Assembly (NCBI GenBank): GCA_963798485.1
Contig: CAWCTR010000007.1
Location: forward strand, 96,001 to 160,000
DNA: 64,000 nucleotides
Direction: 5' to 3'
From: an uncultured delta proteobacterium
GTDB lineage: Bacteria; Desulfobacterota; Desulfomonilia; UBA1062
Below are positions 1-64,000 of this stretch, piece after piece (positions within the stretch are counted from its first letter, which is position 1; each line of letters opens with the position of its first letter). Under the pieces are notes generated by a model that did not search any database, was not told the DNA's origin, and saw nothing but the letters and a program-made list of their open reading frames with translations. A program made the translations under genes and the position numbers.

Positions 1-48
1 CGAATCATCCGCAGGCTCTGGCCGCAGTTCAGGTCGATCTACAGTTAA
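1..48 (+). CDS. 3' end of an upstream gene, truncated by the window edge
   Basis: Open frame RIIRRLWPQFRSIYS ending TAA at 48, just before the RBS (GGGAGG) of the next gene. Confidence 0.4.
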   Translation, partial: RIIRRLWPQFRSIYS

Positions 49-64
49 GGATCGGGAGGCATGT

Positions 65-718
65 ATGGCTATTACAGAAATGGATGACATGTTACAAAGC
101 GGTTTGGACAGGGCGGTCGAGATGATGGCCCTGGCGGCCCAGACGAGCTTCAGGTTCGGCAAGCGCAATACCATGAAGCTCATTAAAATAACCAATGAGG
201 AGATCGAGCAGCTGGCGGAATACTGCTACGCCCTGGGCGACATGGCACCTCTGGCGGCACGCGACGGAAGGTTTGCAGCAGACTTAGTCAAGGAGCCTTC
301 GGCCGTGCTACTTATCGGCGACAAGCGCCAGTCGCTGTTCAATTATAACTGCGGCGCATGCGGCTACCGCACCTGCGCAGAGCTGAACAAGGCAGAGATG
401 GTGGAGTCCCTCACCAGTAACGGCCCGAGCTGCATCTTCCGCAACATCAACATCCACATGGCCGCGGACGCGGCTGCAGCCATGGCATGGAGGCTGGGCC
501 TTCACTGCCGTGTATTCTCCACCCTGGCCTTTGCGGCCAAGGCCCTGGAGATTCTGCCGGATGTGGACATCATCGTAAGCATAGCCGTGAGCGCAGCTAA
601 GGTCGACCCATTCTTCGACCGCCACAAGTTTTGGACCCAGGAGGTCTGGGACCAGACCTTCAGCAAGGAATTCCCGACCTTCACGAGGGGCTTCATCGGC
701 GCCGTGGAAGACGATTGA
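65..718 (+). CDS. DUF2148-like ferredoxin-domain protein
   Basis: NCGACGYRTC...GPSC cysteine cluster and C-terminal K-x-PFFDR motif typical of the family; RBS GGGAGG. Confidence 0.75.
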   Translation: MAITEMDDMLQSGLDRAVEMMALAAQTSFRFGKRNTMKLIKITNEEIEQLAEYCYALGDMAPLAARDGRFAADLVKEPSAVLLIGDKRQSLFNYNCGACGYRTCAELNKAEMVESLTSNGPSCIFRNINIHMAADAAAAMAWRLGLHCRVFSTLAFAAKALEILPDVDIIVSIAVSAAKVDPFFDRHKFWTQEVWDQTFSKEFPTFTRGFIGAVEDD

Positions 719-738
719 CCGCCATCAGGAGGGACATC

Positions 739-2349
739 ATGTCAAAAACACACTTAAACCAGGCAATCGCATCCCACTTCGTCGAGATGAAGGCCGATGA
801 ATCACCGGAAAAGGTGATCTACATCTTTGAACGCGGCGAGAATGGTGAAGAGATCATCACCTACAAAGACCTCTACGAGAAGTCCAACAAGTTTGCCCGG
901 CTCCTTCTGGATAACGGCATCGGGGCGGGTGACTCTTATGGCGTGTTCATGCGCAACGACCCGGAATTCGTCTACGCCCTGCTCGGCGGGAACACCATCG
1001 GCGCCGTCATGATCCCCATCGACCCGAGGTCGAGAGGCGACAGGCTCAAGTTCTTCTTCAAAAACTCCGGCGCCAAGGGGGCCGTTGTATCGGATGAGTG
1101 CCTTGAACAGTTCGAGGAGGTTGCAGGCGACCTGACCGATCTCAAGCTCACAACCGTCACCTACCGCAAGGAGCACGGTGTCCCGGTCTCCGGCAAGTAC
1201 CATGCCCTGAACGAGACACTGGATAACGCATCGTGGAAGACGGTGGACCAGAAGATCTTCGATACCAATCATCCCATGCAGATCATCTACACCTCAGGCA
1301 CAACGGGTGACCCCAAGGGAGTGAAGATCCGCAATAACCGCACAGGCATGTTTACCATCGTTACCAAGATCGTATGGAAGTATAAACCATCAGATATACT
1401 CTACAACGGTCTTTCACTCACCCATGGCAATGCCCAGGCTGTTACATTGTTCCCTGCCATGTACATGGGCATAAAGGCGGTCTTCAGCTCGCGGTTCACC
1501 AAGAGCAGGATCTGGGACATCTGCCGGAAATACGGCTGCACGACGTTCTCACTGCTGGGCGGCATGATGGGCGCCATCTACAACGAACCGGAAAAACGTA
1601 GTGACGCCGACAACCCTGTGCAGGTAGTCATCAGCGCGGGCACGCCCACACCCATCTGGGAGGCATTCGAAAAGAGGTTCAATGTCAAGATACTCGAATG
1701 GTACGGCTCGGTGGAAGGCGGTTTCGCGTACAAGCCCATAGGCTCCGGTCCCATCGGTTCCTTCGGCAAACCGGTGCCGGGCGTCATGGAGTTCAAGGTG
1801 GTGGATGACAACGACAATGAGCTTCCCATAGGCGAGCGAGGCGAGCTCATCTGCAGGATGATCCGCGGCGACACCAAGGTGGATTACCTCGGGCTTCCCG
1901 ATGCCTCGAAAGACAAGACCAAGGGAGGGTGGCTCAGGACCGGCGACATCGTGCACCGGGACAAGGATGGATGGTACTACTTTGACTTCCGCAAGGGCAC
2001 CGAGCTGAGACGTTCCGGCGACTTCATCCAGCCCGAGCATGTGGAGAAGGTCATCGGCGAGCATGAAGATGTCAGCGAGGTGTGCGTGTATGGCATACCG
2101 GCCGCATCAGGGGCACCCGGTGAGAGCGACCTGGTGGCGGCCATTGCACCCTTTACGGGTAAGACCATCGACCCGAAGGCCATATATGAGAAGTGCAAGA
2201 AGGACCTCGAACCCAACTTCATACCAAGCTTCCTGCAGATCGTATCCGACATCCCCAAGACCATCTCGGAGAAGGCCCTGGACAGGAAGCTACGGGACGA
2301 ACTCCTCGCAGGAGGAGGCATTGTTTTCAAGTACGAGGATTATAAATAA
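739..2349 (+). CDS. AMP-dependent acyl-CoA synthetase (CaiC-like CoA ligase)
   Basis: YTSGTTGDPKG, YGSVEG and RTGD motifs; start moved to ATG 739 after AGGAGG. Confidence 0.9.
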   Translation: MSKTHLNQAIASHFVEMKADESPEKVIYIFERGENGEEIITYKDLYEKSNKFARLLLDNGIGAGDSYGVFMRNDPEFVYALLGGNTIGAVMIPIDPRSRGDRLKFFFKNSGAKGAVVSDECLEQFEEVAGDLTDLKLTTVTYRKEHGVPVSGKYHALNETLDNASWKTVDQKIFDTNHPMQIIYTSGTTGDPKGVKIRNNRTGMFTIVTKIVWKYKPSDILYNGLSLTHGNAQAVTLFPAMYMGIKAVFSSRFTKSRIWDICRKYGCTTFSLLGGMMGAIYNEPEKRSDADNPVQVVISAGTPTPIWEAFEKRFNVKILEWYGSVEGGFAYKPIGSGPIGSFGKPVPGVMEFKVVDDNDNELPIGERGELICRMIRGDTKVDYLGLPDASKDKTKGGWLRTGDIVHRDKDGWYYFDFRKGTELRRSGDFIQPEHVEKVIGEHEDVSEVCVYGIPAASGAPGESDLVAAIAPFTGKTIDPKAIYEKCKKDLEPNFIPSFLQIVSDIPKTISEKALDRKLRDELLAGGGIVFKYEDYK

Positions 2350-2363
2350 ATAAGGAGGTTTCC

Positions 2364-3596
2364 ATGCCCTATACCGAGTTGAATCTTGAAATGTCAGACG
2401 AGCACATCGCCCTGAAAGAAAATGCACACAAGTTCGCTGTGGAAGTCTTAAGGCCTGCGGCAATCGAGCTCGACACCATGACACCCGAGCAGGTCATTGC
2501 CAAGGGCTCCATCTACTGGGACTGTATGAAAAAGATGTATGAGAACGGCTATCACACCGTGCTCATCCCGGATGAGTACGGTGGATTGGGGGTCGATCCG
2601 CTGGGCATCCACATCGTGTTCGAGGAGATAGCCTACGGCAGCGCGGGATTCGCCGTGTCCATCGGTGTTGCCTGCTTTTCTGCCTTCTATGCATCTCTCA
2701 TTGCAGAGGACCACATCATCGATAAATTCATCCTGCCGTACGTGAACTGCAAAGATGCGAGCATCATGTCGTGCTGGGCCATCACCGAGCCGGACCACGG
2801 CTCGGACATCCTCATGCCCTTCACGGACAACTTCCACAACCCCAAGATCACCCAGCAGGTCAAGGCCACCAAAAAGGGGAACAAGTACCTTCTCAACGGC
2901 CAGAAGGCGGCCTGGGTGTCTAACGGGACAATAGCGACACAGGCGGCCCTGTTCGTCAACATCGACCCCTCCCAGGGCATGTCGGGCGGAGGCATCTGCC
3001 TTGTCGACCTCACTCAGCCGGGTGTCTCCCGGGGCAAGCCGCTCAACAAGATGGGCCAGCGGGAGCTGCCCCAGGGTGAGATCTTTTTCGACAATGCCGA
3101 AGTCCCCCTTGAAGACATGATCATCGACAATGAGAGCTATGAGATGTTCACGGACATCACGCTTGCCACGGCGAATGCCGGCATGGGCGCTTTTTTCACA
3201 GGGGTTGCCCAGTCGGCCTATGACATGGCCCTGGACTATTCCAAAGAGCGCATCCAGGGAGGCAAGAGGCTCTGCGACCACCCGACCGTGCAGAAGAAGC
3301 TCTTCGACATGTTCAGTAAGGTGGAGCTGTCCAGGGCATATTCAAGGGCGGCACTGATCTTCAACCTCTCCACGACACCGCCCAAGACCGAGTATTCCAT
3401 CGCCGCAAAGGTGTTTGCAACCCGATCCGCATTCGAGGTGGCCAGCGATGCCATGCAGATCTTCGGCGGAAACGGGCTTTCCAAGGAGTACCCCATCGAA
3501 AAGATCTTCAGGGACGCGAGGGCCGGCATGATCGAGGACGGTTCCAACGACATCCTTGCCCTGGCCGCAGCAGGCCTGATCCTGCGCGAAGAATAA
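2364..3596 (+). CDS. Acyl-CoA dehydrogenase
   Basis: WAITEPDHGSD, LNGQKAAWVSNG and QIFGGNG...FRDAR...IEDG motifs. Confidence 0.93.
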   Translation: MPYTELNLEMSDEHIALKENAHKFAVEVLRPAAIELDTMTPEQVIAKGSIYWDCMKKMYENGYHTVLIPDEYGGLGVDPLGIHIVFEEIAYGSAGFAVSIGVACFSAFYASLIAEDHIIDKFILPYVNCKDASIMSCWAITEPDHGSDILMPFTDNFHNPKITQQVKATKKGNKYLLNGQKAAWVSNGTIATQAALFVNIDPSQGMSGGGICLVDLTQPGVSRGKPLNKMGQRELPQGEIFFDNAEVPLEDMIIDNESYEMFTDITLATANAGMGAFFTGVAQSAYDMALDYSKERIQGGKRLCDHPTVQKKLFDMFSKVELSRAYSRAALIFNLSTTPPKTEYSIAAKVFATRSAFEVASDAMQIFGGNGLSKEYPIEKIFRDARAGMIEDGSNDILALAAAGLILREE

Positions 3597-3615
3597 CATC
3601 ATGGGAGACAAGAAT

Positions 3616-3656
3616 CCCCTCTCTCCCAGGGTGGGGGAGAGGGTCAGGGTGAGGGG
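3616..3656 (+). repeat. REP-like palindromic element (CCCTCTC..GGAGAGGG..GGGTGAGGGG)
   Basis: Intergenic hairpin followed by a G-rich tail; a related copy lies in the opposite orientation at 31150-31187. Confidence 0.65.
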
Positions 3657-3701
3657 TCCAATTTAAGGATCACAGCCATCTTGAATAAGGGAGAACATCA
3701 T

Positions 3702-4940
3702 ATGAGCGATGTATTCATAATCGGCACCGGAATGATCAGGTTCAACAAATACCCGGATGCCACTGTGCGCACCATGGCCCACGATGCCGTCAACCTGGTG
3801 CTCAAGGATGCCGGGCTCGAAAAGGGAGACATCCAGGCCGCCTATGTTTCCAACACCTTCTGGGGCATGTTCGGGGGCCAGCACTCCATCCGCGGCGAGG
3901 TCATGCTCTGGGACATGGGCATTGACCGCATACCCATCGTGAACTGCGAGAACGCCTGCGCCGGGGCATCAACAGCCTTATACCTAGGCTATACGGCAAT
4001 AAAGGCGGGCATGTTCGACGTGGTGCTCGCACTCGGCTCCGAGAAGATCACCAACGAGAACAAGGCCCTGTCGCTTAGCGCATACGCCACCTGCATGGAC
4101 GTGGAGAACTTTGCGGCGCACCTCAAGATGTTCGAAGAGCTGAGCAAGCGGTTCACGGTGAAGATGCCGGACGGACAGTCGCCCCCCGGCGAAGGCAGGA
4201 GCGTGTTCATGGATGCCTATGCCATGGGCGCCCGCTGGCACATGTCTACATTCGGCTCCACCCAGAGGCAGCTCGCAGTGATCTGCTCCAAGAACCACCT
4301 GCACGGGTCATTGAACCCGTTGGCCCAGTACCAGGGCACTATGAGCGTGGAAGAGGTCATGGCAGACAAACCGGTAGCATACCCCCTGACACGGGCCATG
4401 TGCGCACCCGTGGGTGACGGGGCAGCTGCCGCAATCCTTTGCTCGGAGAAATACCTCAAGAGGCTCAAGAACAAAAGACCCGTGCGTATTAAGGCCTCGG
4501 TCCTGGGCTCGGGCATGCACAGAGACATCGAGGGAACCGACATCGGCGAACGGCTTTCCAGGCAGGCATATGAGATGGCCGGTCTTGGCCCCAAGGACAT
4601 CCACTTAGCCGAGCTCCACGATGCCACCTCATACGGCGAGCTCCACCAGACCGAGGCCATGGGTTTCTGCAAGCTCGGCGAAGGCGGTATCTTTGCCGAG
4701 TCCGGCGCTACGACGCTGGGCGGCAGGCTGCCCATAAACACGAGCGGGGGACTGGAGTGCAGGGGCCACCCCATCGGCGCATCGGGTCTTGCCCAGATCC
4801 ATGAAGTCGTCACGCAGTTAAGGGGCGAGGCGGGCAAGCGACAGGCGGAAGGGGCCAAGATCGGGCTCACCGAGAACGGCGGCGGTAATCTCGGCGTGGA
4901 AGAAGCCTCCATGACCATACATATATTCGAGAAGGTTTGA
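3702..4940 (+). CDS. Thiolase family protein (SCP2/lipid-transfer type)
   Basis: ENACAGAS, ELHDA and INTSGG...GHPIGASG motifs; start ATG 3702 after AAGGGAG. Confidence 0.9.
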   Translation: MSDVFIIGTGMIRFNKYPDATVRTMAHDAVNLVLKDAGLEKGDIQAAYVSNTFWGMFGGQHSIRGEVMLWDMGIDRIPIVNCENACAGASTALYLGYTAIKAGMFDVVLALGSEKITNENKALSLSAYATCMDVENFAAHLKMFEELSKRFTVKMPDGQSPPGEGRSVFMDAYAMGARWHMSTFGSTQRQLAVICSKNHLHGSLNPLAQYQGTMSVEEVMADKPVAYPLTRAMCAPVGDGAAAAILCSEKYLKRLKNKRPVRIKASVLGSGMHRDIEGTDIGERLSRQAYEMAGLGPKDIHLAELHDATSYGELHQTEAMGFCKLGEGGIFAESGATTLGGRLPINTSGGLECRGHPIGASGLAQIHEVVTQLRGEAGKRQAEGAKIGLTENGGGNLGVEEASMTIHIFEKV

Positions 4941-4953
4941 TATCATCATCCTT

Positions 4954-4990
4954 AAGGGGCCCTGTCAGCATGGGGAGGGCCCCCTTTCTT
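4954..4990 (+). terminator. Hairpin with short U-tract between thiolase and epimerase
   Basis: AAGGGGCCCT...AGGGCCCCCTTTCTT. Confidence 0.4.
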
Positions 4991-5007
4991 GAAAGGAGGA
5001 TCATCCG

Positions 5008-5994
5008 GTGAAACGTGTCTTCATCACCGGGGTTTCGGGCTATTTCGGCTCGAAACTCGTGGAACATTTGGGCTGCAAGGAAGATATCGGCGAGATCATC
5101 GGTATCGACATTGCCCTGCCCAAAAGCCCCTCTGGCAAGCTCACTTTCATCCGGCACGACGTACGCTCGGACATGTATCCCCTGCTCAAGGGCAGGGATC
5201 TCGACTGGGCCATCCATGCCGCCTATATCCTGCCGCCCATCCACGACAAGGGACTCATGGAGGACATAAATATAAACGGCACGAAGAACTTCCTGTCGTC
5301 GTGCCTCAAGGCGGGCATACCCCAGCTCCTCCATTGCTCTTCCACCACGGCCTACGGGTTCTATCCGGACAATGACATACCGCTCACGGAAGAGAGCCCT
5401 TTGCGGGGGAATGCGGATTTCACCTATGCCAAGAACAAGCGGGAGCTTGAAGCGGTCTGCTTGCGGTTCCGGCAGGATCACCCTGAAGTAAGCCTCATTG
5501 TGATCAGGCCGTCTTTTGTTGCAGGGCCCGGGTTTGACAATCCTCTTGCCCGGCACCTGCAGAAAAAGATCGTGCTGATGCCAAGCAAAACCGCACCATT
5601 CCAGTATATTCATGAGAACGACCTGGTAGAAATCATGTATCTGCTGATGAAAAAAAAGAAGTCCGGGGCATACAACCTTGCTGCAGACGGCACCATGAGC
5701 TTTGAAGAGATGATTCGAATCATGGGCAACCGGATGCTCAAGCTGCCATACCCCCTCATATACATAATGAACAACCTCATGTGGATGTTGCATGTAAAAT
5801 TCATAACAGAATTCCCGAGCCCGGCACTCAACATGACGGTTTATCCATGGATAGCAAGCAACGGCAAGCTCAAGCGCGAGATCGGCTATGCCTTCAAGTA
5901 CACCACGCGAGAGGCCTTTGATGACTTTGCCAGGCATGTGAGGGAGAACAAGGCCTCAATGATCTCGCGCATCTTCTCTGTCTTTGCAAAGTGA
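5008..5994 (+). CDS. NAD-dependent epimerase/dehydratase (extended SDR)
   Basis: TGVSGYFG Rossmann motif and YAKNK catalytic motif. Confidence 0.85.
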   Translation: MKRVFITGVSGYFGSKLVEHLGCKEDIGEIIGIDIALPKSPSGKLTFIRHDVRSDMYPLLKGRDLDWAIHAAYILPPIHDKGLMEDININGTKNFLSSCLKAGIPQLLHCSSTTAYGFYPDNDIPLTEESPLRGNADFTYAKNKRELEAVCLRFRQDHPEVSLIVIRPSFVAGPGFDNPLARHLQKKIVLMPSKTAPFQYIHENDLVEIMYLLMKKKKSGAYNLAADGTMSFEEMIRIMGNRMLKLPYPLIYIMNNLMWMLHVKFITEFPSPALNMTVYPWIASNGKLKREIGYAFKYTTREAFDDFARHVRENKASMISRIFSVFAK

Positions 5995-6009
5995 ATAAGG
6001 AGGATTGCT

Positions 6010-6828
6010 ATGAGGCTTGATACGACCGGGAAAAAGGTTCTCATCACCGGGGCATCCATGGGTATCGGTCAAGGACTGTCCGTGTGTTTTGCACGTGACA
6101 AGGCGCACCTCTTTCTCACGGACCTGCCCTCGCAGAAGGAAGCGCTTGAAAAGTGGGCATCCAAACTGGAGTCGGACTATGGCATCAGGACCTGGACTTT
6201 CACAATGGACCTCACCGATCCCAAAGGGCCTGAGGCGCTCTATCACGAGGCCACAGCCAGGACAGAGGGAATTGATGTGCTGGTGAACAATGCAGGCATA
6301 TGCTCCTATGGGAAGTTTGACGAAATGGCAGTTGAACGCATAGAAAAAATGGTGCTGCTCAATTGCCTGGGTTACGCCAAGCTCATGCGGCTCTTTCTCC
6401 CCTCCATGATCGAGCGTGACAGCGGTGCCATTTTGAATGTGTCATCGGTTTCCGCCTTTCAGCCCCTGCCGTCGCTTGCCCTCTATGCAGCGACAAAGGC
6501 CTTCACCCAGTCGCTCACTGAAGGTGTTTCCGGGGACCTGCCCTGGAGATCCAAGGTCAAGGCGGCAACACTGAATCCTCCCTTTACCCGGACTGCCTTG
6601 ATAAATGATGCAGGTGTTCCGGAGGACTTCATCCCGTTCACTATATCCTTCAAGACCGTTGATGAAGTTGTGGAGATGGGCTATCATGCTTTCAAGAGCG
6701 GAAAGCTGTTCTATGTGCCCGGCTGGCAGAACAAGGTGCTTCATCTGGGTATTATGAAGCTGCTGCCCCGTAGGGCCGTGAATCTCATCGGCAGGCTTAC
6801 CATGAAGAGGTGGTCGGATTATCTGTAA
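6010..6828 (+). CDS. Short-chain dehydrogenase/reductase
   Basis: TGASMGIG, NNAG and YAATK motifs. Confidence 0.9.
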   Translation: MRLDTTGKKVLITGASMGIGQGLSVCFARDKAHLFLTDLPSQKEALEKWASKLESDYGIRTWTFTMDLTDPKGPEALYHEATARTEGIDVLVNNAGICSYGKFDEMAVERIEKMVLLNCLGYAKLMRLFLPSMIERDSGAILNVSSVSAFQPLPSLALYAATKAFTQSLTEGVSGDLPWRSKVKAATLNPPFTRTALINDAGVPEDFIPFTISFKTVDEVVEMGYHAFKSGKLFYVPGWQNKVLHLGIMKLLPRRAVNLIGRLTMKRWSDYL

Positions 6829-7028
6829 TATCTGCTGCGGTAATAAGTCAGTTGAGAAAGACTAGGGAAAGCGGTCCGGGTGCAAGCAGGCCGGGCTTAA
6901 TTCAGGCTCATTTTATCCTTTCATTTTCTACAGGATTTCGGTAAATACACTGCTTTCTTATAATAGCCGCATTTCGGCCGGGGCGGCGGCATAAGTTCGG
7001 GCAGAAAGACCCGTGAAAGGACGCACTG

Positions 7029-7913
7029 ATGGAACAGGCCATTCAAAGGGCAAAGGTCCTGGTGGAGGCCCTGCCCTACATCAGGGATTTCAGGGGCAAG
7101 AGGATCGTGGTCAAGTACGGCGGCCACGCCATGGTGGACCCTGAGCTGAAGAAGCTCTTTGCCCAGCAGATCATCCTGTTCCAATATATCGGTATCCAGG
7201 TAGTGGTGGTCCACGGAGGAGGCCCCCAGATCAGCTCGATGCTTTCGCAGATGGGCATCAAGTCCACCTTCATCGAGGGAAAACGCGTGACCGATGCCAA
7301 GACCATGGACGTGGTGGAGATGGTCCTGGCAGGCGGCATCAACAAGGAGATCGTGCACCTCATCAATTCGCAAGGCGGCAAGTCGGTGGGGCTTTCCGGC
7401 AAGGACGGCGGCCTTATCAAGGCCAGGAAACTCTATTCCTCCCGGAAGAAGCCCGACGGCACCGTGGTAAACGATCTGGATATGGGCCATGTGGGCGAGG
7501 TGGAAGAGATCAACACCGAGATCATCGATGCCGTGGAAAAGGCCGGGTTCGTGGCCGTCATCGCCCCTTCAGGAGTGGGCGACGACGGGCTCACCTACAA
7601 CATCAACGCCGACACCGTGGCGGCAGGAATTGCAAGCCAACTGGGCGTGGAAAAGCTTATCATCTTAACCGACGAGGCGGGCGTGCTCGACAAAAAGGGC
7701 AAGCTTGTCTCCAACCTTAAATATGCAGAGATCCCGGGGCTCATGAAAAAGGGCGTGGTCACCGGAGGCATGATCCCCAAACTGGAGTGCTGCATGAAGG
7801 CCCTGGATAACGGGGTTATGAAGGCCCATATCGTGGACGGCCGTGTCCCCTATTCCATCCTGCTGGAGCTCTTTACCGACTCCGGCATAGGCACCCAGAT
7901 CGTTAAGGAGTAA
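7029..7913 (+). CDS. argB: Acetylglutamate kinase
   Basis: VVKYGGHAM, VHGGGPQI, YNINAD, GGMIPK. Confidence 0.97.
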   Translation: MEQAIQRAKVLVEALPYIRDFRGKRIVVKYGGHAMVDPELKKLFAQQIILFQYIGIQVVVVHGGGPQISSMLSQMGIKSTFIEGKRVTDAKTMDVVEMVLAGGINKEIVHLINSQGGKSVGLSGKDGGLIKARKLYSSRKKPDGTVVNDLDMGHVGEVEEINTEIIDAVEKAGFVAVIAPSGVGDDGLTYNINADTVAAGIASQLGVEKLIILTDEAGVLDKKGKLVSNLKYAEIPGLMKKGVVTGGMIPKLECCMKALDNGVMKAHIVDGRVPYSILLELFTDSGIGTQIVKE

Positions 7914-7919
7914 TATAAA

Positions 7920-9085
7920 GTGAATCATGTGATGAAAACGTATGCAAGGCACCCCGTGAAGATCGTCAAGGGCAAGGGCTGCCGGCTCTTTGACGATGCA
8001 GGCAGGGGGTATCTGGACATGGTCGCAGGCATTGCCGTGTGCAATTTGGGCCATGCGAACCCCGAGGTGGCTGCCGCACTGAAGGAACAGGCAGACAGGC
8101 TCTTCCACTGCTCCAATCTCTATGAGATCCCCCAGCAGGAAATTGTGGCAGCTATGCTTTCCGAGCTCGCGTTTCCTGCAGAGGTCTTCTTCTGCAACTC
8201 AGGGGCCGAGGCCAACGAGGGGGCCATCAAGATCGTGCGCAGATATTGCAACACGAAGGCCGAGAGGGGCCCCCGCATCATTACCGCGAACGAATCCTTT
8301 CATGGAAGGACGTTAGCGACTTTAGCCGCCACCGGCCAAACCAAGTACCGCGCCGGATTCGACCCCATACCCGAGGGCTTTACAACCGTACCCTTCGGGG
8401 ACTTCGATGCACTCAAGGCCGCCATTACCCCGGAGGTGGGAGGGATCATGCTGGAGCCCATCCAGGGCGAGGGCGGAATAAATATCCCTGTGCCGGGATA
8501 TTTTGCACAGGTGAGGGAGCTCTGCGACAAAGAGGGAATCCTGCTCGTGCTGGACGAGGTGCAGACAGGCATGGCCAGGACAGGCAGGCTTTTTGCCCAT
8601 CAGCATGAGGGCATCGCGCCGGACATCATGACCTTGGCCAAGGCCCTGGGCAACGGTTTCCCTGTGGGCGCCGTGGTCGCCAGGCCGGATATCGCCCAGG
8701 TGCTCGTTCCCGGCACGCATGCATCCACCTTTGGCGGCAATCCCCTGGCCATGGCCGCATCTCTGGCCACGCTTTCAAGGTCATGCTCAGGGACAATACA
8801 GCCGCACAGGCCTCCCAGAAGGGTACATACCTGATGGAGAAACTTCAGGGGCTCAAGAAGGACCACCCGTCACTCAAAAATATCCGCGGCAGGGGCCTCA
8901 TGGTGGGCGCCGAGTTCGATGCCGACATTTCCTTCCTGCCCGTAGACGGGCTCGAGCACGGCATCATGCTGAATGTCATCCAGGGCCGAATTTTGAGGCT
9001 TGTGCCCCCCCTTGTCATCAGCACGGCTGAAATCGATGAGGCCCTTGAGATCATCGAGGGTATCCTGAAGGAGAAAGGACTATAA
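7920..9085 (+). pseudogene. argD: Acetylornithine aminotransferase split by a frameshift near 8772-8776 (pseudogene or sequence error)
   Basis: N-terminal part has FCNSGAEANE, DEVQTG, TLAKALG and HASTFGGNP; the C-terminal part (IRGRGLMVG, LRLVPPL) continues in the -1 frame to 9085. Confidence 0.88.
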
Positions 9086-9987
9086 TGGAGCACAGGGATT
9101 TCTTATCCATCCGCGACCTCACGGCCGACGAGATCGGTGATATCTTTGAGAACGCAGCCCGGTTCGCTCAGGCAAGCCCTTCAAGGTCGCTTGAGGGCAA
9201 ATCGGTGGTGCTGCTCTTCGAGAAGGCATCAACCCGGACCAGGGTGTCGTTTGAGGTGGGCATTGCCCGGTTGGGCGCCCATCCGGTAGTGCTCGGGGTT
9301 GAAGGCTCCCAGATATCCCGCGGCGAGCCTTTGAAGGATACGGCCCGGGTCCTTGCCGGATACTGCAACGCCATTGTCATGAGGACCTTCGGCCATGACC
9401 GCATCGAGGAGATGGCGTCTTACGCAGAGGTGCCTGTGATAAACGCGCTCACCGACCTGCTGCATCCCTGCCAGGTGCTCGCCGACTGCTTCACCCTGAC
9501 GCAGAGGTTCGGGGACCTGTCAGATAAAAAGATCGCCTGGATCGGCGATGGCAACAATATGGCCAACTCCTGGATCAATGCCTCTACCGTACTGGGTTTT
9601 GAACTGAGACTTGCATGCCCTGAGGGCTTCGAGCCTGACAGGAATATCCTGGATGCCGCATTGGCAGACAACGCGAAGGTGCTGGTCGTGCGCGACTTGA
9701 ATGAGGCGGTCAAAGGGGCTATTGCCGTGAATACGGATGTATGGGCCAGCATGGGCCAGGAGGCCGAGGCCGCCAGGCGCAAAAAGGCCTTCGAGACGTA
9801 TATGGTGGATGAGGCCCTCATGGACGCAGCCGGTCCTGATGCGGTATTCATGCACTGTCTTCCTGCCCACAGGGGCGAGGAGGTTGCCGAAGAGGTCCTG
9901 GAGGGGTGGCGCTCCATCGTATGGGAGCAGGCGCAGAACAGACAATACATCCAGGAGGCCATCCTGGAGTTTCTACTACGAGCGTAA
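9085..9987 (+). CDS. argF: Ornithine carbamoyltransferase
   Basis: STRTR, HPCQ, DVWASMG, HCLP. Confidence 0.97.
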   Translation: MEHRDFLSIRDLTADEIGDIFENAARFAQASPSRSLEGKSVVLLFEKASTRTRVSFEVGIARLGAHPVVLGVEGSQISRGEPLKDTARVLAGYCNAIVMRTFGHDRIEEMASYAEVPVINALTDLLHPCQVLADCFTLTQRFGDLSDKKIAWIGDGNNMANSWINASTVLGFELRLACPEGFEPDRNILDAALADNAKVLVVRDLNEAVKGAIAVNTDVWASMGQEAEAARRKKAFETYMVDEALMDAAGPDAVFMHCLPAHRGEEVAEEVLEGWRSIVWEQAQNRQYIQEAILEFLLRA

Positions 9988-9999
9988 AAGGAGTTCGCC

Positions 10000-11202
10000 A
10001 TGAGCGCACAGAAGGTGGTATTGGCATATTCGGGAGGTCTTGACACATCGGTTATCCTCAAGTGGCTCATCGACGAGTTCGGCTATGAGGTGATCTGTTT
10101 TGCAGCAGACGTGGGCCAGGCAGAAGAGCTTGATGGTCTGGAAGAAAAGGCCATGAAGACCGGCGCCAAAAAGATCTATATCGAGGACCTCAAAGAGGAA
10201 TTCGTGCGGGACTACGTGTTCCCTGCCTACAGGGCCGATGTTGCCTACGAGGGGCTCTACCTCCTGGGCACCTCGCTTGCCAGGCCGCTCATTGCCAAAC
10301 GCATGGTGGAGATCGCCAGGAAGGAGAAGGCCCAGGCTGTGGCCCACGGCGCTACGGGCAAGGGAAACGACCAGGTACGTTTTGAACTCGGGGCCTGGGC
10401 ACTCTACCCCGGCATCAAGATCATTGCACCCTGGAAGATGGATGAGTGGAAGCTGACGTCCAGGGAGAAGATGATCGACTATGCCAAGAAACACGGCATC
10501 CCTGTCCCAGTGACCAAGAAAAAACCCTACAGTATGGACCGCAACCTGCTGCACATCAGCTTCGAGGGCGGGATCTTGGAAGACATATGGAACGCGCCGG
10601 ACGAAGATATGTTCGTGCTCTCCTGCTCCCCGGAGAAGGCGCCCAACAAGCCTGCCGTTATCGAGATATCCTTCGTGAACGGCGACCCGGTCGCTATCGA
10701 CGGCAAGAAGATGAGCCCTGCCGAACTGCTCGCCAGGCTCAATGACTTAGGCGGCGCCAACGGCATCGGCCGCGTTGATATCGTGGAGAACCGTTATGTG
10801 GGCATGAAGTCACGCGGTGTGTACGAGACCCCGGGCGGCACCATTTTGAAGGCCGCGCACCGCGGCATGGAGCAGATCACCATGGACAGGGAGGTCATGC
10901 ACCTGCGCGATGAGCTCATGCCGCGATATGCCGCGCTTATCTATAACGGGTACTGGTTCTCGCCCGAGCGCGAGGTGCTCCAGACACTTATCGACGAGAC
11001 ACAGAAAGGGGTCACCGGGGACGTTCGGCTCAAGCTCTATAAGGGCAACTGCACCGTTACCGGCAGGAGGTCGAAGAGATCGCTCTACAACCCCGAGATA
11101 GCGACCTTCGGTGAAGACGAGGTATACGACCAGAAGGATGCCGCGGGTTTCATCAAGCTCAACGCCCTGCGGCTCAAGGTGAGGGCTCAGGTTAAAAAAT
11201 GA
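10000..11202 (+). CDS. argG: Argininosuccinate synthase
   Basis: [32 protein letters not shown]. Confidence 0.98.
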
Positions 11203-12593
11203 CTGACAAACCGTGGTCCGGAAGGTTTTTGCAAGGCATGGACAAGCAGGTGGAGGCATTCACCGCCTCTGTGGATGTCGACGGCAGGCTGTACCGGCAG
11301 GACATCGCCGGCAGCATCGCCCATGCGCACATGCTTGCATCATGCAAACTGATCACCGATCAAGAGGCCGGGGCCATTATCCATGGGCTTGAGGCCATCA
11401 GGGCGGATATCGAAAACGGGACCTTCCGGTTCAGCCAGGCCCTGGAAGATGTCCACATGAACATCGAGACCGAGCTCACCAGAAGGATCGGGGAGGCGGG
11501 CAAGAAGCTCCATACTGCACGCAGCAGGAACGACCAGGTGGCCACGGACTTCCGGTTGTATGTCCGCAAAGCCCTTCAGGATATGTCTCAGGAACTCAAG
11601 GGGTTCATGGAGGCCTTGCTTATAAAGGCAGACAGCCAGGTAGATACCATTATCCCGGGCATGACGCATCTTCAGCACGCCCAGCCGGTATCCCTTGCAC
11701 ATCATCTGCTCGCCTATTTCGAGATGGGCAGAAGGGACCATGAGCGCATTGCCCAGGCAATCAAACGGGTCAATGTCTCGCCACTGGGCAGCGCGGCCCT
11801 GGCAGGAACGCCGCACCCCATCGACCGGGGACAGACGGCGAAAGACCTCGGATTCTCGGATCCCATAAGGAATTCCATCGATGCCGTGAGCGACCGCGAC
11901 TTTGCCGTTGAGGCCGCCTTTGTCTGCAGTGTGGTCATGATGCACCTGAGCAGGCTCGCTGAGGAGATCATCATCTGGAACTCCCAGCCCTTTTCCTTCA
12001 TTGAACTGGGCGATGCCTATTGCACGGGCAGCTCCATCATGCCCCAGAAGAAGAACCCGGATGTGGCGGAACTGGTGAGGGGAAAGACAGGTGGTGTCTA
12101 TGGGAACCTTTTGTCACTGCTTATCATGATGAAAGGGCTGCCCTTAGCCTATAACCGGGACATGCAGGAAGACAAGAAGCCTCTCTTCGAGGCCCTGGAT
12201 ACGGCCGGCTCATCACTACGGCTCATGGCAGGCCTTGTGGCAGGGATGAGCCCCAGGGCAGAATCCCTTTCCAGGTCATTGCAGGATGGGTTCATCACGG
12301 CAACTGACATGGCCGACTATTTGGCGGCCAAGGGCATGCCGTTCAGGGAGGCGCACCGCATCACGGGCGAGATCGTATCCTTGCTGATAAGCAAAAACAT
12401 GCAGTTCTCCGACCTCGAACTCTCTGAGCTCAAGGCCTTCAGTGCCCTGTTCGAAGCCGATGTGTTTGCAGCCCTTGACCCGGCATCCTCAATGGACAGG
12501 AGGACAAGCTATGGAGGCACGGCCAGGGAGAATGTGCGCAAGGCCCTGAAGGAGGCACGCGTATTTCTGGAGTCACTGGCCCATGAGGATTAG
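11199..12593 (+). CDS. argH: Argininosuccinate lyase
   Basis: [21 protein letters not shown]. Confidence 0.98.
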
Positions 12594-12963
12594 GTGGCCC
12601 TTCATCGCGGTTGCAATCCTTATTGTCCTTTCGGGCTGCGGCAGGAAGATGCCGCCCTTGCCGCCCACGCTCCCTGACCCGGTGGAGGTGGGCTCTATCA
12701 CCTTTGTCGGCAAGGAGGTGATTGCAAGGGCACGGTGCAATATGCCGGATGCCACGGTGCTGTTGCTGGGCAAACCCAAGGGATTATGCCCCAACTGCAC
12801 GGATGACCTTGTGGTAAAGCAGAAGATGACTCTTGAGAAACCCGGTGAGCTCGTCTTAAAAGACACTTCACCCGAATCCGACTATATGGTCTACCGTATC
12901 TCTGCAGAGCATGGCACCACGAAATGGACCACACCGGCGAGGATCGTGGTGAAAAAGCAGTAA
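12583..12963 (+). CDS. Small lipoprotein with LptM/YifL-like N-terminus and CxxC motif
   Basis: Lipobox LSGC followed by GRKMPPLPP; CPNC; lies between argH and lysA. Confidence 0.7.
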   Translation: MRIRWPFIAVAILIVLSGCGRKMPPLPPTLPDPVEVGSITFVGKEVIARARCNMPDATVLLLGKPKGLCPNCTDDLVVKQKMTLEKPGELVLKDTSPESDYMVYRISAEHGTTKWTTPARIVVKKQ

Positions 12964-13000
12964 CGGCAGGAATATTCATCAAAGGAAGGGACAGTAAACT

Positions 13001-14260
13001 ATGCATGATTTTGACTATGACAAAGCAGGACAATTGTGCTGTGCGGAAGTGCCTCTTGAGAAGATCGCCCGCGAGATCGGCACACCGTACTACTGCTATA
13101 GCCTTCCCACCCTCAGACGCCATATCCAGGCCTTTGAGGAGCCGCTTGAGAGCATCGACCACCAGACATGCTTTGCCATGAAGGCAAATTCCAATCTGGC
13201 CATCCTCACCCTCATGGCACATCACGGCCTTGGTGCCGATGTAGTCTCGGGAGGCGAGCTCTTCCGGGCACTCAAGGCCGGAATCCCTGCATCCAAGGTC
13301 GTCTACTCCGGGGTGGGTAAAACCACCTTTGAGATCGACATGGCCATACAGGCCGGCATCATGATGTTTAACATCGAGAGCGAGCAGGAGCTCTCGGTCA
13401 TCAATGAACGCGCCGGGGCCTTACGGAAGAAGGCGCCCATATCAATCAGGGTCAACCCGGATGTGGACCCCCAGACCCATCCCTATATCTCAACGGGCAT
13501 GAAACAGAACAAGTTCGGCATCGATATCGAAGGGACCCTCAGGCAGTACCTCAGGGCAAAAGACATGAAGCATATCGAGATCGTGGGCATAGATTGCCAC
13601 ATCGGCAGCCAGCTCACCGACATCAGCCCGTTCATCGATGCCATAGAAAGGCTTAAACTGCTCATCGCGAACATCAAAGACCTTGGCATCGAGTTTAAAT
13701 ACCTCGATCTCGGAGGGGGCCTGGGTATCACCTATTCATCCGAGCATCCGCCTCACCCCAAAGAATACGGCGCTGCCATCATCGATGCGGTCAGAGGTCT
13801 GACCCTCAAGCTGATCTTCGAGCCCGGCAGGGTCATTGTAGGAAATGCGGGCGTGCTCGTGACCCGGGTGCTTTACCGCAAGGAGGCGGATAAGAAGACC
13901 TTCATCATCGTGGATGCGGGCATGAATGACCTTATCCGGCCGGCGCTGTACGGCGCTTACCACGATATAAAGCCCCTTGTGAAGAAAACCGGCCCGGCCG
14001 AGAAGGCCGACGTGGTGGGGCCCATCTGCGAGTCCAGTGATTTCCTGGCAAAAGACAGGGATCTGCCGCATCTATCCAGGGGCGACCTCATCGCGGTGAT
14101 GAGCGCCGGGGCCTATGGTTTTACCATGGCCTCGAACTACAACTCCCGTCCCAAACCCCCAGAGGTTTTGGTAGATGGTAAAAACTATTCTGTGGTAATA
14201 CACAGGCAATCTTATGAAGACCTCATCGCGGGGGAGTCAGTCCCCGGCGGTCTGGTCTAA
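13001..14260 (+). CDS. lysA: Diaminopimelate decarboxylase
   Basis: AMKAN, HIGSQ, EPGR, GPICES, GAYG. Confidence 0.97.
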   Translation: MHDFDYDKAGQLCCAEVPLEKIAREIGTPYYCYSLPTLRRHIQAFEEPLESIDHQTCFAMKANSNLAILTLMAHHGLGADVVSGGELFRALKAGIPASKVVYSGVGKTTFEIDMAIQAGIMMFNIESEQELSVINERAGALRKKAPISIRVNPDVDPQTHPYISTGMKQNKFGIDIEGTLRQYLRAKDMKHIEIVGIDCHIGSQLTDISPFIDAIERLKLLIANIKDLGIEFKYLDLGGGLGITYSSEHPPHPKEYGAAIIDAVRGLTLKLIFEPGRVIVGNAGVLVTRVLYRKEADKKTFIIVDAGMNDLIRPALYGAYHDIKPLVKKTGPAEKADVVGPICESSDFLAKDRDLPHLSRGDLIAVMSAGAYGFTMASNYNSRPKPPEVLVDGKNYSVVIHRQSYEDLIAGESVPGGLV

Positions 14261-14274
14261 CTAGAGGGAGGAGA

Positions 14275-15153
14275 ATGATGTTTTCAGGTGCGATCGTGGC
14301 CATTGTAACGCCTTTTAAGGACGGCATGGTTGACGAAAAGGCGTTTAGAGAGCTCATCAATTTCGTCATAAAAGGCGGGGTATCGGGCATCGTGCCCTGT
14401 GGCACAACGGGAGAGTCAGCCACCTTGTCCCATAAAGAGCACGAGTATGTTATCGATATCACGGTGGATGAAGTGGGGAAACGGGTCCCGGTCATTGCGG
14501 GCACCGGCTCAAATTCGACAACAGAGGCCATCCGCCTCACCAGGCACGCCAAGGATGCAGGGGCCGATGCGGCACTGCTCATCACCCCCTATTACAACAA
14601 GCCCACCCAGAAGGGGCTTGTTGAACACTACAAGGCGGTTGCATCCGCATGTGACATCCCCCAGATCCTCTACAACGTCCCGGGAAGGACCGGGGTGAAC
14701 ATGAGCAGCGAGACCGTTGTCGAGTTATCCAAGATAGACAACATCGTGGGCATCAAGGAGGCGAGCGGAGACCTGGTGAAGAGCTCCCAGATCGTTCGTG
14801 ACACGGCGGATGATTTCTGCGTGCTCTCGGGTGAAGATGCCCTGAACTATCCCATTATGTGCTGTGGCGGGGTAGGCGCAATATCCGTAACGGCAAACGT
14901 GTTGCCGGATAGGGTCTCGGCCCTGTGTGCGGCATGGGATGCTCTTGATATACCAAAGGCCCGGAAGATCCACCTGGAGCTTCTGGAAATCAACCAGGCC
15001 CTGTTTATCGAGACTAACCCCATCCCGGTGAAGACCGCGCTGGCCATGATGGGAAAGATGAACGAGGAATTCAAGCTGCCCCTGTGCCCTATGGGGGATG
15101 CCAATAAGAAGAGGCTTGCTTCGGTGCTCAAGCTCTACGGATGCATCAGTTAA
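14275..15153 (+). CDS. dapA: 4-hydroxy-tetrahydrodipicolinate synthase
   Basis: GTTGE, PYYNKP, YNVPGRT, GIKEA. Confidence 0.97.
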   Translation: MMFSGAIVAIVTPFKDGMVDEKAFRELINFVIKGGVSGIVPCGTTGESATLSHKEHEYVIDITVDEVGKRVPVIAGTGSNSTTEAIRLTRHAKDAGADAALLITPYYNKPTQKGLVEHYKAVASACDIPQILYNVPGRTGVNMSSETVVELSKIDNIVGIKEASGDLVKSSQIVRDTADDFCVLSGEDALNYPIMCCGGVGAISVTANVLPDRVSALCAAWDALDIPKARKIHLELLEINQALFIETNPIPVKTALAMMGKMNEEFKLPLCPMGDANKKRLASVLKLYGCIS

Positions 15154-15169
15154 ACCCTGGAGGTTTCCC

Positions 15170-15985
15170 ATGATCAAGACCGGCGTTGTCGGGTTTGGCG
15201 GGAGGATGGGTTCGCTTATTGCGCGGACAATTATGGACAACCCTGAGTTTGCCTTGGAAGGCGCCCTGGAAGACAAGGCTCACCCGGTTATCGGCAAGGA
15301 TGTGGGCGAGGCGCTTGCATATCCCAAGACCGGAATACGTGTGTCTTCCGTGATAGAGGATGCCTTTGCCGCATCCGACTGCATCATCGACTTCACCTTC
15401 CCCGAGGTGACGCTTAAGGTTTGTTCGTATGCGGCTGATAACGGCAAGGCCATGGTGATCGGCTCCACTGGGTTTACTGAAGAACAGAAAAAGAAGATCG
15501 CATTGTTCGCATCAAAGATACCCATTGTGCTTTCACCGAACATGAGCATAGGGGTCAATATGCTTCTTAAGGTCGTGGGCATGGTGGCCGGCCTTCTGGA
15601 TGAAAGCTATGACGCGGAGATCGTGGAGGCGCACCACAGGCTCAAGAAGGATGCCCCTTCAGGCACTGCCCTGGCGCTGGCTCAAGCCGTGGCCAAGGGA
15701 AGGGGCATCGAACTGGACAGCCATGCCCGGTATGAACGCCACGGCATTATCGGGGTGAGGCCCACAGGCGAGATCGGTATCCAGACCGTCCGCGCAGGGG
15801 ACATCGTGGGAGAGCATACGGTCATGTTTGCAGGCCCCGGCGAGCGCATAGAGATCACCCACAAGGCCCACAGCCGCGAGAACTTTGCCCGTGGGGCCAT
15901 AAAGGCCGCGGCGTGGGTAATGGGCAAACAGCCGGGCCTTTACTCCATGATGGATGTCCTGGGTATCAGCTATGAAGATCGGTAG
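15170..15985 (+). CDS. dapB: 4-hydroxy-tetrahydrodipicolinate reductase
   Basis: GFGGRMG, EAHHRLKKDAPSGTA; start ATG 15170 after GGAGG. Confidence 0.96.
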   Translation: MIKTGVVGFGGRMGSLIARTIMDNPEFALEGALEDKAHPVIGKDVGEALAYPKTGIRVSSVIEDAFAASDCIIDFTFPEVTLKVCSYAADNGKAMVIGSTGFTEEQKKKIALFASKIPIVLSPNMSIGVNMLLKVVGMVAGLLDESYDAEIVEAHHRLKKDAPSGTALALAQAVAKGRGIELDSHARYERHGIIGVRPTGEIGIQTVRAGDIVGEHTVMFAGPGERIEITHKAHSRENFARGAIKAAAWVMGKQPGLYSMMDVLGISYEDR

Positions 15986-16715
15986 GGGTATATCATCATC
16001 CGGGGGCATCAAGTGGTATTGCACGGATGATGGCCATGGATTCAGCCAGTGGAATCCGGACACCTCGGAAAAGGGCCGGGCAATAGAGATCACGAGGCTC
16101 CTGGCCCCGGCGTTGCCGGGCAAGATCATTGCCGTCGGGTTGAACTACCGAGACCATGCCATGGAGATGGGCCTTGTATTGCCCGAAGAACCCATTGTCT
16201 TCATGAAGCCCTCAACGTCAGTCATTGGATCTGGAGATGGGATCATCTATCCTGCCCAGTCGAACCGGGTGGATTATGAGGCGGAACTGGCCGTGGTCAT
16301 CTCCAAGCAGTGCAAGAATGTTCGAGTTCATGAGGCAGGCGATGTCATCCTTGGGTATACGTGCATGAACGACGTCACCGCCAGGGACCTGCAGATAAAG
16401 GACTCTCAGTGGACACGCGCCAAATCCTTTGACACCTTTGCCCCCCTTGGTCCTTGGATTGATACGGATATAGCAGACCCGAACAACCTTGCCATAACAT
16501 CGCGCCTGAACGGCGAGATCAAGCAATCATCAAACACGAACAACCTCATCTTCAATGTATTCGGACTCATCGAATTTATCTCATCGGTGATGACCCTGGA
16601 AAAATGGGACATCATCGCCACGGGAACGCCCGCAGGGGTCGGCCCCATGGTGAGAGGAGATGAGGTTGAGATAGCCATCGAGGGGATCGGGGCCTTGACA
16701 AACCACGTTGTATGA
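15972..16715 (+). CDS. Fumarylacetoacetate hydrolase family protein
   Basis: GLNYRDH, DYEAEL, NDVTARD, KSFDTF, TGTPAGVG. Confidence 0.9.
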   Translation: MKIGRGISSSGGIKWYCTDDGHGFSQWNPDTSEKGRAIEITRLLAPALPGKIIAVGLNYRDHAMEMGLVLPEEPIVFMKPSTSVIGSGDGIIYPAQSNRVDYEAELAVVISKQCKNVRVHEAGDVILGYTCMNDVTARDLQIKDSQWTRAKSFDTFAPLGPWIDTDIADPNNLAITSRLNGEIKQSSNTNNLIFNVFGLIEFISSVMTLEKWDIIATGTPAGVGPMVRGDEVEIAIEGIGALTNHVV

Positions 16716-17197
16716 TGCGAGGATTTCTTTCTCTCGGGTCAAACCTCGGCGATAGGGGGGCTCATCTCAAAGACGCCCTGAGACACCTTGCAACATGGGG
16801 TGTTAAGATCATAAAGGCATCACGCATCTATGAGACAGTCCCGGTGGAGGTGCCGTCGGGGCAGGGCAACTATCTCAACATGGTTCTTGAGGTTGCCTTT
16901 GATGGGGAACCCATGGAGCTGCTGGATCTTTGTCAAAGGGTGGAGGATACGCTGGGAAGGGAACGGCCATACGCCCATGCCCCCAGGACCATTGATATAG
17001 ACATCCTCCTCATCCATGATATACTCCTTGACCAGGAGCGCCTTATTCTACCGCATCCGAGGATGGAAAATAGGGCATTTGTGATCTACCCCCTTGCAGA
17101 AATCGCCCCTGAGCTTATTCTTCCATCAGGGAGGACAGTAACGCAGGTCAAGAAAAACTGTAAAAATGACGAGATAATAAAGATTCGGGATTTGTAA
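16712..17197 (+). CDS. folK: 2-amino-4-hydroxy-6-hydroxymethyldihydropteridine diphosphokinase
   Basis: LGSNLGDR, PRTIDIDIL, LPHPRM. Confidence 0.95.
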   Translation: MMRGFLSLGSNLGDRGAHLKDALRHLATWGVKIIKASRIYETVPVEVPSGQGNYLNMVLEVAFDGEPMELLDLCQRVEDTLGRERPYAHAPRTIDIDILLIHDILLDQERLILPHPRMENRAFVIYPLAEIAPELILPSGRTVTQVKKNCKNDEIIKIRDL

Positions 17198-17198
17198 G

Positions 17199-18698
17199 AT
17201 GGATGAGCCTATACCTCATAAGCTGAAGATCATGATTGCCGACGATAACCGCGACCTCAACGAGGCCATGCGGGAGATGCTCATTGAGCACGGCTTCGAC
17301 GTAGTGCAGGCATATGACGGCGAAGAGGCCTTTGACCTCTATTCTCAGGAGAAGCCCGATCTTACATTCCTTGACTACCTCATGCCCCAGATGGACGGGG
17401 TCGATGTCCTTGAAGAGATCATGACCATAGACCCCGATGCCCTGGTGGTGTTTATCACGGGCGAGGGGTCTGAGGACACAGCGGTCCAGGCCATGAAGGC
17501 AGGGGCAAAGGATTATGTCACCAAGCCCTTTTCCATGCAGTACCTCGTGCATATCGCAAAAAAGCTCATCAACGAGCATGCCCTGCAGCTTGATAACATA
17601 CGCCTGCGGGCCAGGGGCGATGCCTATAAGGATTATATGGTCACCATTACCGAGACCATGGGTGAGGCGGTGATCACTATCGACGCCAAAGGGACCGTTC
17701 AGTTCATGAATCACATGGCCCACAAACTCTGGGGACCACTTGAAGATATGAAAAACAAGCCCGTGGATGTGCTCATCCCGGACCCGAGCGTAGATGTCTT
17801 TGCGGACATCAGACAGGCATCCCTGGATGGAGATGAATGCTTCCAGAGTGAGTATACCTTCCGCAAGGCCGATGGGGGTATCTTCTCAGGGCTGCTGAGT
17901 GCCTCAACGCTGAAGAGCGAGCAGTATGCGAACAACATTGTGCTCGTTATACGAGATCTCACCGACATCGAGATGATGCGCAGGCAGGTCATCAACGCCG
18001 AAAAGCTGGCTTCATTGGGCAAGGTGGTTGAGGGGGTCGCACATGAAATAAGGAACTCTCTGACCTCGTTAGGGGGGTTCTCCAGACGCCTGAGCAAGTC
18101 GGTTGACCAGAACTGCGCCGAAAAGGTGTACGTAGACTATATCATTGAGGACGTTAAGAGGCTGGAGTCCATGATCCTGGATATCGAGGAATATGTGAAC
18201 TACACCAAGATTCACAGGCCTAACTTCTCCATGACCCATATTGAAGACATCATCAACGATGCCCTTATCAAGAGCTTCGGGTCAGGGAAATTCAGCGGTG
18301 TGGCATATGAGGTGAATGTGCCCCAGGGTATCGAAGAGATCTATGCGGACCACGATTTTCTGGTTGAGGCCTTCTGGCACCTCTTTGTGAACGCATGTGA
18401 ATCCATGGAAGGGAAGGGCTCGCTTGTCGTAACTATAAGCCTCCACCCGCATTATTTAATCGTAGATGTAATTGATTCCGGGAAGGGTATTCCGAGTGAT
18501 GAGATCAAGGATATCTTCAACCCCTTTTATACCAGCAAGTCCCGTGGTGCGGGCCTTGGTCTTTCAAAGGTCTACATGATTATCGAGGAGCATGGGGGCT
18601 TCATCACCGTGAACAGCTCGGTGAACCAGGGGACAAGGATGAGGGTCTTCCTCTCTCGGAGACGAGGGATAAAGCCTCTTGCGCCACAAGAGACTTGA
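17199..18698 (+). CDS. Hybrid signalling protein: receiver + PAS + histidine kinase
   Basis: ADD...LDYLMP..K receiver domain; HEIRN H-box; NACES, DSGKGI and GAGLGL boxes. Confidence 0.9.
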   Translation: MDEPIPHKLKIMIADDNRDLNEAMREMLIEHGFDVVQAYDGEEAFDLYSQEKPDLTFLDYLMPQMDGVDVLEEIMTIDPDALVVFITGEGSEDTAVQAMKAGAKDYVTKPFSMQYLVHIAKKLINEHALQLDNIRLRARGDAYKDYMVTITETMGEAVITIDAKGTVQFMNHMAHKLWGPLEDMKNKPVDVLIPDPSVDVFADIRQASLDGDECFQSEYTFRKADGGIFSGLLSASTLKSEQYANNIVLVIRDLTDIEMMRRQVINAEKLASLGKVVEGVAHEIRNSLTSLGGFSRRLSKSVDQNCAEKVYVDYIIEDVKRLESMILDIEEYVNYTKIHRPNFSMTHIEDIINDALIKSFGSGKFSGVAYEVNVPQGIEEIYADHDFLVEAFWHLFVNACESMEGKGSLVVTISLHPHYLIVDVIDSGKGIPSDEIKDIFNPFYTSKSRGAGLGLSKVYMIIEEHGGFITVNSSVNQGTRMRVFLSRRRGIKPLAPQET

Positions 18699-18766
18699 AA
18701 TGAAGTTCATGCATCGGGTAGAGTAACTCGAGTACAATAATGAAATATTTGAATAAAATATTATAA

Positions 18767-19402
18767 ATGACGATAAAGACAAATATGTTTACAAGGACAC
18801 TGGCTTTTCTTTGCGCAGTTGTGACTATTTTTATGTGGGCGAGCCCCGGCCATGCCGATATCTTCATGAGACGCGGGCCAGACGGCACGATGCATTTCAG
18901 CAATTGCCCCATGGGGACGGACTGGAAGCTCTATGCCAAGGAGAAAGCGAGAAAATATCAATACCCCCAATATCCACAATCGCAATACACCGCCAAGAAA
19001 TACTCCAAGTCGCAATATGACAATCTCATCGGCATTATTGCCCGGGGTCAGGGTGTAAGCCCTACGCTCATCAAGAGTGTCATCGAGGTGGAGTCGGGCT
19101 ACGACCCCAAAGCCAAGTCCTCCAAGGGCGCTATGGGCCTTATGCAGCTCATGCCCGGAACAGCCCAGGACCTTGGTGTTTCAGACCCGTGGAACCCCAT
19201 AGAGAACATCACCGCGGGGACGAAGTACCTTTCCTGGTTGATCAGAAAGTACAACGGAAACCTCATGAAGGCCCTGGCTGCCTACAACGCCGGACCGAAT
19301 GCGGTGGACTACTATGGCGGAATTCCACCCTACCAAGAGACAACCGATTATGTTAGAAGTGTCCTTGCCAGATTATACGGGGGAGGATATGCAGGGGAAT
19401 GA
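18767..19402 (+). CDS. Lytic transglycosylase (SLT domain) with DUF4124-like N-terminus
   Basis: Signal peptide; VES, GAMGLMQLMP, AAYNAGP, IPPYQET. Confidence 0.9.
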   Translation: MTIKTNMFTRTLAFLCAVVTIFMWASPGHADIFMRRGPDGTMHFSNCPMGTDWKLYAKEKARKYQYPQYPQSQYTAKKYSKSQYDNLIGIIARGQGVSPTLIKSVIEVESGYDPKAKSSKGAMGLMQLMPGTAQDLGVSDPWNPIENITAGTKYLSWLIRKYNGNLMKALAAYNAGPNAVDYYGGIPPYQETTDYVRSVLARLYGGGYAGE

Positions 19403-19926
19403 ATATATCAAATGCACTGACCGTCTCGCGGATCTTCATGGTCCCGGTCATTGCGTTGCTGCTCATCCATGACAGTCTTATAAAATCCGTCATTGCCGCA
19501 AGTATCTTCGGGGTGGCTATGATTACGGATTATCTTGACGGGTATTTTGCCAGGAAATACCATCAGGAATCAGACTTAGGCAAGCTGCTGGACCCTTTGG
19601 CGGACAAGTTCCTCATCGGCACCGTCTTGATCATGCTCATTCCATTGGGCAGGATTCCAGCGTGGATAGTAGCCATCATCATAGCCCGCGAGCTTGCTGT
19701 GACCGGGTTACGCAGCATTGCTGCAGAGAAGAAAATCATCATTGCTGCGGATTGGCTCGGTAAGTACAAGACTGCATTCCAGTGCACCGCGCTTATTCCC
19801 CTGATTGTATATCATCCGATCCTTGGATTGCAGTTTCAACAAGCAGGTGATTTCTTTGTGTGGATCGCGCTGTACTTTACCCTCTGGTCCGGTGTGGAGT
19901 GCTTTATCAATTATATCAAGGCCTGA
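19399..19926 (+). CDS. pgsA: CDP-diacylglycerol--glycerol-3-phosphate 3-phosphatidyltransferase
   Basis: TDYLDGYFAR...GKLLDPLADK. Confidence 0.93.
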   Translation: MNISNALTVSRIFMVPVIALLLIHDSLIKSVIAASIFGVAMITDYLDGYFARKYHQESDLGKLLDPLADKFLIGTVLIMLIPLGRIPAWIVAIIIARELAVTGLRSIAAEKKIIIAADWLGKYKTAFQCTALIPLIVYHPILGLQFQQAGDFFVWIALYFTLWSGVECFINYIKA

Positions 19927-19977
19927 GCTCAGACCTCATGCGCCGGAAGTGTGCCGGCAAACCTGCCGATTCTTTTC

Positions 19978-20190
19978 TTAGCCGTTTTTTGTCGTGAACA
20001 TACCAAGCTGTGTATAGAGCGGACACACCCCGGAGGTTGCACTTGAAAGCAGCATACCGCCTGCCATTAACGAGATGGCTGCGATGAACGATATCTTGCC
20101 TCTCATGACGAGGAGTAAGAGGATAATGGCCGCTATGCCTACACGGATGAATTTGTCGGTGGTCCCGACATTCTGCTCAAAGGATTCCAT
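19978..20190 (-). CDS. DUF2892 (YgaP-like) small membrane protein
   Basis: NVGTTDKFIR...GVCPLY..LG pattern, two hydrophobic helices, GGAGG RBS. Confidence 0.8.
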   Translation of the reverse strand: MESFEQNVGTTDKFIRVGIAAIILLLLVMRGKISFIAAISLMAGGMLLSSATSGVCPLYTQLGMFTTKNG

Positions 20191-20309
20191 GAACTACCTC
20201 CACGTTGATCTTAAGGCATATTCTCTCTTGAAAACATGCTTCTGTCAACATAGTGGTATTGAATCTGCAAGATAAAACCATTATGTTAATAAGGAGAGGA
20301 GATAAATTC

Positions 20310-20564
20310 ATGACGAACAAGAAAATAAAGCTCTACACATTAAGCACTTGTAGTCACTGCAAGGCCGCAAAAAAATTTCTGAACGATCTGAGTGTACAAT
20401 ATGACTGCATCGATGTAGATCTACTCGATGCCCAAGACAAGGCGGCGGTTCTTGACGAGGTGAGAAAATACAACCCTAAATTGACCTTCCCCACAATCCT
20501 CTGCGGGGACAGGGTCATCATCGGGTTCCAGGACCGCGAAATCAAGGAGGCGCTCGGCCTATGA
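20310..20564 (+). CDS. Glutaredoxin (NrdH-like)
   Basis: CSHC redox motif, TFPT, IIGF. Confidence 0.9.
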   Translation: MTNKKIKLYTLSTCSHCKAAKKFLNDLSVQYDCIDVDLLDAQDKAAVLDEVRKYNPKLTFPTILCGDRVIIGFQDREIKEALGL

Positions 20565-20893
20565 ACGATGCGGAAAGGCTCTATGAAATGCTGAAAAAGG
20601 TCCAGGAGCCGAAGGGATACTTTTTCAATAAGGATAGAGCCCGGGTACTTGACCTGCTTGAGGCGCTGCTTATCAATAAGGACCGCTATGGCTATATGTG
20701 CTGTCCGTGCAGGCTTGCCTTGGGCGATAAGGGAAAAGACCGTGATATTATCTGCCCGTGCGTCTACAGGGCCGCGGATGTTGAGGAATTCGGCAGCTGT
20801 TACTGCAATCTCTATGTCTCTTCCGATTGGAATGAGGGGAAGATCCCTGAGAGTTACGTCCCTGAACGGAGACCGGCTGATAAGTATGTGTAG
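20561..20893 (+). CDS. Ferredoxin:thioredoxin reductase catalytic-subunit-like protein
   Basis: CPCR, ICPC and CYC motifs; overlaps the glutaredoxin stop. Confidence 0.9.
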   Translation: MNDAERLYEMLKKVQEPKGYFFNKDRARVLDLLEALLINKDRYGYMCCPCRLALGDKGKDRDIICPCVYRAADVEEFGSCYCNLYVSSDWNEGKIPESYVPERRPADKYV

Positions 20894-20935
20894 GATAGCG
20901 GACGATCTGAAGATGAGAGGGGAAAAACAGGATAC

Positions 20936-22432
20936 TCATGAGATCCCATGAGAACCAACATTCAGATGCTCCCCCACTTCAAGCTGGAAAAATTGCGAGG
21001 GGTCAATTCCAAGTTGAGAGAAGTGAATACTCCTCACAATATTCCTTTGTGGTGTTGTTTCATCTATTCCTTGGGCTGCTAAATTAACCGGTTCACCCCG
21101 GGTCTTGCCGCCGTTGCCATCATCAACGATGAGCATAATCAAAGGGAGGCCCTTTTCGGATTCATCCGGGTAGTTCATAACTATACCAACTTCTCCTCCA
21201 TCCAGTTCCACTATTGAGCCGATAGGGTATATCCCCATCATGTTTATAAAGTTCTTCAATAATATCGTATCAAAGCTTCTCCCCTTCTCGCCCCACATTC
21301 GTCTCAAGGCTTCATCAGGGGTGAGCGTGCTTGAATTATCGATCCGCTCCGATGTCAGTGCATCGTAGACATCGGCAATACGAAGGATTTTCCCAAAAAG
21401 ACTCAGTTCCTTCACAAAATGTGTCTTGGGATATCCGGAGAGGTCAGGATTCAGATGGTGTTCGAAGGGGCCGAGAATAATCCTCGACCTCAGGGAATGG
21501 GGTATCTCTAACTTGAGAATTTTTCTCACACTGATAAGGGGGTGTCTCCGTACGATTCCCCTCTCTTCAGTGCTCAGTTCATCTTGTTTAAGAGGGATCT
21601 CGTTAACAGCTTCCAATTTTCCTAAATCATGAAACAGTGCCGAGATCGCAAGGTACTCGAGAGAGACCGGAGACAAACCCACATGTCTTCCCAGGCATGT
21701 GGCAAGTAAAGCAACATTTACCGAATGGATATAGGTATGATCTTCATAGTCTTTCATGGAAGCCAATCTCAACATGAGTGAACTGTCCTCAGAGGCCAGA
21801 TCCACTATCGTCTGGGCCAGACGCCTTGCCTTACGGACCCCGGCATTATCTTTCGATGTCTTCTCGGCCATTTCTTTTACCATACCCAGGGCGAGATAGT
21901 AGGCATGCCGGGCATGTTCTGTGCTTTCTGCCTCTAGATCCTGCTCAGAAGTCTGCCCGAGATTCTGCTGGCTTTCATCTGGTTTTCTGAATATCTCCAC
22001 CCATGAAAATCTATTCTTCTCTAATTGCAGATCAAGCCAGCCGGGGGGATCCTCATGTTTGACGGATTCATCGAGGAGTCGTATGAACAATACAAGGTTT
22101 TCGGGTAAAGCTGTTTTTATGCCGGGAAGGAAACACAAACCCCCGAGTTCCCGTTTAGAAAAAAATCCCAGCATCTCGTTGATGATGTGGAATGTCTCTC
22201 TTTGATAAACAAGCTTCTCACCTTGTAAGTGGAATCTTCCTCGCCAGATCTGGATGGCCAGTTCTTCGTTCTCAGAGAGCTCTGAAACAATGGCATTGAG
22301 ATTGGTGACACAATCCTTGACCAGTTGATTGTTATCCTTATGAATCCTTACGGTACTGATAAAATGATAGAAGGTCTTGAGTAAATTACCTCCCAACAGC
22401 TCATGGTGCGTCTTCTGATCAGACAAGGTCAT
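20936..22432 (-). CDS. HD-GYP domain protein
   Basis: HSVNVA, HDLGK, EHH...SGYP, IADVYDALTS. Confidence 0.88.
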   Translation of the reverse strand: MTLSDQKTHHELLGGNLLKTFYHFISTVRIHKDNNQLVKDCVTNLNAIVSELSENEELAIQIWRGRFHLQGEKLVYQRETFHIINEMLGFFSKRELGGLCFLPGIKTALPENLVLFIRLLDESVKHEDPPGWLDLQLEKNRFSWVEIFRKPDESQQNLGQTSEQDLEAESTEHARHAYYLALGMVKEMAEKTSKDNAGVRKARRLAQTIVDLASEDSSLMLRLASMKDYEDHTYIHSVNVALLATCLGRHVGLSPVSLEYLAISALFHDLGKLEAVNEIPLKQDELSTEERGIVRRHPLISVRKILKLEIPHSLRSRIILGPFEHHLNPDLSGYPKTHFVKELSLFGKILRIADVYDALTSERIDNSSTLTPDEALRRMWGEKGRSFDTILLKNFINMMGIYPIGSIVELDGGEVGIVMNYPDESEKGLPLIMLIVDDGNGGKTRGEPVNLAAQGIDETTPQRNIVRSIHFSQLGIDPSQFFQLEVGEHLNVGSHGIS

Positions 22433-22438
22433 TCTCCA

Positions 22439-24115
22439 TCAGTCTATGACTTTTCGGGCTATACGCCTGAGGCTTGGGTAAAAACTTCTGCCGGCATCTT
22501 CCAATACCTGACGAGCTTCCTTTGTTCCGATTTTGCTCAGTGCAATAGCAGCACCCATCCGATGCGCCGTATTCCCGAAGGATGACAACCATCCGGTTCC
22601 GAACAGGGTCCGCCGGAGAAAAGGGATGGAACGCGAAGAACCACATAGCCCAAGGGCCGTGAAGCAAGCTATTACATGATCGTCATGAGTTTTTTTGGAT
22701 ATTTGGTTTTCAAGGTATTTCAGAAGGAATCTTTCGGCAGCCGGGTTACGTGACTGACCCATATGTTTCAGAATCAGACGGCGGATAGACTCGTCTTTGT
22801 CATCAATGAGGTTAAAGACTTCATTAATATGTGCAGGGTCTCGCTGGAATATTCCCTTTAATGCCTCTTGGCGTATACGTTCTGATGAATGGCGAACGAG
22901 ACTCATGAAAACTTTTAAGGGCCGTTCTCCCTTCAGAGAGGCTAACACGCGGATGAGGCTTTGCACCAGCTTTTCATCAGGGCTTTTGAGCAGGGTCTCC
23001 AGGGGGCGCATATCTCGAGAAGCCAGTGAGATCATCGCCTCCAGGAGCAGTTGTTGAAGCTGTACGGATTGATTCTGCTGTAACATGAGGCCAAGGGTAC
23101 GAATGGCCTCTGGTTGAAGAAACTTGAAAATCTGTTTGATTTTTTCGAACCGGCTTGCATCAATGTTCGACCAATATTCTTTTAAAGGGTCAAGTGATTG
23201 CGGACTGGAGATGGTAAGGAAAAAGTTCTCAATAAATTGAACGGCTTTAGGAACTATTTCCGCCTTACACGTATCGAGTGCATACTGCAAATTCTCCAGG
23301 ATCTCGATTGTAGCGTTGAAGTCTCCTCGAGCTAGTGAGCCTTTGAACTCATCCTCCAGCACATTGAGGATAACCTCGAAATTCTCTTGTTCTCTATACT
23401 GGAGAAGACTATCGAACAATGCATTTAAATAAGCTGTCGAGGTCCTGGCTTCCTCAATACGAACCATTGTCTGCATCATAGCCTTTTCTTGCTGGGTAAG
23501 CGCAACCGAGGCTTGATCTATCGGGGGGTCGGTCTGAGGTGTCCAATCGGCAGACAAGTTCCTTTGAGGCACTACACGACCTTTACTTCCCGAATCGAGG
23601 GAAGGGGTATTGGTTGCTTCTTGATCGACTCCCCAAGAGAAATCCGCTACTTCGTATTTCACATGCCGGAACCTGGTTTCCCAAAAAACGGTTACGATAT
23701 CGCTGTCTGATTTATCTGATAATATACTATATTTGTTAATAATACTTATGAATTTTTTTACTTCTTCAGCGTCTATCCCGTCTGTAAATTCAAGCCATCT
23801 GATCCCGTCACGAAAAAGGGTGAATGAAAGCGTCCCTTCTTCAGGGGGCTCAGAAAGGATTACCTCACCTTGGGAAACGATCTGATCCTTTTCTATCTCG
23901 AACCTCAGGTTGCCATAGTTACGGAGATATGTCTCGATTTGTATATGGAGATGTTCTAATGCATTCACACAGATCGTGTGATCTTCAGGGTATAACGAGT
24001 AGTGTTTCCTTGTGAGAAGCAGGCTTGTCAGCACTTTTTTTGCATCCCCCGACTTCTCGACAACAGGGCCGGTGCCCGCTGTTTTCAATTGTCTTTCTTC
24101 GATATTTGCCACCAA
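22439..24115 (-). CDS. HEAT-repeat domain protein
   Basis: N-terminal SLYPEDH motif and C-terminal helical repeats (LIDDKDESIRRL, ALGLCG, ALSKIG); 6 bp upstream of the HD-GYP gene. Confidence 0.75.
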   Translation of the reverse strand: MVANIEERQLKTAGTGPVVEKSGDAKKVLTSLLLTRKHYSLYPEDHTICVNALEHLHIQIETYLRNYGNLRFEIEKDQIVSQGEVILSEPPEEGTLSFTLFRDGIRWLEFTDGIDAEEVKKFISIINKYSILSDKSDSDIVTVFWETRFRHVKYEVADFSWGVDQEATNTPSLDSGSKGRVVPQRNLSADWTPQTDPPIDQASVALTQQEKAMMQTMVRIEEARTSTAYLNALFDSLLQYREQENFEVILNVLEDEFKGSLARGDFNATIEILENLQYALDTCKAEIVPKAVQFIENFFLTISSPQSLDPLKEYWSNIDASRFEKIKQIFKFLQPEAIRTLGLMLQQNQSVQLQQLLLEAMISLASRDMRPLETLLKSPDEKLVQSLIRVLASLKGERPLKVFMSLVRHSSERIRQEALKGIFQRDPAHINEVFNLIDDKDESIRRLILKHMGQSRNPAAERFLLKYLENQISKKTHDDHVIACFTALGLCGSSRSIPFLRRTLFGTGWLSSFGNTAHRMGAAIALSKIGTKEARQVLEDAGRSFYPSLRRIARKVID

Positions 24116-24188
24116 TCCGTCCCTCTCAAGTATTGCCCGGCCTTTTACTTCTCGTCATGATCTTTCCTCACATACTATGTATCGGAAT

Positions 24189-24425
24189 ATGCCCACCCAG
24201 ACTATAAAGGGAATAGGATCGGAATTAATCTCATCACTGTTCAACATTCAAGGCCAGGGAGGAACAGGGTCGGATAATTCTATTTACAATTTACTGAGTA
24301 GTAACCAGGGATCGAGTGCTTCAAACAATTCCCTATACAATCTCTTGCTGTCTGATGAGAACACAAGCACTGAGAATTCGGCCTCCCAAACCACTCCCGG
24401 AACACAGGTGGATCAGACAGTATAA
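24189..24425 (+). CDS. Small Ser/Asn-rich hypothetical protein
   Basis: 78-aa ORF with internal repeat (NSIYNLL / NSLYNLL) and C-terminal GTQVDQTV; no clear RBS. Confidence 0.45.
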   Translation: MPTQTIKGIGSELISSLFNIQGQGGTGSDNSIYNLLSSNQGSSASNNSLYNLLLSDENTSTENSASQTTPGTQVDQTV

Positions 24426-24557
24426 GTATCTCCTACCGAATCCAGCGTCTTTGTAGACAAATTCCATGCTTCATCCGTCTTACCGAATATTACAGCTTTA
24501 TTAAGGGCATATATGGAGTCAATCAAGTTAAAACACTACTTAAAGGAGGATATCAGT

Positions 24558-26450
24558 ATGAAAGAGAGACTATTTACAGCATGGAAGGGAATTGCTTTCA
24601 TCCTGTTTTTGTCCTTGATCTTTATCATACAGGGGTGCGGAAGCAGTGGCGGGGGATCGAGCTCAGGAAGTGATGCTTCTTCAAGTTCAGGCCAGGCCCT
24701 GATCGGCCTTACCGATGCCGCAGGGGATTTCGTGACCTATCAAGTGGATGTAACCTCTCTCACTCTGACCAAAGCCAATGGCGCCGTGGTCGAGACGCTG
24801 CCTCTGAAAACCAGCGTGGACTTCACCCAGCTTACGGACATGACGGAATTTTTAACCGCAGGTACGGTACCGGTCGGTAACTATACCAGTGCCGTCCTCA
24901 CGTTGGACTATTCAAACGCTATCATCAGTGTGGAGAACTCATCAGGAGTTGCCGTACAAGTCCCGGCTTCGAATATCCTTGACGAAGACGGCAACCCTAT
25001 CACACAGCCGGTCCAGGTCTCGGTGAATCTGGATGTATCTTCCCTCACCATCGCCCCGGGGGTGCCGGCACATCTCTCTCTCGACTTTGACCTTGGAGCA
25101 ACGAACATCGTGACCTTTGCTGCGGATGGAACACCCTCGGTGACGGTAACCCCGATTCTCAAGGCCGATCTTCAGCCAAGCGCAGACAAAATCCAGCGCC
25201 TGAGAGGCGCGTTACAGAATGTGAATGTAGCAGACAGCTCCTTCGATATTATCCTTCGTCCTTTTGCCCAAGACCTCGCGGTGCATGAAACGAGCTTTGG
25301 GGTAGTGAAGGTCACTGTCGATAGCAACACCGCTTTCAATATCGACGGGGTAACCTACACCACCGGCGGACTCCAAACACTTGCTGATCCTAAATATGTA
25401 TACTCGGGGGTCATTGCCCACGGTCAGTTCTCAACAACGCCGCAGCTCCACTTTGTCGCCACAGAGGTCCTTGCCGGCACAAGCGTACCGGGCGGCACCA
25501 TGGATGTAGCGAAAGGGACCGTGCTCAGCCGCTCTGGTGACGTGATTATACTCAAGGGTGCAACCATCATAAGGGCAGGTGGTAGCGTTGTGTATAATGA
25601 TAAGGTACAAGTAACATTAGGTAGTGGTACCAAGGTCAGTAAGCAGTTGTCTAAAGACAATACCCTCACAAAAGACGACATCTCGGTGGGCCAGTGTATA
25701 ATGGTATTCGGGGCACTTACGGGTACCGGTACCGGCAACCTCCAGCTTGATGCGAGAAGCGGTTATGCGCGCATGCTCCTGACCGTACTTATCGGAAGCG
25801 TGAAAACCGCTGACAGTGGAGGGGGGCTGGGAATGATCCTTCAGGCAATCGATTGGCGGAACATATCGCTGTTCGATTTCACCGGTACGGGCATTGATGC
25901 GGCCCATGATGCTGTCCAAACCAATTATATTGTGGACACAGGCACCCTGGACACCTCTGCCCTTATCACAACGACACCGATCAAGGTAAGGGGGTTTGTG
26001 AACCCGTTCGGAACAGCAAATCCCCCAACAGTCCCTGACTTTGAGGCACAGACCATTGTTGATGTCTCTGATGTGGTTGGCCTGATGAACGTGGGCTGGG
26101 GAGCAGGGAAGAAAGATGCATTCGGAGGTATTACCGGATCAGGCCTCTCATTAAATCTTGTGGATTCCGGGTTCTTCCATCGCATGAACAGGGTGGGGGT
26201 GATAACGGATCTGGATTCACTGTCAGTCACAACCCCGGAGATTGTTCCCACGGGAAACAGCACCGACCGGTTCCGCATCGACCAGGGCAGTGTCTCCCAG
26301 CTTTACACCTCATTCTCAAGCTTTGAGACCGATCTCCAAAAAAAGATAACCGCAGGTGCCAAGGTAAAGCACATCTATGCCTGGGGCACATTCAATAACA
26401 CCACCTCAACCCTGACTTCAGGGTATGTTATCGTGAACCTCAGCAGTTAG
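24558..26450 (+). CDS. Large beta-rich lipoprotein, DUF4382-like
   Basis: AGGAGG RBS, lipobox IQGC, Ser/Gly linker, LTDAAGDF and LDFDL motifs. Confidence 0.75.
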   Translation: MKERLFTAWKGIAFILFLSLIFIIQGCGSSGGGSSSGSDASSSSGQALIGLTDAAGDFVTYQVDVTSLTLTKANGAVVETLPLKTSVDFTQLTDMTEFLTAGTVPVGNYTSAVLTLDYSNAIISVENSSGVAVQVPASNILDEDGNPITQPVQVSVNLDVSSLTIAPGVPAHLSLDFDLGATNIVTFAADGTPSVTVTPILKADLQPSADKIQRLRGALQNVNVADSSFDIILRPFAQDLAVHETSFGVVKVTVDSNTAFNIDGVTYTTGGLQTLADPKYVYSGVIAHGQFSTTPQLHFVATEVLAGTSVPGGTMDVAKGTVLSRSGDVIILKGATIIRAGGSVVYNDKVQVTLGSGTKVSKQLSKDNTLTKDDISVGQCIMVFGALTGTGTGNLQLDARSGYARMLLTVLIGSVKTADSGGGLGMILQAIDWRNISLFDFTGTGIDAAHDAVQTNYIVDTGTLDTSALITTTPIKVRGFVNPFGTANPPTVPDFEAQTIVDVSDVVGLMNVGWGAGKKDAFGGITGSGLSLNLVDSGFFHRMNRVGVITDLDSLSVTTPEIVPTGNSTDRFRIDQGSVSQLYTSFSSFETDLQKKITAGAKVKHIYAWGTFNNTTSTLTSGYVIVNLSS

Positions 26451-26462
26451 TCTCAATCATGA

Positions 26463-26491
26463 ACGGGGCGTGCTTTAAATACACGCCCCGT
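26463..26491 (+). terminator. Hairpin downstream of the lipoprotein gene
   Basis: ACGGGGCGTG-N9-CACGCCCCGT perfect 10-bp stem; poor U-tract. Confidence 0.5.
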
Positions 26492-26572
26492 ATCCTGAAA
26501 AAAGCAATGCTTGACCCTGCGGCCTTCCAGGGATAAACCATTACACTTATTGGATCTGTGGAGGTAAAGGGG

Positions 26573-27073
26573 ATGAACGGGAAAAGGGTAAATGAAAGCA
26601 TGGTGTTGATGGCCCAGCTGATGACCCCTGAAGACGCCAATCCGGCAGGGAATGTCCACGGCGGGGTGATAATGAAACTCATCGATAATGCCGGAGGCAC
26701 GGTTGCTGCCAGGCATGCCCGAAACAATGTGGTCACAGCATCCATCGACCGTCTGAGTTTTCACAAACCGGTCTATATAGGGAACCTCATTACACTCAAG
26801 GCCAGCTTAAACATGGCCGGTACAACCTCCATGGAGGTGGGCGTGCGTGTAGAGGCTGAAAATCTTCTTACAGGAGAGGTGTGGCATACGGCATCGGCCT
26901 ACCTTACCTATGTTGCCCTGGATTCCAACTCGAAACCCATGAGGATTCCACCCCTGATCGTGGAGAACAATGAGCAGTCCCGGCGTTACCAGGAGGCCAA
27001 TGCGCGCAGAGAACTAAGGCAACTCGAAAAAAAGCGTGAGGCCGTTCGCCAGAAGGACGAGGGAAAGGGATGA
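26573..27073 (+). CDS. Acyl-CoA thioesterase (HotDog fold, YciA-like)
   Basis: DANPAGNVHGG, VTASID, GTTSMEVGV. Confidence 0.92.
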   Translation: MNGKRVNESMVLMAQLMTPEDANPAGNVHGGVIMKLIDNAGGTVAARHARNNVVTASIDRLSFHKPVYIGNLITLKASLNMAGTTSMEVGVRVEAENLLTGEVWHTASAYLTYVALDSNSKPMRIPPLIVENNEQSRRYQEANARRELRQLEKKREAVRQKDEGKG

Positions 27074-27180
27074 AGGTCGGGCCACAGTCTTTCATGGGAA
27101 GTCGAGGAGACCGGATTCTGCCGCTTTCTCCTTATTCTGAATATGTTCGGTTAGACCAACCTATCTTGATCCCGCAAGCC

Positions 27181-27759
27181 TTAGTCCGGCAATCCTGCAT
27201 CGACCTCATCACGCAACTTCTTCAAGTTCACTGCGAGCATGCGCGTCCACTCTCCCTCGCCGATCAGGCCACGATTCGAAGAAATCAGGTCCTCGAAGGT
27301 CACCTTTTCACTCTGCTCCTTTTTTAGGAGCTTGGCTCCCACAACAGACAAGGTCATGGTCGGTGTCAACAGCTTTACTTCAGGGAACTTCGGATCATCG
27401 TGAAACACGATGCAGAGGATATCCCCGGCCTCCATCAAGCTCTCTTCAGAAGCAGCTTCTTCTTCAGATTTTTCAATGGGGCGACCCTTATCATCGCCCA
27501 GAATGAAATATCTCCGGGGGACAGCGTAAACCTGAGACAGCGATGCCGCGTATGATCTCGATATTCCCAAGTCCAGCAACCGCCTGAACAGTTCAACAGC
27601 GTAGACATCGCCGCGCGTAAAGATGCCCCGGCTACCCTGGCCTTTGGCCGGGGTGTTCGGCGTGACAAACCCAAGCCTTATCCATTGGCGCAGCCTCTCG
27701 GGCTCAATATTCAACGCCTTGGCGACATGGCTTGATGAAAATTCATTGCGCTTATCCAT
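27181..27759 (-). CDS. MerR-type HTH DNA-binding protein
   Basis: VAKALNIEPERLRQWIRLGFVTP...GQGSRGIFT winged-helix pattern. Confidence 0.7.
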   Translation of the reverse strand: MDKRNEFSSSHVAKALNIEPERLRQWIRLGFVTPNTPAKGQGSRGIFTRGDVYAVELFRRLLDLGISRSYAASLSQVYAVPRRYFILGDDKGRPIEKSEEEAASEESLMEAGDILCIVFHDDPKFPEVKLLTPTMTLSVVGAKLLKKEQSEKVTFEDLISSNRGLIGEGEWTRMLAVNLKKLRDEVDAGLPD

Positions 27760-27770
27760 ATTTCCCTCAT

Positions 27771-27946
27771 GTTACTTTCTTTGCTTGCCCAAAGAAAGTA
27801 ACCAAAGAAAAGGCACCCCGCGAAACAGCCCCTTCGGGGTTCACTGCGGTGCTCGGGAAAATCCTGAAGCAAGCCAACTCGCTTCGCTCAAACATGGGCT
27901 TGCTTCTTTACGGATTTTCCCTGCGCTCCTCGCCTGTTTCGAGGGG
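27771..27946 (+). repeat. ~176-bp multi-stem intergenic element, copy 1
   Basis: Terminal hairpin GTTACTTTCTTTG..CAAAGAAAGTAAC plus nested stems; diverged inverted homologue at 30912-31093. Confidence 0.85.
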
Positions 27947-27979
27947 CCAAAAACCTGAGCAGCAAAAGCAAACCATCAA

Positions 27980-28059
27980 CTATTACTTTGTCCCACGGGC
28001 AAGCCCTTCGGGCTTAGCCCGTGCCACCCACGAATTTTATATATCTCTTCCAGGCCACC
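27980..28059. repeat. ~80-bp REP-like hairpin element, copy A
   Basis: CACGGGCAAGCCCTTCGGGCTTAGCCCGTGCCACCCA; direct repeat at 29121-29198. Confidence 0.85.
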
Positions 28060-28184
28060 TGACCGGTCGGGTTAACCAACATATATAATAGATCAATGTC
28101 TGGCACCGGTCAATATCGTGAACATTCCATAGTATGGAGACCATGGTGCCATCTTCGAGCGCTTGTTCGCCAAATCTATTCCGT

Positions 28185-28448
28185 CTATTCGTAATGAGTC
28201 CACATACGGATGACCTTTACTGCATTCATGTCATCCAGAATCTGGTACACCAGCCGGTGCTGGATATTTATCCTTCGGGAACATGCCCCTGATAGGTCTC
28301 CCAACAGTTTCTCATATGGCGGCGGGCTCTGGTAGGGATCTTCTTTGAGGAGCTCGAGCAGGCGTTGGGTTTGAGGTTTCAGGCCGGAGCGTGCGATCTT
28401 CTTAGCGTCTTTCTTGGCCTGTTTGGTGAAAATCAACCGCCAGGTCAC
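28185..28448 (-). CDS. yoeB: Txe/YoeB family toxin
   Basis: PPPYEKLLGDLSGACSRRINIQHRLVY...MWTHY. Confidence 0.93.
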   Translation of the reverse strand: MTWRLIFTKQAKKDAKKIARSGLKPQTQRLLELLKEDPYQSPPPYEKLLGDLSGACSRRINIQHRLVYQILDDMNAVKVIRMWTHYE

Positions 28449-28687
28449 CAGTCAATATCCTCTTCGCACTCCTCGATAGGGGTCTTAAGTCCCTCCTGGA
28501 TAGATTCGCGCATGCCGGGTATTGATGTGAGGTACAAGGTCTCCTGGATTGCACGCCAGTCTTCTTCAGAAACGAGGACTGCAGAATTCCTCTTCCCCAC
28601 TATTTGAACCGGCTCATGTGATTCTTTTACCTCATCGACAAGGCTATACAGGCGTTTCCTTGCTTGGGTTGCGGTGAGTGTCGGCAT
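28445..28687 (-). CDS. yefM: Phd/YefM family antitoxin
   Basis: TATQARKRLYSLVDEV...VLVSEEDWRAIQETLYL; 4-nt overlap with the toxin; AGGAGG RBS. Confidence 0.93.
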   Translation of the reverse strand: MPTLTATQARKRLYSLVDEVKESHEPVQIVGKRNSAVLVSEEDWRAIQETLYLTSIPGMRESIQEGLKTPIEECEEDIDW

Positions 28688-28705
28688 AGTTCCCAACCTC
28701 CTTTT

Positions 28706-28744
28706 CGTACGTCATATCGTACGCCCAGAGGCGGCTCATGTCAA
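28706..28744 (-). promoter_or_regulatory. Sigma70 promoter and probable autoregulatory operator of the TA module
   Basis: TTGACA (28744-28739), 17-bp spacer, TACGAT (28721-28716); two CGTACG palindromes at 28706-28711 and 28718-28723. Confidence 0.8.
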
Positions 28745-28754
28745 GATCTTTGAA

Positions 28755-28818
28755 GGCGAACGTCATGGATCAGCCGCGTGGGCAATAGCCCGCTCCCGAC
28801 AGGATGGGCTGGTTAGGC
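28755..28818 (-). mobile_element. Degenerate integron attC site
   Basis: Minus strand: GCCTAAC-5nt-CATCCTG...GCGGCTGATC-6nt-GTTCGCC, directly after the stop of an AT-rich ORF remnant. Confidence 0.65.
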
Positions 28819-28828
28819 ATAAACGTCT

Positions 28829-29100
28829 TCATTCATTAATCGCACCTGACCTTATTTTTCCGATGGTTAGTGGCTTTTGATAATATCTTTCTTTATTCTT
28901 AATACAAATTAGGCCGAAGCCTCTGCCTTTTGTGCCCATCAGACTTAATCGCCTTAATTCATTTATTGACCCTGAAACTATTATTCTATTTTCATAACAA
29001 TTCAATATCAATCATATCTATTAATAAATTGGTTTTATCTGGGAATAAGATTAATCTTCCAAAACACATCCTCTGATCAAGTTAACCAATAAATAGAAAC
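28829..29100 (-). pseudogene. 3' remnant of an AT-rich cassette ORF
   Basis: Markedly AT-rich; frame ends (TGA at 28829) 10 bp before the attC; no convincing start. Confidence 0.4.
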
Positions 29101-29120
29101 GTTCCTTTTTCTCTTTTTAC

Positions 29121-29198
29121 CTATTACTTCGTCCCACGGGCAAGCCCTTCGGGCTTCGCCCGTGCCACCCAGGGATTTTGTATCTTATCCAAGCCACC
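29121..29198. repeat. ~80-bp REP-like hairpin element, copy B
   Basis: Near-identical core to 27980-28059. Confidence 0.85.
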
Positions 29199-29200
29199 CG

Positions 29201-29620
29201 CGCGAGGGGCGAGTTCTTGCATCTTTTCAGGATGCTTAGCGAGGTATACGGTAAGCTCTTCGTTTACACTTGAGAAATCGGTAATGAGTGAAGGGGCTAT
29301 CGCTTCCTCATGGCGACTTTACATTAGCGGGAAGATATCGGCGAGTGGTACGTACTTCGTGTATCCTTGCGCGTCATGTTGATTAGTGTAGGGATAGTAA
29401 ACGATCCCCTTGGCTTTCTTATGCCTTTGGCGTGGCGCTCATTCTCGTCTTGTGATCAGCGCACAGAAACGGGCATGTGAAGTTCCTGTTCAAAGAATTC
29501 GTGCTTGTCGTGCAGGTAATAGTCATAGAGATACACCTCATACTCCGGTCTTTGTCCACATCTAAGAACAGTGCACAACGTATCTGTTTGGTATTGTATA
29601 TATCTCTTCGGAACCCTCAT
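29201..29620 (-). pseudogene. Broken cassette gene, probably an N-terminal domain leading into an Mrr-like restriction endonuclease
   Basis: Pieces in shifting frames: MRVPKRY...EYEVYLYDYY..EFFEQ / FTCPFLCADH / ENERHAKGIRKPRG / VYYPYTNQHDAQGYTKY..LM* then SLITDFSSVNEELTVYLAKHPEKMQELAPR, cut off by repeat copy B. Confidence 0.55.
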
Positions 29621-29630
29621 TCTGTAATCA

Positions 29631-29695
29631 TGCGAACACTCCACATCACCGGGAGGCCAGCTTTATGGCCGATGCGGTGCATGCAGTGGTTATAG
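29631..29695 (-). mobile_element. Integron attC site
   Basis: Minus strand: CTATAAC-5nt-CATGCAC-CG..GGCCA(TAAAGC)TGGCC..CG-GTGATG-6nt-GTTCGCA; the L boxes pair with one extrahelical base; 14 bp after the stop of 29710-30426. Confidence 0.8.
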
Positions 29696-29709
29696 AAATC
29701 ATTCGTCGT

Positions 29710-30426
29710 TCATTCATCCGGGTATTTCACTCGGAAATAGCCGATTAACGGGAAATACGTCGTGTTTATGTTCCTAAGGCTGATAATTTGCAGAGGAGCT
29801 ATTTTTTGTAAAGTACCTATTCCCACCGGTGCCATTGTGTCGTTGCCAGGAGATGCCAAGATAAAACCAAAACTCCCTACCTGCCCTTTGAAAAAGGCTA
29901 GATCTCCAGGTAATGGTTTATCAGTCATCTCGAAAGATCTCATCATCGTATCAGAGAGTCTTTCTCCCGGAACAGTCTGTATCCTTACCCCTACTTTCTC
30001 AAGCACGTACTTGAGGAATCTGGGCGAATCAAACCCTAAACCAAGCTGGCTGCTACCCAGTGTAAATGGAATATCCTTCCACGCAAGTAGGGTTGCAGCC
30101 AAGACCGCATCTTTGCGTTTTCCTGCAGGCATCTCAATGATTCTTTGTTTAACTTTCGGCCAGTCCACGCTCGGGTCTATTATACTGATGTTATCCTGGC
30201 CGGTCACTGAGCCCAAGAAATCCAAGAGAGAGCTTTGAGTGCTGGATAAGCTGAGTATTTTTTCACTGAGTTCTCTTACCGTCTTTTGTTTGTTCGCCAA
30301 AGTATTTTCAAGTCTATGTAATTCATACGCCGAATATCCCAATGCAGCAAATACGATCAGGACACCCAGTAATGACAGTGAGGCATTACGGAGTGACGCT
30401 TTCCTTAAGGCTTCAACTGATTTCAC
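29710..30426 (-). CDS. Membrane-anchored protein with a degenerate NlpC/P60-like domain
   Basis: TM helix + coiled coil + IPFTLG...GFDSPRFLKYV...PGDLAFF (canonical PYxWGG..GFDCSG..PGDLVFF). Confidence 0.65.
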   Translation of the reverse strand: MKSVEALRKASLRNASLSLLGVLIVFAALGYSAYELHRLENTLANKQKTVRELSEKILSLSSTQSSLLDFLGSVTGQDNISIIDPSVDWPKVKQRIIEMPAGKRKDAVLAATLLAWKDIPFTLGSSQLGLGFDSPRFLKYVLEKVGVRIQTVPGERLSDTMMRSFEMTDKPLPGDLAFFKGQVGSFGFILASPGNDTMAPVGIGTLQKIAPLQIISLRNINTTYFPLIGYFRVKYPDE

Positions 30427-30725
30427 TATTTCTTATCCTCCTTATCAGTTGAAGGGATCAAACGTTTCAGCGCTTCATTCCACATGTACAGAAGTCTCCC
30501 GGTAGAATAAGTGATGAGGCCTGAAGAACCAAACGACAGGGACAATTCGGCGTAACCGCCTCGGTCCCTGAAGAACAAAAACATGGTACTGCTAATCAAT
30601 ATAATGAGAGACAAGATGCAGATGCCCATATATACCATTCGTTCGAACTTAAACAGTTCGGTCAGCTGCCTGACTACTTCCATCCGCTCTTTAATGTCGT
30701 CTGGCATTCTACCTCTCAGTCTCAA
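30426..30725 (-). CDS. Small two-TM membrane protein
   Basis: Two hydrophobic segments; its TAG overlaps the GTG start of the next gene; start could be ATG 30707. Confidence 0.6.
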   Translation of the reverse strand: MRLRGRMPDDIKERMEVVRQLTELFKFERMVYMGICILSLIILISSTMFLFFRDRGGYAELSLSFGSSGLITYSTGRLLYMWNEALKRLIPSTDKEDKK

Positions 30726-30830
30726 TTACATAATTACTATACTGCACTTTTGTAGTACATCACCATTGTTATCTGAAGCACAATTGCAGTATATCCTGAT
30801 ATTGAGTGCAAGGTATTATTCTGTTTATAT

Positions 30831-30859
30831 ATTATACCAGATATCACTTTCCGCACCAA
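30831..30859 (-). promoter_or_regulatory. Sigma70 promoter pointing into the cassette array
   Basis: TTGGTG-17bp-TATAAT with extended -10 (TGGTATAAT). Confidence 0.6.
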
Positions 30860-30911
30860 TCCCCTCAGTTATTGCAAAAATCTTGGTCAGCTCTCGTTTT
30901 TTACTTTTAAT

Positions 30912-31093
30912 CCCCTCTGAACCCGGTGAGCGAGTGAAGGAAAATTCAGGGGAAAAGCGGCCCATGTCTGAGCGGAGTGAAACGGAGCGAGTTGGCCGCG
31001 GCCTGAATTTTCCGAACGAGCGAACGCACCCGAAGGGCGGGTTCATGGGGTGCCTTTTCTTTGGTACTTTCTTTTGGCACCAAAAGAAAGTAC
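30912..31093 (-). repeat. ~182-bp multi-stem intergenic element, copy 2 (inverted relative to copy 1)
   Basis: Shares GGGGTGCCTTTTCTTTGG(T)TACTTTCTTT..GGCA..CAAA(A)GAAAGTA and CATGT.TGAGCG..AGCGAGTTGG with the reverse complement of 27771-27946. Confidence 0.85.
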
Positions 31094-31149
31094 ATAAATA
31101 AACGCTTGGTTACACTTTACTCCACCCACCATACATCCTCTATGATAGA

Positions 31150-31187
31150 CCCCATCCCCACCCCGGCCCTCCCCTTGAAGGGGAGGG
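31150..31187 (-). repeat. REP-like element related to 3616-3656
   Basis: Reverse complement reads CCCTCCCCTTCAAGGGGAGGGCCGGGGTGGGGATGGGG. Confidence 0.6.
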
Positions 31188-31278
31188 GTGAGATCGCCCC
31201 GCTCAAGTGATTTTTGAAAAAACATGGATTCCTCCCTTCTGCGTGAATGACGCAACCGGGGTCTCTCTTTTTAATCCT

Positions 31279-31310
31279 GGCCCGGCCATTACGGCCGGGC
31301 CTTATTTTTT
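31279..31310. terminator. GC-rich hairpin downstream of gyrA
   Basis: GGCCCGGCC-ATTAC-GGCCGGGCC; the T-run (TTATTTTTT) follows on the + strand. Confidence 0.65.
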
Positions 31311-31336
31311 AGGTATTCTCGTGATGAGACGCCTGT

Positions 31337-33763
31337 TTACTCGGCGTCCTCTTCGCTGATGTATTTGGTGAAGTCCACGATCTTCTCATCTTCCTTCATG
31401 CGTATGGCGCGCACGCCCTGGGCCGAGCGCGTCCTGGTGGTGCGGATCTGGGACACGGGCATGCGGATGATCTGGCCCGAGGTGGAGATGATCATGAGCT
31501 CGTCGGTCTCCTTGATAACCCTCACGCCCACCAGGTCACCGGTCTTCTTGGTGATGTGGACCGTGTTTACGCCCTTGCCGGCCCGGTTCTGGACCGGATA
31601 CTTGCCGACGACCGTCTTCTTGCCGAAGCCGTACTCGGTGAGGTTGATGACCATGTCGTCGTCGCTGGTGATGACATCCATGCCGATGACCGAATCGCCC
31701 TCGTCGAGCCTGATGGCCCGCACCCCTTGGGCCTGGCGGCCCATGACGCGGACCTGGTCGGCCGGGAAGATGATGGCCTTGCCGCCCTTGGATGCAACAA
31801 TGATGCGGGTGCTGCCTATGGTGATGCGGGCCGACATGACCTCGTCGCCCGGCTCCAGCGTGCAGGCGATGATGCCGGTGCGCACGATGTTGCTGAAACT
31901 CTTGAGCTCGACCCGTTTGATGTTGGCCATGGCGGTTACCATCACGACCTCGGCCTCCATGTTGATGTCGGTGGTGACCAGGATGGCGCAGATGCGCTCC
32001 TCTTTCTGGATGGGCCTGATGTTCACGATGGGCACGCCCTTGAGCGCGCGGTCGCGCTCCGGGATCTCGTAGACCTTGGTGTGGTAGACCCGCCCCTTGT
32101 TGGTGAAGTAGAGTATGGAGGTGTGGTTGGTGGCCACGAAGATGTGCTCGATGAAGTCGTCCTCGCCGGTCAACGCCCCTTTGACGCCCACACCGCCCCG
32201 CTTCTGGGTGCGGTACTTGTCGAGTTCGGTGCGCTTCACATAGCCCTTGCGGGTGATGGTGACCACCATCTTCTCATCGGGGATGAGGTCTTCCATGTTG
32301 AATTCGCCGATCTCGCCCTTCAGGATCAGGGTCCGCCTGGGGTCCGAGTAGTCGGCCTTGACCTCTTCCAGCTCTTTCCTGATGACATTGAGCAGCTCTT
32401 TGCGGTCGGAAAGGATGAGCTCGAGCCGCCTGATCTCTTTGGTAAGTGCCGCGTGCTCATCGGCGAGCTTGTCGCGTTCCAGCCCGGTGAGCCTCTGGAG
32501 GCGCATGTCCAAGATGGCCTGGGCCTGAATCTCGGAGAAGCCGAAGCGCTCCATCAGGTTTATCTTTGCCTCGGGCGGGTTGGCAGATGCCTTGATGAGG
32601 GCCACAATCTCGTCGATGTGTTCTAAGGCCTTCAAGAGGCCGTCCAAGATGTGTATGCGGTCCTTTGCCTTGGCCAGTTCGAAGATGCACCTGCGGGTGA
32701 CCACCTCCTCGCGGAAATCAAGGAAGGCCTGAAGCAGCTGCAAAAGACCCATGGTGGCGGGCCGGTTGTTGTGGATGGCGAGCAGGTTCATAGAGAACGA
32801 GGTCTGGAGCGTGGTGAGCTTGTAGAGCTGGTTCTCGATGACGTCCAGCGGGGCACCCTTCTTCAGATCGATAACCACGCGCATGCCGTCCTTGTCAGAC
32901 TCGTCGCGGATGTTGGCGATGCCGTCAATCTTCTTTTCCTGGGCCAAGAGGGCGATGCGCGTGACGAGATCGGCCTTGTTCACGGTAAAGGGGATCTCGG
33001 AGATGATGATCTTCTCCCGGTTCTGCTCTTCCTCCCTTTCCACCTTGCCGCGCACAACGATGATGCCCCTGCCGGTGCGGTAGGCCTTCTCGATCTCGCC
33101 TTCGGAAATGATGATGCCGCCGGTGGGGAAATCAGGGCCGGGGATGATCTTCATGACCTCTTGCAGGGTCAGATCGGGCCTGTCCACCAGGGCGATCAGT
33201 GCGGTCATCAGCTCGGTGGCATTGTGCGGCGGGATGCTGGTGGCCATACCCACCGCTATGCCACTAGACCCGTTCAGCAGCAGCCCCGGTATCCTCGTGG
33301 GCAGGACATCGGGTTCCTGCAGGGATTCGTCGTAGTTGGGGTGGAAATCTACGGTATTCTTTTCAAGGTCGGCGAGCATCTCCTCGGCGATGCGCGACAT
33401 CCTGATCTCGGTATACCTCATGGCAGCGGCCGGATCGCCGTCCACGCTCCCGAAGTTGCCCTGGCCGTCGACCAGGGGATAGCGCAGCGAGAACGGCTGG
33501 GCCATTCGGACGATGGCGTCATAGACCGCCTGGTCGCCATGGGGATGATATTTACCGATGACGTCACCCACGATGCGGGCGGACTTCTTGTAGGCCTTGG
33601 TGTGGGTGTTGCCCAGGTCCTGCATGGCAAACAGTATCCTTCTGTGGACGGGCTTGAGACCGTCACGCACATCAGGGATGGCGCGTCCGATGATGACGCT
33701 CATGGAATAGTCCAGGTACGAGCGCCTCATCTCCTGGTCTATGGCAACAGTGTTCGTACTCAT
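31337..33763 (-). CDS. gyrA: DNA gyrase subunit A
   Basis: [23 protein letters not shown], GyrA-box QKRGGVG. Confidence 0.97.
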
Positions 33764-33790
33764 GCAAACTCCTCTTTCTTAGATGGAACC

Positions 33791-37311
<3,521 letters not shown>

Positions 37312-37486
37312 ATCTTTATTCTCCTCATGAGTAAGAATTATATATATTAATGATCATGTCAATATGTTGAGATGTCATCTAACCTACTAAATTCTATTAC
37401 TATATGTTTTCCAATCATACGTTCATAACTCTATGCCTCATGAGGACCAAACACAAACGATGTTCATATGTTCATAAAGAGTACCT
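37312..37486. other. Candidate replication origin (oriC)
   Basis: AT-rich tract 37334-37351 and repeated DnaA-box-like 9-mers (TTATGAACA type on the minus strand) upstream of dnaN. Confidence 0.45.
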
Positions 37487-38335
37487 TCATAGAGGAGAAA
37501 CAGACCGGGTAAGTTCATTCACAACCCTGTTCAGTTCATCGCGTGAAGAGACCTCGATAATGATCTTTCCCTTTTTCTTTGACCAGGAGCATATTACGTG
37601 AGCAGAAAAGTGAGTTGAGAGCATGGAAGAGAGAGAATCAAGAGTAGGGTCCGGTTTCTTTGCCACTTCTTTTTCATCGCGGTTCTTGGTTGCATAGCGT
37701 TCAGCTTCACGTACACTTATACCCTTGGTAATGATCTTATTAAATAAAGAGAGCCTGGCTTCTTCAGTATCAAGCATGAGGATGGCGCGTGCATGACCAG
37801 GGGTAATAGCCCCTTCACGCAGCGCAGACCTCATCTCTTCAGGAAGACCGAGGAGACGCAGCGCGTTGGTGACCGTGGAGCGATCCTTCATCACAGATTC
37901 GGCGATCTCCTGGTGGGTAAGGCCGAATTGCTCCTTCAGAGTGTAATACGCCTCGGTCTCTTCCATGGGGTTTAAATCTTCCCGCTGGAGGTTCTCAATT
38001 AAGGAAAGCCTAAAGGAATCATCGTCAGAGACGTCTTTCACAATAACCGGGACACGCTCGACACCGGCCATTTTACAGGCATGGAACCTTCTCTCGCCTG
38101 CAATGATCTCATACTTGGTGTTAAACTTCCGTACGAGGATTGGTGATATAAGACCATGGACCTTGATGGATTCTGAAAGCTCGGCAAGCTTATCCCTATC
38201 GATGGACTTCCTCGGCTGTATTGGATTGGGGCGGATCTCGTCCAGCGAAAGCTCAACAACCTGAGTAGTTACATCGTATGCTTCAACAGGGATGAGGGCA
38301 TCAATCCCTTTACCGAGACGAGGCTTTGCCTTCAT
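37487..38335 (-). CDS. parB: Chromosome partitioning protein ParB
   Basis: LGKGIDALI, PNPIQPR, IAGERR, IENLQREDLNP. Confidence 0.95.
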   Translation of the reverse strand: MKAKPRLGKGIDALIPVEAYDVTTQVVELSLDEIRPNPIQPRKSIDRDKLAELSESIKVHGLISPILVRKFNTKYEIIAGERRFHACKMAGVERVPVIVKDVSDDDSFRLSLIENLQREDLNPMEETEAYYTLKEQFGLTHQEIAESVMKDRSTVTNALRLLGLPEEMRSALREGAITPGHARAILMLDTEEARLSLFNKIITKGISVREAERYATKNRDEKEVAKKPDPTLDSLSSMLSTHFSAHVICSWSKKKGKIIIEVSSRDELNRVVNELTRSVSPL

Positions 38336-39104
38336 CAGCAACCTCCCTGCTCAAGATCTCTTTAGCAAGCATCAAATAGTGCTGGGCGCCCTTGGAAGAA
38401 ATATCATAGAGGCAGATAGGCAGCCCATAGCTCGGCGCCTCGCATAATCTCGTATTTCTTGGTATGACCGTATTGAAAACCTGGGTGTTGAAATGAGAAC
38501 GCATATTATTTGCCACCTCATGGCTGAGACGGGTGCGGGAATCAAACATGGTAAGGAGAAACCCTTCTATGGATAAGGACGGATTGAGTCTTTTTTTCAC
38601 AAGGGCAAACGTATTCAGAAGACTCCTGATCCCTTCAAGGGCATAGTATTCGCATTGTACCGGGATAAGGAGAGAATCCGATGCGGTCAGTGCATTCAAG
38701 GTGAGCAGGCCCAGAGAAGGGGGGCAGTCGATAAGGATGAAATCGAAAGCAGAACCCATTTTGATCAGAAGATTGGAGACTATCCTCTCTCGCATGGGGA
38801 TATCCATGAGTTCAACATCAGCGCCTACCAGGTCGGTATTGCTCGGCGCGAGACACAGATTGCCGACCTTGGTGGAAACAATAATACTGTCCAAAGACAG
38901 CTGATCAAGCATGACATGATAGATATGGGCCTCCAGTTTGGCAAGATCGACACCCAGACCCGTGGTGGCGTTCGCCTGGGGATCAAGGTCGATGATGAGG
39001 GTGCGTTTACCCAGCAAGGCAAGGGAAGAACCTAGGTTTATGGCCGTTGTTGTCTTGCCCACACCACCCTTTTGATTTGAGATGCTTATTATCTTATGAG
39101 GCAC
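38310..39104 (-). CDS. parA: Chromosome partitioning ATPase ParA/Soj
   Basis: NQKGGVGKTT, DLDPQANAT, DCPPSLG, QCEYYALEG. Confidence 0.95.
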   Translation of the reverse strand: MPHKIISISNQKGGVGKTTTAINLGSSLALLGKRTLIIDLDPQANATTGLGVDLAKLEAHIYHVMLDQLSLDSIIVSTKVGNLCLAPSNTDLVGADVELMDIPMRERIVSNLLIKMGSAFDFILIDCPPSLGLLTLNALTASDSLLIPVQCEYYALEGIRSLLNTFALVKKRLNPSLSIEGFLLTMFDSRTRLSHEVANNMRSHFNTQVFNTVIPRNTRLCEAPSYGLPICLYDISSKGAQHYLMLAKEILSREVADEGKASSR

Positions 39105-39146
39105 AATGGTGGACTACCATAAAAGTTATGAAAGATGAATTGAAAA

Positions 39147-39162
39147 AGTTTCACGTGAAACA
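39147..39162. promoter_or_regulatory. parS centromere site
   Basis: AGTTTCACGTGAAACA, 15/16 match to TGTTTCACGTGAAACA, about 40 bp upstream of parA. Confidence 0.9.
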
Positions 39163-39238
39163 CACCACGGTCTTGGTTGACCGATGAATGGAAAAGCCAA
39201 CTGTTATAAGGAGAAACTTGTGGTGCATAAGATGCCCT

Positions 39239-39751
39239 TCACAGAGGAAAGAAACGGATGACAACAATGATCATGAGCAAAATAACCGTTATCCAGGCCA
39301 TGGTTATGTCGCTCTTGCGGGTTACCACATGCCCTCTGAGTTCCAGCAGACCCTTACCCACTGCATCTTCTTTCACCACGGATTTGAGAGAATCTATGAT
39401 GCCGACGAAATCATCGAAATTATTAGGTATAAAGGTGTTTTTCTTTGATGATATGGTGATGAACTGTCTTGTGCCCAGGATTACCCCGTCTACAAGCTTT
39501 ACTTCGTCAACAGGTATCCTGGTTGATCCAAACAGGCCCCTTATGATGATCTCGTTGTCTCTCACGACGAGTTTCTTTATAAGGTTATTCAAGGTAAAGA
39601 GATAGAAAAGGACCATGAGCATGCAGGCCATGACAAGTATCCTGGTTGCATATCCCATGCGGATGACATCAACGAAAACGGGAATGGACAAGATGACGGC
39701 AAGCACCATAGGTGCCTTGAGCGCTTTTTTTATCTTGTAAACCTGCTCCAT
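39239..39751 (-). CDS. Hypothetical membrane protein (bacterial PH-like domain)
   Basis: Two N-terminal TM helices, a beta-rich middle and a C-terminal TM helix. Confidence 0.6.
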   Translation of the reverse strand: MEQVYKIKKALKAPMVLAVILSIPVFVDVIRMGYATRILVMACMLMVLFYLFTLNNLIKKLVVRDNEIIIRGLFGSTRIPVDEVKLVDGVILGTRQFITISSKKNTFIPNNFDDFVGIIDSLKSVVKEDAVGKGLLELRGHVVTRKSDITMAWITVILLMIIVVIRFFPL

Positions 39752-39794
39752 GTCTTTTATGTTGCATAAAACTATTCATTTTACAAGTGGAGCC

Positions 39795-40547
39795 ATGCTG
39801 GATTTTGCCATCCGTCTTGCAACAAATGCAGGGAAATTCCTGAACGATCATCTCTACGATGATATAACTATTGAGCACAAAGGGCGCATCGACCTTGTGA
39901 CCAACATGGATTGCCGGATACAGGAAAGGATTGTGGAGGAGATCGAGAGGGCATGGCCCGGCCACAGCATCTTAGCCGAAGAGGATTGCGCGAAAAAGGG
40001 CGATACAGAGTATACGTGGATCATCGACCCTATCGACGGGACAACCAATTTCATCCACCACATCCCCTTTTTTTGCGTCTCCATTGCGGTGGCGAAATCG
40101 GGTCGGCCGTTCATCGGTGTATGCTACAACCCCATCTCCGGAGATCTTTTCCATGCCCAGGCGGGCCAGGGGGCGCATCAAAACGGCAGAAGGATCTTTG
40201 TCTCCGCTACCGAGAAGCTTTTAGATTCCCTCGTCGCGACCGGCTTTCCATATACGCAACAAAACCTTGATGCCATCATTGCAAGGTTGTCATGCGTCTT
40301 AAGCCGTGCCCAGGGGATCAGGAGGCTAGGATCAGCCGAACTGGACCTGTGCTATGTCGCAGCAGGCGCCTTCGATGCCTTCTGGGAGGAAGGATTGAAG
40401 CCGTGGGACATGGCGGCCGGTGTTGCCATCCTTAAGGAGGCAGGCGGGATGGTAACCTCCCTTGACGGCAGCCCCTTTGACCTGTACAGGGGTGATGTCC
40501 TGGCAAGTAACGCGAAAGTACATCATGAACTCTTAAGGTGCATGTAG
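39795..40547 (+). CDS. suhB: Inositol monophosphatase family protein
   Basis: AEE, WIIDPIDGTTNF, RRLGSA, PWDMAAG. Confidence 0.9.
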   Translation: MLDFAIRLATNAGKFLNDHLYDDITIEHKGRIDLVTNMDCRIQERIVEEIERAWPGHSILAEEDCAKKGDTEYTWIIDPIDGTTNFIHHIPFFCVSIAVAKSGRPFIGVCYNPISGDLFHAQAGQGAHQNGRRIFVSATEKLLDSLVATGFPYTQQNLDAIIARLSCVLSRAQGIRRLGSAELDLCYVAAGAFDAFWEEGLKPWDMAAGVAILKEAGGMVTSLDGSPFDLYRGDVLASNAKVHHELLRCM

Positions 40548-40548
40548 C

Positions 40549-41337
40549 ATGAATATCGTCGATTCGCACAACCATATCCATTTCAGGGCCTTTGGCCATG
40601 ATAGGGAAGAAGCCCTGGACAGGGCCTTTGATGGGGGCGTCACCTCGATGCTCGTCGTAGGAATAGACCCTAACGATTGTGAAAAGGCCCTTAGTGTTGC
40701 CCGGGCGCATAAAGGGGTCTTTGCCTCCATAGGCATACACCCCCAGAACGCTGATAAATATAGCGTAAAAGAGGTACAAAACCTTGCTGGGCTATGCAGC
40801 GATCCTTGCGTGGTGGCGATAGGAGAAACCGGCTTTGATCTGTTCCGGACGCCGGAAAGCGAGCCCAGACAGAAGGATCTCTTTGCGGCCCACATCGAAC
40901 TGGCAAGACAGCTTCGTCTTCCGCTCGTGATCCATGACCGACAGGCCCATGATCAGACCCTCCAGGTTATGAACGAGGCAAAGGCATGGCCCATAGGCGG
41001 CGTGTTTCATTGCTTCTCAGGGGATGCTCAGTTTGCCCGGATAATAACCGCCAACGGTTTTCTCATCTCCATTCCCGGGGTGGTCAGCTTCAAGAACGCC
41101 CACATATTAAAGGATGTAGTGGACAGGACACCGCTGGAGTTCTTGCTGGTGGAAACAGATGCACCTTATCTGACGCCGGAGCCGTTTCGAGGTAAGCGGA
41201 ACGAACCGCTCTACGTCGTCAAGGTTGTCGACGAGATTGCACGGATCAAAAAGACAAGCGCCGAAGAAATAGCCCGGGTCACCTCGGAAAACTTCACACG
41301 GCTTTTTCTCGGACGATTGCCCAATAACTCAAAGTAA
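40549..41337 (+). CDS. TatD family hydrolase
   Basis: DSHNH, GIHP, IGETGFD, HCFSG, ETDAPYL. Confidence 0.93.
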   Translation: MNIVDSHNHIHFRAFGHDREEALDRAFDGGVTSMLVVGIDPNDCEKALSVARAHKGVFASIGIHPQNADKYSVKEVQNLAGLCSDPCVVAIGETGFDLFRTPESEPRQKDLFAAHIELARQLRLPLVIHDRQAHDQTLQVMNEAKAWPIGGVFHCFSGDAQFARIITANGFLISIPGVVSFKNAHILKDVVDRTPLEFLLVETDAPYLTPEPFRGKRNEPLYVVKVVDEIARIKKTSAEEIARVTSENFTRLFLGRLPNNSK

Positions 41338-41369
41338 GGCTTTGAGTGTTAAGGGAAGGGAGGATACCG

Positions 41370-41768
41370 ATGATAAAGAGGCTTGAAGTTCAGACTAGTT
41401 CGCGTACCCAGCTCATTGACATCACCTCCCAGGTCAAGGTGTTTCTGAGAAGCGTTGCAATTTCTTCGGGCGTCATTGTTGTCTATGTGCCTCACACTAC
41501 CTGCGGCATCACTATCAATGAAAATGCCGACCCTTCGGTTAAGGAAGACATTACCGCGTTTCTCAGCAGGATTATTCCCTTAGACGGGTCGTACAGCCAT
41601 GCCGAGGGCAACTCGGACGCACACATCAAGGCAAGCATTACAGGATCGAGTGTTATGGTGATTGTTGAGAGCGGAGCTTTGATCCTGGGGACTTGGCAAG
41701 GGATATTTCTCGCCGAGTATGACGGACCAAGAAAGCGGTCAATTCTGATTAAGGCCATTCCCGGATGA
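41370..41768 (+). CDS. YjbQ (UPF0047) family protein
   Basis: PHTT.GITINENADP, HAEGNSDAH, LGTWQGI..E.DGPR. Confidence 0.92.
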   Translation: MIKRLEVQTSSRTQLIDITSQVKVFLRSVAISSGVIVVYVPHTTCGITINENADPSVKEDITAFLSRIIPLDGSYSHAEGNSDAHIKASITGSSVMVIVESGALILGTWQGIFLAEYDGPRKRSILIKAIPG

Positions 41769-41918
41769 ACTAAAGACTCCTGATTCCTCGTTCGCGCCTA
41801 AAGCGTGATTCTGTGCTGGTATTTCTTTTAGAGCCGGGGCTGTCCGGGGCCTATACGTGCGCCTATCCAAAGACTTCCTTGACAAGCAATATGCTCGTAT
41901 TCTATTAGAGAGGGCAAT

Positions 41919-41991
41919 GCGGGCATAGCTCAGTTGGTAGAGTGTCAGCTTCCCAAGCTGAATGTCGCGGGTTCGAATCCCGTTGCCCGCT
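41919..41991 (+). tRNA. tRNA-Gly(CCC)
   Basis: GCGGGCA/TGCCCGC acceptor stem, anticodon loop TTCCCAA, GGTTCGAATCC T-arm; CCA not encoded. Confidence 0.95.
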
Positions 41992-42038
41992 CTGAAGCGA
42001 TTTTTTTAAAGTGCTTGAAGAGAACTGCGGAGGCGAGG

Positions 42039-42062
42039 AAGTGGGCAAGTGCCCACTTTTTT
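42039..42062 (+). promoter_or_regulatory. rimP leader hairpin/terminator
   Basis: AAGTGGGC-AAGT-GCCCACTTTTTT immediately upstream of rimP. Confidence 0.75.
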
Positions 42063-42069
42063 ATTTCGT

Positions 42070-42504
42070 ATGCGTATGATGGACAGAGGACTGAGGGATA
42101 AGATTTTTACCATGGCAAATACGGAGCTCTCGATGATGGGCTTTGAACTCATCGATTTAGAATTTGTAGGGAAGAGCTTGCGTCTCACCATCGACAAGCC
42201 GGGCGGAGTGACGCTCGGCGACTGTGTCTCTGTCACCAGGAGGGTGAGCCTGCTCCTCGATGCCGAAGATCCCATCGAGAGCAACTACCGGCTGGAGGTA
42301 TCCTCACCCGGGCTGAACAGGAAGCTGAAGACTGCACGGGAATTCGAGCATTTTTCCGGGCGAAGGGCGAAAGTGCAGACCGGCGAAGGGATATTTCGGG
42401 GCACCATAACGGCCCTTAAGGGGGAAAATGTGATATTTGAAGTGGAAGGATCGGAGGTTTCCGTGGGGCTAAGCGATATAATCAAGGCCAATCTTGATTT
42501 CTAG
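42070..42504 (+). CDS. rimP: Ribosome maturation factor RimP
   Basis: IDKPGGVTLGDC, YRLEVSSPGLNR; exact start ATG uncertain. Confidence 0.93.
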   Translation: MRMMDRGLRDKIFTMANTELSMMGFELIDLEFVGKSLRLTIDKPGGVTLGDCVSVTRRVSLLLDAEDPIESNYRLEVSSPGLNRKLKTAREFEHFSGRRAKVQTGEGIFRGTITALKGENVIFEVEGSEVSVGLSDIIKANLDF

Positions 42505-42513
42505 GGAGATGGT

Positions 42514-43746
42514 ATGGTTCTGAATCTTTCAAAGGTAATCGAGCTCATCGTTAAGGAGAAGGGCCTACGGCAGGAGGACCTGGTGCTGGTTGTCGAAGCG
42601 GCTGTCCAGAGCGCTGCAAAAAAAGTATATGGAGATTATGACAATATCGAGGCCCATTACAATACCAAGCTGGACGAGGTTGAGGTTTTCCAATTCAAGG
42701 TAGTCACCGAAGAGGTGGAAGACCCGAACATCCAGATATCCATGAAACAGGCGCGGAAACTCGATCCAAGCTGCCAGATGGGTGACGAACTGGGCGAAAA
42801 GCTCGATGCCTCCAAGCTTGGCCGAATTGCAGCCCAGAGCGCCAAACAGGTGATAGTCCAGAAGGTAAAAGAGGTCGAACGCGATGCCATCTATAATGAT
42901 TTCATCGATATCAAAGGAGAGATAGTCTCAGGGTTCATCCACCGGTTCGACCGCAAGGATGTGATCGTGAATCTCGGCAAGTCTGAGGCCATTCTTCGGG
43001 AGAAGGAGCAGATCCCGGGAGAGATCCTCAGGCGGGGAGACCGCATGCAGGCCCTTGTCCTGGACGTGACCAAGTCACTGAAAATGCCCCAGGTGGAACT
43101 GAGCAGGACCCATCCGAGGTTCCTGGTCAAGCTCTATGAGATGGAGGTCCCCGAGGTGGCTGAAGGGATTGTGGAGATCGTGGCTGTTGCCAGGGAACCC
43201 GGCATAAGGGCAAAGATTGCGGTCCGCTCCCATGACACCAAGGTTGATCCTGTTGGGACCTGTGTAGGTGTCAAGGGTGCCAGGGTCCAGAATGTGATCC
43301 AGGAACTCAAGGGAGAGAGGCAGGATATCGTGGTCTGGTCTGAAGATCCTGTCCGCTTTGTGTGCAATGCCTTATCTCCGGCGAGGGTATCAAAGGTTAT
43401 TGTGGACAAGTCCAACCGCAGCATGGATGTGATTGTGTCCGATGACCAGCTGAGCCTCGCCATCGGGAGAAAGGGCCAGAATGTACGGCTCGTTGCAAAG
43501 CTTACGGGGTGGAAGATAGACGTGGGGGCGGAGGGCACGGAGGAAGTGGTATCCTCTGAAGACAAGAGGTCTTTGGAGGGCATAGCGGATATCGATCCAT
43601 CCCTGGTGGAGGTCTTGATGGAGGCAGGGTATAAGACGATGGACGACCTTGCCAAGGCAAAGGAAGAAGACCTTCTCGAATTCGAAGGGATCGATGAAAC
43701 GATAGCCAAGAAGATTATCTTAAGGGCAACGGTAGGAGGGCAGTGA
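42514..43746 (+). CDS. nusA: Transcription termination factor NusA
   Basis: GRIAAQSAKQVI, AREPG.RAKIAV, SLAIGRKGQNVRL. Confidence 0.97.
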   Translation: MVLNLSKVIELIVKEKGLRQEDLVLVVEAAVQSAAKKVYGDYDNIEAHYNTKLDEVEVFQFKVVTEEVEDPNIQISMKQARKLDPSCQMGDELGEKLDASKLGRIAAQSAKQVIVQKVKEVERDAIYNDFIDIKGEIVSGFIHRFDRKDVIVNLGKSEAILREKEQIPGEILRRGDRMQALVLDVTKSLKMPQVELSRTHPRFLVKLYEMEVPEVAEGIVEIVAVAREPGIRAKIAVRSHDTKVDPVGTCVGVKGARVQNVIQELKGERQDIVVWSEDPVRFVCNALSPARVSKVIVDKSNRSMDVIVSDDQLSLAIGRKGQNVRLVAKLTGWKIDVGAEGTEEVVSSEDKRSLEGIADIDPSLVEVLMEAGYKTMDDLAKAKEEDLLEFEGIDETIAKKIILRATVGGQ

Positions 43747-44090
43747 GACGTAAAGACGGTCCATACAGGCAGTGCGTAAGCTGCAGAGGGATATTTCACA
43801 AGGGGGAGCTCTTGCGTTTCGTGCTACACAAAGAAGAATCGGACTTGTTCGATGAACGACAGTGCCGACAGGGCAGGGGTTACTATCTATGCCCGGAGCA
43901 AAGCTGTTTTTTGAACGCATGGAAGAACAGGAGGTCCAAGGCAGTCTTTCGGGATAAATCAACCATGGAGCGTTTGCTTGGTTCGGTTTGTGATACCCTT
44001 TTAAAATCTGCAGGAAGCGGCAATGGCCTTCCCATATTGAGAAATCTTCGGTTTTATGAGAGGTTGTCTTCCAAGGGGCGAGCGTTATGA
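43743..44090 (+). CDS. YlxR (DUF448) family RNA-binding protein
   Basis: PYRQCVSCR, LLRFV, GRGYYLC; lies between nusA and infB. Confidence 0.85.
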   Translation: MRRKDGPYRQCVSCRGIFHKGELLRFVLHKEESDLFDERQCRQGRGYYLCPEQSCFLNAWKNRRSKAVFRDKSTMERLLGSVCDTLLKSAGSGNGLPILRNLRFYERLSSKGRAL

Positions 44091-46696
44091 AAAAGATGAG
44101 GATTTTCGAACTGGCAAAAGACCTTTCTTTAGAGGCGAAGGATCTGCTTCGCGTTGCCAAGGACTTGGCCATTTCGGTGGAAAACACCATGAGTATCCTC
44201 GATGTCCATGATATCGAAAGGATCAGGAAACGGATCGAGAAAGACACCCAGAAACCAGAAGAGCTAGACCTCCAGGATGTCTATGAAGAACAGCGGGTAA
44301 GCACCACAATTATCCGCCGCAGGGCCAAGCCTGCACCCGAGGCCCCGGCACTAGAAGAGGCCCCGGCGAAAATTGAGATCCGCTCCGCAGAGTCGGCTGA
44401 ACCCGATAAGGTCGAAAAGAAGCCGCCCAAAAAGAAAGAGACGCCTATTGAATCCGCCAAAGAGGCCCCCTCGCCAAAGGGCGAAGGAAAGACCAAAGAG
44501 ACACCTGCCGCCCCTGTTCTTGAAGAGGCGCGTCTTGAATCGGCAAAAGGACCTGCCGCCCCTCTGGCCGGCATTGCCAAGAAAGAGACGGCACAGGCCC
44601 CTGCTGATATCACCCCCGTCCCCGGGGTGATCGTCAAGCCCCAAGAAATTGAAAAGGAAGAAGAGAAAGAGGCAAAGAAAAAAGATAATAAGAAGAAGGG
44701 TAAAAAACCTCCCAAGGCCACAGAGGTCCAGGCAGAAGAGGAAGAGGCGGGCGTTGATAAAACCGGGGCCCGTGTTGCCATATTGAAACCGAAGGTCGAG
44801 CCGGCCCCGGAGACGGAGGTCTACACACAGACCGACCTGTACGGAGCGGGGAGGACTTCCCAGGGCAAGAAATTCAAGAAGAAAAAGGACAGGAGAGGGG
44901 TTGCCCAACTCCAGCCTTTCAAGAAGAAGAAGCTCAAGATCGGGGCCACTATAACCGTGGCAAACATTGCTAAGGAAATGGGGGTAAAGGCGTCCGAGGT
45001 CATCAAGGTCCTCATGGGGTTGGGGATCATGGCCACCCAGAACCAATATATATCCACTGAGGAGGCCACATATGTAGCAACAGAGCTCGGCTTCGAGACA
45101 GAAGAGACCCGCGACGAGATCCATGAGGAGTACTTCACCAATACTGCCCAAGCGAGCGGAAATCTCGTTCCACGGCCCCCTGTGGTGACGGTCATGGGGC
45201 ATGTAGACCACGGAAAGACATCCCTGCTTGACGCCATCAGGTCAGAAAACGTTATCGACAGCGAATTCGGAGGTATTACCCAGCATATCGGGGCATACCA
45301 GGCAAAGTGCAAGGACAAGGTCATCACCTTTATCGACACGCCGGGCCATGAGGCCTTTACCTCCATGAGATCTCGAGGTGCCCAGGTCACGGACTTCGTG
45401 GTCCTGGTTGTCGCTGCGGACGACGGTGTTATGGACCAGACCAGGGAGGCCATAAACCACGCCCGGGCAGCCAAGATCCCCATCATTGTGGCGGTAAACA
45501 AGATTGATAAACCCAATGCCAACCCCGCGAGGGTTCGGGAGCAGCTCTCCGAGCTCGGGCTCGTTCCCGAAGACTGGGGCGGAGACACCATCTATGTTGA
45601 CGTGTCGGCAAAGAAGCACATCGGCATAGATGATCTCCTTGAGATGATCCTGCTTCAGGCAGAAGTAATGGATATTAATGTCCAAATAGACGGACCGGCC
45701 AAAGGTGTTGTGCTGGAGTCCAAGCTGGACAAGAATAAAGGGCCCATGTGCACCATGCTCATCCAGCAGGGTGAGTTAAAGAGGGGCGATATCTTCATTG
45801 TCGGGTCCAAATGGGGCAAGGCAAGGGCCATGTTTGACTTCAGGGGCGTGCCCATCGAGAGCGCAAGCCCCGCCACACCGGTGGAGATCACAGGGCTTGC
45901 CGAGCCGCCATCCGCCGGCGATACCATGTTTGTAGTTCCGAATGAGAAGAAGGCCAAGGAGATCATCGAGTACCTAAAGGACAAGGTGAACATATCCCGT
46001 CTCCAGGCCCCTGAGCAGAAGGCTTTAGTAACGCTAGAAGATCTATATAACCAGGTAAAGGAAGGCAAGCTCAAAGAGCTCAACCTTATCATCAAGGGCG
46101 ATGTGCACGGAACCGTAGAGGCCATTGTCAATGCGGTCAAGGGTATAGATACCGGCGAAGACATGATGAGGATCAACGTGATCCATTCGGCCGTGGGCGG
46201 TATTACGGAAAACGATGTGCTCCTCGCCTCAACAGCTTTTGCCATTATTGTCGGATTCAATGTAAGGCCGGAGCCCAAGGTGAGGGACCTGGCCAAGAAG
46301 AGCAATATCGAGATCAAGCTGTACACCATAATCTATGATCTCCTCGAGGACATCAAACAGGCCCTGCGCGGCATGCTCGAGCCGGTCTACAAGGAGGTCA
46401 TACAGGGCCGGGCCGAGGTGAGAGACGTGTTCAAGGTCCCCAAGGTGGGAGTCATCGCAGGATGTATGGTCATCGAGGGTGCCATGGTCCGGGGGGCGCA
46501 GGCACGGCTGTTGCGTGACAATGTGGTCATCCATGAGGGCCGGGTAGAATCCCTGAGAAGGTTCAAAGACGATGCAAAGGAAGTGGCCTCGGGCTTTGAG
46601 TGCGGCATGAGTTTCGGGAACTACAACGATATCAAGGCCGGAGACGTCATCGAGTCATTCACCAAGGAGAGAGTGGAGAGCCAGACCACGTGGTGA
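44087..46696 (+). CDS. infB: Translation initiation factor IF-2
   Basis: [22 protein letters not shown]. Confidence 0.98.
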
Positions 46697-46974
46697 TAGG
46701 CGCCTGCGAGCTGAGGCTTATGATTATCGGGGCTCACTCTTTAAAAGAGAAGCGAAAGGTCTTGAAATCTATCAAAGATCGTCTGTCAAGGATGAACGTG
46801 TCCGTAGCCGAGGTTGATGATAACGACAAGTGGCAGGCCTCTACCCTCGGGATAAGCGTTGTAAGCAATGAGGCGGCATTTATCAATTCCGTGATCGATA
46901 AGATTATTACAGGCATTGAAGCAGGTGGCGAGGTGGAACTTCTCGCCAGCAGGATCGAGATCATACACATATGA
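46690..46974 (+). CDS. DUF503 (YlxP) family protein
   Basis: HSLKEKRKV, NVSVAEVD..DKWQ; GTG start overlapping the infB end. Confidence 0.85.
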   Translation: MVIGACELRLMIIGAHSLKEKRKVLKSIKDRLSRMNVSVAEVDDNDKWQASTLGISVVSNEAAFINSVIDKIITGIEAGGEVELLASRIEIIHI

Positions 46975-47333
46975 AGATACTCAGCATACGGCAAGCCAAG
47001 GTGGGCGATCTCCTCAAAGAGACCTTAGCCGTGCTCATCTTAAGGAAGGTCAAAGACCCCAGGGTAGAAGGTGTCACCATCACGGGAGTTGATGTGAGCA
47101 TAGATCTGAAGAATGCCCGCATCTTTTTTTGTGTCCTTGACTCATCGAGGAAAGACGGGGCGCTCGACGGCCTCAAGAGCGCAACCGGGTTTCTTCGGCG
47201 GGAGCTCAAGAAGGAGCTGAGCCTGAGGGCCGTGCCTTCTCTGTTTTTTTCCTATGATGAATCATTCGATTATGGCTCCAAGATAGATGAGATCCTCGAA
47301 AGCATTGGTAAACATGATAAACAGGATAGTTGA
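46971..47333 (+). CDS. rbfA: Ribosome-binding factor A
   Basis: VKDPRV, DLKNARIF, ATGFLR, PSLFFSYDES. Confidence 0.95.
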   Translation: MKILSIRQAKVGDLLKETLAVLILRKVKDPRVEGVTITGVDVSIDLKNARIFFCVLDSSRKDGALDGLKSATGFLRRELKKELSLRAVPSLFFSYDESFDYGSKIDEILESIGKHDKQDS

Positions 47334-48234
47334 GATCATAAAGGCCCACCAATCCTTCGAGATCATCACGCACAAGAGCCCGGATGAGGACGCTGTCGGG
47401 GCTTCAAGGGCTTTGGGCCGTGCCCTTGTTTCCCTCGGTAAATCGGTTTGTCTTGTATATCCGACACCTGTGCCCGATATTCTCGACTTCACCGATAAGC
47501 CTTTAGAACACGATCTCTTAGCGGTAGAGATCACCTTTCTGGTGGATGTCTCGGATATGGCCATGCTTGCGAATACAAAACCACGGGGCAAAGTAGTGGT
47601 GATCGATCACCACAGGACCACAAATAATATCGGCTATGCGTCCTGGATAGATTCAGGAAAATCATCAAGTTGCGAGATGGTATACGATCTCCTGTGTACA
47701 ATGAATGTTCCGATTAGCCCTTCCATCGCCGCGAACCTCTATATGGGCATCTTCGGCGATACCGGGGGGTTCATGCATGCAAACACGAATGTGAGGGTAT
47801 TCCAGATTGCCCACGAGTTGGTCGCTGCCGGCGCAGACCCGCACCGGATTGCCTATCAGATCAAAAAGACCAAGGCACATGCCTTCTATAATATCCTGTG
47901 TGCGGTTATGAATCGCATGATCATTCGAGGCGGCCTTTATGCCAGCTATGTGTCTTGTGAAGATATGAATAGATTCAACGCCAGGCTGGAGGATGCCTCC
48001 GGGATCGTGGAGGAGATTGCCTCCATAGCAGGCTCCAAACTCATTATCTTCCTGAAAGAGCAACAGGAAGGCACGATCAGCTGCTCCATCAGGAGCAAAA
48101 TCCCGGATGCCGCACTGAAGACCGCCACGGCCTTCGGCGGAGGCGGCCATGGGATGGCTGCCGGATTCACCATAAAAGGAAGGCCGGATGTCCTCATCCA
48201 TGAGATCATCAAGGAAGGGCTCAAGTGGCTCTAG
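47314..48234 (+). CDS. DHH/DHHA1 phosphoesterase (NrnA-like)
   Basis: HKSPDED, IDHH, GDTGGF, GGGGH. Confidence 0.9.
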   Translation: MINRIVEIIKAHQSFEIITHKSPDEDAVGASRALGRALVSLGKSVCLVYPTPVPDILDFTDKPLEHDLLAVEITFLVDVSDMAMLANTKPRGKVVVIDHHRTTNNIGYASWIDSGKSSSCEMVYDLLCTMNVPISPSIAANLYMGIFGDTGGFMHANTNVRVFQIAHELVAAGADPHRIAYQIKKTKAHAFYNILCAVMNRMIIRGGLYASYVSCEDMNRFNARLEDASGIVEEIASIAGSKLIIFLKEQQEGTISCSIRSKIPDAALKTATAFGGGGHGMAAGFTIKGRPDVLIHEIIKEGLKWL

Positions 48235-49118
48235 ACGGTATCGTACTCATCGACAAACCTAAAGACATCACCTCGCGCAAGGCTGTTGATAAGGTGATGG
48301 GTATCCTTAAGGTGAAGAGGGCCGGCCACTTCGGCTCGCTGGATCCCTTTGCCACCGGCCTTCTTTGCATAGGCATAGGCCAGGGCACTAAGCTGCTGCC
48401 CTATATGCAGACGCATGAAAAGGAATATATTGCACTCATCGGATTTGAAATGGCCACTGATACGGATGACATAACCGGTAAGGTGACACAGCGATGCGAA
48501 AATGTAAAAATCGATGAGCACAAGCTGAAGATGTGGTTTGAGGAAAACAGGGGGTGGATCAATCAGCTTCCCCCCGATTATTGCGCCCAGAAGTTGAACG
48601 GCCAACCTCTGTATAAGCTTAAAAGGGCCAATAGGAAAGTGAACCCAAGACCCAAGCAGGTTCACCTGGGAGCCGCCGAGATTCTTGAGGTCGGTCCTGA
48701 CTGGGCAAGCGTCCGTATCGTATGCTCAAGGGGCACCTACATACGTGCCATAGCCAGGGACCTTGGTGCATATCTCGGTTGCGGCGGATACCTTAGGGAG
48801 CTCAGGAGGATCCGTAGCGAGGGATTCAACCTTGAGCAGTCAACCACCTTCGACGGGCTTTCACAGCAGGGGGAACAGGCAGTCATATCGCTCTTGGACG
48901 CATTATCGATCCCAAAGGCTCGCGTTACAATAATCGGAGAGCAAGGCATAAGGGATGGCCAGTCTATCCAGCTTTCCTGGGTTCTTGATGACGTGGCGGC
49001 GCCCCAGGACGAAAGCGTTGCGATCTTGAATATGCAGGGGAACCTCATCTGCATAGCGAGGGTGAACCGGGAGGGAGGCATCTGGGGGCATATCACCAGA
49101 GGCTTCAAGACTTATTAG
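48225..49118 (+). CDS. truB: tRNA pseudouridine-55 synthase
   Basis: GHFGSLDPFATG, CSRGTYIR. Confidence 0.92.
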   Translation: MALDGIVLIDKPKDITSRKAVDKVMGILKVKRAGHFGSLDPFATGLLCIGIGQGTKLLPYMQTHEKEYIALIGFEMATDTDDITGKVTQRCENVKIDEHKLKMWFEENRGWINQLPPDYCAQKLNGQPLYKLKRANRKVNPRPKQVHLGAAEILEVGPDWASVRIVCSRGTYIRAIARDLGAYLGCGGYLRELRRIRSEGFNLEQSTTFDGLSQQGEQAVISLLDALSIPKARVTIIGEQGIRDGQSIQLSWVLDDVAAPQDESVAILNMQGNLICIARVNREGGIWGHITRGFKTY

Positions 49119-49239
49119 CTATTTACAGCAGAAATTAAGGTGTGGTAAGCTCCTGGTCTCTTTTTGACAGGAAACATGTGTGAAGAGCCTTAAGAAAGAG
49201 AAAAAAATAGCACGTATATATACGCAGGAGGATTACGAA

Positions 49240-49509
49240 GTGGCGTTGCAAGCAGAGGAAAAAAAACAGATCATAGATGAGTTCAAAAAACATGAGACTG
49301 ATACCGGGTCCCCTGATGTCCAAGTGGCGATACTCACCAAGAGGATCAACGATCTCACAGAGCATTTTAAGGTTCACAAAAAGGATCATCACTCCCGCCG
49401 TGGACTCCTCATGCTCGTTGGCCAGAGGAGAAGGCTTTTAAACTACCTGCGTGAGCATGACATCAAACGCTACCGCGAACTTGTTCAGACGTTGAACCTG
49501 CGGAAATAA
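49240..49509 (+). CDS. rpsO: 30S ribosomal protein S15
   Basis: [21 protein letters not shown]; GTG start after AGGAGG. Confidence 0.97.
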
Positions 49510-49533
49510 TGATATGAGGAAGTCAGGGGTAAT

Positions 49534-51621
49534 ATGAAAATACAGGCAAAAGGAACAACGGTTCCTCTTATTTTTGAAGTGGGCACGGTAGCCAGGCAGG
49601 CTGATGGCGCGGTCCTTGTGCACCAGGGTGACAGCGTGGTTCTCGTAACTGCCACTTCGGCAAAGGAAGAACGAAAAGGCATAGATTTTCTTCCGCTCAC
49701 GGTTGAATATCAGGAGATGAGTTACGCCGCCGGAAGGATTAAGGGCGGCTTTATCAAGCGGGACGGCAGACCCGGAACCCAGGAGATATTGACGGCGCGG
49801 TGCATTGACAGGCCTATCCGCCCGTTGTTCCCATCCACCTTCCATAACGAGATACAGATCATCGCCATGGTCCTTTCCGCTGACCCGGCATGTACCCCGG
49901 ATGTGATGGCGATCAATGGGGCTTCCGCAGCGTTACACATATCAAGCATACCCTTTTTAGAGCCTGTGGGAGGAGCCCGGGTCGGCCTGATCAACGGAGA
50001 ATTCATCATTGACCCCTCCGTGGCGCAGCTGGAAACCAGCTCTTTGGATCTTCTGGTTGTCGGCACAAAGAATGCCATCGTTATGGTGGAGGGCGAGGCC
50101 GGCGAACTCTCTGAAAGCACGATCATCGATGCGATCTCAATTGCCCACAAGAGAATCATTGAGGTCGTGGAGGCAATCGAAGAGCTCGGCAGGGCCGTAG
50201 GCAAGGAAAAGATGAAGATAGAATCCCCGCAGGAGGACGAGGCCCTCTTTGGTGAGATGATGAAGATGGCTGCCCCGCGGTTCGAACAGATTTTCGCCGG
50301 GATTAACTCAAAACAGGGCCGCCAGGCCCTGATTGAACAGTTGAAAGAGGATATGGTAAAGGGCTTTGCCGATGACACCGAAGAGCGGCAGGCATATGTC
50401 AAGGCGGCCTTTTCAGCGGTGGAGAAAAAGACCATCCGCGCTTTGATGAAGGCAAAGCGCATACGTATCGACGGCAGGGGGTTCGATGACATTCGAACCA
50501 TCGACTGCCAGGTAGGCATCCTTCCTCGAACGCACGGCTCGGCGCTCTTCACACGCGGCGAAACTCAGGCCCTTGCCACAACGACGCTGGGTACTCCAAG
50601 AGACGAGCAGAGGGTGGAGACACTTCTGGGAGAGACCACGAAATCTTTTATGCTCCACTACTCCTTCCCGCCCTTTTCTGTGGGCGAGGTGAAGATGCTC
50701 AGAGGGCCAAGCAGGCGAGAGATCGGCCATGGCAACCTGGCCGAGAGGGCGTTGAGCAAGATCCTTCCTGATGTAGCGTCCTTTCCCTATACCATCCGGC
50801 TCGTATCGGAGATCCTCGAGTCCAACGGCTCGTCCTCGATGGCCACGGTCTGCGGGGGCTCCATGTCGCTGATGGATGCCGGTGTGCCGGTGAAAAAGCC
50901 TGTTGCCGGTATTGCCATGGGGCTTCTGAAGGAGGGAGATGAGTATATGGTCCTCTCCGACATCTTAGGCGATGAGGATCACATCGGCGATATGGACTTC
51001 AAGGTCGCCGGCACCACCGATGGCGTCACTGCCTTGCAGATGGACATCAAGATAGAAGGCCTCCCCGAGGCTGTGTTGCGTGACGCCCTGGAAAAGGCGC
51101 GCATCGGAAGAATCTCTATCCTGGAGAAAATGGCCAAGGCGATTAACGAACCAAAGGCCCTCATATCCCCGTATGCCCCAAGGATCTATACGTTGCACAT
51201 CAATCCGGATAAGATCCGCGATATCATCGGCCCAGGCGGCAAGGTGATCAAGGACATTACCTCAAAGACCGACACCAAGATCGAGATCGATGATTCCGGC
51301 AGGGTGGATATTTTTTCTGCGGATGAGGAACATGCAAAGATGGCCGTGGACATGATCCAGACACTCACCAAGGAGATGGAGATCGGCCGGGTATACAGCG
51401 GAAAGGTAGCCAAGATCATGGATTTCGGGGCATTTGTCGACTTCCCTTCCGGAGAGTCCGGACTTGTGCATATTTCTCAACTCGCCAACGAACGTGTGAA
51501 TAATGTACGTGATGTTGTTAAGGAGGGAGATGAAATTCTTGTAAAGGTCATCGGTATTGACTCTAAAACAGGGAAGATCCGCCTGTCGCGCAAGGAAGCC
51601 CTGAGCGAAACCAGCCGCTGA
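49534..51621 (+). CDS. pnp: Polyribonucleotide nucleotidyltransferase
   Basis: [32 protein letters not shown] and S1 domains. Confidence 0.98.
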
Positions 51622-51627
51622 CATAGG

Positions 51628-52884
51628 ATGATCACCTCCACGCTCCTTCCCAACGGGGTCAGGATACTGACCGAGCAGATGCCTGGCATCAGATCGGTTA
51701 CCCTAGGTGTTTGGGTAAATGCCGGCTCCCGCAACGATCCTCCTAAGGATCGAGGGGTAGCGCATTTCACCGAGCATATGCTGTTCAAGGGGACACCGCG
51801 GCGCACCGCCCAGCAGATTGCCAAGGAAATCGATGCGCTGGGCGGTCATCTGAATGCCCAGACCTCGAAAGAATATACCATATACTATACCAAGGTGCTG
51901 GACGAGCACCTCTTCAAGGCCGCTGACATTGTCTTTGATCTCTTTCTCAATGCAGAGATCAACCATGATGAGCTGGAAAAGGAAAAAAAGGTCGTTCTCC
52001 AGGAAATCTCGATGACCGAAGATACCCCGGATGATTACATAACCGATCTCTTTGCCGAGGCCTTTTTCCGCAATACAACGCTGGGGAGCTCAATCCTTGG
52101 GACTGTTGAGCACGTTGGGTCTTTCGGGCGGCAGAGCATCATCGATTTTATAAACACCTCATACTCACCGGATTCCATCATCGTTGCCGGTGCGGGCAAC
52201 CTCGATCACCAGGAATTGGTGGATTTCACATCGCCACTGTTCGAAGGGATGATCCGGAGGCAAGGCCGTTATGATGAACAGATCCCGTCCTCGCTGAGCG
52301 GCGTGAAAAAGGTGTATTACAAGGACATCGAGCAGGTCCATTTCACATTGGGGACCATCGGGTCTGCAATGAACGATGAGCGGCGGTGGGCCTATATTGT
52401 CCTCAACACCATGCTTGGCGGAAGCATGAGTTCCATGCTCTTCCAGGAGGCCAGGGAAGAGCGGGGCCTCGTGTATTCCATCTATTCATTTCTCAATGCA
52501 TACCGTGACTGTGGGGCATTGGCGATCTATGCCGCTTGCACACCCGAGAACGTGAACAAGACCCTGGAAGTGATCAGCGCACAGATAAAGAGGCTAAAGG
52601 TCGGCGACCTCAAGGACATCAAGCTCGAGGATATAAAGGCGCAGATCAAGGGCAACCTGCTCCTGTCCAGAGAGAGCTCGGTGAACAGGATGTCGTCCAT
52701 GGCAAAGAACGAGATCTACTACGGACGGGAAGTAACCGTGGAAGAGGTTGTGGAAAGGCTTCAGGCCGTTTGTCTCGATGACATCGTTTCATTGGCCAAT
52801 GAGATATTCGTTGAGGACAAGCTCACGTTTGTCTCTTTAGGCAGAATCGAACAGGACGATATTCAGTGGATTCCTGTATCGTAA
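51628..52884 (+). CDS. M16 family zinc peptidase
   Basis: HFTEHMLFKG inverted zinc motif, REERGLVY. Confidence 0.93.
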   Translation: MITSTLLPNGVRILTEQMPGIRSVTLGVWVNAGSRNDPPKDRGVAHFTEHMLFKGTPRRTAQQIAKEIDALGGHLNAQTSKEYTIYYTKVLDEHLFKAADIVFDLFLNAEINHDELEKEKKVVLQEISMTEDTPDDYITDLFAEAFFRNTTLGSSILGTVEHVGSFGRQSIIDFINTSYSPDSIIVAGAGNLDHQELVDFTSPLFEGMIRRQGRYDEQIPSSLSGVKKVYYKDIEQVHFTLGTIGSAMNDERRWAYIVLNTMLGGSMSSMLFQEAREERGLVYSIYSFLNAYRDCGALAIYAACTPENVNKTLEVISAQIKRLKVGDLKDIKLEDIKAQIKGNLLLSRESSVNRMSSMAKNEIYYGREVTVEEVVERLQAVCLDDIVSLANEIFVEDKLTFVSLGRIEQDDIQWIPVS

Positions 52885-52890
52885 GAAGGA

Positions 52891-53247
52891 TCACACGGAT
52901 GCAGTCCTGGCAGAGGGATGCATCAAAACCCTGCTCGTTGCCTCAAGGACCTTACGCCAGGTAGGGCGATCTTTCGGGGTTATGGCAATACCGATGCGAT
53001 AGGTTGATTCTTCAATGGTATACCAGGCCAGGGACCCTTCCATGAGCATATTGTTAACGCTTACCATTATGGATTTATTCAGCAGATCCATCAGACATTG
53101 CTGAATATGGTATGTCGGAATGGTGCAGGCCATATCGGTGCGAGAGACCTCATCTACGGAGCATTGTACATAAACTTCTCCGATCTTGCAGCCGGCAGTC
53201 ATGGATTCAATTTGATAACCTTTTGTGTACCATCCGAAGAGATTCAT
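52891..53247 (-). CDS. Hypothetical protein, possibly PilZ-like beta barrel
   Basis: VDEVSRTDM...GSLAWY....YRIGI pattern; fills the intergenic gap. Confidence 0.5.
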   Translation of the reverse strand: MNLFGWYTKGYQIESMTAGCKIGEVYVQCSVDEVSRTDMACTIPTYHIQQCLMDLLNKSIMVSVNNMLMEGSLAWYTIEESTYRIGIAITPKDRPTWRKVLEATSRVLMHPSARTASV

Positions 53248-53306
53248 CTTAATCCTTGCCTCTTTCGTATATTCTTATATATCTTTCGGTAGGAAATGTT
53301 CCTGCC

Positions 53307-54044
53307 ATGAGAAATATCAAAAGTGTAATCGCTTATGATGGAGCTGCATTCATGGGTTGGCAAACCCAGGCCGGTGTAAGGACCGTTCAGGAGACCATAG
53401 AGGGCGCCCTCCAGGTGATACTGGGCCATCCGGTACGGGTAATAGCCTCGGGTCGTACCGATACAGGCGTCCATGCCTTTGCCCAGGTGATCAACTTCCC
53501 CACTGAATCCACTATCCCCACAGATGGTCTCATCCGGGGCCTCAACACGATCCTCCCCGGAGATGTTGCAGTCCTTTCCGCCGAGGATGCGGCGCCGGAG
53601 TTTCACGCACGACAGATGGCCAAGGCCAAGACCTATGTCTATGTCATTGATATCTCTCCCATCAGGAACACTTTTCTGGCTCGTTACGCCTTGCACGAGA
53701 AGGGACCGCTCGATTGTGCAGCCATGCAGGAAGCCGCGTGCTATTTTCTCGGAGAGCATGATTTTGCGTCCTTCCAGGGGGCTGGGTCTCCTGTAAAGAC
53801 GACTATTCGCTGTATCACCACATCAGAGGTGTTACAAAAAGGAAACAAGGTATTCTTCCGTATGCAAGGTAGCGGTTTTTTACGCCATATGGTAAGAAAC
53901 ATTGTCGGTACATTACTTCAGGTGGGCAAGGGAAAGCGTGCTCCGACAGATATACCACGGATCATGGCGCTGAAGGATAGGAGCTTTGCCGGGCCTACAG
54001 CCCCACCGCAGGGCCTCTACCTTGTGGGTGTGGAATACGAATAG
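53307..54044 (+). CDS. truA: tRNA pseudouridine(38-40) synthase
   Basis: YDG..F.GWQ, GRTDTGVHA, FLRHMVR, TAPPQGLYL. Confidence 0.96.
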   Translation: MRNIKSVIAYDGAAFMGWQTQAGVRTVQETIEGALQVILGHPVRVIASGRTDTGVHAFAQVINFPTESTIPTDGLIRGLNTILPGDVAVLSAEDAAPEFHARQMAKAKTYVYVIDISPIRNTFLARYALHEKGPLDCAAMQEAACYFLGEHDFASFQGAGSPVKTTIRCITTSEVLQKGNKVFFRMQGSGFLRHMVRNIVGTLLQVGKGKRAPTDIPRIMALKDRSFAGPTAPPQGLYLVGVEYE

Positions 54045-54055
54045 GGTGTAATAAA

Positions 54056-55075
54056 ATGATAAAGGTCCTCATAACAGGCGGCTGCGGTTTCATCGGGACG
54101 AACCTTATCAAGTATATCTTGAAGAACAGGCCTCTCTGGCAGGTTACGAACCTTGACCTTTTGACCTATGCGGGTAACCTGGAAAACACGCACTGCCTCA
54201 CAAAGGATGTTCCTTCAAGATATTCCTTTGTGAGGGGGGACATTGCTGAAACCGGCTTTGTGAATGATCTCTTCACAAAGAACAAATTCGACCTGGTGCT
54301 GAATCTTGCTGCCGAGAGCCATGTGGACAGGAGTATCGAGGGGGCCGGGGTATTCGTCCGGACCAATGTGGTGGGTGTGCAGGTTTTACTCGATGCATCC
54401 CTTAAGTACAAGGTGAAGCGATTTTTACAGGTATCTACCGATGAGGTCTATGGGAGTCTTGGCAACCAGGGGAGCTTCCACGAAGATCTCCCCATGGCGC
54501 CCAACAGCCCCTATTCGGCATCAAAGGCAGCCGCAGACCTTCTGGTGAGGGCCTACATCAAGACCCACGGGATGGATGCGGTGATCACCCGGTGCTCCAA
54601 CAACTACGGACCCTACCAATTCCCTGAAAAGCTAATCCCCCTGATGGTGGTAAATGCGCTGAATGATAAAGAACTGCCCGTCTATGGAGACGGCAAGAAC
54701 ATAAGGGATTGGATCTATGTGGAGGATCACTGCAAGGGCATCGTCACAGTGGCGGAAAAAGGGGTAACGGGAGAGGCCTATAATCTCGGCGGTGGCGCGG
54801 AGAAGGAAAATATCGAGATCGTACGAACCATCTTAAGGCATCTAGGCAAGCCGGAAACGCTTATCCGTTTTGTAAAGGACAGGCCCGGCCATGACTTCAG
54901 GTATTCCATGGACTATTCGAAGATCACCAGCGAGCTTGGCTGGAGACCTTCCATGGATTTCTTCAACGGTATTTCTTCCACCATTGAGTGGTATCTTGCC
55001 AACAAGCCATGGTGGGAACGGATCATCTCCGGAGATTACAAAAGTTATTACGAAAGGATGTACGGCAACAGATGA
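54056..55075 (+). CDS. rfbB: dTDP-glucose 4,6-dehydratase
   Basis: TGGCGFIG, LAAESHVDRSI, STDEVYG, PYSASK, DRPGHD. Confidence 0.96.
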   Translation: MIKVLITGGCGFIGTNLIKYILKNRPLWQVTNLDLLTYAGNLENTHCLTKDVPSRYSFVRGDIAETGFVNDLFTKNKFDLVLNLAAESHVDRSIEGAGVFVRTNVVGVQVLLDASLKYKVKRFLQVSTDEVYGSLGNQGSFHEDLPMAPNSPYSASKAAADLLVRAYIKTHGMDAVITRCSNNYGPYQFPEKLIPLMVVNALNDKELPVYGDGKNIRDWIYVEDHCKGIVTVAEKGVTGEAYNLGGGAEKENIEIVRTILRHLGKPETLIRFVKDRPGHDFRYSMDYSKITSELGWRPSMDFFNGISSTIEWYLANKPWWERIISGDYKSYYERMYGNR

Positions 55076-55947
55076 GGGTGCTTGTAACCGGGGCCAGGGG
55101 CATGTTGGGGCACGAGGTCGTAAAGACCTTGGAGATGGGAGGCCATGAGGTCTGGGGCACCGATATCTCTTTAAAGGATGACAGGCTTGATATCACAAAA
55201 CAGGATCAGATCAGGTACGCCCTTACCTCGTTCAGGCCGTCCTGGGTCATAAACTGCGCAGCGTACACCAATGTTGATATGGCCGAGGAGCACGAGGAGC
55301 AGGCCCTCCTGCTCAATGCCAAAGGCCCTGACCTTCTTGCGCATGCCTGCAGAAAGCGCTCCGTAAGACTCCTCCATATCAGCACCGACTATGTCTTCGA
55401 TGGGACAAAGGGGAAGCCGTATACCGAAGAAGACACCACGAACCCGATGAATGTTTATGGTGTCAGCAAGCTTGCAGGAGAGAACGCCATAAGGCATCAG
55501 ATGGAGGCCTATCTCATCGTCCGGACACAGTGGCTCATCGGCCATAATGGGAGGAATTTCGTTTCAACGATCCTCTCTGCGGCCCAGATCAATGAGCGCC
55601 TGCGTGTCGTGAATGACCAGTGGGGCTCTCCCACCTTTGCACCTGATCTGGCAAAGGCAATTATGCAGCTCATGGAGACGGATGCGCATGGGATATACCA
55701 TGTGTGCAACCGTGGCAAGGCCACATGGTTCGATCTTGCGAAGAAGGCCATCGAGCTTGTCGGACTGGGTACACAGGTGATACCGATAAGCACGGAAGAA
55801 TATCCGCTGCCTGCAAGAAGACCTCCCTATTCAATCCTTTCAACGAAAAAATTCACAGCAAAAACCGGCAAGCTCATGCCCATCTGGCAGGCATCCTTGG
55901 AGAACTATGTCCATGATTTTCTGCAGCATGTGAAAGGCTCGGCATAA
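55072..55947 (+). CDS. rfbD: dTDP-4-dehydrorhamnose reductase
   Basis: TGARGMLG, NCAAYTNVD, STDYVFDG, YGVSKLAGE. Confidence 0.95.
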   Translation: MRVLVTGARGMLGHEVVKTLEMGGHEVWGTDISLKDDRLDITKQDQIRYALTSFRPSWVINCAAYTNVDMAEEHEEQALLLNAKGPDLLAHACRKRSVRLLHISTDYVFDGTKGKPYTEEDTTNPMNVYGVSKLAGENAIRHQMEAYLIVRTQWLIGHNGRNFVSTILSAAQINERLRVVNDQWGSPTFAPDLAKAIMQLMETDAHGIYHVCNRGKATWFDLAKKAIELVGLGTQVIPISTEEYPLPARRPPYSILSTKKFTAKTGKLMPIWQASLENYVHDFLQHVKGSA

Positions 55948-56058
55948 AGGCTTGATGAGAATCATCTTTAGGAAAAAATACATTTCTGTTAAACAGTGCA
56001 ATGGATACGTAGATACCTACAAAGAGGCCGGTGAAGTTTTTTGCTAAGGAGGCGGCAA

Positions 56059-56682
56059 TTGAGTAAAGATAAGAACAAGAGCGTGGTACGGGATTGGGCA
56101 GAGGCCCTCATCGTTGCATTTGTGATCGCCATGATCATCAGGGCCTTCATCCTTCAGGCCTATCGGATCCCATCTTCATCCATGGAGGATACCCTACTGA
56201 AAGGCGATCATATCCTTGCGACCAAGTTTACCTATGGACTTACCATGCCGTTTACCACCAAGAAGATCTGGGGGGCGGACAAGATACCATCCAGAGGAGA
56301 CATCATCATCTTCACCTTTCCGGTAAATCATGAAATGGATTTCGTAAAAAGGGTGATCGGCCTACCCGGGGATGTGATCGAGGTGAGGGACAAGAAGGTC
56401 TTCGTCAACCAGAAGCGCTATGAGATCCCCCAAGAAAAATATACAGACCCCTTTACCTTGAACCAGGGGCCCGGCAAGGTCCGCGATTTCTTCGGGCCGG
56501 TCACGGTAAGCCCCGGGCATATCTTTGCTATGGGAGACAACAGGGACCAGAGCTATGACAGCCGCTTCTGGGGGCAGGTCCCTATCGAGAATATCAAGGG
56601 CAAGGCGTTCATCATCTATTTTTCCTGGACAAGCGAAACACCGTGGATACGCTACTGGCGCATCGGTCATCTCGTGCGCTAG
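56059..56682 (+). CDS. lepB: Signal peptidase I
   Basis: IPSSSMEDTL, FVKRVIGLPGD, MGDNRDQSYDSR; TTG start after AGGAGG. Confidence 0.95.
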   Translation: MSKDKNKSVVRDWAEALIVAFVIAMIIRAFILQAYRIPSSSMEDTLLKGDHILATKFTYGLTMPFTTKKIWGADKIPSRGDIIIFTFPVNHEMDFVKRVIGLPGDVIEVRDKKVFVNQKRYEIPQEKYTDPFTLNQGPGKVRDFFGPVTVSPGHIFAMGDNRDQSYDSRFWGQVPIENIKGKAFIIYFSWTSETPWIRYWRIGHLVR

Positions 56683-56692
56683 GGAGACGGGC

Positions 56693-57232
56693 ATGGCAGA
56701 GATACCAAGAAGTCCCCAAGAGATCCAATCAATCCTCGTCAGGCTCACCGATGAGCTCTTGGCCTCTATCAGCGCTTGGGACAAGGTGGCCTTCATCGGT
56801 GTGCGCAGCGGTGGGGAGCTGATGGCAAAAGGTCTGGTGAAGCTCCTTGAGGAAAAGACCGGGAAACAACTACCCCTCGGGGTCCTTGACATCGCCTTGT
56901 ACCGGGATGATCTCACGCGGAGAAAGTCCTATCCGGAGGTCAGGAGTACGGATATCCCCTTTGCGGTTGATGACATGGATATCATCCTTGTAGATGATGT
57001 CCTGTATACCGGCCGATCCGTCAGGGCGGCCATAGATCACATCGTTGACCTTGGCCGTCCGAGGAGGATCTACCTGTTGGTGCTGTTCGACCGGGATGGC
57101 AGGGAGCTGCCCATCCAGGCGGATTTCATAGGGCTGAAGATAAACCTGCCTGATGAGCAGATCATCAAGCTTGAGGCTACTTCTGATAAGGAGGCCATCG
57201 CAGGAATAGTCATCAGCGAGGTGAAACGATGA
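56693..57232 (+). CDS. pyrR: PyrR (pyr regulator / uracil phosphoribosyltransferase)
   Basis: LDIALYRDD, LVDDVLYTGR, RELPIQADF. Confidence 0.93.
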   Translation: MAEIPRSPQEIQSILVRLTDELLASISAWDKVAFIGVRSGGELMAKGLVKLLEEKTGKQLPLGVLDIALYRDDLTRRKSYPEVRSTDIPFAVDDMDIILVDDVLYTGRSVRAAIDHIVDLGRPRRIYLLVLFDRDGRELPIQADFIGLKINLPDEQIIKLEATSDKEAIAGIVISEVKR

Positions 57233-58161
57233 ACTGGACTCATAAAGACCTCATAGCCATTGCCGACCTGAGCTGCGAAGAGATCCATACCATCCTCGAT
57301 ATGAGCAAGTCCTTCAAGGAGGTCAGCAAGAGGGACATCAAGAAGGTCCCGGCGCTACGAGGCAAGACTGTAGTCCTGCTCTTCTATGAGGCGTCCACCA
57401 GGACACGCCTGTCATTCGAACTTGCCGCAAAGCGTCTGAGCGCCGATACCATGGCCTTGTCCGCGTCCGGGTCCTCCTTTGCAAAAGGCGAGACCATCAT
57501 GGATGCCGCACAGAACGTCATGGCCATGTCACCCGATTGCATCGTAATACGATACCCGTATGCCGGGCTTCCCAAGAAACTGGCCCGGGAACTTCCCTGT
57601 TCCATCATCAATGCAGGAGACGGGACCCATGAGCACCCTTCCCAGGCCCTGCTGGATATGTATTCCATGAATGAGCATTTCGGTAAGCTCGAGGGTTTGC
57701 ATGTGGCTATTGTGGGAGATATCCTGCATTCGCGGGTGGCCCGGTCGAATGTCTATGGATTAAAAAAGGTAGGGGCGCAGGTCACCGTGGTGGCACCAAA
57801 AACGCTCCTTCCCGTGGGCATAGAAACCTGGGGGGTGAATGTCTCAACCGCCTTCGATCCTGTGGTGGGCGAGGCGGACGTCATCATGATGCTCAGGGTG
57901 CAAAAAGAACGGATTCACGAACAATATTTCTCGGGTGAGCGGGAATATGCGTATTTCTACGGCCTTAACAAGACCAGGGTTGACAAGATGAAACAAGGTG
58001 CGGTCATCATGCATCCTGGGCCCATGAACAGGGGCGTGGAGATCACCCATGACGCCGCTGACGGGACACGATCCATTATCCTTAATCAGGTGGAAAACGG
58101 TGTGGCGGTGAGGATGACGCTTTTGTACCTGTCGCTGGGAGGGAATGTCAATGTGGATTAA
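57229..58161 (+). CDS. pyrB: Aspartate carbamoyltransferase
   Basis: STRTRLSF, HEHPSQALLD, HSRVARS, HPGPMNRG. Confidence 0.97.
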   Translation: MNWTHKDLIAIADLSCEEIHTILDMSKSFKEVSKRDIKKVPALRGKTVVLLFYEASTRTRLSFELAAKRLSADTMALSASGSSFAKGETIMDAAQNVMAMSPDCIVIRYPYAGLPKKLARELPCSIINAGDGTHEHPSQALLDMYSMNEHFGKLEGLHVAIVGDILHSRVARSNVYGLKKVGAQVTVVAPKTLLPVGIETWGVNVSTAFDPVVGEADVIMMLRVQKERIHEQYFSGEREYAYFYGLNKTRVDKMKQGAVIMHPGPMNRGVEITHDAADGTRSIILNQVENGVAVRMTLLYLSLGGNVNVD

Positions 58162-59425
58162 GGGCGGCCGCATTATCGACCCTGCAAATAATCGGGACGA
58201 ACTCTCTGATATTCTTTTGCGTGACGGCATTATTCAGAAGGTCCTGCCTGCGCTCGGGCCTGTACAGCCTGGTGAAGAGGTTCTCGATGCAACAGGGATG
58301 TGGGTACTCCCGGGACTTATCGATATGCATGCCCACCTCAGGGACCCCGGGTATGAATATAAGGAAGACATTGCAAGCGGAAGCCTTGCAGCAGCAGCAG
58401 GCGGCATTACCACGGTGGTCTGCATGGCCAACACCGATCCGGTCAATGACAATGCCTCGGTTACTCAGTATATCCTGAAGAAGGCCTTGAGTGTGGGTCT
58501 GGTGAGGGTGCTCCCGGTTGGGGCCATGACAAAGGGGCAGCAGGGCAAGGAACTCTCTGAGATGGGGCTCATGAAAGAGGCGGGAATTGTCGGGGTTTCG
58601 GATGATGGAAGGCCTGTGGAAAACGCAGCCATCATGCGTAGCGCCATGGAGTATGCCGCCACATTCTCATTGCCCGTGATATCCCATTGTGAAGACAAGA
58701 ATCTCGCGGCAACGGGGGTGATGAATGAGGGCGCGCTTGCATCAGAGCTCGGCCTGGCAGGCATCACGCCTGCCGCCGAGGAGGTCATGGTATCCCGTGA
58801 TGTGCTGATGTCGCAATATACCGGTGTTCCTGTTCATATCACCCACATTTCCACCAAAGGGAGCCTGGAGATTATAAGGGAGGCAAGGCAGCACGGGGCC
58901 AAGGTCACCTGTGATGCCACACCGCATCATCTTCTCCTCACCGAGGAAGGTGTGCGGACGTACGATGCGAATTACAAGATGAATCCACCCCTGAGGAATG
59001 AGGCCAACAGGCATGCGTTGATAGAAGGGCTCAGGATGAACCTGATTGACTGCATTGCCACTGACCATGCGCCTCATGCCAAGGACGAGAAAGACCTGGA
59101 CTTTGACCTGGCCCCTTTCGGCATCATCGGGTTTCAGACCTTGCTGCCCTCTCTCATGAAGCTTCACCTCGATTTTGACATCGATTTCTCTCAGATCCTG
59201 GCCTGCGTGACCACAAACCCCGCCAAGATCTTGGGCATTGATGGCGGTAAGCTGAGCCCAGGTTCACGGGCCGACATTACTATCTTTGATCCGGAGGCCA
59301 CCTGGACCCTGACCGAGGAGATGATTCTGTCCAAATCTCGGAACACCCCCTTCATCGGCTGGACCTTTACCGGGAAGGTAGTGCGCACCATTGCTGAAGG
59401 AAAAACGGTCTATAGCGCTGACTAG
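58151..59425 (+). CDS. pyrC: Dihydroorotase
   Basis: DMHAHLRDPG, KMNPPLR, ATDHAPH, SKSRNTPF. Confidence 0.95.
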   Translation: MWIKGGRIIDPANNRDELSDILLRDGIIQKVLPALGPVQPGEEVLDATGMWVLPGLIDMHAHLRDPGYEYKEDIASGSLAAAAGGITTVVCMANTDPVNDNASVTQYILKKALSVGLVRVLPVGAMTKGQQGKELSEMGLMKEAGIVGVSDDGRPVENAAIMRSAMEYAATFSLPVISHCEDKNLAATGVMNEGALASELGLAGITPAAEEVMVSRDVLMSQYTGVPVHITHISTKGSLEIIREARQHGAKVTCDATPHHLLLTEEGVRTYDANYKMNPPLRNEANRHALIEGLRMNLIDCIATDHAPHAKDEKDLDFDLAPFGIIGFQTLLPSLMKLHLDFDIDFSQILACVTTNPAKILGIDGGKLSPGSRADITIFDPEATWTLTEEMILSKSRNTPFIGWTFTGKVVRTIAEGKTVYSAD

Positions 59426-60555
59426 ATCATACCTGAGTCTTCCATCAGGCCTTTTACCATTTCACCGATGGCCAGGCAGCTCGTGAGCCCCGGCGACTCG
59501 ATCCCGATGAGATTGATGAGACCTGTAAGACCCCGGTCCGCCTCATGGCGGATTACGAAGTCCCGCACCGCTCCGCCGGGCGGCTGAATCTTGGGCCTGA
59601 TGCCTGCCATGTCCGGCATGAGATCTTCTTCAACAAGCATGGGTAAGAGCCTGCGGGCGCTGTCCAGGAAATCCTTTGCATGGGCCGGGTCTACATCATA
59701 GTTGATCTTGTCGACATACCTGGCATCAGGGCCGAGCCTGACCGAGCCTGAGAGGTCCTTGGTAACGTGGATACCCAGCCCGGTAAGGTCTTTTTCAGGG
59801 CTTGGGTACAACAGCCCGTTCACCAGCCCCTGCTTCCTTCCCCTTATACGGAAATATTGACCCTTGACCGGATAGATGCGGTACCCCGCAGTCTGAACAT
59901 CGATACCGGCCATGGAGGCAATGATATCCGAGTGGAGACCCCCTGAATTGATGAGTGCCCTGGTGGTAAATGCATATCGTTCCGCTGGATGTGCCTCCAC
60001 CGTGCATAAGAACCCCTCTTGGGTGAAATCAAGCCCGGCCAGGCGTGAGTTGTATAAGACCGTGCAGCCCTGGCTCAGGGCAAGGGCCTCGAGGGTTTTG
60101 ATCAACCGGTGCGAATCGATAATACCGGTTCGCGGTGAATAAAGGGCGCTTACTCCGGTCACATAAGGTTCCCTTTTTCGCAGGTCGTCCCTGGTGATCA
60201 TGATGAGCCCTTGAGCGCCGTTTTCGGCGCCCTGTCTGCGAAGACCCTCAATGGCAGGCTCTTCAATAGGGCTTGTGGCCACGATGACCTTTCCGATTCT
60301 TTGAAAGGGTATGGTATGCCTTTCACAAAACGCATACAGCAAGTGAGATCCCTCTATGCAGAGCCTGGCCTTTAACGAACCCGTTGGATAATAGATCCCG
60401 GCGTGGATCACCTCTGAGTTGCGAGAGCTTGTCTCCTTGCCGGGGCCTGATTCCTTTTCCAATACGACAATGGACCTGCCTTTTTCTGCGAGCGCACAGG
60501 CTACGGCCAGGCCCACGACGCCTGCCCCGACAATGGTGATATCCACGTGAATCAT
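59422..60555 (-). CDS. FAD-dependent oxidoreductase, L-2-hydroxyglutarate oxidase (LhgO) family
   Basis: GAGVVG, SSRNSEVIHAG, GIESPGLT. The ATG ATT CAC GTG start is read from the reverse complement at 60555, so the gene is on the minus strand although the ORF track labels it +. Confidence 0.9.
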   Translation of the reverse strand: MIHVDITIVGAGVVGLAVACALAEKGRSIVVLEKESGPGKETSSRNSEVIHAGIYYPTGSLKARLCIEGSHLLYAFCERHTIPFQRIGKVIVATSPIEEPAIEGLRRQGAENGAQGLIMITRDDLRKREPYVTGVSALYSPRTGIIDSHRLIKTLEALALSQGCTVLYNSRLAGLDFTQEGFLCTVEAHPAERYAFTTRALINSGGLHSDIIASMAGIDVQTAGYRIYPVKGQYFRIRGRKQGLVNGLLYPSPEKDLTGLGIHVTKDLSGSVRLGPDARYVDKINYDVDPAHAKDFLDSARRLLPMLVEEDLMPDMAGIRPKIQPPGGAVRDFVIRHEADRGLTGLINLIGIESPGLTSCLAIGEMVKGLMEDSGMI

Positions 60556-60767
60556 AGAACCCTTATATCAGCAAAGAGAACGAGAAAGAAGTAAAACGGA
60601 AATGAAAGAGTCCTTTGGTGAAGCATGAATATAAACACTTCAAAGCAGAGGTGTCTTAAAAAATGCTAAAATTCCACAGACCGCCTTGCCTCTATCCCTG
60701 TGATCTGGTATACCTTTCATGGTTTACTCAAGCGCTAAGCATAACAACACAATTCTTGGAGGAGGCC

Positions 60768-62534
60768 ATGGATATCAGGGATAAGATTCCGGTGATCAGG
60801 GTTGCCATTAGGGGCGCCAATGGAAGGATGGGTCTTCAGGCTATCTATGCTTCGATGGAGAATAATGAAGATATCCTTGCCAGGGCAAAAACCAAGGAGC
60901 TTACCGATAAGGATGTCTGGATAGATATAGTTTTCGGGGCCTTTACCGCAGACATCCCTACGGTGCAGCAGATTCTTGCCGGGATCATGCGTTCGGAAAA
61001 ATCAAAAATCCTGGAAGGTTATGACAAGATGGGGAGTCCCATCTTCCGTCTGAAGGCTGACGGCAAGCACGAGCTGAGGACCAAGTATCTGGAGCAGACC
61101 CTTGATGAAGAGCCACAGCGCGAGCATGTTATCCCCTTTGACCGCCAGGAGCTCATAGACTCGCCCGAGGGCCTTCCGGCTATCAAGATTCTGTCCCATG
61201 ACAAACAGGAGGTACTCTCGGTTATCCGCCACGCCAATGTCCGTCTCGGAGAACTCTCGTCAGAGGCCATCATGGACAGGGTGCTGGACACGGCCTATGA
61301 CCTGGGTGCGAATGTCTTGCTGTCATGTGTGGGAGACACGGCAAAAACGGCGGACCGGATGCAGAAGTGGCTCGACAAGATCCACGAGAAGAAATACCCC
61401 ATGGGGTTTTTAGAGTCTGCACCTGCCAAGGGCTGGGAGAAAAGGATGCTCTCCCGTCAGGATGAGATCAGCGTGCTCTGTTCAAGGAACTACAGCCCCA
61501 CAGGTACGCTGTTCAGGACCGGGATCGCACTGAAGCAGCCCCTGTTCACCTATAATACCTTTGAGTTCGGAAAGGCGGCGCAAAGGTTTAAAAAGGTTTT
61601 CGGCAGGATCATAGCGCAGATTACACAAAACGATGCCTTCAAGAATTATGCACAGATCCTTAAAAAACAGCCCACTACAATCCGGGAGATCGATGGCGAG
61701 GAGATCCTGGTGAACTACCCTCCCAACTTCCTTACCGTGACATCGCCCGACTACCTCATCTTCAGCTTCTATGAAGACAACGAATATGGCTTCATCTGTG
61801 CGTCGCTCATCCCCAATCTCAAGGCGCTTGGCCTGATTTTCCGTGACAGTGCCATGGTCGAGAAGGTCAGGGCGAATGGTCTGAAATATGAAGCTGTTAC
61901 CAATGTCCCCGGTCTCTTCGGGGCCGACTGGATCGTAAGGGCACCCCAAGAGATCATAAAAAGGGGTGGGGCCATGTCCACGAGCTCCTGCACCACAAAT
62001 GGCAACATTGTGGGAGACATCATCATGTTCCTGGCCCTGCACAGCTATTTTGACTTCTTCGCTGATACGACAAAAGATTACTATACGTGCACCGATACGG
62101 GGAAAAGGAGTAAGATCGAGGAGAAGATCGAAAAAAAGTTCTCCGAATTTAAGGGTTACCTCGAAGGAATAGTCTCCAACAGGGCCCGCATGATCAAGAC
62201 GATCTTCACGTTCTATTACGACCAGGTATCCTTCATCAACACCGATATGCAGCACGGTCTTACCCGATCAGAATCTCCTGAGGTCCTGGATTACCTGAGA
62301 GAGACTTCTTCCGGTTCCCAGACCGAGGTCCCCAAGTTTCTCTCTTTACCGAGCCGAGAGCAGGAATATCTTAAGGGTCTCAAGGCTCTACTCGAGGACC
62401 AGATTGCCGTGGAAAAGCACGAGCAAGAAAAGGCAGGCCTGGCTGAACAGCTGAAAAATATAGATTCAAGTATCAAGACAATCGACAATAGTATTAACAT
62501 TGTTGCCATACTTGAACACGTAGAGGGCAATTAG
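60768..62534 (+). CDS. Divergent GAPDH-like protein with permuted catalytic domain
   Basis: GGAGGAGG RBS; motifs VAIRGANGRMG, ESAPAKG, YEDNEYGF, SSCTTN, QHGLT and TSSGSQTEVPK, in a non-canonical order. Confidence 0.7.
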   Translation: MDIRDKIPVIRVAIRGANGRMGLQAIYASMENNEDILARAKTKELTDKDVWIDIVFGAFTADIPTVQQILAGIMRSEKSKILEGYDKMGSPIFRLKADGKHELRTKYLEQTLDEEPQREHVIPFDRQELIDSPEGLPAIKILSHDKQEVLSVIRHANVRLGELSSEAIMDRVLDTAYDLGANVLLSCVGDTAKTADRMQKWLDKIHEKKYPMGFLESAPAKGWEKRMLSRQDEISVLCSRNYSPTGTLFRTGIALKQPLFTYNTFEFGKAAQRFKKVFGRIIAQITQNDAFKNYAQILKKQPTTIREIDGEEILVNYPPNFLTVTSPDYLIFSFYEDNEYGFICASLIPNLKALGLIFRDSAMVEKVRANGLKYEAVTNVPGLFGADWIVRAPQEIIKRGGAMSTSSCTTNGNIVGDIIMFLALHSYFDFFADTTKDYYTCTDTGKRSKIEEKIEKKFSEFKGYLEGIVSNRARMIKTIFTFYYDQVSFINTDMQHGLTRSESPEVLDYLRETSSGSQTEVPKFLSLPSREQEYLKGLKALLEDQIAVEKHEQEKAGLAEQLKNIDSSIKTIDNSINIVAILEHVEGN

Positions 62535-62577
62535 GGGCTTGACACCTCAATTTCGTTTGGACTATGAACCCTGACAA

Positions 62578-62650
62578 GGGCCCATAGCTCAATTGGTAGA
62601 GCCACCGGCTCATAACCGGTAGGTCCCTGGTTCGATTCCAGGTGGGCCCA
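62578..62650 (+). tRNA. tRNA with CAT anticodon, most likely tRNA-Ile2 (lysidine-modified)
   Basis: GGGCCCA/TGGGCCC acceptor, ACCGG-CTCATAA-CCGGT anticodon arm; paired G1-C72, so not initiator; CCA not encoded. Confidence 0.9.
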
Positions 62651-62730
62651 TAACTGGGCCAAGGAAGTAAGGGTGAGAACGGGTAACGTACATGACAGAT
62701 GTTTAACGCAAAATCTCGACAAGGCAGTAC

Positions 62731-62762
62731 AAAGGGGTGCTCATAAGCAGCATCCCTTTTTT
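62731..62762 (+). terminator. Intrinsic terminator after the tRNA
   Basis: AAAGGGGTGCT...AGCATCCCTTTTTT. Confidence 0.7.
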
Positions 62763-62770
62763 ATTCATTT

Positions 62771-63520
62771 ATGATGATGCTTAAAGACGTGATGGCAGTG
62801 CTTGATACCATAGCCCCCTTCGAGGGTGCCCAGGAGTGGGACAATGTGGGCCTCATGGTGGGCGACTTAGGTAGCCCGATCAACTCGGTACTGGTGGCAC
62901 TTGATCCGTCTCTTGAGGTTATTCAAACGGCAAAGGAAGCGGGAATAGATCTCATACTCACCCACCATCCGCTTATTTTTCAGCCCATTATCCGCATCGA
63001 TCTTCAGGATGTGCTGGCTAAAAAAATCGCGATGCTTATCCGAACCCAGATAAGCCTTATCAGCATGCACACCAATCTCGACAAGGCCCCGGGCGGTGTA
63101 GCCGACGAACTAGCCAAAAGGCTTGCCCTAAACGATGTAAGGCCCCACGGGTATATGCGTATAGGTTTCATCAACATACCAACTACTCTGAATGCGTGGA
63201 TCACGGCGTTGTGCATGAAGGACGCACGTCTTATAGATACCGGTAGGGAGGTGTCCAAGGTTGCCGTGTGCCCGGGAAGCGGCATGGATTACTGGAGGCA
63301 TGCCTTAAGTCACGGGTGCGACACCTTCGTAACCGGCGATGTCCGCTACCATGCCGGGCTGGACGCAAAGGAAGCGGGCATGAATGTGGTGGACTTGGGA
63401 CATTTCGGCACGGAAGAGATCATTGTAATCCCCCTTGCAGAGAGGCTCAAACAGGAGCTGACGGGAGTAGCAGTCCACGCCCACCAGGGCAGGGATGTCT
63501 TCTCCCCCTATAACAACTAA
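62771..63520 (+). CDS. Nif3-like dinuclear metal centre protein
   Basis: WDNVGL, THHPLIF, HTNLD, TGDVRYH, GHFGTE. Confidence 0.93.
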   Translation: MMMLKDVMAVLDTIAPFEGAQEWDNVGLMVGDLGSPINSVLVALDPSLEVIQTAKEAGIDLILTHHPLIFQPIIRIDLQDVLAKKIAMLIRTQISLISMHTNLDKAPGGVADELAKRLALNDVRPHGYMRIGFINIPTTLNAWITALCMKDARLIDTGREVSKVAVCPGSGMDYWRHALSHGCDTFVTGDVRYHAGLDAKEAGMNVVDLGHFGTEEIIVIPLAERLKQELTGVAVHAHQGRDVFSPYNN

Positions 63521-63532
63521 GGAGAGCTGATA

Positions 63533-64000
63533 TTGAAGGATTTACTAGAAGAGCTGATAGCATTACAGGAAGTGGAGATTGAGATATTCAAGGCGGAAGA
63601 CGGTTTGCGGGAGCTTCCCAAGGAGGTCTCTGAGATCGAGAGCATTATAACAGCCAGGAAGAGGTCTCTGGATTCGGCAGATGAGGAGATTGCATCCTAT
63701 GAGGAGAGGAAGGCCCCCCTGGAGGTGGAGCTTAAAGAGAACCAGGCGTTGCTTGATGCAGCGGACGCCAGGATAAAGCGGATCAAGACCAATAAGGAAT
63801 ATCTTGCCATGCAGCGTGAGATCGACCTTGCCAAGAAGCGGAAGGCCGATCTCGAGGAGCAGGTCCTTACCATCATGGAAAAGATCGAAAAAAAGACCTC
63901 TGAGCGGGAGCGGATAAGGGTCTCGTTCGAGACCGACAAGGTGATCCTGGACGAGAAGAAGGGAAAGCTCAACACACAGATGAAGGAGCTTAAGGCCGTT
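63533..64000 (+). CDS. Coiled-coil protein, probably C4 zinc-ribbon (DUF164) family; 3'-truncated
   Basis: TTG start after AAGGAG; LIALQEVE...IKTNKEYLAMQREI; usual position after Nif3. Confidence 0.8.
   Translation, partial: MKDLLEELIALQEVEIEIFKAEDGLRELPKEVSEIESIITARKRSLDSADEEIASYEERKAPLEVELKENQALLDAADARIKRIKTNKEYLAMQREIDLAKKRKADLEEQVLTIMEKIEKKTSERERIRVSFETDKVILDEKKGKLNTQMKELKAV

Follow-up and report, generated by a model that had tools for sequence, protein, structure and literature searches.

Two inverted copies of one approximately 185-nt element, termed here copy A and copy B, bracket an island of accessory genes beside gyrA in the window, the 64,000-nt stretch of DNA analysed in this study. 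We found that the element is a multi-copy, strand-specifically folded and patchily distributed repeat of which A and B are two subtypes and, judged by alignment, that it is related to the extended TwoAYGGAY family of structured RNAs but lacks the AYGGAY motif. In the reading that best joins these observations, to which we give a probability of about one half, the element acts as an RNA, carries a triple helix that protects its 3' end, has spread in the manner of a mobile element and provides bookends for cargo. The features of the region are as follows.

27181 to 27759, minus strand: MerR-type HTH gene in the flank (PF13411, 2.8e-7)
27770 to 27949, minus strand: copy A, subtype 2, with outer stem GAAACAG/CTGUUUC and short apex UGAGCGAAGCGAGUU
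27950 to 30909, no strand: variable cargo between the heads of the copies, with unrelated DNA at the same site in genomes G002 and G003
27980 to 28042, plus strand: D1 hairpin repeat adjoining the head of copy A, a direct repeat 92% identical to its second copy
28185 to 28448, minus strand: YoeB/ParE-like toxin (Pfam PF06769, 3.7e-9; PF05016, 5e-8)
28445 to 28696, minus strand: Phd/YefM antitoxin (Pfam PF02604, 6.9e-18)
29121 to 29183, plus strand: second D1 hairpin, a direct repeat in mid-island
29710 to 30725, minus strand: cargo, a 238-aa ORF and a 99-aa ORF with two TM segments
30910 to 31095, plus strand: copy B, subtype 1, with outer stem UGAACCCG/CGGGUUCA and a longer apex with GAGUGAAACGGAG insert
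31167 to 31188, plus strand: REP-like hairpin CCCTCCCCTTGAAGGGGAGGGG, 71 nt past the tail of copy B
31337 to 33763, minus strand: gyrA, a conserved core gene in the flank (PF00521, 1.4e-165)

A covariance model built from the family (R1) matched both window copies at full length (copy A, 160.3 bits over 1-188; copy B, 214.9 bits), and the two are 70% identical by BLAST. The first-pass annotation had located the copies correctly at 27771-27946 and 30912-31093, and the model shifted these bounds to those given above. The three stems it described as differing in letters between the copies are present where it placed them, as are the side hairpin CCC(C)GAAGGG(G), the conserved loop CATGT.TGAGCG...CGAGTT, the tail GGGGTGCCTTTTCTTTGG with its terminal TACTTTCTTT/AAAGAAAGTA hairpin, and an internal loop with two purine-rich, near-repeated sides. 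With the tail placed 3', each copy is predicted to form a long bulged hairpin closed by CCCC/GGGG, plus a side hairpin, followed by an H-type pseudoknot. The predicted folds reach -88.8 kcal/mol for copy A (z -6.5) and -78.8 kcal/mol for copy B (z -4.8), values equalled by 0 of 200 shuffles in each case. The proposal that selection acts on a folded single strand was borne out in 45 family copies: 27 of 48 pairs differ on both sides (expectation 14.9; matched by 0 of 500 shuffles), pairing holds in 96.0% of cells versus 87.0% in shuffles, and sliding the partners out of register in the family alignment lowers it to at most 56%. Wobble pairs of the G-U/U-G kind exceed A-C/C-A in the family (114 vs 25), which identifies the strand whose 3' end carries the tail as the folded one.

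The tail can be divided into the following parts.

31049 to 31093, plus strand: tail of copy B, defined by its sequence and, across the family, by parallel H/R register and x:x' covariation
31049 to 31054, plus strand: copy B pseudoknot strand x, GGUGCC
31055 to 31062, plus strand: copy B third strand H, UUUUCUUU
31067 to 31075, plus strand: copy B Y, CUUUCUUUU
31076 to 31081, plus strand: copy B x', GGCACC
31082 to 31090, plus strand: copy B purine strand R, AAAAGAAAG
27772 to 27819, minus strand: tail of copy A, defined by its sequence
27812 to 27819, minus strand: copy A GGGGUGCC
27804 to 27811, minus strand: copy A H
27790 to 27798, minus strand: copy A Y
27784 to 27789, minus strand: copy A loop GGCAAG
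27775 to 27783, minus strand: copy A R, CAAAGAAAG

Comparison of tails indicates an H-type pseudoknot with its U-rich strand in parallel register to the purine strand, an arrangement that appears to be new. At least four contiguous Watson-Crick pairs join x and x' in 131 of 159 distinct tails, with a mean of 4.31 pairs versus 3.11 with shuffled partners across 49 sequence types. H matches R in parallel only in 86 of the 159, in antiparallel only in 1, in either in 62 and in neither in 10; the corresponding counts for 32 tails outside the collection scan pattern were 22, 1, 5 and 4. The C of H shifts together with the G of R across the classes AAAGAAAA, AAAAGAAA, AAGAAAA, AAAGAAAAA and AAGAAA, is doubled in AAGAGAAA/UUCUCUUU and is absent in AAAAA/UUUUU. 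Since the core UUUCUUU/AAAGAAA is invariant in 62 tails, much of this signal consists of run lengths and about a dozen variant classes with interrelated members. Such a parallel register marks a major-groove triple helix, and the tail looks like a three-stranded RNA helix: the first pseudoknot loop, H (UUUUCUUU), would occupy the major groove of the terminal helix, forming some 7-9 U.A-U and C+.G-C triples. A REP-like hairpin lies within 200 nt past the tail in 3 of the 12 source-genome copies, compared with 0.011 per kb genome-wide, and ahead of the head in 0 of 12. G.T wobbles and a pyrimidine-motif triplex are also compatible with folded single-stranded DNA.

H-type pseudoknots with major-groove U.A-U triples occur in telomerase RNA, SAM-II/SAM-V and preQ1-II, and 3'-end-protecting triple helices in the PAN ENE, MALAT1 and the ENEs of plant and fungal transposons. 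The tail resembles these in its U-rich first loop parallel to the stem 2 purine strand with an embedded C+.G-C, and in its position at the element's 3' end. It also belongs to a proliferating repeat, as do the ENEs of eukaryotic transposons in the part of PMC13541005 drawn on here. It differs from them in that the module is wholly intramolecular (x-H-loop-Y-x'-loop-R) and has no poly(A) partner, and in that the family is bacterial and multi-copy, with a decay protection that is putative. We read the element as acting as an RNA, which presumes its transcription. Its compact triple-helical 3' module may resist 3'-to-5' exonucleases, in analogy to the ENE/MALAT1 helices. Transcripts running out of the island on either side would then be shortened as far as the module and stabilised by it, leaving a stable structured RNA. 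A promoter scan revealed no promoter-like site ahead of copy B, and a sense-strand terminator-like hairpin lies within 350 nt past the tail in only 3 of 40 copies.

The first-pass annotation had assigned the element to no named family. This holds for RF01731 itself, which misses both window copies at E values as high as 10, but the element is, by its alignment, homologous to extended TwoAYGGAY (RF01731), and a named relative therefore removes part of the novelty, as the annotation had foreseen. R1 aligns over 1-188 to loci also matched by RF01731 (L111 607-805, L168 3687-3897, L102 and L124), where the distant loci scored were selected by tail pattern and about 30 bits of their score come from the tail alone (e.g. 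L101, 81 nt, 31.6 bits). TwoAYGGAY elements have been described as pseudoknotted repeats with many copies, a tendency towards divergent doublets and large copy-number swings between close relatives (Li et al., bioRxiv 10.64898/2026.09.22.753630, Sept 2026). As far as the portion of that preprint used here goes, in both this family and the extended TwoAYGGAY of Pseudomonadota CCCC/GGGG closes a long basal stem whose 3' strand bears a hairpin, and a terminal hairpin accompanies the 3' pseudoknot. Both are present many times per genome, in numbers that vary widely among close relatives; divergent doublets are over-represented (68.4% for TwoAYGGAY, 18/21 here), and REP-type repeats follow the 3' end. 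On the same basis they also differ: here a single apex, whose conserved loop reads YUGUYUGAGCG...CGAGUU, stands in for the AYGGAY hairpins, the 5' GMTBT(T) repeats show no enrichment (0.62 vs 0.65 per 100 nt), and doublet gaps are gene-bearing and span 341-6648 bp, against a TwoAYGGAY median of 249 bp.

The window copies are real and are not a private pair: the source genome holds 12 copies, and the element is carried by 12 of 61 related genomes and 5 of 14 other genomes of the genus. The same tail was found in Pseudomonadota, Thermodesulfobacteriota, Fusobacteriota and others, the tail letters of copy A recur in Ilyobacter polytropus pILYOP01, and the single-apex form extends beyond Pseudomonadota to Desulfuromonadales, Desulfurivibrionaceae, Elusimicrobia and Fusobacteriota. 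Empty-site alleles, which the annotation had suggested seeking in relatives, exist: two loci are occupied in some genomes and empty in others. Truncated copies also occur, as do copies with an insert in the terminal hairpin. We read the family as having spread like a non-autonomous mobile repeat, probably in most cases as tails-out doublets.

Among 21 neighbouring pairs in the genus, which represent about 10-11 independent loci (three of them orthologous in three genomes each), 18 are divergent with tails out, 3 tandem and 0 convergent. Tails-out pairs enclose 0.3-6.6 kb, and their cargo differs at shared sites. The island in the window lies just past the 3' end of gyrA, whose orthologues are 77-98% identical in 5 of 5 congeners searched. 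The idea that the inverted pair delimits a variable insert held up in three genomes that share this site: between the same bracketing copies lie a YoeB/YefM pair in the source genome, TIR-TM in G002 (PADLOC, 221 bits) and DUF4145 in G003, and what the islands have in common is limited to the D1 hairpin and 80-260 bp next to the heads; for interiors in general the shared stretch at the heads was 80-240 bp. D1 has 4 copies in the genome, one of which neighbours a different element copy, approximately 85 nt from its head. The 238-aa and 99-aa ORFs gave no Pfam match above curated cut-offs (sub-threshold NLPC_P60, 17.9 bits, cut-off 23; CyanoTRADDas_TM, 18.4 bits, cut-off 24.3) and no PADLOC match. 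Because PADLOC matches 4 of 29 interior ORFs, one alone strongly, the cargo is only partly defence-like; Pfam matched none of 15 out of 27 interior ORFs. Tails-out copies enclosing differing cargo at shared sites, as in this genus, appear to be new, and the two conserved copies may serve as bookends, probably by acting as homology arms for the exchange of accessory and defence cargo between them.

Toxin-antitoxin and defence-like genes flanked by inverted sites are known from Acinetobacter pdif modules, and the small genes between inverted sites seen here recall dif-type modules. As in MITEs, REPINs and dif-type modules, the copies encode no protein, are numerous and patchily distributed, and show inverted pairs, nested insertions and empty-site alleles. 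A DNA-level explanation is the strongest competitor, although we consider it unlikely. Under it, a composite or non-autonomous MITE-like transposon has the copies as its approximately 190-bp terminal inverted repeats and is moved by a transposase or recombinase in trans, with hairpins and triplex forming in single-stranded or supercoiled DNA. The outward tails of 18 of 21 pairs, the polymorphic sites, the patchy distribution, a sharp flank junction 10-14 nt past the terminal hairpin and an H-DNA-type mirror repeat in the tail would all fit, and mobile-element-like expansion is suspected for TwoAYGGAY too (10.64898/2026.09.22.753630, in the part consulted). However, we found no mobilising enzyme and, for the family, neither a cognate transposase or RAYT nor an Xer-type core site; no transposase recurs in the interiors (an IS256-type gene lies in 1 of 14, next to other genes), and comparison of two loci showed no target-site duplication. 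Nothing supports the ssDNA-type (HUH) element suggested earlier, as 34 of 41 family genomes have Y1 transposase genes irrespective of whether the element is present. Moreover, the arms are different subtypes, more divergent than expected of one protein-binding end pair, and each has a conserved three-dimensional RNA-type fold that MITEs, REPINs and dif modules lack; selection keeps intramolecular pairing, pseudoknot and three-strand register on one strand.

Triple-helix pseudoknots also occur in guide RNAs of Cas12/TnpB-type enzymes, and telomerase RNA has one next to its functional end. An RNA partner of a trans-encoded protein, either a SINE-like retro-mobile RNA with a 3' pseudoknot recognised by a reverse transcriptase or a guide-type scaffold that works with a nuclease or recombinase and reads into flanking DNA at its 3' end, is nevertheless improbable. 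In every copy the structured 3' module lies directly against the flank, in a doublet both flanks are covered, and one island holds nested group II introns with reverse transcriptases. Judged by gene neighbourhood alone, however, these introns aside, no reverse transcriptase, TnpB/IscB or IS110-type gene lies by the copies in 14 interiors, and no A-tail was seen.

A Csr/Rsm-type protein sponge, as proposed for AYGGAY-bearing relatives, is quite improbable for this element, even though RF01731 shares Rfam clan CL00106 with CsrC and RsmY, the source genome encodes CsrA and the subtype-1 apex contains two CGGAG words. The AYGGAY word is absent from both window copies, the subtype-2 apex contains no GGA, and scaffold and tail, not GGA loops, are conserved across phyla. 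That AYGGAY loops bind Csr/Rsm is a proposal cited in the discussion of the TwoAYGGAY preprint (10.64898/2026.09.22.753630).

That the element is a cis-acting signal for nearby genes is very improbable, whether as leader or riboswitch for the MerR-type gene or as terminator or insulator bordering the island: copy A does stop 5 nt ahead of that gene's ribosome-binding site and tails-out geometry puts a sense copy after any interior gene, but copy B has no gene downstream, the G003 MerR orthologue is 566 bp away from its copy, copies lie in many unrelated contexts, and U-rich before and A-rich after the terminal hairpin is the reverse of an intrinsic terminator. A terminator scan gave no site at the terminal hairpin of either copy; its sole match inside a copy was at 27886-27899, on the antisense strand in the apex of copy A.

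The two inverted elements in the window are not a private pair: a BLAST search with copy B found about a dozen copies of two subtypes in the window's own 4.3-Mb draft genome. R1, a covariance model built from 45 copies in this genome and its relatives, matched the genome 12 times and set the bounds of the window copies as follows.

Window 27770-27949, minus strand: copy A, subtype 2.
Window 30910-31095, plus strand: copy B, subtype 1.

Comparison of 27771-27946 (reverse strand) with 30912-31093 in the sequence confirmed that both have the same architecture with different stem letters. The outer, second and inner stems, the CCC(C)-GAA-GGG(G) side hairpin, the loop CAUGU.UGAGCG...CGAGUU, the tail GGGGUGCCUUUUCUUUGG and the terminal hairpin were present in each, and each folded far better than its dinucleotide shuffles (z-scores of -4.8 and -6.5; 0 of 200 shuffles equal for either copy). 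The compensatory change proposed from these two copies was borne out in a MAFFT alignment of 45 copies, where both sides vary in 27 of 48 pairs (14.9 expected), in 3 of 3 pairs of the side hairpin and in 3 of 4 pairs of helix 9, the x:x' pseudoknot of the tail. In the same alignment, paired cells reached 96.0% compared to 87.0% after shuffling, none of 500 shuffles attained any of five measures, and pairing fell to 56% or less when the partners were shifted by 1-3 columns. Because G-U and U-G pairs outnumber A-C and C-A pairs in the family by 114 to 25, the strand that folds is the one with CCCC...GGGG followed by the tail. Together with those in the tail, these substitutions show, at the level of sequence, a fold that is specific to one strand and includes a pseudoknot and a third strand in parallel register.

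The tail, at the 3' end of the element, consists of these strands in 5' to 3' order.

x: GGUGCC.
H: UUUUCUUU, followed by a 4-5-nt loop.
Y: CUUUCUUUU.
x': GGCACC.
R: AAAAGAAAG.

Y and R form the terminal hairpin, and x' in its loop pairs with x. At least 4 contiguous Watson-Crick pairs between x and x' were found in 131 of 159 distinct tails compared to 33% for shuffled partners, and the mean number of pairs was 4.31 versus 3.11 for shuffles (49 sequence types; top of 300 shuffle means, 3.26). This arrangement makes the tail a predicted H-type pseudoknot with H as loop 1, whose path would have to lead across the major groove of the helix formed by Y and R. Since H mirrors Y and does not repeat it directly, it runs parallel to R, with U facing A and C facing G. 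A first, simpler score for a third strand found 37 parallel and 34 antiparallel cases and hence no signal, since its purine run reached into the outer stem; a core-run parse replaced it. By this parse, H and R matched in parallel register only in 86 of the 159 distinct tails and in antiparallel register only in 1, with 62 (symmetric cores) matching in both and 10 in neither; since the members of each R-core class are related to each other, the independent events are nearer a dozen than 86. Among 32 tails that were not selected by the scan pattern, the corresponding counts were 22, 1, 5 and 4, the last four being stray matches elsewhere in the genome.

The register is kept over R cores as different as AAAGAAAA (45 tails), AAAAGAAA (11), AAGAAAA (5), AAGAGAAA with H UUCUCUUU (5), AAAAAGAAA (3), AAAGAAAAA (3), AAGAAA (2), AAAGAGAA, AAAAGA and AAAAGAA. 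Both two-C and no-C variants of H retain it, and in the loci L105 (2865-3044) and L175 (4148-4325) C, C and G are jointly exchanged for U, U and A. This is the pattern that a pyrimidine-motif major-groove triple helix of about 7-9 triples would predict; neither a protein-binding repeat nor an alternative H:R duplex would predict a parallel H/R register. The triplex pseudoknots of telomerase, SAM-II and ENE-kind elements have the same parallel pyrimidine third strand as the one predicted here from sequence, with C against G-C and U against A-U.

According to the sections consulted of a 2026 review (PMC13541005), bacterial RNA triple helices comprise riboswitches and group II introns, and triple helices that protect 3' ends come only from eukaryotes, their viruses and eukaryotic transposons. 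No bacterial repeat with a triple helix was found in the portions of the literature that our search covered. A long major-groove triple helix with three-strand covariation in a 3' pseudoknot, as the tails suggest, would provide a simple and mutable bacterial model, because C+.G-C can be swapped for U.A-U. In two copies, L007 (G000:C4:416055-416232, in the window's genome G000) and L065:2602-2860, the terminal hairpin is interrupted where Y meets the loop; the insert there measures ~75-95 nt and is itself repeated in G000 and in the related genomes G002 and G003. On its opposite strand, both copies of this insert carry the AYGGAY-like hairpins GGCC-AUGGAU-GGCC and UUCGGC-AGGAUA-GCCGAA; it has no Rfam match, the best being RsmY (E 0.45) and CsrC (E 0.63).

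Weinberg et al. 2010 (PMC2864571) listed TwoAYGGAY (Rfam RF01731) as probably an RNA, with no role known, and it has been an orphan motif since 2010. A preprint of September 2026 (10.64898/2026.09.22.753630) describes it in its main text as a large multi-copy, doublet-forming element, which in Pseudomonadota has an elongated basal stem, three further hairpins and a 3' pseudoknot, with GMTBT(T) repeats on the 5' side and REP arrays at a fixed downstream place. Its copy-number medians are 11-23 with a maximum of 202, and its doublets are in excess, with 68.4% (2,164/3,166) divergent and a median gap of 249 bp. The same text suggests that the RNA may sponge Csr/Rsm proteins and that its expansion resembles that of a mobile element, without settling on a function. 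It does not contain the word triplex, and, judged by it, neither the covariation of three strands in the tail nor the doublets described below, which carry genes at shared hot spots, seem to have been published; the supplements may bear on both.

The present family shares with extended TwoAYGGAY the long basal stem whose 3' strand carries a hairpin (helices 1-5 and 8), the 3' pseudoknot with a terminal hairpin, a multi-copy state whose number differs among close relatives, and an excess of divergent doublets (18/21). The window copies differ from RF01731 in model match and loop words, and the family differs from the extended form in its upstream sequence. At the gathering score (43 bits) RF01731 has no match in the whole window, for which Rfam gives two tRNAs only, and it is absent among 17 weak Rfam matches to window 27500-31400 at E up to 10. 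The word AYGGAY occurs in 0 of 2 window copies. ACGGAY is found once each in 12 of the 45 family copies, at positions 90-117 in a GAACGGA context outside the terminal loop, and 9 of these 12 read GCGAACGGACCC; the family apex is a single loop, as against the two adjacent AYGGAY hairpins of TwoAYGGAY. GMTBT(T) arrays are not enriched upstream (0.62 per 100 nt for 48 copies versus 0.65 for 5000 random genome windows), and the last 30 nt before the copies are T-rich (37% T versus 25% genome-wide).

At many gammaproteobacterial loci the apex is formed by two hairpins with CAUGGAUG loops, and Rfam gives the name TwoAYGGAY. RF01731 scored 47.8 bits at L168 and 46.2 and 45.1 bits at L111, the match of 45.1 bits spanning the whole model, and fell slightly below the 43-bit cut-off at L102 and L124. 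R1 aligned over its full length (1-188) to all four of these loci (L168 3687-3897, 61.3 bits; L111 607-805, 51.6 bits; L124, 49.4 bits; L102, 46.5 bits). The first-pass annotation could not assign the element to a named family; the window copies themselves lack an Rfam match, but a named relative exists, as R1 extends over RF01731-positive loci. The element is a lineage-specific, AYGGAY-less branch of the family described in the preprint and is not categorically new; the conserved core of the wider family would be the scaffold and tail, with an exchangeable apex. REP-like hairpins after the tails recall the REP arrays downstream of TwoAYGGAY in P. fluorescens SBW25: in the window's genome 3 of 12 copies have one in the 200 nt beyond the tail and 0 of 12 before the head (the 5' end), which is an enrichment over the genome-wide 0.011 per kb but not a constant trait. 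Hairpins of the type CCCTCYCC-N4-GGRGAGGG lie at window 31167-31188 and at L060 ~1880-1920 and ~3395-3435, and REP-like hairpins flank the insert in G003 at both ends in inverted orientation.

R1 (E up to 1e-6) matched 12 of 61 related genomes, among them 11 of 36 in the same family and 0 of 24 in the sister family. Within the genus, 5 of 14 other genomes were positive, with 0 to 20 matches per genome, and these counts are lower bounds in draft genomes because several copies sit at contig ends. A scan for the tail pattern in one genome per species gave at least 122 loci. Among the loci listed, most were from Pseudomonadota (Dyella, Xanthomonas, Pseudomonas, Stutzerimonas, Aeromonas, Haemophilus, Lonepinella, Methylomonas, Kangiella and others), and the remainder included Thermodesulfobacteriota, Desulfuromonadales, Elusimicrobia, Bdellovibrionales, one Cryomorphaceae and one Latescibacterota genome. 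Single-apex elements matched by R1 occur in Desulfuromonadales (L114, 98 bits), Desulfurivibrionaceae (L122, 88 bits), Sulfuricaulis, a betaproteobacterial genome, Noviherbaspirillum, Lonepinella and Haemophilus, all scoring above AYGGAY-type loci, and the fusobacterium Ilyobacter polytropus (50.7 bits) has tail letters identical to those of copy A; these distant loci were selected by the tail pattern, and the tail alone contributes ~30 bits of an R1 score (L101, 81 nt, 31.6 bits). The AYGGAY loops are dispensable, and the core of scaffold and tail extends well outside Pseudomonadota. On plasmids, we found tail-length matches only, on megaplasmids or chromids and none on mobilisable plasmids, and the whole collection of viral contigs gave 2 tail matches, ~200 bp and ~2.4 kb from the contig end. 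Two copies in the window's genome (G000:C11:15155-15331 and G000:C15:5783-5961) have in common an upstream flank of at least 70 nt and a downstream gene (98% identity over 1.9 kb), so that either the segment was recently duplicated or the assembly broke at the repeat.

Pairing of the copies is strongly oriented. Among 85 strong matches (at least 94 bits) in 9 genomes there were 21 neighbouring pairs no more than 10 kb apart, and 18 of these were divergent, with heads facing and tails out, 3 tandem and 0 convergent; gaps ranged from 341 to 6648 bp, and the pairs represent ~10-11 independent loci because three loci are orthologous in three genomes each. That the inverted pair delimits an insert of ~3 kb, as the first-pass annotation had suspected, is supported by the gyrA 3' site, where cargo differs between conserved copies in G000, G002 and G003. 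At this site a YoeB/YefM pair lies beside two ORFs with no assignment in the window's genome, whereas G002 has a TIR-TM protein (PADLOC 221 bits; Pfam TIR_2) and a 371-aa ORF, and G003 a DUF4145 protein. Other interiors encode DUF4062, DUF4365, HIRAN, HSDR_N, GIY-YIG and HNH-repeat proteins, an IS256-type transposase and two group II introns. PADLOC matched 4 of 29 interior ORFs, one of them strongly, and 15 of 27 had no Pfam match; "defence-like" cargo is thus a tendency and not a rule. Doublets can hold genes, with cargo differing among close relatives at the same site, and an RNA family so far without a known role is thereby connected with turnover among defence and toxin-antitoxin cargo. 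The two group II introns carry reverse-transcriptase/maturase ORFs and sit inside the doublet cargo of L069 (G000:C7:259900-271100) at 3077-7268; they match RF02005 (144 bits) and RF02012 (91 bits), and near-identical further copies stand elsewhere in the genome.

The interiors are mutually unrelated except for 80-240 bp beside the heads and a small hairpin repeat, D1, with the core CACGGGCAAGCCC-TTCG-GGGCTTAGCCCGTG.

Window 27980-28042: D1, 63 nt, adjoining the head of copy A.
Window 29121-29183: D1, 63 nt, mid-island.

D1 has 4 copies in the genome. One at C7:268694-268739 lies ~85 nt from the head of another element copy, homologous pieces stand beside heads in G002 and G003, and the repeat could mark cassette borders. 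Another reading considered has the island as two cassettes, with a D1 hairpin at the start of each.

Empty-site alleles were seen in relatives at two loci. A tRNA-adjacent locus is occupied in G000, G002 and G003 with differing cargo, and in G007 the insert is absent, the sequence reading 68 bp where 7.3 kb stands elsewhere; by coordinates only, the site is also short in G011, G008, G006, G010, G014, G012, G001 and G005. At the second locus, a 1.65-kb doublet of G003:C17 is missing from G000, where its flanks abut. The tail-side junction is sharp, lying 10-14 nt beyond the hairpin. These results and the pair orientations demonstrate that the element proliferates and is lost between close relatives and that it pairs tails out. 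Three further sites were rejected as clean empty sites: at gyrA, the thioesterase-gyrA gap of G007 holds ~900 bp of unrelated AT-rich DNA with neither the MerR gene nor the element and gives no junction, and at both the other end of the C30 tRNA-side island and the C4 copy synteny with G007 stops at the element.

Presence/absence polymorphism at orthologous sites is what transposon ends acting at the DNA level would leave, and folded single-stranded DNA would give the same G.T bias and the same triplex register. We nevertheless consider this explanation unlikely, since other traits of transposon ends were not found. No target-site duplication was found at the tRNA or the G003:C17 locus, both of which are blurred by extra repeats outside the tails, and no transposase recurred among 14 interiors. 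Transposase profiling covered Y1_Tnp, and the Y1/HUH transposase was rejected as mobiliser, since 34 of 41 family genomes have it, element-less ones among them, and it was not found in the carriers G017 and G033.

Our combined reading, to which we give a probability of roughly 0.5, is that the element is transcribed, that its triple-helical 3' module blocks exonucleases and that its copies serve as homology arms. A transcript leaving a doublet would end in protected, structured RNA, the module would stop exonucleases that work 3' to 5', and the conserved copies would act as arms in the exchange of cargo. It counts against this reading that promoter and terminator scans gave no promoter or terminator that defines a transcription unit, and that folded single-stranded DNA would leave the G.T bias and triplex register noted above as well. 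A strong intrinsic-terminator-like hairpin, GGCCCGGCC-ATTAC-GGCCGGGCC followed by TTATTTTTT, stands at window 31279-31310 (plus strand), 183 nt past copy B, and might end a transcript running through that copy; upstream of it there is no plus-strand ORF, and Rfam sRNA matches are sub-threshold (suhB/mmgR 24.7 bits). Should the RNA be unexpressed, there would still be a clearly delimited new subfamily of repeats, at which assemblies break and which marks variable islands.

A broader proposal is possible, and we hold it more tentatively than the combined reading. It sees a cross-phylum superfamily of mobile structured RNAs defined by their scaffold and not by AYGGAY loops. The scaffold would end in an intramolecular U.A-U/C+.G-C helix of 7-9 triples, a bacterial counterpart of ENE/MALAT1-type 3'-end protection, and the apical modules, either two AYGGAY hairpins or a single UGAGCG...CGAGUU loop, would be interchangeable. 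Tails-out doublets would serve as portable bookends between which defence and toxin-antitoxin cassettes are swapped across genomes and loci, without a dedicated recombinase.

It seems to us improbable that the element is an RNA working with a trans-encoded reverse transcriptase, nuclease or recombinase. Still more doubtful is a Csr/Rsm sponge: CsrA is encoded in the window's genome, so that its presence does not discriminate, GGA is missing from the subtype-2 apex, and the dispensable AYGGAY loops weaken any purely sponge-based reading. A cis-regulatory leader or terminator is the least credible of all, as each copy has its own context and the sequences on either side of the terminal hairpin are in the reverse order for a terminator.

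Elsewhere in the window, the tRNA genes at 41919-41991 and 62578-62650 have equal Rfam scores (72.8 bits) and lie 20.7 kb apart, and may represent a duplicated gene or segment.
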